Virus genome (UHGV): UHGV-1774420
Length of the DNA: 15,169 nucleotides
Origin: a virus
Strand: one strand, 5' to 3'
A program made the translations under genes and the position numbers. Under the pieces are notes generated by a model. The model was not told the DNA's origin. It ran no database searches and worked only from the letters and a program-made list of their open reading frames with translations. Shown one piece after another: positions 1 through 15,169 of the stretch; the stretch's first letter is position 1; the number at the start of each line of letters is the position of its first letter.

Positions 1-1
1 A

Positions 2-391
2 AGTGACCTTGTGCCTTCGGTTCCTGCCACCAGCATCATCCAGGATAAGGCGAAAAAGGTGCTGGCGCTGAAAGTGGATCCGGAGTCGCCGGAGTCTTTT
101 ATGTTACGCCCAAAACGTCGCCGCTGGGTTAATGAAAAGTACACGCGCTGGGTTAAGACACAGCCGTGTGCATGTTGTGGAAAGCCCGCTGATGATCCCC
201 ACCACCTGATAGGTTACGGTCAGGGTGGAATGGGAACAAAAGCGCATGACCTTTTTGTGTTGCCTTTGTGCAGAAAGCATCACGACGAGCTGCATGCGGA
301 TACCGTGGCATTTGAAGAAAAGTATGGCTCCCAGCTGGAGCTGATATTTCGTTTTATCGATCGCGCGCTGGCAATTGGCGTGCTGGCCTGA
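2..391 (+). CDS. nin-region zinc-finger protein, DUF968/YbcO-like C-terminal domain; 5' end probably outside the window
   Basis: ORF is open to the window start (no in-frame stop in codons 2-10; first start-like codon is GTG at 11). Cys/His motif PCACCGKPADDPHHL...GTKAHD...CRKHHDELH resembles, from memory, the YbcO/YdfU-type domain of lambdoid nin regions. About 60% GC, like the phage backbone. Sits immediately upstream of Q. Confidence 0.5.
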   Translation, partial: SDLVPSVPATSIIQDKAKKVLALKVDPESPESFMLRPKRRRWVNEKYTRWVKTQPCACCGKPADDPHHLIGYGQGGMGTKAHDLFVLPLCRKHHDELHADTVAFEEKYGSQLELIFRFIDRALAIGVLA

Positions 392-409
392 TTTTTTCGG
401 AGAAAGGTG

Positions 410-772
410 ATGCGTGATATTCAGATGGTTCTGGATCGTTGGGGAGCATGGGCGGCGAGTGATAGTTCAGGAGTAGATTATTCTCCTATAGCTGCTGGGT
501 TTAAAGGGCTTCTTCCCTATACAAGCAAAACACGTCAGGCTTGTTCAGATAGTGATGCATTAATTATTGAAGGTTGTCTTGCACGTCTAAAGCAAAAAAG
601 ACCTGATGAGCATTCGCTTCTTGTGGCACATTATTTATACAGAATATCCAAGCGTAAGATTGCAAAGGCGCGTGGAAAGGATGAGAAACTAATACGCATT
701 GAGATACAGATGGCTGAGGGGTTTATTGATGGATGCCTTTCAATTCTGGATGTTAAACTTGAAATGGATTAG
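410..772 (+). CDS. Q: late-gene antiterminator Q (Phage_antitermQ family, DLP12 QuuD-like)
   Basis: Translation MRDIQMVLDRWGAWAA...GFKGLL...ARLK...AEGFIDGCLSILDVKLEMD closely matches my recollection of E. coli DLP12 QuuD (MRDIQMVLERWGAWAANN...). GGAG at 399-402 lies 7 nt before ATG 410; GTG at 407 is an alternative start. AT-rich (about 33-42% GC). Position before the lysis cassette fits Q. Confidence 0.8.
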   Translation: MRDIQMVLDRWGAWAASDSSGVDYSPIAAGFKGLLPYTSKTRQACSDSDALIIEGCLARLKQKRPDEHSLLVAHYLYRISKRKIAKARGKDEKLIRIEIQMAEGFIDGCLSILDVKLEMD

Positions 773-777
773 TGAAA

Positions 778-795
778 CCCCGGCTTAAGCCGGGG
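778..795. terminator. perfect palindrome CCCCGGC-TTAA-GCCGGGG between convergent Q and the NYN gene; possible bidirectional terminator
   Basis: 7-bp GC-rich stem with a 4-nt loop. On the minus strand it is followed by TTTCACT; on the plus strand by ATGTTTCAG. The stop codon of the minus-strand gene (785-787) lies in the loop. The U-tract is weak on both strands. Confidence 0.45.
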
Positions 796-1648
796 ATGTT
801 TCAGATTGAAGTGTTTTTTTCTTGGGCTCGTTCTTAGATGATTTTGTTTTCTTTTGACGATTGAGTTTTTTCTCTTTGCGTCTGTCAATATAATCGTCCC
901 ACCAATCAGGTTTTACTGTTGGGACGATTCTGCAAATATCAGCAATTGCAACAACAATGTTGCTCGATTGCACTCCATCGACGTGCTCTGCCAGTGAGGG
1001 AGGAACTTGTTGGTTCATTGGATCGAGGATAAAATCCACACCCTTTATACGGGCATGTTTAGCGGCAGGAACGAAATCAGCATCGCCAGCAATCAGGACG
1101 ATCACATCAACTAGTTTCTCATGAGCAAGGATAGTTATATCCATACCAAGCTTAATATCGACGGCTTTTTGTTTATATTCGTAGTAGAAATCGTCGTTAG
1201 TTAACTCAGACCATTGAATTTCATTACGTAATAGTTTCTTAAGAGTATGTTCTTTTATTTGCCAGTTACCGACGTTTGAAAGAATACCCATACGAAGTGC
1301 CGTTTTACGATTCTTCCTTAGCTCCTCATGAAGCTTGTTTCGTAAAACATTCGGAGCATGTGTCTTGAAGTTTTTAGTTGATGGGGTTTTGTTGTCTCCA
1401 TCAGGCAAAGGATACTTAATCTGTTTATCAAGCGGCGGGCAGTCGTAATAGTAAATACGGTAAAGCTCAAGTGGTTCACGGTCAGCGTGAGCACCATGTG
1501 GAACCTCTACATGAAATTTAACAATTCGCCAGATTATTTTAACAAGTTGTTGGCTGTCTAACTCATGCCCAGGGAAATGTTTTCGTAGAAAGTAATCAAT
1601 CCGACGGATGAAGTAGCCGCCGTCAATCAAGACTGCTGTTTTCTTCAT
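785..1648 (-). CDS. NYN/LabA-like (PIN-fold) domain protein with an inserted region and a Lys-rich C-terminal tail; putative nuclease moron
   Basis: N-terminal KKTAVLIDGGYF and later AVDIKLGMDITILAHEKLVDVIVLIAGDADFVPAAKHARIKGVDF match the conserved acidic motifs of NYN domains (iDgeN ... D.a..D ... vlvSgDsDf) as I recall them. C-terminus RRKEKKLNRQKKTKSSKNEPKKK is strongly basic. About 37% GC against about 60% in flanking phage genes. The ORF track starts at GTG 1660; I prefer ATG 1648 (MKKTAV...), which has only a weak RBS. Confidence 0.65.
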   Translation of the reverse strand: MKKTAVLIDGGYFIRRIDYFLRKHFPGHELDSQQLVKIIWRIVKFHVEVPHGAHADREPLELYRIYYYDCPPLDKQIKYPLPDGDNKTPSTKNFKTHAPNVLRNKLHEELRKNRKTALRMGILSNVGNWQIKEHTLKKLLRNEIQWSELTNDDFYYEYKQKAVDIKLGMDITILAHEKLVDVIVLIAGDADFVPAAKHARIKGVDFILDPMNQQVPPSLAEHVDGVQSSNIVVAIADICRIVPTVKPDWWDDYIDRRKEKKLNRQKKTKSSKNEPKKKTLQSETSPA

Positions 1649-1737
1649 TGAAAAACTCACAAAAAAAGCTCAGAACCGTTGAGTAGACCCTAAATATTAT
1701 CTACGAACAGTGCTGAGCTGGTGACGCAATAATTAAC

Positions 1738-1840
1738 TATTGACATTTGCGTTGTCAACAAATTTTGCACTGTTTAAATGTAAATTTTTTCTGCTGTCAA
1801 CATATAGTGTCATCTTTGGCATGTTGACACTATATAAACG
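1738..1840. promoter_or_regulatory. repeat-rich intergenic control region; likely holds the late promoter (pR-prime analogue) and the divergent promoter of the NYN gene
   Basis: TTGACA at 1740-1745. TGTCAACA at 1753-1760 and 1795-1802, with its reverse complement TGTTGACA at 1822-1829. Inverted repeat ATATAGTGTCA (1802-1812) / TGACACTATAT (1826-1836) with a 13-bp spacer. TATATAAA at 1831-1838. No single unambiguous -35/-10 pair could be assigned by eye. Confidence 0.4.
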
Positions 1841-1901
1841 CTTACGCGGTCCGCAAAAATAATTGTATCATGTTAAGAGTGGTTACTTCGACTCCTTCCT
1901 T

Positions 1902-1927
1902 AAAACCGCAGTTGAGCGGTTTTTTTG
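1902..1927 (+). terminator. rho-independent terminator, candidate tR-prime
   Basis: Stem AACCGC (1904-1909) / GCGGTT (1916-1921), loop AGTTGA, then a T-run at 1920-1926. Lies downstream of the candidate late promoter and upstream of the first plus-strand late ORFs, as expected for a Q-dependent terminator. Confidence 0.6.
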
Positions 1928-2048
1928 TACCTGTAAACCTGGTGCAGTACAGTAAACACGCTGGTGGTCGTGAATACTGGCTTTTTATCTTGCTGGCTTT
2001 TTAGACAAGAGTTATTGGTATGTCATGTTAACCAGAAGGGAAAAAGAC

Positions 2049-2252
2049 ATGCTAAAACAGCAAGATATGACAGAAACCGCCGCCGTAGTCCTTCATTTCC
2101 TACCTGCTGACAAGTGGGTAACGCCACGCATGATGACGAGAACTACCGGAGTAAGCGAAGCCCGGTGCCAGTTAATACTGACTCAGTTAGTTCTGGCGGG
2201 TCTGGCGAAGGATAACGGCGGGTACGGGAATAAATTCAGACGCTGCCAGTAA
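2049..2252 (+). CDS. small winged-helix DNA-binding protein (FaeA-like), putative regulator
   Basis: 67 aa from ATG 2049, with AAGGGA RBS 7 nt upstream (the longer ORF from 2025 has no RBS). Segment TRTTGVSEARCQLILTQLVLAGLAKD resembles the recognition helix and wing of small FaeA-like regulators. Backbone-like GC content. Confidence 0.45.
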   Translation: MLKQQDMTETAAVVLHFLPADKWVTPRMMTRTTGVSEARCQLILTQLVLAGLAKDNGGYGNKFRRCQ

Positions 2253-2402
2253 TGGCGGTTTCCTGCTGTGAAAATGGGCGGCTGGTGGGTGTTGGTAGCA
2301 CCTGCCAGCCATTCGCTCATGCTTACTGGTCACAAGCGAACCACGGCCCACTGCTTTAGCGCAAAAGCAGAGTGAGCCTACCAGAGTTACGCTTACTGAT
2401 CC

Positions 2403-3455
2403 ATGAAAAATACTGTAAAAATAAACAGTGTTGATTTAATCAACGCTGATTGCCTGCATTTTATTCAGTCCCTGCCTGATGATTCCATTGACCTGATTGT
2501 TACCGATCCGCCGTACTTCAAGGTGAAACCCAACGGCTGGGACAATCAGTGGAAAGGGGACGAAGATTACCTTAAGTGGCTGGACCACTGTCTGGCCCAG
2601 TTCTGGCGGGTGTTAAAACCTGCCGGAAGCCTTTACCTGTTCTGTGGGCATCGCCTGGCATCTGATATTGAGATCATGATGCGTGAACGTTTCAACGTGC
2701 TTAACCATATCATCTGGGCGAAGCCGTCCGGACGTTGGAATGGGTGTAATAAAGAAAGTCTGCGTGCATATTTTCCTGCCACAGAGCGCGTTCTGTTTGC
2801 TGAACATTACCAGGGGCCATATCGCGGCAAAAGTGACGGCTATGCGGCAAAAGAAAGGGAACTCAAACAGCACATAATGGCACCGCTGATATCGTATTTC
2901 AGGGATGCTCGTGCCGAACTGGGTATAACGGCAAAACAAATTGCCGAAGCCACAGGTAAGAAAAATATGGTTTCCCACTGGTTTGGTGCCAGTCAGTGGC
3001 AGTTGCCGAATGAGGCTGACTATCGGAAGTTACAGGCACTGTTTTCCCGTATAGCGGCAGAGAAGTTTCAGGAACAACAACTGGAACAACCACACCACCA
3101 GCTGGTGGCGTCTTATGATTCACTGAATCGCAAATATTCTGAATTGCTGGATGAGTTTAAATCTCTCCGGCGCTATTTCTCCGTATCAGTCTCCGTGCCT
3201 TATACCGATGTCTGGATGCATAAACCCGTTCAGTTCTACCCGGGTAAACATCCGTGTGAGAAACCGGCGGATATGCTCAGGCAAATAATCAATGCCAGTA
3301 GTCGACCTGGTGATCTGGTTGCTGATTTTTTTATGGGATCCGGTTCCACAATAAAAGCAGCAATGGCGCTGGGGCGTCGGGCCTTAGGTGTTGAGCTTGA
3401 GTCAGAGCGGTTTAACCAGACAGTGAAAGAGATAAACGAGCTGGTGGGGAAATAA
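2403..3455 (+). CDS. orphan N6-adenine (N6/N4 family) DNA methyltransferase, beta-class motif order
   Basis: DPPY catalytic motif near the N-terminus (LIVTDPPYF). AdoMet-binding FxGxG motif near the C-terminus ([13 protein letters not shown]). Central insert carries an HTH-like segment ([19 protein letters not shown]). No restriction endonuclease partner is seen nearby. Confidence 0.9.
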
Positions 3456-3461
3456 TCTGGT

Positions 3462-3487
3462 GGCCACGTCAGGTGGCCTTTTTATTT
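3462..3487 (+). terminator. hairpin plus T-tract after the methyltransferase gene
   Basis: GGCCAC (3462-3467) / GTGGCC (3473-3478), 5-nt loop, followed by TTTTTATTT. Placed between the methyltransferase stop (3455) and the holin start. Confidence 0.5.
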
Positions 3488-3522
3488 CCATTACACAGCA
3501 CCCGCATCTGCGAGGTGGGGTT

Positions 3523-3738
3523 ATGAAATCCATGGATAAGTTAACAACGGGTGTCGCCTATGGCACCTCAGCAGGTAGCGCCGGGTACTGGTTTTTACAG
3601 TTGCTCGATAAAGTCACGCCCTCACAGTGGGCGGCAATAGGTGTGCTGGGTAGTCTGGTATTTGGCCTGCTGACGTACCTGACAAACCTTTATTTCAAGA
3701 TTAAAGAAGATAAGCGCAAGGCTGCGAGAGGTGAATAA
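3523..3738 (+). CDS. S: class II holin (pinholin), phage 21 S21-like, dual-start motif
   Basis: [71 protein letters not shown] is near-identical to my recollection of S21 ([29 protein letters not shown]...). Met1 and Met4 give the antiholin/holin dual start. GAGGTGGGG RBS upstream. Confidence 0.9.
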
Positions 3739-4235
3739 TGCCTCCATCATTACGAAAAGCAGTTGCTGCTGCTATTGGTGGCGGAGCAATTGCTATAGCA
3801 TCAGTGTTAATCACTGGCCCAAGTGGTGACGATGGCCTGGAAGGTGTCAGCTACATACCATACAAAGATATCGTTGGCGTATGGACTGTATGTCACGGAC
3901 ACACCGGAAAAGACATCATGCTCGGTAAAACGTATACCGAAGCAGAATGCAAAGCCCTCCTGAATAAAGACCTTGCCACGGTTGCCAGACAAATTAACCC
4001 GTACATCAAAGTCGATATACCGGAAACAACGCGCGGCGCTCTGTACTCGTTCGTCTACAACGTGGGTGCTGGCAATTTCAGAACATCGACGCTTCTTCGC
4101 AAAATAAACCAGGGCGATATCAAAGGCGCATGTGACCAGCTACGTCGCTGGATATACGCTGGCGGTAAGCAATGGAAAGGCCTGATGACTCGTCGTGAGA
4201 TTGAGCGTGAAGTCTGTTTGTGGGGGCAACAATGA
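3738..4235 (+). CDS. R: SAR endolysin (T4-lysozyme-type muramidase, R21-like)
   Basis: N-terminal Gly/Ala-rich signal-anchor-release segment ([20 protein letters not shown]), then a lysozyme domain (Glu-Asp-Thr catalytic region, YIPYKD...[10 protein letters not shown]). Start overlaps the holin stop. Confidence 0.92.
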
Positions 4236-4699
4236 GCAGAGTAACCGCGATTATCTCCGCTCTGGTTATCTGCATCATCGTCTGCCTGTCGTGGGCGGTC
4301 AATCATTACCGTGATAACGCCATCGCCTACAAAGAACAGCGAGATAAAAAAGTCAGTGAGCTGAAGCAGGCGACCGCCACCATTACTGACATGCAGCAGC
4401 GCCAGCGTTCTGCTGATGCACTCGATGCTAAATACACGAAGGAGTTAGCTGATGCGAAAGCTGAAAATGATGCTCTTCGGCGCAAGCTTGATAATGGTGG
4501 TCGGGTGTTCGTCAAAGGAAAATGCCCTGTGCCATCCTCAGCCGAAACCTCCAGCGCCTCCGGCATGGGCAATGATGCCACCGTCGAACTCTCTCCAGTT
4601 GCTGGACGAAACGTTCTCGGTATCCGGGACGGAATTATCCGCGACCAAACAGCACTGAGAACGCTTCAGGAATACATCAGGACGCAATGCCTTCGATGA
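4232..4699 (+). CDS. Rz: i-spanin Rz
   Basis: N-terminus [31 protein letters not shown]... matches lambda Rz as recalled. ATG 4232 overlaps the endolysin stop (ATGA). Transmembrane anchor plus coiled-coil periplasmic domain. Confidence 0.9.
4452..4658 (+). CDS. Rz1: o-spanin Rz1, embedded in the +1 frame of Rz
   Basis: Lipobox LIMVVGCSS followed by the proline-rich stretch [11 protein letters not shown]. Fully nested inside Rz in a different frame, as in lambda Rz/Rz1. Confidence 0.8.
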
Positions 4700-4872
4700 T
4701 AGCGATAATTTTACTCATCATCCTTCACATCTGGCTCTGTAGACAGGATGGTGATCACTTCTGGAGTGAATCCAGATTAAACATCTCATTGCTGATGCTT
4801 GATATTGAGCATCTTGCGCGCGGTAAGGGGCTGCGTTGAGATAAGAGCCAGTCATTACAAATACCAGGATTT

Positions 4873-4899
4873 AGCCTCGCATTCGCGGGGCTTTTTATT
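4873..4899 (+). terminator. rho-independent terminator downstream of the lysis cassette
   Basis: AGCCTCGC (4873-4880) / GCGGGGCT (4885-4892) stem with one G-U pair, loop ATTC, then TTTTTATT. Confidence 0.5.
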
Positions 4900-4943
4900 G
4901 CCATTACAAAAGCCACTCCCTACAGAGTGGCTTTTGTAATGGC
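4900..4943. repeat. perfect 19-bp inverted repeat (long hairpin or protein-binding palindrome)
   Basis: GCCATTACAAAAGCCACTC (4900-4918), 6-nt spacer CCTACA, GAGTGGCTTTTGTAATGGC (4925-4943). The 9-mer CATTACAAA also occurs at 4853-4861. No flanking T-tract on either strand. Confidence 0.6.
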
Positions 4944-4980
4944 TTATACCCTACACGGGATAGCTTAACTGATATCCCTT

Positions 4981-5157
4981 TTAACGGATAAAGGTCTTCA
5001 AGCCTGACACATCATGCGCTGTATCGTCGCCGTATTCCCGTATTAACAGAGACCGTAGCCCGACGGGGAACTCCTTCTGCGCGAGTGTGCGGGAATAATC
5101 AAAAACGATGCACACCGGGTTTTTACCGCGTTTATGGTTCGCGGGTTTGTCCCTCAT
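4981..5157 (-). CDS. hypothetical small protein (about 58 aa from ATG 5157; ORF open back to GTG 5196)
   Basis: Minus-strand ORF with AGGA 9 nt upstream of ATG 5157. No recognisable family. Overlapped by plus-strand ORFs of similar length in a GC-rich patch, so coding status is doubtful. Confidence 0.2.
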   Translation of the reverse strand: MRDKPANHKRGKNPVCIVFDYSRTLAQKEFPVGLRSLLIREYGDDTAHDVSGLKTFIR

Positions 5158-5324
5158 GCTCGCCAGTCCTGTGCGGGGGTGGAAGAAACAGGACACTTAC
5201 ACAGATTCTTGTGGGCACGATGCTATGCCTTTCTGGATTATCCCGATGCCATTCATGCAAGGCGTTGTATCAGACGTTCGTCAGAGCTGTCAGGCTGACG
5301 GGTCCTCCCGGTGGGGTGGCCTGC

Positions 5325-5350
5325 CACGGGGCGGGAGCGTCGCGGAAAAA
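5325..5350. other. candidate cosN (cohesive-end nicking site) of the packaging origin
   Basis: GGGGCGGGAGCGTCGCGG resembles the lambda cosN core GGGCGGCGACCTCGCGGG as I recall it (about 13 of 17 aligned positions). It lies about 170 bp upstream of the terminase small subunit start, followed by an AT-rich stretch with direct repeats TCATCACCACTAA (5375-5387) and TCATCACTAACAC (5449-5461), which could be cosB-like sites. Confidence 0.4.
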
Positions 5351-5514
5351 GGCTAGTTTTTGAAATTTCATTCGTCATCACCACTAATGTAATGTATTGA
5401 TATTACAGTGGTTTTATTTTTATGGTGTCGATTTTGATTATTTTTTGTTCATCACTAACACCGTTTGCCTAAAGTTGTTCGCAAGATGCATGTTTAAAAC
5501 ATTCTGGAGCGGGT

Positions 5515-6009
5515 ATGGATCGAGAGTTAAAAAATCTGACGCTGAATATCAGTCAACTGGCGGCACTGTCAGGTGTACATCGCCAGACTGCTGCGGCAAG
5601 GCTGCAAAATCTACCCGTTGCAGGGGGGCATGAAAGCAACCTCAAGCTTTATCGGGTGGTTGATATTGTGTCGGCATTTCTGGCATTACCACCGCCGGTT
5701 GCAGAAGGCGAAATGGACGCGCATGAGCGCAAAGCCTGGTATCAGTCTGAACGTGAGCGTCTTAAGTTCGAACAGGAAACGGCACAACTCATTCCGGCCA
5801 GTGATGTCAGACGGGAGTTTGCCATCTGGGCAAAAGCGGTCGTGCAGGTGCTGGAGACATTACCGGATATTCTTGAACGTGACTGCGGTCTGCAGCCTGC
5901 CGCTGTGAGCCGTGTTCAGTCCATTATTGATGATCTGCGCGATCAGATAGCCCTGCGGGTGACTGAAGCAGGTGCGGATGATGAGGAGGAATTACAGCAG
6001 GAGGAGTAA
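5515..6009 (+). CDS. terminase small subunit (Nu1-like winged-HTH DNA-recognition protein)
   Basis: N-terminal HTH (LNISQLAALSGVHRQTAAARLQNL), acidic C-terminus. Stop overlaps the large-subunit start. GGAG RBS 5 nt upstream. Position and architecture parallel lambda Nu1. Confidence 0.75.
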   Translation: MDRELKNLTLNISQLAALSGVHRQTAAARLQNLPVAGGHESNLKLYRVVDIVSAFLALPPPVAEGEMDAHERKAWYQSERERLKFEQETAQLIPASDVRREFAIWAKAVVQVLETLPDILERDCGLQPAAVSRVQSIIDDLRDQIALRVTEAGADDEEELQQEE

Positions 6010-8111
6010 TGCTGAATCAGGAAACCGCAAAGGCAGCACGAACCGATTCAGGTTATATCCTTCGCGCACCGAGACGAATGCGGGTTGCTGATGCCGTTGC
6101 TCAGTATATGCGGGTGCCCATGGGGGCCGGGAACTCAGTCCCGTGGGATCCGCTGGTGGCACCGTATGTTATTGAGCCGATGAACTGCCTGGCCTCGCGT
6201 GAATACGACGCAGTGATATTTGTTGGCCCGGCACGAACCGGCAAGACTATCGGCCTGATTGACGGCTGGGTGATTTACAACGTGATTTGCGATCCTGCTG
6301 ATATGCTGATCATTCAGATGACGGAGGAAAAAGCCCGCGAACACTCCAAAAAACGACTCGCCAGAACGTTTCGCGTCAGCCCGGAAGTGGTCAGTCGCCT
6401 GAGTCCGAACAAAAATGACAACAACGTTTATGACAGAACATTCCTTGCTGGCAACTACCTGAAAATCGGCTGGCCGTCAGTCAATATCATGTCCTCATCA
6501 GATTATAAATGCGTCGCGCTGACGGATTATGACCGTTTTCCGGAAGATATTGATGGTGAGGGGGATGCCTTCTCTCTTGCCTCAAAACGTACCACCACAT
6601 TTATGTCCAGCGGTATGACGTTGGTGGAGAGTTCCCCCGGCAGGGATGTGAAGGATGTGAAATGGCGACGGACTTCACCGCATGAGGCTCCACCAACCAC
6701 GGGGATCCTGTCGCTCTATAACCGTGGTGATCGCCGTCGCTGGTACTGGCCCTGTCCACACTGTGGTGAGTATTTTCAGCCCTGCGGCGATGTGGTTGCT
6801 GGTTTCCGTGATATTGCCGATCCCGTGCTGGCAAGTGAGGCGGCTTATATTCAGTGTCCTTCCTGTTCAGGACGGATTATGCCTGAACACAAACGTGAGC
6901 TGAACGGACGTGGGGTCTGGTTGCGGGATGGTGAATCCATCAATGCGGATGGCAGTCGTTATGGTGATCCCCGACGCTCACGTATTGCGTCATTCTGGAT
7001 GGAGGGTCCGGCAGCTGCTTACCAGACACTCTCGCAACTCGTTTACAAACTGCTTACTGCAGAACAGGAATACGAGACAACCGGAAGTGAAGAAACACTC
7101 AAGACGGTTATCAATACCGACTGGGGATTACCTTATCTTCCCCGCGCCAGCATGGAGCAACGAAAAAGTGAACTGCTTGAGCAGCGGGCAGAGCCAGTTC
7201 CTTCCCGCAGTGTGCCGGATGGCGTTAATTTCCTTGTGGCGACAGTGGATGTGCAGGCGGGACGTCATCGCCGTTTTGTGGTTCAGGTAACGGGCTATGG
7301 CAGCCGTGGCGAACGCTGGATTATTGATCGTTACAACATCACGCAGTCATTGCGCGGTGACAGCGACGGGGAGAGCCAGCGAATTGATCCGGCCAGCTAT
7401 CCGGAAGACTGGGATGTCCTGCTGACGGATGTTTTTCATAAAAGCTGGCCGCTGGCCTCCGATCCTTCTCAACAAATGCGACTGATGGCAATGGCGGTGG
7501 ACTCCGGCGGTGAAGACGGGGTCACTGATAATGCCTATAAATTCTGGCGTCGTTGCCGTCGTGATGGCCTTGGTAAACGTATTTACCTGTTTAAGGGCGA
7601 CAGCATCCGGCGCGCAAAACTGATCACCCGTACATTCCCTGATAACACCGGACGAACGGGCCGACGGGCGCAGGCCGCAGGTGATGTGCCGCTCTGGCTT
7701 CTTCAGACGGATGCACTGAAAGACCGGGTGAATAACGCGTTATGGCGTGACTCGCCAGGTCCCGGCTATGTGCATTTCCCTGACTGGCTGGGGAGCTGGT
7801 TTTACGACGAACTGACGTATGAAGAGCGGAGCAGTGACGGGAAATGGAGTAAGCCGGGTCGCGGTGCCAACGAAGCTTTTGACCTGATGGTGTATGCCGA
7901 GGCTCTGGTCATTCTGCATGGATACGAAAAGATCCGCTGGCCGGATGCACCGGAGTGGGCGAGCCGGGAAACCTGGCTGGAGTGTGTCCAGGACAGTACC
8001 GAACCGTCATCCTCACCGGAACCGGTATCCACGCCTGTTAAAAAACAAAAACGGAAGAAAACAGTAACTGACGATGTTAACCCCTGGCTGACTTCCGGAG
8101 GATGGTTATGA
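6009..8111 (+). CDS. terminase large subunit (lambda gpA family)
   Basis: 700 aa. Walker A motif VGPARTGKT. Length and position match GpA-family terminases. GAGGAG RBS, with ATG overlapping the upstream stop. Confidence 0.92.
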   Translation: MLNQETAKAARTDSGYILRAPRRMRVADAVAQYMRVPMGAGNSVPWDPLVAPYVIEPMNCLASREYDAVIFVGPARTGKTIGLIDGWVIYNVICDPADMLIIQMTEEKAREHSKKRLARTFRVSPEVVSRLSPNKNDNNVYDRTFLAGNYLKIGWPSVNIMSSSDYKCVALTDYDRFPEDIDGEGDAFSLASKRTTTFMSSGMTLVESSPGRDVKDVKWRRTSPHEAPPTTGILSLYNRGDRRRWYWPCPHCGEYFQPCGDVVAGFRDIADPVLASEAAYIQCPSCSGRIMPEHKRELNGRGVWLRDGESINADGSRYGDPRRSRIASFWMEGPAAAYQTLSQLVYKLLTAEQEYETTGSEETLKTVINTDWGLPYLPRASMEQRKSELLEQRAEPVPSRSVPDGVNFLVATVDVQAGRHRRFVVQVTGYGSRGERWIIDRYNITQSLRGDSDGESQRIDPASYPEDWDVLLTDVFHKSWPLASDPSQQMRLMAMAVDSGGEDGVTDNAYKFWRRCRRDGLGKRIYLFKGDSIRRAKLITRTFPDNTGRTGRRAQAAGDVPLWLLQTDALKDRVNNALWRDSPGPGYVHFPDWLGSWFYDELTYEERSSDGKWSKPGRGANEAFDLMVYAEALVILHGYEKIRWPDAPEWASRETWLECVQDSTEPSSSPEPVSTPVKKQKRKKTVTDDVNPWLTSGGWL

Positions 8112-8320
8112 ACCAGAATGATATCGAAGCCATGATTCAGCGTTATATGGAAGCTGAAATGGCGGTGCTGGACGGAAAATCCGTCACCTTTAATGGTCAG
8201 CAGATGACCATGGAAAACTTATCTGAGATCCGGCAGGGACGGCAGGAGTGGGAGCGCCGCCTTGCGGCTCTGATTACACGACGACGGGGGCATCCCGGGT
8301 ACCGGCTGGCGAGGTTCTGA
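8108..8320 (+). CDS. W: gpW-like head-tail joining protein
   Basis: About 70 aa with C-terminus ...RRRGHPGYRLARF, resembling the lambda gpW C-terminus (...RRRGPAGFYV). ATG 8108 overlaps the terminase stop (ATGA); ATG 8102 is an alternative start. Confidence 0.7.
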   Translation: MNQNDIEAMIQRYMEAEMAVLDGKSVTFNGQQMTMENLSEIRQGRQEWERRLAALITRRRGHPGYRLARF

Positions 8321-9828
8321 TGGCAATTCTTGATGATGTGATTGGCGTTTTTTCACCTGGATGGAAAGCGGCAAGGCTGCGTTCCCGTGCGGTGATCCAG
8401 GCTTATGAAGCCGTAAAAACGACGCGGACACACAAAGCCCGACGGGAGAACCGAACTGCCGACCAGCTAAGCCAGTACGGGGCCGTGTCGTTACGTGAGC
8501 AGGCCCGTTACCTTGATAACAACCACGATCTGGTTATTGGTGTATTTGACAAGCTGGAAGAACGGGTGGTGGGGAAAAACGGGATTATTGTCGAGCCACA
8601 TCCGGTATTACGCAATGGGGCCATTGCCCGTGATCTGGCAGCGGAGATTCGCACCCGATGGAGTGAATGGTCTGTCAGCCCGGAAGTCACCGGGCAGTTT
8701 ACCCGTCCGATGCTGGAACGTCTGATGCTGCGTACCTGGCTGCGCGATGGTGAGGTGTTTGCCCAGATGGTTTCCGGGCGCATAAACAGCCTGACGCCTT
8801 CTGCCGGTGTTCATTTCTGGCTGGAGGCGCTCGAGCCAGACTTTATTCCCATGACCAGTGATGAGAGCAACAGGCTGAATCAGGGCGTGTTTGTTGATGA
8901 CTGGGGGCGTCCCGAAAAATATCTGGTGTATAAAAGCCGTCCCGTATCCGGACGGCAGATGGAAACCAAAGAAGTGGATGCAGAGCGAATGCTGCATCTT
9001 AAATTTGTTCGCCGTCTGCACCAGATGCGCGGGACGTCTTTGTTGTCCGGTGTGCTGATCCGCCTCAGTGCCCTGAAAGATTATGAAGATTATGAGCTGA
9101 CTGCAGCAAGGATCGCCGCTGCTCTGGGGATGTACATCCGCAAAGGCGACGGGCAGAGCTATGAACCGGATGGTAATGGCAGCAAGGATAAGGAACGCGA
9201 GCTTACCATTCAGCCAGGCATTATTTACGACGATCTGAAACCCGGCGAAGAAATCGGAATGGTGAAGTCGGATCGCCCCAATCCTAATCTTGAAACTTTT
9301 CGTAATGGTCAGTTGCGTGCAGTGGCGGCTGGCAGTCGTCTGAGTTTTTCCAGTACAGCGCGCAACTATAACGGCACTTACAGCGCCCAGCGTCAGGAGC
9401 TGGTTGAATCCACTGATGGCTACCTGATCCTGCAGGACTGGTTTATTGGTGCCGTCACCCGCCCGATGTACCGTGCCTGGCTGAAACAGGCTGTGGCATC
9501 CGGTGTTATCAGGCTACCCCGCGATCTTGACCGTTCTTCACTGTATACCGCGGTGTATTCCGGACCGGTGATGCCGTGGATTGACCCTGTTAAGGAGGCT
9601 GAGGCCTGGAAAATCCAGATTCGTGGTGGAGCGGCGACAGAATCAGACTGGGTACGTGCAGGTGGTCGTAATCCGGATGATGTCAAACGTCGGCGCAAGG
9701 CCGAAATTGATGAAAACCGCAAGCTGGATCTGGTATTTGATACCGATCCGGCCAGTGATAAAGGAGGCAGCAGTGCCGCAACGAAACGACAGGAGCCGCA
9801 GCACACCGATGACCAGTCCGAAGAATAA
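8320..9828 (+). CDS. B: portal protein (lambda gpB family)
   Basis: About 502 aa, directly downstream of terminase and W. ATG 8320 overlaps the W stop. The ORF track's upstream extension (from 8248) overlaps W and lacks an RBS. Confidence 0.88.
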   Translation: MAILDDVIGVFSPGWKAARLRSRAVIQAYEAVKTTRTHKARRENRTADQLSQYGAVSLREQARYLDNNHDLVIGVFDKLEERVVGKNGIIVEPHPVLRNGAIARDLAAEIRTRWSEWSVSPEVTGQFTRPMLERLMLRTWLRDGEVFAQMVSGRINSLTPSAGVHFWLEALEPDFIPMTSDESNRLNQGVFVDDWGRPEKYLVYKSRPVSGRQMETKEVDAERMLHLKFVRRLHQMRGTSLLSGVLIRLSALKDYEDYELTAARIAAALGMYIRKGDGQSYEPDGNGSKDKERELTIQPGIIYDDLKPGEEIGMVKSDRPNPNLETFRNGQLRAVAAGSRLSFSSTARNYNGTYSAQRQELVESTDGYLILQDWFIGAVTRPMYRAWLKQAVASGVIRLPRDLDRSSLYTAVYSGPVMPWIDPVKEAEAWKIQIRGGAATESDWVRAGGRNPDDVKRRRKAEIDENRKLDLVFDTDPASDKGGSSAATKRQEPQHTDDQSEE

Positions 9829-11800
9829 TTCCTGGTTCAGGATGCAGGCTGGTCACCAGAGTGACGCGGATATTTATATTTATGACGAGATTGGTTTCTG
9901 GGGTGTTACAGCGAAGCAGTTTATCAGTGATCTGAATGCACTGGGCGATATCACCCACATTAATCTCCATATCAATTCACCGGGTGGCGATGTCTTTGAA
10001 GGCATCGCCATTTTTAATGCGCTGAAAACACATGGTGCGTCCATTACCGTTTATGTCGACGGTGTGGCGGCGTCAATGGCGTCGGTCATTGCGATGGTGG
10101 GAAAACCGGTCATTATGCCGGAAAACACCTTCATGATGATTCATAAACCATTTGGCTTTACGGGCGGTGATGCGGAGGACATGCGCACCTATGCCGACCT
10201 GCTCGATAAGGTTGAGGCGGTTCTGTTACCCGCTTATGCACAGAAAACCGGGAAAACCACCGATGAAATTGCTGCCATGCTGGCGGATGAGACCTGGATG
10301 TCCGGTGCCGAATGTCTGGCACATGGATTTGCTGATCAGGTGACGCCAGCCGTTAAGGCAATGGCATGTATTCAGTCAAAACGTACAGAGGAATTTAAAA
10401 AGATGCCGGAATCCATTCGAAACATGATTACTCCGCCACGCAACAGTGCTCCACGCGTACAGGATAATGAACCTGCAGCCTCCCGGACGCCAGTGCAGGC
10501 AGCAGCACCCGTGGTGGATGAAAACAGTATCCGTGCGCAGGTACTGGCAGAGCAAAAAGCGCGTGTAAACGGTATTAATGATCTGTTTGCCATGTTTGGC
10601 GGGCGTTATCAGACGCTGCAGGCTCAGTGTCTTGCCGATCCTGAATGTTCGCTGGAGCAGGCCCGCGAAAAGCTGTTGAACGAGATGGGGCGCGAGTCCA
10701 CGCCATCCAATAAAAATACCCCGGCTCATATTTATGCCGGTAACGGTAATTTTGTGGGGGACGGGATCCGCCAGGCGCTGATGGCGCGTGCCGGATTTGA
10801 AAAAACCGAACGTGATAATGTCTACAACGGGATGACCCTGCGTGAATATGCCCGTATGTCACTGACTGAACGGGGTATTGGGGTTTCCGGTTATAACCCG
10901 ATGCAGATGGTCGGTGCGGCGTTCACACACAGTACGTCTGACTTCGGTAATATTCTGCTGGATGTTGCGAACAAAGCCATTCTGCAGGGCTGGGAGGATG
11001 CCCCTGAAACCTATGAAAAGTGGACGCGGAAAGGTCAGTTGTCTGATTTTAAAATTGCCCATCGCGTGGGTATGGGGGGCTTCAGTGCTCTGCGTCAGGT
11101 GCGTGAAGGGGCGGAATATAAATACGTCACCACCGGAGATAAACAGGCCACTATTGCACTGGCGACCTATGGCGAGCTGTTCAGTATCACCCGTCAGGCC
11201 ATTATCAATGATGATCTGAATATGCTGACCGATGTCCCGATGAAGCTGGGCCGTGCGGCGAAATCCACTATTGCCGATCTGGTTTATGCCATTCTGACGT
11301 CTAACCCGAAAATCTCCACAGATAATGTAAGTCTGTTCGATAAAGCGAAACATGCAAACGTACTGGAGGACGCTGCAATGGACGTGGCATCGCTGGATAA
11401 AGCCCGCCAGTTGATGCGTGTTCAGAAAGAGGGGGAGCGTCATCTGAATATTCGTCCTGCGTTCGTACTGGTACCGACGGCGATGGAGTCTGTTGCTAAC
11501 CAGGTCATTCGCTCCTCAAGTGTCAAGGGGGCTGACATTAACGCCGGTATTATTAACCCGGTGAAAGATTTTGCGACCGTTATTGCAGAGCCTCGTCTTG
11601 ATGATAACAGCCAGACCACCTTCTACCTGGCTGCGTCAAAAGGCTCCGATACGATTGAAGTGGCTTATCTCAACGGTGTGGATACGCCATATATTGATCA
11701 GATGGAGGGCTTCAGTGTGGATGGCGTGACAACGAAAGTGCGTATTGACGCCGGTGTCGCGCCAGTTGATCACCGCGGTCTGGTGAAATGTACGGCGTAA
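9809..11800 (+). CDS. head maturation protease (ClpP/S14-like) - scaffold - major capsid protein fusion polyprotein
   Basis: N-terminal ClpP-like region (IYIYDEIGFWGV...INSPGGDVFEGIAIFNAL...GVAASMASVIAMVG...MMIHKP), a central low-complexity Ala/Gln-rich linker, and a C-terminal capsid-like domain of about 300 aa. AGGAG at 9791-9795 lies 13 nt before ATG 9809; ATG 9842 is an alternative start. The same single-ORF arrangement is known from Gifsy-2-like heads. Confidence 0.85.
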   Translation: MTSPKNNSWFRMQAGHQSDADIYIYDEIGFWGVTAKQFISDLNALGDITHINLHINSPGGDVFEGIAIFNALKTHGASITVYVDGVAASMASVIAMVGKPVIMPENTFMMIHKPFGFTGGDAEDMRTYADLLDKVEAVLLPAYAQKTGKTTDEIAAMLADETWMSGAECLAHGFADQVTPAVKAMACIQSKRTEEFKKMPESIRNMITPPRNSAPRVQDNEPAASRTPVQAAAPVVDENSIRAQVLAEQKARVNGINDLFAMFGGRYQTLQAQCLADPECSLEQAREKLLNEMGRESTPSNKNTPAHIYAGNGNFVGDGIRQALMARAGFEKTERDNVYNGMTLREYARMSLTERGIGVSGYNPMQMVGAAFTHSTSDFGNILLDVANKAILQGWEDAPETYEKWTRKGQLSDFKIAHRVGMGGFSALRQVREGAEYKYVTTGDKQATIALATYGELFSITRQAIINDDLNMLTDVPMKLGRAAKSTIADLVYAILTSNPKISTDNVSLFDKAKHANVLEDAAMDVASLDKARQLMRVQKEGERHLNIRPAFVLVPTAMESVANQVIRSSSVKGADINAGIINPVKDFATVIAEPRLDDNSQTTFYLAASKGSDTIEVAYLNGVDTPYIDQMEGFSVDGVTTKVRIDAGVAPVDHRGLVKCTA

Positions 11801-11886
11801 ACATCGCAGACAACAACTCTGATGGCCCGTAAGGGCTTTTTTTGTACCTGAAATCAGCCCCTGAACGGGGCTGTGTGGAGACAGTT

Positions 11887-12210
11887 ATGGCAAAGAATTT
11901 TGTAGAAGAAGGAAAAACGGTGGCGATTGTTGCCAGTGCAGCCATCAGCAGCGGAGATCTGGTGCAGGTGGGTGATGTTTTTGCGGTGGCGCTGACCGAT
12001 ATTCCACAAGGTGAAACAGGCGACGGTATGACCGAAGGTGTGTTTATGCTGCCTAAGCTGAAAACGGATGACATGAAAACGGGTAAGAAGGTTTATCTGA
12101 AGTCCGGAAAAGTTCAGTTGACTAACAGCGGCTCTGATCCGCTGGTCGGGGTTGTCTGGGCAGATGCCGGAACCAGTGCAGAAGAAGTGCCGGTAAAACT
12201 CAATGTCTGA
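11887..12210 (+). CDS. DUF2190-like small head protein (putative capsid decoration/cement protein)
   Basis: 107 aa, MAKNFVEEGKTVAIVASAAISSGDLVQVGDVFAVALTDIP..., Gly/Val-rich beta-type sequence directly after the capsid gene. Start has a GGAGACAG RBS. Confidence 0.55.
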   Translation: MAKNFVEEGKTVAIVASAAISSGDLVQVGDVFAVALTDIPQGETGDGMTEGVFMLPKLKTDDMKTGKKVYLKSGKVQLTNSGSDPLVGVVWADAGTSAEEVPVKLNV

Positions 12211-12478
12211 TCCCTTTTCCCGGCTGGCAGCGCGTATGGATGCTATCACGGTCAGAAAGATGGGAAAGACAGCCTCGATTAATGATGTCGATATGACCGT
12301 GATCCCGGGAGAAACACTGGCAGAGCTGAATGCTCTGTCCGGACCTGCGGTCTCTCTGGTGGTGTTTTCTTCGGGATACCGCCCACGGCGCGGGGATCGC
12401 GTTGTTTATGACGGACAACAATGGACGGTCACACGGCATGAACGCTTTAACGGTAAGCCAATGATCTTTATTGAGTAA
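12203..12478 (+). CDS. FII: head-tail joining protein, lambda gpFII-like
   Basis: MSDPFSRLAARMDAITVRKMGKTASI... and ...RRGDRVVYDGQQWTV parallel lambda FII (MADFDNLFDAAIARADETIRGYMGTSATI... RRGDTLTIGEENFWV) as recalled. Start overlaps the upstream stop. Confidence 0.65.
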   Translation: MSDPFSRLAARMDAITVRKMGKTASINDVDMTVIPGETLAELNALSGPAVSLVVFSSGYRPRRGDRVVYDGQQWTVTRHERFNGKPMIFIE

Positions 12479-12489
12479 AGAGGTGTGGG

Positions 12490-13068
12490 ATGAAGGGGCT
12501 TGAGAATGCCATCCGCAATCTGAACAGCCTTGATACCCGTATGGTGCCACAGGCCAGCGCATGGGCGATAAACCGTGTGGCACAGAAAGCGGTCTCGGTT
12601 GCCACCCGGCAGGTTGCCGGGAATACCGTTGCGGGAGATAACCAGGTGAAAGGGATCCCCCTGAAACTGGTACGTCAGCGTGTCCGGGTGTTTAAAGCCA
12701 GTCCGTCAGGAAAAATGACGGCCAGGATCCGCGTTAACCGGGGCAATCTGCCCGCCATTAAGCTGGGGACAGCCCGGGTCAGACTGGCCCGGCGTGGTGG
12801 AAAACTGCAGTACCGTGGCAGCGTGCTGAAGGTGGGTAAATATCTTTTCCGGGATGCGTTTATTCAGCAACTGGCGAATGGTCGCTGGCATGTGATGCGG
12901 CGTATTGATGGCAAAAATCGTTACCCCATTGATGTGGTGAAAATCCCGCTGTCCGGACCGCTGACACAGGCATTTGAAGATGCCCGCGATCGCATCATTG
13001 CTGCGGAAATGCCGAAACAGCTGGGGTATGCACTGAAACAACAACTGAGGTTATGGCTGACCCGATGA
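12490..13068 (+). CDS. Z: tail completion protein, lambda gpZ homologue
   Basis: 192 aa, the same length as lambda Z. Shared blocks include KGLE.A..NL, AINRVA, IKLG.ARV, FIQQL.NGRWHVM.R..GKNRYPIDVVKIP and LGYAL..QLR. Confidence 0.9.
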   Translation: MKGLENAIRNLNSLDTRMVPQASAWAINRVAQKAVSVATRQVAGNTVAGDNQVKGIPLKLVRQRVRVFKASPSGKMTARIRVNRGNLPAIKLGTARVRLARRGGKLQYRGSVLKVGKYLFRDAFIQQLANGRWHVMRRIDGKNRYPIDVVKIPLSGPLTQAFEDARDRIIAAEMPKQLGYALKQQLRLWLTR

Positions 13069-13466
13069 ACCGACATACACAAATCCGCCAGGCCGTACTG
13101 GCACGCCTTCGGGAACAGTGTGGAGACAGCGCCACATTTTTTGACGGGCTTCCGGCATTTATTGATGCGCAGGAACTGCCTGCCGTGGCGGTGTGGCTGA
13201 GTGATGCTCAGTACACCGGAAAAATGACGGATGAAGATGACTGGCAGGCTGTTCTGCATATTGCCGTCTTCATCCGGGCACAGGCACCGGATTCAGAGCT
13301 GGATATGTGGATGGAGAGCACCATTTTCCCGGCCCTGAATGATGTACCGGCACTTTCCGGACTCATCGACACCCTGATCCCACTCGGTTTTAACTATCAA
13401 CGTGATAATGAGATGGCCACCTGGGCGATGGCGGAAATCACGTACCAGATCACGTACACGAATTAA
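13065..13466 (+). CDS. U: tail terminator protein, lambda gpU homologue
   Basis: Shared blocks with lambda U: ATFFDG.PA, FPAVAV.L..A.YTG, W.A.LHI.VF..AQ.PDSELD.WMES.I.P, LTY.ITY. ATG 13065 overlaps the Z stop (ATGA); ATG 13053 is an alternative start. Confidence 0.9.
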   Translation: MNRHTQIRQAVLARLREQCGDSATFFDGLPAFIDAQELPAVAVWLSDAQYTGKMTDEDDWQAVLHIAVFIRAQAPDSELDMWMESTIFPALNDVPALSGLIDTLIPLGFNYQRDNEMATWAMAEITYQITYTN

Positions 13467-13476
13467 GGAGGTGGCA

Positions 13477-14220
13477 ATGACCACACCAAATCCACTGGCA
13501 AAAACGAAAGGTGCGGGAACGACGTTCTGGATGTACACCGGCAAGGGCGATGCGTTTGCGAACCCTTTATCGGACACTGACTGGCTGCGTCTTGCGATGG
13601 TGAAGGATCTGCAGCCTGGCGAAATGACCGCTGATGCAGAAGATGACACTTATCTCGATGATGAAGATGCAGACTGGAAAACGACAACCCAGGGGCAGAA
13701 ATCCGTCGGTGATACTTCGGCGACGCTGGCCTGGCGTCCGGGTGACAGCGGGCAGAAAAAACTGGTTCAGTTGTTCGACTCCGGTGAAGTCTGCGCGTTT
13801 CGTATCAAATATCCCAACGGTACTGTTGATGTTTTCCGTGGCTGGCTGAGTTCACTGGGTAAAACCATTGCCTCAAAAGACGTGATGACCCGCACAGTGA
13901 AAATCAGCGGTGTGGGGCGTCCGTATCTGGCAGAAGAAGGCACTGAAACCGTGGGCGTTACCGGGCTGACGGTGGCACCGGCATCTGCCAGTGTAAAAGT
14001 GGGAGCAACCACCACGCTGACCTTTACAGTAAAACCTGACGGAGCCAGTGACAAAGCGATCAGTGTGCATTCGACAGATCCACAGACTGCCACGGTGACC
14101 CTGAACGGGCTTGTGGCCACGGTGAAAGGCGTGAAGCAGGGCAGTGTCAGCATTGTGGGCATGACTTCTGACGGCGATTTTGTGGCAGTGGCTACGGTGG
14201 CCGTCAGCGCCGCAGGTTAA
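13477..14220 (+). CDS. V: major tail protein, lambda gpV homologue, with C-terminal Ig-like (Big_2) domain
   Basis: MTTPNPLAKTKGAGTTFWMYTGKGDAFANPLSD...YLDDEDADW...NGTVDVFRGW... tracks lambda V ([33 protein letters not shown]...). AAGGAGG RBS 5 nt upstream. 247 aa. Confidence 0.92.
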   Translation: MTTPNPLAKTKGAGTTFWMYTGKGDAFANPLSDTDWLRLAMVKDLQPGEMTADAEDDTYLDDEDADWKTTTQGQKSVGDTSATLAWRPGDSGQKKLVQLFDSGEVCAFRIKYPNGTVDVFRGWLSSLGKTIASKDVMTRTVKISGVGRPYLAEEGTETVGVTGLTVAPASASVKVGATTTLTFTVKPDGASDKAISVHSTDPQTATVTLNGLVATVKGVKQGSVSIVGMTSDGDFVAVATVAVSAAG

Positions 14221-14247
14221 CAGGACGATAAGTGGAGCATATCGGTA

Positions 14248-14577
14248 ATGGAGACGTTTCACTGGAAAGTGCGCCCGGATATGAATGTGGTATCAGAGCC
14301 GAAAGTGGTGACAGTGAAGCTGGGCGATGGTTATGAACAGCGTCGTGCGGCGGGACTGAATAACCAGTTGTCGACTTACAGCGTGACGATACGTGTTCGT
14401 AAATGTGAACACCCATCTTTGAAAGCCTTTCTGGAACGGCACGGTGGCGTCCGCGCATTTCAGTGGACGCCACCTTATGACTGGAAGCCGATCAGGGTGG
14501 TTTGTCGTAAATGGTCGGCAAGCGTGGGGGCGCTGTGGGTAACCATAACGGCAGATTTTGAACAGGTCGTGGCATAG
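14248..14577 (+). CDS. M: tail tip protein, lambda gpM homologue
   Basis: 109 aa, the same length as lambda M. Shared blocks W.KV.P.M.V.S.P.V..V..GDGY.QR..AGLN..L.TYSV, HGG...F.WTPPY.W..I.V.C.KWS and FEQVV. Confidence 0.9.
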   Translation: METFHWKVRPDMNVVSEPKVVTVKLGDGYEQRRAAGLNNQLSTYSVTIRVRKCEHPSLKAFLERHGGVRAFQWTPPYDWKPIRVVCRKWSASVGALWVTITADFEQVVA

Positions 14578-14586
14578 GAGGCCCTG

Positions 14587-15169
14587 ATGCAGGATATTCC
14601 ACAGGAAACACATCATGAGACGACACGCCTTACTCAGTCAGCCCAGGTGGTGCTCTGGGAAATCGATCTGACAGAGGTCGGTGGTGAACGTTATTTTTTC
14701 TGTAATGAGCAGAACGAAAAAGGTGAGCCGGTCACCTGGCAGGGGCGGCAGTATCAGGCATACCCCATTCAGGGGACGGGATTTGAACTGAACGGTAAGG
14801 GCAGTGCTGCCCGTCCGACACTGACGGTCTCTAACCTGCACGGCATGGTCACCGGGATGGCGGAAGACCTGCAGAGTCTGGTCGGCGGAACGGTGGTCAG
14901 GCGTAAGGTTTACGCCCGTTTTCTGGATGTGGTGAACTTCGTCAACGGAAACAGCGACGCCGATCCGGAGCAGGAGGTGATCAGCCGCTGGCGCATCGAG
15001 CAGTGTAGCGAACTGAGTGCGGTCAGTGCCTCCTTTGTGCTCTCCACACCGACGGAAACGGATGGTGCTGTTTTTCCGGGGCGCATCATGCTGGCCAACA
15101 CCTGCACCTGGACCTATCGCGGTGATGAGTGCGGTTATAGCGGTCCGGCGGTCGCGGATGAATATGACC
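14587..15169 (+). CDS. L: tail tip protein, lambda gpL homologue (3' end outside the window)
   Basis: MQDIPQETHHETTRLTQSAQVVLWEIDLTEVGGERYFFCNEQNEKGEPVTWQGRQYQAYPIQG... is near-identical to lambda L as I recall it. AGGAGG RBS at 14575-14580. The ORF runs off the window end. Confidence 0.92.
   Translation, partial: MQDIPQETHHETTRLTQSAQVVLWEIDLTEVGGERYFFCNEQNEKGEPVTWQGRQYQAYPIQGTGFELNGKGSAARPTLTVSNLHGMVTGMAEDLQSLVGGTVVRRKVYARFLDVVNFVNGNSDADPEQEVISRWRIEQCSELSAVSASFVLSTPTETDGAVFPGRIMLANTCTWTYRGDECGYSGPAVADEYD

Follow-up and report, generated by a model that had tools for sequence, protein, structure and literature searches.

Among the described systems that come closest to the locus analysed here, AbiF_Cd/RCd22 lies in a C. 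difficile prophage beside the lysis module and consists of a promoter, a conserved non-coding RNA, a Rho-independent terminator and the toxin gene (bioRxiv 10.1101/2025.04.15.648962). By binding the toxin directly, RCd22 neutralises it, and the RNA also reduces read-through (bioRxiv 10.1101/2025.04.15.648962). The system is classed as type III-like toxin-antitoxin, and its RNA as the abiF RNA motif (RF03085). In ToxIN, AbiQ, CptIN and TenpIN, an RNA gene lies directly upstream of, and on the same strand as, an endoribonuclease-type gene, with an intrinsic terminator between the two; these systems reside on mobile, phage-related elements, and the classical type III antitoxin RNAs are tandem repeats that are processed by the toxin. 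A further point of comparison is provided by exclusion morons expressed in the lysogen, such as lambda rexAB, which occupies the slot between cI and N, and sieB. The NYN nucleases (PF01936), finally, include the LabA-like protein VPA0982 (2qip) and the NYN domain of MARF1 (5yaa), and in eukaryotes the antiviral RNases KHNYN, N4BP1 and Regnase-1.

The window, by which we mean the whole stretch of DNA that was analysed (15,169 nucleotides of the virus genome UHGV-1774420), carries between its Q antiterminator gene and the late region a cassette whose predicted parts stand in the same order as those of AbiF_Cd/RCd22. The features are as follows.

407..772, plus strand: Q antiterminator gene, 121 aa (Pfam PF06530, E 9e-52), the left border of the cassette.
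773..1844, no strand: variable cassette that holds the whole NYN module; related phages have other cargo in its place.
778..795, no strand: palindromic hairpin CCCCGGC-TTAA-GCCGGGG at the common 3' ends of Q and the NYN gene.
785..1648, minus strand: predicted NYN-domain nuclease gene, 287 aa, with invariant Asp residues and a variable C-terminal tail.
1649..1660, minus strand: spacer from the U-tract to the AUG, read from the sequence, with a weak Shine-Dalgarno motif, GUGAG, 7 nt before the AUG.
1661..1719, minus strand: conserved leader RNA, a three-tier hairpin (1667-1719, 53 nt) whose 3' arm runs into U7 (1661-1667).
1729..1758, minus strand: predicted sigma70-like promoter, TTGACA-18-AATTAT, 10 of 12 matches (-35 at 1758-1753, -10 at 1734-1729).
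1802..1835, no strand: perfect inverted repeat of 11 nt, ATATAGTGTCA / TGACACTATAT, on the upstream side of the NYN promoter.
1845..1925, plus strand: right-border block that is common to other small-Q phages (aligned with cdtI and 569R4), with a terminator (1903-1925) at its end.

We put a probability of about 0.4 on the reading that this cassette would encode a nuclease gated by an RNA, on the plan of type III toxin-antitoxin systems or of the AbiF/RCd22 module. The non-coding RNA lies directly upstream of the nuclease gene, on the same strand and behind a single promoter (transcription is predicted), which is the layout of type III toxin-antitoxin loci. There are differences as well. AbiF has an Abi_2/HEPN-like fold that is unrelated to NYN, and RCd22 comprises two abiF motifs and a separate terminator, whereas the NYN leader is one hairpin that is itself the predicted terminator. 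In contrast to the tandem repeats of the classical type III antitoxins, the NYN leader is a single hairpin without repeats, and the toxin families ToxN, AbiQ, CptN and TenpN are unrelated to the NYN protein. The module falls in no known type III toxin-antitoxin family, PADLOC system or Rfam family, and the likeness is one of architecture alone. With the exclusion morons the cassette has in common a predicted promoter and terminator of its own, an atypical composition and a patchy distribution, and paralogues of the NYN gene occupy the cI-N slot of rexAB, but neither rexAB nor sieB is related to the NYN protein in sequence or fold.

The borders of the cassette were defined by blastn breakpoints. 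Phage cdtI, which has the same Q type as the window, aligns over 1-772 and 1845-4300, so that its homology stops exactly at the Q stop codon (772) and picks up again at 1845. The homology of 569R4 restarts at 1831, and that of the large-Q phages SfV, Ayreon and mEp460, which have a different Q, at 1903-1913, at the strong terminator of the right-border block (fold of -10.1 kcal/mol, followed by U7). This block is probably the late promoter plus early terminator, in the manner of pR'-tR'. Because consensus placement of the late promoter yielded no good -35/-10 pair in 1824-1872, the promoter is given only as a conserved block. At the opposite border the NYN gene is convergent with Q, and the two genes have the palindromic hairpin in common, as the initial annotation had recognised; the NYN stop codon TAA (787-785) lies in its loop. 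The hairpin folds with -17.3 and -17.2 kcal/mol on the two strands (z -3.8 and -4.7), with none of 200 shuffles as stable, has weak U-runs on both strands and is possibly a bidirectional terminator. Different hairpins of their own are found at the same place in cdtI and 569R4.

In an Edwardsiella prophage, whose Q belongs to another family (PF03589) and whose lysis genes also differ, a NYN of 86% identity occupies the corresponding position. The DNA that this prophage has in common with the window is confined to 849-1809, which is the ORF, the leader and the promoter. Together with the two breakpoints, the absence from close relatives, the predicted promoter and terminator of its own and the atypical GC content, the comparison supports the view that the NYN cassette is an autonomous mobile unit and behaves as a moron. 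The initial annotation had proposed a horizontally acquired cargo gene in the slot between Q and the late region, and the breakpoints, the patchy carriage and the alternative cargos bear this out. No direct repeats that would mark an insertion mechanism flank the cassette, and the window contains no tRNA genes.

At least seven different cargos occupy the Q slot. Unrelated two-gene minus-strand cassettes are present in cdtI and 569R4, and further cargos in E. coli genomes encode proteins of 339, 148, 205 and 140+289 aa, the 289-aa protein matching the PADLOC candidate PDC-S42 (E 9e-33). The NYN gene itself is carried by only 27 of 5426 E. coli genomes. Relatives of the gene are found in other positions as well. 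In the window and in Edwardsiella the gene lies between Q and the lysis genes, in antisense. A Brenneria prophage, phage ev099 and the P22-like Proteus phage Brookers have a relative of 54-60% identity between cI and N, and the P. syringae and Halomonas genes are found at the end of the prophage, convergent with int. A paralogue of the ev099/Brookers type is also present in phage 2B8 and in 48 Stx2a-converting phages, which were scored for presence alone. Altogether, relatives occur on 412 IMG/VR contigs and on at least 505 genome stretches from many phyla. Many of the distant members, which we call clade B (40-46% identity), are found in ordinary chromosomal surroundings, next to TetR/DoxX, lpxC or efflux OEP genes, so that the family as a whole extends beyond phages and defence islands.

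Could the nuclease serve the life cycle of the phage itself, by processing or degrading transcripts of phage or host so as to tune the choice between lysis and lysogeny, by acting in host takeover, or as a prophage addiction factor through post-segregational killing? The carriage of the gene by many temperate phages at regulatory junctions (cI-N and Q-late) would fit such a role, as would its antisense orientation to pR read-through via Q, which may tie its expression to the state of the phage. However, it is missing from most close relatives, since 27 of the roughly 643 complete E. coli genomes with the same Q-to-methyltransferase backbone have it, the cargos of the slot are interchangeable, and the gene occupies three unrelated positions in different phages. 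A distribution that is patchy, interchangeable and spread over several sites argues for an accessory gene rather than a core regulatory one, and we regard a role in the phage's own cycle as improbable.

The minus-strand ORF that had been reported with 287-291 aa at 785..1660 is present, with 291 aa when read from a GTG and 287 aa when read from the ATG at 1648. Judged from the sequence, the ATG is the real start, because PGAP uses it (WP_000750482.1, "NYN domain-containing protein"), because every homologue starts with MKK(T/A/R)A, and because the GTG sits within the U-tract of the leader RNA. The gene is accordingly already annotated, in generic terms, as encoding a NYN-domain protein. Its ribosome-binding site had been described as weak, and the GUGAG motif agrees with this. 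The GC content is 40.9% in the ORF, 51.4% in the window and 52.5% in the window without 785-2024, and the lowest-GC 876-bp stretch of the window lies inside the NYN gene. The compositional contrast claimed earlier is thus real, although the values of 37% and 60% given for it were inaccurate. A low GC content is also seen in the Q gene (42%).

A profile HMM search places the protein in the NYN domain family: PF01936 matches residues 109-212 with 39 bits, against a gathering score of 24.2 (E 1.4e-9). Structure comparison gives a PIN-like alpha/beta fold that is superposable on solved NYN domains, in agreement with the fold that had been suggested at the outset. Six aspartates (D9, D69, D164, D170, D189 and D191) are invariant in 46 homologues with identities to the query down to 41%, and an active metal-dependent nuclease is therefore expected. 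On the basis of the HMM, the fold and the acidic residues, the protein is a member of the NYN family, with predicted nuclease activity. The motifs LIDGGYF (residues 7-13) and GDADF (residues 188-192) are present as the initial annotation stated; the middle motif is QKAVDIKLGMD (D164-x5-D170) instead of the D-x-x-x-D given there. The inserted region of about 80 residues was also correctly recognised: relative to minimal NYN domains such as those named above, the protein has about 80 additional residues, as well as a C-terminal helix, and is without OST-HTH/LOTUS or any other partner domain. The Lys-rich basic tail exists, with 13 K/R in the last 37 residues, but it is a lineage-specific trait that is not kept in the homologues and is acidic in Pseudomonas.

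Searches for a more specific identity gave little. TIGR00288 (NCBIfam) scores only 30 bits against a threshold of 178, so the protein is not that equivalog, and the corresponding PHROGs family, phrog_5783, is annotated as of unknown function. At E up to 1, Pfam returned NYN alone, and no ToxN, AbiQ, CptN, TenpN or Abi_2/AbiF. No PDB chain was related by sequence when either the protein or the family profile was used as the query. In PADLOC-DB v2.0.0 no significant full-length match to a system protein was found; the marginal matches to HEC-09 (E 4.6e-4, 47 residues) and to the NYN model PDLC01154 (E 5.1e-4, 48 residues) cover the catalytic core alone. The statement that no named defence system is recognisable thus holds, the PADLOC matches being weak (E about 5e-4).

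A promoter region on the far side of the gene from Q had been predicted, and a candidate sigma70-like promoter is found there, at 1758..1729, with its -35 element within the palindrome TTGACA-N7-TGTCAA (1740-1758). The leader hairpin starts within 10 nt of this promoter-like site. In all 16 clade-A leaders, the group to which the window belongs, a sigma70-like promoter with at least 8 of 12 matches has its -10 element ending 8-11 nt before the hairpin, compared to 7.6% of control windows. The leader of the window has the shape of an intrinsic terminator, folds with a minimum free energy of -22.4 kcal/mol (z -4.4) and ends 12 nt before the AUG. Homologues in Edwardsiella, P. syringae, Brenneria and Halomonas are preceded by the same layout of promoter and hairpin, and each of the three helices shows compensatory changes. 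The 10 nt after the hairpin contain at least five T in all 16 clade-A leaders and in 55 of 59 others (71 of 75 in all); a few distant homologues have degenerate U-runs. In loop and length, the leader falls outside the limits of a simple terminator scan, which accordingly did not call it.

A covariance model (R1), built from 14 hand-aligned leaders, matches the window at 1658-1723 on the minus strand with 82.9 bits (E about 1e-19). Each clade-A locus (20 genome loci, 63 viral loci, ev099 and Brookers) has exactly one strong match, which lies on the strand of the gene and leaves 5-32 nt, mostly about 10-20, to the start codon. The other cargos of the Q slot have no R1 match. In the hand-built seed alignment, both partners change in 11 of 19 pairs. 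Compensatory changes are seen in 14 of 19 pairs among 26 distinct sequences, in an alignment that was fitted to the model and leans towards the structure. In the model-fitted alignment, 89.7% of the cells are paired, against 26-41% in slid registers, and none of 500 shuffles reaches the observed values. Frequent G-U pairs fit the sense strand only, which assigns the structure to the sense transcript. The identity between E. coli and Edwardsiella amounts to 97% in the leader, compared to 80% in the coding sequence and 49% at codon position 3.

Given its resemblance to a generic terminator, the hairpin with its U-run might be incidental, either an ordinary terminator or a DNA recombination site, next to a NYN gene that is an orphan or decaying and has no current role. 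The truncated paralogue that alone is kept in about 200 E. coli genomes would fit decay, as would the disruptions by IS1, of which two independent insertions are found among the 27 E. coli carriers. These insertions also fit a gene that is costly to its host. IS1 favours AT-rich DNA, however, and the insertions may therefore be neutral. Against decay, 24 of the 27 carriers have an intact ORF, and none of the catalytic residues varies. An incidental hairpin is difficult to reconcile with a promoter directly before it in every clade-A locus, with an RNA that is specific to NYN genes at more than 150 loci in several phyla and shows covariation, and with G-U pairs that mark one strand. We consider this explanation very improbable. 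An integron attC-like or other DNA-level role of the hairpin was also considered, and we reject it on account of the promoter, the U-tract and the strand-specific G-U pairs.

A related hairpin of different form precedes the distant homologues: GCCCUUGG-CAGUAMG...stem-loop...CCGAMC-CCAAGGGC, with a U-run after it. The AGUA/GAA internal loop of this hairpin resembles a loop-E or sarcin-ricin module. RNAalifold finds compensatory changes in all 10 pairs of the outer helices. A second covariance model (R2) detects this hairpin once per locus, directly upstream of the gene, at 71 loci, with no off-target match in 655 kb; R1 and R2 together place a leader upstream of homologues at more than 150 loci in several phyla. 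Because a MAFFT alignment that mixed the leader sub-types lost the structure signal, with only 4 pairs in RNAalifold, the two were modelled separately. R2 does not detect the leader of the window, and R1 barely detects clade B.

Since a structured leader with a predicted terminator always precedes the ORF, the functional unit includes the RNA and, as far as comparative sequence analysis can tell, is the promoter, the RNA and the nuclease gene. The initial annotation's description of a single-gene module has to be given up on this point. The constant company of the leader suggests an RNA-controlled toxin or anti-phage module and not a lone gene. With Rfam 15 at E up to 1, no match was obtained on the leader, either in the window or in 8 homologous loci, where the only matches, to Cobalamin, C4/isrK and similar families, lay elsewhere. 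In the literature searched (NYN with prophage, defence, type III TA, RNA motif and Stx, and the protein accession), we found neither the gene nor the RNA described, and no report of a dedicated upstream RNA for NYN proteins. The leader RNA is apparently undescribed, and neither the status of the cassette as a hotspot moron nor its obligate leader RNA was found described in these sources.

The main rival to an RNA-gated nuclease holds that the leader acts purely in cis, as an attenuator or 5' stabiliser that is possibly autoregulated through binding or cleavage by the nuclease, and that the NYN protein is a non-toxic, structure-specific RNase acting on phage or host RNAs, with no toxin-antitoxin relationship at all. 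Precedents for such autoregulation are RNase III, which acts on the rnc leader, and Regnase-1, which acts on its own stem-loop. The hairpin lies at the extreme 5' end of the mRNA, just before the AUG, and no tandem repeats were found by TRF in 1600-2050, which leaves the leader without the repeats of an antitoxin RNA. In its loop and internal loops the sequence is conserved, as it would be in a site that binds protein, and the many distant homologues in non-mobile chromosomal contexts make a plain regulated RNase plausible. On the other hand, the U-tract is conserved though a 5' stabiliser has no need of one, and the leader is better conserved than the synonymous sites of the gene, which suggests more than a generic hairpin. 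The sequence is compatible with both readings, and we think a purely cis-acting leader possible but somewhat unlikely.

How might an RNA-gated nuclease of this kind work? Because the order of promoter, RNA, predicted terminator and gene is that of type III toxin-antitoxin and AbiF_Cd loci, we propose the leader as both attenuator and cognate ligand. The cassette would be a self-contained minus-strand moron with a constitutive sigma70-type promoter, a terminator RNA of about 60 nt, a gene for a metal-dependent NYN endonuclease and a terminal hairpin. In the lysogen, most transcripts would end at the leader, as a short hairpin RNA, while rare read-through, combined with the weak ribosome-binding site, would yield little nuclease. 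The hairpin RNA would be the cognate ligand of the nuclease and would keep it inactive, as a pseudo-substrate or as an RNA antitoxin. An infecting phage that shuts off host transcription, or otherwise upsets the balance of RNA and protein, would set the nuclease free, and the free enzyme would cut RNA and block phage growth through abortive infection or superinfection exclusion. We infer termination, RNA-protein binding, toxicity, the RNA as a substrate and the anti-phage effect, and derive the defence or toxin role from position and fold.

In a wider and tentative form, we hypothesize that the cassette represents a widespread type of ribonucleoprotein module for biological conflicts, which the sources searched do not describe. 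A single hairpin would act in it as terminator, attenuator and antitoxin for a NYN endonuclease, and the module would extend over Proteobacteria, Acidobacteria, Bacteroidota and Firmicutes and over temperate phages, including Stx2a phages and the rex position. If true, this would define a new, very compact module for immunity or addiction, about 1 kb long and composed of RNA and protein, whose nuclease fold is also antiviral in eukaryotes, together with a new structured RNA family that is supported by covariation at more than 150 loci. It would explain how prophages can safely carry a lone nuclease gene, and would give a function to cargo that lambdoid phages, among them the Stx2a-converting phages of EHEC, carry at hotspots of the rex type, in the Q-late interval and next to int. 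A new toxin fold and a repeat-less RNA would be added to the type III-like toxin-antitoxin and abortive-infection systems, with parallels to KHNYN, N4BP1 and Regnase-1. Even if the RNA is merely a regulator, the leader would still be a clean case of a conserved attenuator that is tied to one protein family across phyla.

The inverted repeat upstream of the NYN promoter (1802..1835) may be an operator, and the Edwardsiella locus has a similar pair, TATATAGT..ACTATATA.

The slot directly 3′ of the small antiterminator gene Q is a cargo hotspot: at least seven cassettes unrelated to one another were found in it, most of them encoded on the minus strand (window 773-1844 and the comparison loci L002, L016 and L175-L178). 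In the window it is occupied by the NYN-domain nuclease gene, which is convergent with Q. Another of the cargos, a protein of 289 aa (L178:1483-2352), matches the PADLOC candidate PDC-S42 with an E-value of 9e-33, and a third, orf54 of the related phage cdtI, is a DUF6731 protein. For the remaining slot cargos no family was found. To the right of the cassette the window continues with the following features:

1903-1925 and 1960-1990, plus strand: two terminator-like hairpins in tandem, upstream of the small conserved ORF
2025-2252, plus strand: small conserved ORF of 75 aa (67 aa according to PGAP), with no family
2403-3455, plus strand: DNA methyltransferase gene, following the small ORF, with the late-promoter region before it and the holin after it

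The methyltransferase gene is an unusual occupant of the early late operon, and SfV, cdtI, Ayreon and mEp460 have it there as well.

A paralogue of the nuclease with 59-60% identity is located between cI and N, the position of rexAB in lambda, in ev099 (L181:3427-4358) and in Proteus phage Brookers (L182). It is preceded by the same leader RNA as the gene of the window; R1, the covariance model of this type of leader, scores 79 and 72.5 bits in ev099 and Brookers, respectively. Using tblastn, we found the same paralogue in 48 Stx2a-converting phages, the cI-N context having been read in ev099 and Brookers. The whole paralogue is present in 74 E. coli genomes, and in approximately 200 others, O157:H7 strains among them, it is reduced to the leader and the first ~120 codons. 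The gene of the window is itself affected by IS1 in three of its 27 E. coli carriers. Two different insertion sites lie within it, in E. coli F5505-C1 (L179) and 2017.15.02CC (L180); at one of these sites the gene loses its N-terminal catalytic part, at the other just its C-terminal tail.

In Pseudomonas yamanorum (L023:6509-6708) and Paraburkholderia adhaesiva (L062:3635-3845) we obtained matches to C4 antisense RNA, c4-a1b1 and isrK, which are immunity RNAs of the P1/P7 type. They are situated ~2.5 kb from the nuclease gene in the former and ~0.1-0.4 kb in the latter, and these loci are therefore prophage regions. In a Ramlibacter MAG (L081:2255-3912), the gene, together with its leader, is located directly 5′ of lpxC, whose start the gene overlaps, and at further loci of the distant homologues (clade B) the gene is flanked by TetR/DoxX or efflux genes. 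From these neighbourhoods it follows that the wider family extends beyond mobile elements.

The leader of the distant homologues, just upstream of the nuclease start, contains a conserved internal loop, CAGUAMG/CCGAMC (AGUA/GAA; L038-L096 and L161-L174), which has been lost in the clade of the window. This loop is similar to the bulged-G motif known from loop E or the sarcin-ricin loop, raising the possibility that the distant leader mimics a natural target.

Finally, the −35 element of the nuclease promoter forms part of the palindrome TTGACA-N7-TGTCAA (window 1740-1758). Farther upstream we found a perfect 11-nt inverted repeat, ATATAGTGTCA/TGACACTATAT (window 1802-1835), and repeated TGTCAAC motifs. 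A pair comparable to the 11-nt repeat, TATATAGT..ACTATATA, is seen at the Edwardsiella locus. The palindrome and the upstream repeats may be operator sites.

Follow-up and report, generated by a model that had tools for sequence, protein, structure and literature searches.

In bacteriophage lambda, late control at pR′ combines a constitutive promoter, an early pause, a terminator and readthrough by Q, and the terminated RNA is 194 nt long. The Q proteins of interest here belong to a different family, named Q21/Q933W (bioRxiv 10.1101/651190). Within this family, the pR′ start of the Sakai prophage Sp5 has been mapped by dRNA-seq and Term-seq, and the 3′ end of its StxS product was mapped 258 nt from that start (PMC7547250). 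The lysis operon of DLP12 has also been reported to be controlled by a phage Q-type antiterminator (in the passage of PMC7918800 that cites Rueggeberg 2013).

The window, which is the whole 15,169-base stretch of virus genome UHGV-1774420 that was analysed, contains a 364-base region (1661-2024) of an E. coli prophage in which two control modules lie back to back. This region is very probably a junction of two independent control modules, with a Q21/Q933W-type pR′ on the right and the promoter and leader of a NYN moron on the left. The genes and modules of the locus are as follows:

407-772, plus strand: antiterminator Q gene (121 aa), Q21/Q933W family, full-length match to Pfam PF06530 (E 8.9e-52)
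777-800, both strands: GC-rich hairpin where the convergent genes for Q and the NYN protein meet, overlapping the NYN stop codon
785-1648, minus strand: gene for a NYN-domain protein of 287 aa (Pfam NYN, E 1.4e-9), an inserted moron
1661 to about 1841: left module, the promoter and leader of the inserted NYN nuclease gene
1842-2024: right module, the conserved late promoter pR′ of phages with a Q21/Q933W-family Q
2049-2252, plus strand: small ORF of 67 aa (RefSeq annotation), the first gene of the late transcript
2403-3455: DNA methylase gene (PF01555), downstream of the small ORF

The boundaries between these modules are shown by sequence comparison. Positions 1831-2024 matched 91 phage records, and no match to 1640-1870 was found among phage records. 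The segment 780-1860 was present in 27 of 5426 E. coli genomes, each time with the NYN gene and the same Q, and the RefSeq annotation of the NYN gene was identical across all 27. One strain that carries this prophage is E. coli CREC-629 (NZ_CP024815). Homology to moron-free relatives starts at 1842, and the NYN gene is missing in relatives where Q adjoins pR′; in Stx2_EH1846, which carries the same Q clade and no insert, Q ends 45 nt before the pR′ start. Other inserts occupy the same site in cdtI, mEp460_4F5, phiP27 and DLP12. The moron has its own predicted promoter, kept in relatives, and its own predicted terminator, the hairpin at 777-800 (-17.9 kcal/mol on the plus strand and -17.2 on the minus strand; 0 of 200 shuffles folded equally well), which probably acts in both directions. 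The moron is inserted exactly between Q and pR′.

A preliminary description of this DNA had proposed that the region holds a Q-dependent late promoter with a short hairpin-terminated leader as well as a divergent NYN promoter, and that the moron separates Q from its target. Both proposals are supported, the separation being about 1.1 kb, and the elements it named (the 8-mers, TTGACA at 1740, the inverted repeat, TATATAAA and the terminator hairpin) are all present. Features that had gone unnoticed are a minus-strand hairpin with T7 (1661-1719), a TTGACA(1740)...TGTCAA(1758) dyad, the site at 1960-1987 and a palindrome at 1846-1854. No tRNA genes were found in the window. The open reading frames at 1740-1862 and 1870-2004 were rejected as genes on finding no family matches; in relatives, indels of 1-2 nt disrupt the frame at 1870, which some phage records annotate as a hypothetical protein. 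The NYN protein was likewise rejected as a known defence gene, its PADLOC matches being weak (E ~5e-4).

The right module comprises the following elements, numbered where useful from the predicted transcription start:

1842-1847, plus strand: weak -35-like hexamer of pR′, TTACGC, with an 18-bp spacer
1846-1854, both strands: palindrome GCGGTCCGC at -32 to -24, followed by an A-tract (1855-1859); candidate Q-binding element
1866-1871, plus strand: pR′ -10 hexamer TATCAT, the same hexamer as in Sp5, where it lies 7 nt upstream of the mapped start
1873-1886, plus strand: invariant block TTAAGAGTGGTTAC across the start, the same in all related loci (Sp5 has A for the first T)
1875-1880, plus strand: AAGAGT, candidate sigma-dependent pause element
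1878, plus strand: A, the inferred pR′ transcription start, by gapless alignment to Sp5 position L010:946
1902-1923, T-run to 1926, plus strand: first terminator hairpin t1, AAAACCGC-agttga-GCGGTTTT (-10.1 kcal/mol, z = -2.85)
1960-1987, plus strand: second terminator-like site t2, found by the terminator scan, with strong conservation throughout the relatives

Gapless homology to the dRNA-seq-mapped pR′ of Sp5, which is established, allows the late promoter to be placed to the base, and by this homology the start is predicted to be A1878. The Sp5 reference position was fixed by three landmarks given in PMC7547250, namely the distance of 258 nt to where the tR′ T-run ends, the RNase E site GU/AUU at +173 and the spacing of the -10. 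A clean -35/-10 assignment, previously considered out of reach, is therefore possible through Sp5, and the late promoter lies just to the right of the TTGACA/TGTCAACA repeats rather than amid them (-10 at 1866-1871, predicted start at A1878). The Sp5 counterpart of the -35-like hexamer is TTTACG, with a 16-bp spacer. TAnnnT occupies the -10 position in nearly all relatives, the exceptions being CAGTAT (no first T) and one TATTGC (no last T). The pR′ -35 is poor; promoter prediction, suggested in the preliminary description, called the leftward NYN promoter and missed pR′. The window contains a single copy of the core TAAGAGTGGTTAC and a single copy of the palindrome. Both pause candidates, AAGAGT and TACTTC, are weak -10 matches, and no candidate pause hexamer is a good one. 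Two TTGACA copies were tried as rightward -35 elements and rejected: 17 bp downstream of the copy at 1824-1829 lies CGGTCC and the hexamer is not conserved, and the copy at 1740 has no usable -10 (TTTTGC).

The Q stop codon lies 1106 nt from the pR′ start, with the moron in between. The earlier claim that Q must act purely in trans holds, but the arrangement is not unusual, as Q and pR′ stand 0.6-3 kb apart at 77 of the 90 related loci, one of them DLP12 of E. coli K-12. Across these loci there are eight palindrome classes, each with its own Q clade regardless of the distance between Q and pR′ (0 mismatched pairs of Q and palindrome among the 90 loci, which have 39 different distances). The palindrome is invariant inside a class, and the flanks, spacer and -10 vary. 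Identity among Q proteins is 54-99% within a class (67-99% apart from the two-member GGAATTCC class, at 54%) and 37-66% between classes with different half-sites, and the part of Q that varies lines up with the helix through which Q21 contacts DNA. The window Q is itself a distant match to the Q21 structures 6p18/6jnx (E 0.0065). The association between Q clade and palindrome class is established, and because the two change together across the 90 loci the palindrome is a candidate Q-binding site. The association could partly reflect linkage, Q and palindrome being never more than 3 kb apart, and the palindrome as Q site would need a binding geometry unlike that of the solved Q21 site. Short Q933W-type Qs of ~120 aa may recognise a class-specific palindrome at -32 to -24, unlike the direct repeats of Q21. 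A search of a limited literature library found no work defining the Q933W binding site, and absence from that library is not proof.

On this evidence, RNA polymerase would start at about A1878 by way of TATCAT and the weak -35, and transcripts made without Q would end at 1902-1926 or 1960-1987. After induction, Q would be supplied from its gene 1.1 kb upstream, would bind promoter DNA, most likely GCGGTCCGC at -32 to -24, and would load onto polymerase presumed to pause in the invariant early transcribed block. The Q-modified polymerase would then pass the terminators and transcribe the small ORF, the methylase gene and, beyond them, the lysis and head genes; a P21-type holin, a lysozyme and large plus-strand ORFs do lie downstream of pR′ in the same orientation.

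Termination at t1 would yield a transcript of ~47-50 nt. The terminator scan missed t1 by counting its T-run into the stem. The second site, t2, resembles the 3′ end of the Sp5 tR′ and is followed by a second copy of CTGGCTTTTTA (1993-2003), which forms a direct repeat. An alternative is that 1902-1926 is not an effective tR′, that termination occurs mainly at 1960-2003 or beyond, and that t1 serves RNA stability or pausing. The 258-nt StxS transcript, which ends at a downstream terminator, includes the Sp5 homologue of t1 (+25 to +52), the window stem has only four G-C pairs, and 1928-2024 is highly conserved, all of which favour this alternative. However, the t1 hairpin is followed by seven T, and a hairpin and T-run are kept at this place in all relatives, with different stems and sometimes by non-homologous replacement of the hairpin, which argues for selection on termination. 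The alternative is somewhat unlikely. The terminator described earlier at 1902-1927 is present as a hairpin and T-run, but it may be only part of tR′, given that its Sp5 homologue is evidently read through.

The left module, which belongs to the moron, contains the elements below:

1661-1722, minus strand: NYN leader, with a hairpin (1719-1667) and a U-run (1667-1661, T7) ahead of the ATG at 1648
About 1729-1736, minus strand: NYN promoter -10, TTAATTAT on the minus strand, read as TAATTA or AATTAT
1758-1753, minus strand: NYN promoter -35, TTGACA
1740-1758, both strands: dyad IR1, TTGACA-N7-TGTCAA, a candidate operator
1795-1802, plus strand: second direct copy of TGTCAACA, lineage-specific (TATTGATA or TATTGATT in relatives)
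1802-1835, both strands: inverted repeat IR2, ATATAGTGTCA - 12 bp - TGACACTATAT, with perfect 11-bp arms (1802-1812 and 1825-1835)
1833-1840: TATATAAA

The best predicted promoter of the scan was that of the NYN gene (TTGACA-18-AATTAT, 10 of 12 matches), with a predicted leftward start at ~1722; relatives have TAAATT or TAATTT at the -10 position. This sigma-70 promoter of the moron would fire leftward. Two further leftward candidates, ATGACA-18-AAAAAT from the scan and one using the TTGACA at 1800-1795, were rejected, their hexamers not being kept in the related loci L141 and L143.

Between the predicted NYN start and the start codon at 1648 sits the hairpin with its U-run, and the leader folds at -24.5 kcal/mol (z = -2.8). 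It is nearly invariant in NYN morons with 85%-identical proteins, and homologous leader hairpins occur upstream of NYN genes in Pseudomonas, Endozoicomonas and others. Covariation in the leader is established, with compensatory changes on both sides in 12 of 16 pairs, a result that none of 500 shuffles matched; 96% of cells in the alignment are paired, compared with 25-52% in slid controls. The loop AAU.GUUAG is conserved (in the window, AAUAUUUAG), which hints at a binding partner. Neither an alternative antiterminator fold nor a ligand was identified for this leader. Rfam gave no match above threshold, and its sub-threshold matches (STnc130 at 25.5 bits, with a gathering score of 55, isrK at 12.7 and RNAI at 13.1) align through the terminator hairpin alone. 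The limited literature library held nothing on an NYN-associated RNA motif, which is again not proof of absence. The hairpin and U-run would probably stop most transcription ahead of the nuclease gene (attenuation), and the leader may gate the expression of a potentially toxic nuclease. If it is a regulated attenuator, it represents a new cis-regulatory RNA linked to a prophage-carried nuclease family.

The repeats to the right of this leader cluster more tightly than chance allows. TGTCAACA occurs on the plus strand at 1753-1760 and 1795-1802 and inverted at 1822-1829; these are its only three copies in 15,169 bases, where 0.69 would be expected. All three, together with four of the eight TTGACA copies of the window (including 1740-1745), lie within 90 bp. 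When the window was shuffled 2000 times with its dinucleotides preserved, one shuffle gave four TTGACA within 90 bp and none gave three TGTCAACA within 80 bp; when the AT-rich 364-bp region alone was shuffled, the corresponding counts were 1 and 0 of 5000. The clustering is therefore real and non-random. Its conservation, which the preliminary description had made a test of its reading, is partial. NYN morons with 85%-identical proteins keep two of the four TTGACA copies, TTGACA(1740) and TGTCAA(1753-1758), which form the dyad over the NYN promoter, but not the 8-mer copies at 1795 and 1822.

The right half of IR1 (1753-1758) is, on the minus strand, the -35 of the NYN promoter, and the dyad is a candidate operator. 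IR1 occurs perfectly only once in the window. L141-L143 retain both halves around a 7-bp spacer of varying sequence, and L147 and L148 have the dyad with an N6 spacer; variants occur in some Pseudomonas loci, with variable spacing. No such dyad was found in Ewingella, and a search of the window and of 20 kb upstream, a span that takes in the prophage early region, gave no further copy. The prophage repressor was ruled out as partner of the dyads, its CI/Cro intergenic operators having the form CTAAG-N6-CTTAG. A LexA box (CTGT-N8-AGTG at 1794-1809, judged by eye) was also rejected, as its right half is wrong.

The TTGACA cluster could instead consist only of overlapping or decoy sigma-70 -35 elements that, without any dedicated regulator, tune the two divergent promoters or compete for polymerase between them. 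In favour of this, TGTTGACA makes a good extended -35, and the best predicted promoter uses one copy as its -35; a partner protein was not found, and the CI/Cro operators differ. Nevertheless, no -10 lies at a usable distance from the plus-strand copies at 1740 and 1824, TGTCAA is conserved even though it sits in the promoter spacer, where sequence is free to vary, and the TTGAC...GTCAA dyad recurs in distant lineages. Decoy elements are an unlikely explanation.

The larger inverted repeat, IR2, had been reported as 11 bp long and ending at 1836; the arms are indeed perfect over 11 bp, but end at 1835. IR2 folds at z ~ -3.5 on either strand, and its centre lies ~59.5 bp upstream of the pR′ start. 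It could be a class I-like activator or repressor site near -60, supplied by the moron and coupling late transcription to it. In L141 and L143 both arms have changed and the element is still an inverted repeat, so that complementarity is kept, and the distance from the right arm to the palindrome is the same in the window and L143. Against this, the spacer varies from 12 to 20 bp, the pR′ of moron-free relatives works without such an element, and no candidate binding protein was found, which leaves the idea improbable.

Finally, the suggestion that the TGTCAACA 8-mers are operators for a phage regulator controlling the late or the NYN promoter, for which the 2049 ORF was the candidate, is highly improbable: the 8-mers are strongly clustered and the ORF has faint winged-helix-like Pfam matches (E 0.07-0.18; MarR_2 at 0.15, TrmB at 0.18, and DnaD_N), but the 8-mer is not a conserved motif, since NYN morons with 85%-identical proteins lack two of its three copies, and the ORF has no match at E < 0.01 in Pfam or NCBIfam and none to FaeA, which it had been said to resemble. 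The ORF is unlikely to regulate the repeats because the two belong to different modules, the ORF and methylase occurring in 91 phage records without the repeat-bearing DNA, and that DNA being found with the NYN gene only. The striking TTGACA repeats are part of the inserted gene's module and have no place in late control.

Two features of the locus may be previously undescribed: a putative structured NYN leader RNA family extending from Enterobacterales to Pseudomonas and Endozoicomonas, and a putative palindrome-reading Q. If the palindrome is the Q site, compatibility between Q and promoter becomes predictable from sequence, including between co-resident Stx prophages, and the palindrome would encode, in readable form, the specificity of late-gene (and Shiga toxin) activation. 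Accessory genes are frequently inserted into the gap between Q and pR′, and Q tolerates separations of 0.6-3 kb. The late promoter can be placed to the base both here and in many DLP12- and Stx-like prophages whose Q is followed by inserted genes.

Compared with the systems described above, the locus would share its logic with lambda pR′/6S RNA. The early blocks look alike by eye (AACGAT-GGG-TTAATTCG in lambda and AAGAGT-GG-TTACTTCG in the window), but the two are offset by 4 nt when their starts are lined up, the lambda Q belongs to an unrelated family (PF03589), and MAFFT gave no meaningful alignment with lambda pR′. Phage 21 has a Q of the same Pfam family (PF06530), and its Q site between the -35 and -10, its two-fold repeated DNA site and its sigma-dependent pause have candidate counterparts in the window; a terminator follows in both. 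However, Q21 has 162 aa and a long helix-turn-helix loop, whereas the window Q has 121 aa and is weakly similar to it (E 0.0065), and Q21 uses a directly repeated site (TGAGCA-N2-TGAGCA, at about -25 to -12), whereas the window element is an inverted repeat at -32 to -24.

Sp5/933W (Q933W), with its pR′-StxS-tR′ arrangement, has a Q of the same Pfam family with 47% identity. Its -10, TATCAT, is identical, its early block, (A/T)TAAGAGTGGTTAC, is near-identical in a gapless alignment, a palindrome and A-tract occupy the same position, and a hairpin and T-run follow at +25 to +50. The palindromes themselves differ (TACGATCGTA in Sp5 and GCGGTCCGC in the window). In addition, the Sp5 promoter overlaps the 3′ end of Q, with 22 nt from stop to start as opposed to 1106 nt with the moron in the window, ~170 extra nt precede its mapped tR′, and it has lost the small ORF and most of the methylase. 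DLP12 of K-12 shows the same layout as the window (quuD, nmpC on the minus strand, pR′, essD), that is, a PF06530-type Q, an opposite-strand moron, the same pR′ core (the TACGTACGTA class) and then lysis genes. It differs in that its moron is a porin gene (with IS5 in K-12) rather than NYN, its palindrome class is another one, and neither the small ORF nor the methylase lies between pR′ and the holin gene. Both modules are of ordinary type, and the locus is a further example of a known late-control cassette.

The window comes from a lambdoid prophage of E. coli, of which it forms the late-control region, and identical DNA (100%) adjoins thrW/proA in CREC-629. The CREC-629 prophage lies at thrW beside proA, has early genes yfdN-yfdT and an ymfL-like gene, and carries CTAAG-N6-CTTAG-type operators between Cro-like and LexA-family repressor genes in its immunity region (L151 5524-5620). 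The features of the window are as follows.

11-391, DUF968 gene, terminal part
407-772, antiterminator gene Q (Pfam PF06530, E 8.9e-52)
785-1648, minus strand, NYN-domain gene (inserted moron)
1661-2024, region under study (364 bp), between the NYN gene and the 67-aa ORF
about 1736-1729, minus strand, NYN promoter -10 (TAATTA/TAAATT/TAATTT across loci; spacer 17-18 bp)
1758-1753, minus strand, NYN promoter -35 (TTGACA, conserved)
1902-1923 plus seven T, first terminator hairpin (-10.1 kcal/mol)
1960-1987, second terminator-like site
2049-2252, 67-aa ORF
2403-3455, DNA methylase
downstream of the methylase, in order: P21-type holin, lysozyme, head genes

PF06530 has been called the Q21/Q933W family (Yin et al., bioRxiv 10.1101/651190). 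Q and NYN converge on a GC-rich hairpin (777-800) that folds well on either strand; it sits precisely between the two genes and has the NYN stop codon in its loop.

The region 1661-2024 is a junction of two modules, NYN-moron DNA to about 1841 and the late promoter pR' from 1842. By blastn against 50,697 phage records it matched 91, all through the right part alone (match starts range from 1831 to 1913), and the left part (1640-1870) had no match among the phage records searched. Among 5426 complete E. coli genomes, 27 have the segment 780-1860 (98-100% identical), invariably in the order Q, NYN, region under study. In the insert-free Stx2a phage Stx2_EH1846, a 76%-identical Q stops ~45 nt before the counterpart of 1878; compared with this phage, 1.07 kb of moron DNA substitutes for the last seven Q codons and the pre-promoter A-rich stretch, and homology restarts at about 1842. 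The preliminary description was right that an insertion separates Q from its target. The same place is occupied by two minus-strand ORFs in cdtI, one minus-strand ORF in mEp460_4F5, a plus-strand ORF in phiP27 and nmpC in DLP12. In Ayreon, mEp460 and Stx2c phages, whose Q is a different protein of 250 aa, homology to the window begins only at 1913, within the first terminator hairpin (descending arm), which marks this hairpin as a boundary for recombination between modules.

Alignment of the right module to the post-Q region of Sp5 (E. coli O157 Sakai) is free of gaps. In Sp5 the pR' start was mapped by dRNA-seq, the 3' end of the 258-nt StxS RNA was located by Term-seq, and RNase E was found to cut GU/AUU at +173 (Sy et al., PMC7547250). 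As the published coordinates follow an older record version, these landmarks were re-anchored in sequence. With +1 set at 946 of the Sp5 locus (L010), +258 is the final T of the terminator T-run (1203), +173 falls within GT/ATT (1118) and TATCAT occupies -12..-7. By transfer from Sp5, pR' of the window is predicted to have its -10 (TATCAT) at 1866-1871 and its start at A1878. Both proposed promoters do lie in the region; the earlier placement of the late promoter among the repeats was wrong. The -10 hexamer reads TAnnnT in nearly all of ~60 distinct related sequences (variants include TATGCT, TATCGT, TAATCT and TACTGT); exceptions are CAGTAT, where the A at position 2 and the T at position 6 alone remain, and TATTGC in one locus. 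The -35 is weak and its register differs between classes (TTACGC, spacer 18 bp, in the window; TTTACG, spacer 16 bp, in Sp5), which is why both the consensus scan and the first reading missed pR'. A search of the window with the pR' core and its palindrome found a single copy of each and no second pR' candidate beside Q.

The block TTAAGAGTGGTTAC (1873-1886, -5..+9) is the same in all relatives save one base in Sp5. The lambda late transcript starts AACGAT-GGG-TTAATTCG, and its window counterpart, AAGAGT-GG-TTACTTCG, is alike; lambda AACGAT is a sigma-dependent pause element. By analogy, AAGAGT (1875-1880) is the preferred candidate pause element, with TACTTC (+7..+12) ranked below it as an alternative candidate. 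The first terminator hairpin, which bears out the short terminated leader proposed earlier, is kept in all relatives with a differing stem sequence or a replacement hairpin. As its Sp5 counterpart lies within the mapped 258-nt transcript, this hairpin may be leaky and tR', the terminator after pR', composite. The element CTGGCTTTTTA forms a perfect direct repeat (1977-1987 and 1993-2003, 16 bp apart) kept in all relatives; repeated in this way after the second terminator-like site, it is similar to the end of Sp5 tR'. The Sp5 sequence right after tR' (L010 1204-1260) matches, by eye, window positions about 3350-3400 at the methylase 3' end, and thus 933W-like phages seem to have deleted the small ORF and most of the methylase.

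Every related locus has a short palindrome at -32..-24, right after the -35 region, with an A-tract behind it. It is of class GCGGTCCGC in the window, and seven other classes were found (GCGGGCCGC, GCGTACGC, TACGTACGTA, TACGATCGTA, TACAATCGTA, GGAATTCC and TGTTATAACA). The upstream Q was located and the proteins compared at 90 loci, a redundant sample in which 933W-like phages are under-represented because the search word had T, not A, as its first base. Each of the eight classes belongs to one Q clade, and there was no mismatched pair among the 90 loci, despite 39 different Q-promoter distances and differing downstream sequences. The Q proteins of the GCGGTCCGC class are 67-99% identical to one another and at most 60% identical to those of any other class, and three classes with the common half-site TAC(G/A) have Q proteins that are mutually 75-85% identical. 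The GCGGTCCGC class keeps ten bases (GCGGTCCGCA) unchanged throughout, in contrast to its freely varying spacer and -10. The most class-variable Q segment (residues about 78-103, ISKRKIAKARGKDEKLIRIEIQ in the window Q) begins in alignment with Q21 S93-K94-H95, which touch DNA in the Q21 complex. Taken together, the class-to-clade match, the invariance within a class and the position of the variable segment make the palindrome the best candidate Q-binding element, and part of the association could come from linkage. The variable part of Q is a helix-turn-helix. In the solved Q21 site TGAGCA is repeated directly (two copies, C at -21 and -13), whereas the candidate site here is a palindrome. No published binding data on this Q subfamily were found in the literature searched, and a palindrome whose class follows the Q clade may be new.

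The repeats listed in the preliminary description are all present at slightly corrected coordinates. Just three copies of TGTCAACA occur in 15 kb, and four of eight TTGACA copies fall inside 90 bp; such clusters arose 0-1 times when the window was shuffled 2000 times with dinucleotides preserved, and 0-1 times when only the AT-rich region was shuffled 5000 times. The NYN upstream region was compared with three loci (proteins 85-86% identical) and with more distant loci. The predicted NYN promoter scored 10/12 in the scan. A conserved TGTCAA within its spacer pairs with the -35 as a dyad, TTGACA-N7-TGTCAA (1740-1758), whose seven central bases vary among NYN relatives. The dyad reappears with N6 at a locus whose protein is 52% identical, and at some Pseudomonas loci as TTGAC-N3/N6/N12-GTCAA variants; Ewingella does not have it. 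The A/T-rich block upstream of the promoter is conserved, and in the inverted repeat (1802-1835) both arms have changed yet stay complementary (e.g., ATTTGGTGT / ACACCACAT in the related locus L143), with spacers of 12-20 bp among relatives. Neither the TGTCAACA copy at 1795 nor that at 1822 is conserved; relatives show TATTGATA and unrelated sequence in their place. Since the dyad is kept and these copies are not, the "8-mer repeat" is, on sequence comparison, in part a genuine dyad covering the NYN promoter and in part peculiar to this lineage. The ORF at 2049 was wrongly proposed as the regulator of the repeats, a role it is unlikely to have. The CI/Cro operators of the prophage are of unrelated sequence, and no further dyad copy was found nearby. 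At two Edwardsiella-like loci (L141 and L142), NYN morons adjoin a diverged pR'-like sequence, TATCATGTTAACAATGACTACTTCG, in which no palindrome is obvious.

The predicted leftward transcript (start about 1722) opens with a 53-nt hairpin (1719-1667) and a U-run, 12 nt ahead of the ATG. This leader is near-invariant among morons with 15% protein divergence, and a homologous hairpin and U-run stand before NYN homologues (48-55% identity) in Pseudomonas, Endozoicomonas, Bacterioplanoides, Ewingella and Edwardsiella, a span of several gammaproteobacterial orders. RNAalifold on 14 sequences gave 16 pairs, 12 with compensatory changes; 96.4% of cells paired, versus 77% in shuffles (0 of 500 as high) and 25-52% with slid partners as control. 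The loop AAU.GUUAG is conserved, and the leader had no match in Rfam. Most simply, the leader can be read as a terminator-type attenuator by which the nuclease gene is kept low, and this structured leader may be new. Upstream of more distant NYN homologues, in Firmicutes and Bacteroidota, there is a second type of leader, whose inner hairpin is CCCC-ACCAUAA-GGGG.

The distance between Q and pR' takes 39 different values from 10 to 3048 nt at the 90 loci, and in 77 of them the Q stop codon lies 631-3048 nt from the pR' start. Older genetic work reported a cis preference for lambda Q, and this is the sole reason that the separation might matter. The region is a representative of an already well-known kind of system. 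The same arrangement is seen in DLP12 of E. coli K-12, where quuD is followed by a minus-strand nmpC (with IS5), a TACGTACGTA-class pR' and essD, and the DLP12 lysis operon is reported to be under phage Q-type antiterminator control in the passage of PMC7918800 that cites Rueggeberg et al. (2013).

Follow-up and report, generated by a model that had tools for sequence, protein, structure and literature searches.

In lambda-like siphoviruses the tape measure protein is kept in solution by gpG/gpGT and nucleates at the tip complex, where it becomes surrounded by polymerising V. Lambda mutants with amber or deletion lesions in H, G or T are expected to form filled heads and no functional tails. 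Siphovirus tail assembly depends on both the tape measure and the gpG/gpGT chaperones, and siphovirus mutants without the chaperones yield capsids lacking tails (PMC4493119). Among the defective prophages of O157 Sakai, complementation by virion proteins from co-resident lambdoid prophages has been inferred (PMC2669165), and the DNA-filled tail-less capsids of capsid-forming PICIs (cf-PICIs) take the tails of another phage (10.1101/2025.02.11.637232). The sequence analysed here is a stretch of 15,169 nt from UHGV virus genome UHGV-1774420, referred to below as the window. It has the same gene order as mEp460, cdtI and related E. coli prophages (EC13, 120899, GCA_050196175.1), and its identity to relatives of the mEp460/cdtI type is 98-99.96% for lysis, terminase, portal, ClpP-capsid fusion, cement, Z, U, V, M and L. 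These relatives carry a terminator behind V, followed by G, T and an H of 1018-1024 aa, whereas the window is without these 3,785-3,803 nt. We consider it probable that the window belongs to an mEp460/cdtI-type lambdoid prophage in which one recent, spontaneous, non-homologous deletion of approx. 3.8 kb took place, leaving an element that is non-infectious alone and that a co-resident lambdoid prophage could rescue.

Pfam assignments identified the window as the late region of a lambdoid prophage with the order Q, cargo gene, methyltransferase, lysis, terminase, portal, protease-capsid fusion and lambda-like tail genes (Table 1). None of its 17 genes deviates in length from the annotation of intact relatives, in agreement with an earlier note on this DNA, according to which the head, terminase and lysis genes look intact. 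Neither tRNA genes nor Rfam families were found in the window. The lambda-like tail module (Z-U-V-G-G/T-H-M-L-K-I-J) is represented by Z, U, V, M and L, while G, G-T and H are missing. The window stops inside L at position 15169, and K, I, J and the side tail fibre genes fall beyond it.

Table 1. Coordinates of genes and junction features in the 15,169-nt window.
Feature	Position	Strand	Basis
DUF968, 3' part	11-391		Pfam
Antiterminator Q	407-772		Pfam
NYN-domain gene, 291 aa	785-1660	minus	Pfam NYN 1.4e-09
N6/N4 DNA methyltransferase, 350 aa	2403-3455		Pfam
Holin, lysozyme, Rz	3523-4699		Pfam
Small terminase, DUF1441	5515-6009		Pfam
Large terminase (TerL)	6009-8111		Pfam
Portal	8248-9828		Pfam
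ClpP-like protease/major capsid fusion, 675 aa	9773-11800		Pfam CLP_protease + Phage_capsid_4
Cement protein	11887-12210		Pfam
Gifsy-2/FII-like head-tail protein	12203-12478		Pfam
gpZ-like tail completion protein, intact, 192 aa	12490-13068	+	Minor_tail_Z 9.7e-77, 1-190/190; same length in relatives
gpU-like tail terminator, intact, 137 aa	13053-13466	+	Phage_tail_U 6e-61, 1-130/130
gpV-like major tail tube protein with C-terminal Ig-like domain, intact, 247 aa	13477-14220	+	Phage_TTP_12 1.5e-66, 1-135/135, + Big_2
V-G spacer remnant, first 10 nt (CAGGACGATA)	14221-14230	+	Alignments to relatives
Deletion junction, 2-bp TA	14229-14230	.	blastn coordinates, in-silico removal
H 3' remnant: 2 nt of the preceding codon, last 5 codons (SGAYR), stop	14229-14248	+	Alignment to H 3' ends of mEp460, EC13 and strain 120899
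gpM-like tail-tip protein, intact, 109 aa	14248-14577	+	Phage_min_tail 1e-39, 1-108/108
gpL-like tail-tip protein, first 194 codons, open to window end	14587-15169	+	Phage_tail_L 8.2e-81, 1-167/206

Between V, whose stop codon TAA occupies positions 14218-14220, and the first base of M lie 27 nt (14221-14247) without an open reading frame. The Shine-Dalgarno sequence of M is a GGAG at 14234-14237, 10 nt 5' of the ATG. The V and M gene calls, which had been made from the letters alone, were borne out by the Pfam matches, and their coordinates proved exact. The observation that M has its own ribosome binding site and that no space for a gene is left behind V was confirmed as well. Searching the whole window by tblastn with the G, T and H proteins of a close relative returned chance matches only (E at least 0.39), confirming that these genes are absent after V. 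The tail assembly chaperones G and G-T (Phage_TAC_2, Phage_tail_T) gave E values of at least 0.62, and the tape measure H (TMP_2, TMP_4, Tape_meas_lam_C) a best E value of 0.39; of H, the last five codons (14231-14245) are retained in the window.

Every relative retrieved displayed the order V, terminator hairpin, G, T, H, M, L. The relatives in which G-T-H was found comprise phage mEp460, E. coli 120899 and EC13, and 30 listed contigs with an identical V, TerL or U protein. Their V and M genes are separated by a G of 128-129 aa (Phage_TAC_2), a T of approx. 109 aa (Phage_tail_T) and the H of 1018-1024 aa, a length that replaces the approx. 850 aa previously assumed for the tape measure. The exact V protein is widespread, with 5,828 blocks, and G-T-H always followed downstream among the matches listed. 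The exact U protein is rarer; it occurred in 30 collection blocks, again with G-T-H downstream at all matches listed.

Alignment to these intact relatives demonstrated that a block of tail genes was deleted. Positions 1871-14230 of the window aligned with the intact EC13 prophage over 12,360 nt without a single gap and at 99.08% identity, after which the alignment skipped 3,785 nt. The late region is collinear with mEp460 and the relatives L004 and L031 at 98.5-99.96% nucleotide identity, and positions 14229-14600 are 100% identical to many E. coli prophages. The missing DNA amounts to 3,785 nt in comparison with L004, L031 and EC13 and to 3,803 nt in comparison with the H allele of L005, so that the proposed loss of DNA was correct, while its size had been underestimated at about 3 kb. 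When the corresponding 3,785 nt (6755-10539) were removed from L004 in silico, the product matched window positions 14181-14300 with no mismatch in 120 nt. An alignment of the V-M junction against intact relatives, which the earlier note had proposed, therefore fixed both endpoints to within 2 bp.

According to the blastn coordinates, the two parental sequences share the TA at the junction. The left parent reads GGT TAA CAGGACGATA up to the breakpoint and CTCATCATTTGCCCCG beyond it, the right parent reads GGTGGTCGGT before and TAAGTGGAGCATATCGGTAATGGAG after the breakpoint, and the window reads GGTTAACAGGACGATAAGTGGAGCATATCGGTAATGGAG across the junction. The left endpoint is located 10 nt past the V stop codon and the right endpoint 19 nt ahead of the M start codon. 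Of the 60-nt V-G spacer, 50 nt are gone, among them the hairpin GCCCCGATTATCCGGGGC-TTTTTT, and G, T and all of H but its last five codons were lost as well. In L004 this hairpin begins 10 nt past the breakpoint, and the mEp460 annotation lists it as a rho-independent terminator; no terminator-like site was found in the window between 14220 and 14248. In the relatives, H ends in GGRLSGAYR followed by the stop codon, the Shine-Dalgarno sequence of M sits inside the H 3' end, and the H stop codon TAA overlaps the M start codon as TAATG. The V stop codon, the M Shine-Dalgarno sequence and the TAATG overlap were all spared by the deletion, and alignments to relatives revealed no foreign or scar bases in the 27-nt spacer.

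These endpoints would be accounted for by a non-homologous deletion that joined the spacer behind V to the 3' end of H at the 2-bp TA overlap. Such an event would have removed the V terminator hairpin, G and its frameshift extension T, and H minus its last five codons. Repeat-mediated or site-specific excision was considered and rejected, because the in-register overlap comprises only 2 bp and no flanking repeats were found. The longest word common to both breakpoints within 30 nt on either side is 6 nt (GGTTAA), and it is not the crossover point. Since an overlap of at least 2 bp is expected by chance in approx. 16% of random joins, the TA does not tell slippage, end-joining and design apart.

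Design deserves consideration, as the endpoints are unusually tidy: both adjoining genes and the M ribosome binding site are spared, which a random deletion manages only occasionally. A careful designer would likewise have cut within the 60-nt V-G spacer and 19 nt before M, keeping the V stop codon and the GGAG, and a junction that occurs in no natural genome searched would also fit a deliberate, scarless removal of G-T-H, in the laboratory or by sequence editing, which disabled the tails and left the adjoining genes expressed. We regard such engineering as quite improbable, since the junction displays no scar, cassette, restriction site or foreign base, the left endpoint is an arbitrary position 10 nt into the spacer, and the window bears no sign of a laboratory strain. 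Moreover, positions 12118 and 14930, one on either side of the junction, differ from every relative compared, and these private SNPs look like ordinary natural divergence.

The flanks of the junction also bear on the question of whether the sequence was assembled correctly. Over the 2,231 nt on the left of the junction, the closest relatives deviate from the window at one or two bases. L005 has two mismatches in these 2,231 nt and four in the 941 nt on the right, i.e. approx. 99.8% identity on both flanks, indicating that one parental prophage accounts for both. A chimera of two prophages was rejected on these grounds. It is conceivable that the true genome contains G-T-H and that V was wrongly joined to M, either through a chimeric read or because co-resident lambdoid prophages collapsed in the assembly. 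Several lambdoid tail modules of nearly identical sequence are often found in one E. coli, a situation that confuses assemblers; L010 and L011 are two such modules within one genome. An artefact would also be in line with a junction unique among all collections searched. We nevertheless judge an artefact unlikely. The breakpoints share only the TA in register, with the 6-nt word as the longest nearby, and without a repeat a graph-based collapse has no substrate. The consensus around the junction is clean, and the 12,360 nt aligned without gaps are matched by a finished genome. Error-prone drafts of relatives (L027-L034) show scattered frameshift-split genes and no clean multi-kb loss, and the fit of L005 to both flanks makes a two-prophage chimera unnecessary.

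The junction was not present in any of 5,426 complete E. coli genomes. A junction probe matched 1,866 of them at 3,941 places, and at none of these places were the V end and the M start 850 nt or less apart. Of the genomes, 506 contained 80% or more of the window; in the best 25 of these 506, the matched span includes an annotated tape-measure gene. The V-M arrangement did not occur in 50,697 phage records, and the 29-nt junction string was absent from IMG/VR, GTDB-representative and JGI metagenome contigs. Relaxing the pattern to 20 nt yielded five matches in marine, Flavobacteriaceae and Bathyarchaeota contigs. They share a 20-21-mer with the window and none of its flanks, and were dismissed as chance matches rather than true copies of the junction. 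As far as the collections searched can show, the lesion is private to this sequence, and the junction, resting on one sequence, is a single observation.

The earlier note had proposed that the prophage may persist as a domesticated element, a role with which its NYN cargo gene would fit. A long-standing prophage remnant retained by the host for such cargo would indeed combine an NYN-domain gene with missing essential tail genes. A cryptic prophage would be expected to show a shared lesion accompanied by further decay; the lesion was shared by none of the 5,426 complete genomes, and no other indel or truncated gene was detected in the window. With no copy in the viral, genome and metagenome collections, not one indel in 12.4 kb compared with an intact prophage and all genes at full length, the proposal of a domesticated element was not sustained, and we consider this reading hardly credible. 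The NYN gene itself fills a cargo slot between Q and the late genes. In relatives, the same slot is occupied by a DNA methylase together with an AAA ATPase, by a porin, by a lipocalin or by genes of no given function. As variable cargo after Q is normal in intact relatives, the NYN gene is uninformative on domestication. The NYN version is present in only 27 of the 5,426 complete E. coli genomes. Its segment is 100% identical in CREC-629 and CREC-532, and in CREC-629 it is joined to a different, true-lambda structural module that retains G, T and H, which shows that the prophage is a mosaic. Because of this different module, the CREC-629 prophage was rejected as the parent and is regarded as a mosaic relative.

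Ungapped flanks with 99.1% identity to an intact prophage, full-length genes and a unique junction point to a recent, private deletion event rather than long-term retention. What we describe is an isolated case of ordinary prophage decay. Events of this sort are well known, the E. coli prophage affected is of a common type, and no new kind of element is involved. It provides a clean natural case in which one illegitimate deletion disables an otherwise perfect prophage, with little import beyond annotation. Completeness tools that count head, terminase, lysis and 'tail' matches would probably call the prophage intact; despite its nearly complete look, it should be scored as tail-defective.

The consequences of the deletion for particle formation can be predicted from established lambda and siphovirus assembly, according to which the element would be unable to build tails on its own. 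Without H and G/GT there would be no tail initiator, and V would be unable to polymerise to a defined tail length. In the absence of an initiator, the induced prophage should bring about cell lysis and set free heads that are filled with DNA but have no tails. Losing only the tape measure should block tail formation as well. Loss of the V terminator and of the coupling to H translation may, speculatively, alter the expression of M and L. The corresponding H, G and T mutants of lambda are laboratory mutants, whereas here a natural relative lost all three genes at once, and its phenotype is a predicted one. A lambdoid prophage in the same cell, provided that its module is compatible, could contribute G/GT/H or complete tails, or could repair the lesion by recombination. 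The expectation in the earlier note that the prophage is probably defective for infectious particles is therefore sound as far as tail assembly is concerned (PMC4493119), but it needs the qualification that the element is defective alone, as co-resident prophages can complement (PMC2669165). If obtainable, the strain would be a ready-made G-T-H null for studying in-trans rescue among co-resident lambdoid prophages.

In this respect the element resembles the Sp prophages of O157 Sakai (PMC2669165): it has a morphogenetic deletion, should respond to induction by releasing particulate DNA, and would be open to complementation by, or recombination with, co-resident prophages. In contrast to the Sakai prophages, most of which have several defects (frameshifts, IS insertions, deletions), it exhibits one clean lesion within the 15 kb seen. 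Like cf-PICIs (10.1101/2025.02.11.637232), the element would make its own filled tail-less capsids that need foreign tails. cf-PICIs, however, are small satellites without tail genes that have evolved helper dependence, whereas the element is a prophage of full size that retains Z, U, V, M and L and whose lesion is accidental. Membership in the cf-PICIs was rejected, as these tail genes accompany the head and packaging genes. An F-type tailocin, which has tail genes including a tape measure and lacks head and packaging genes, was rejected as well, because terminase, portal and capsid are present and the tape measure is absent.

Helper dependence might nevertheless have been selected for, with the prophage providing its own heads, packaging, lysis and tail tube and tip, and a co-resident prophage contributing G/GT/H or finished tails. 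A clean deletion that keeps the downstream tail genes translatable and leaves all other genes intact would suit such a variant, complementation has been documented within lambdoid prophage pools (PMC2669165), and tail-less DNA-filled capsids that gain foreign tails are the transfer route of cf-PICIs (10.1101/2025.02.11.637232). The lesion was found once and no lineage carries it, no signature of selection or compensating changes was observed, and the near-identity to intact prophages leaves too little time for selection. Rescue would accordingly be incidental rather than evolved, and we hold a selected variant to be very unlikely. There is an equally slight chance that the tidy loss of G, G-T and H is an early step towards a helper-dependent lambdoid element, a transition from phage to satellite caught in the act.

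Several minor observations were made in the window and its relatives. In EC13 (L014), the annotation of the prophage end, past the tail fibre genes, includes a 'TIR domain-containing anti-phage reverse transcriptase' (41024-42628); the counterpart of this region in the present element falls beyond the window. TerL, portal, Z, K and J are split in the drafts L027, L029, L030 and L032-L034 (GCA_0165868xx / BNF*, BNG*), which looks like an indel-type consensus error. The methyltransferase gene is positioned directly upstream of the holin gene in the late transcription unit, an arrangement conserved in most relatives. The approx. 675 nt between the lysis cassette and the small terminase (4840-5514) contain no convincing gene, and in relatives a 58-aa minus-strand ORF is called there; this stretch is presumably the cos region. 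The protease-capsid fusion carries the same annotation in the RefSeq entries of relatives. Just after the capsid gene, a terminator-like hairpin followed by a T-run (GGCCCGTAAGGGCT-TTTTTTT) is located at 11824-11837. It is analogous to the lost hairpin behind V, and by following the two structural genes of highest abundance, such hairpins may determine how strongly parts of the late operon are expressed relative to one another.
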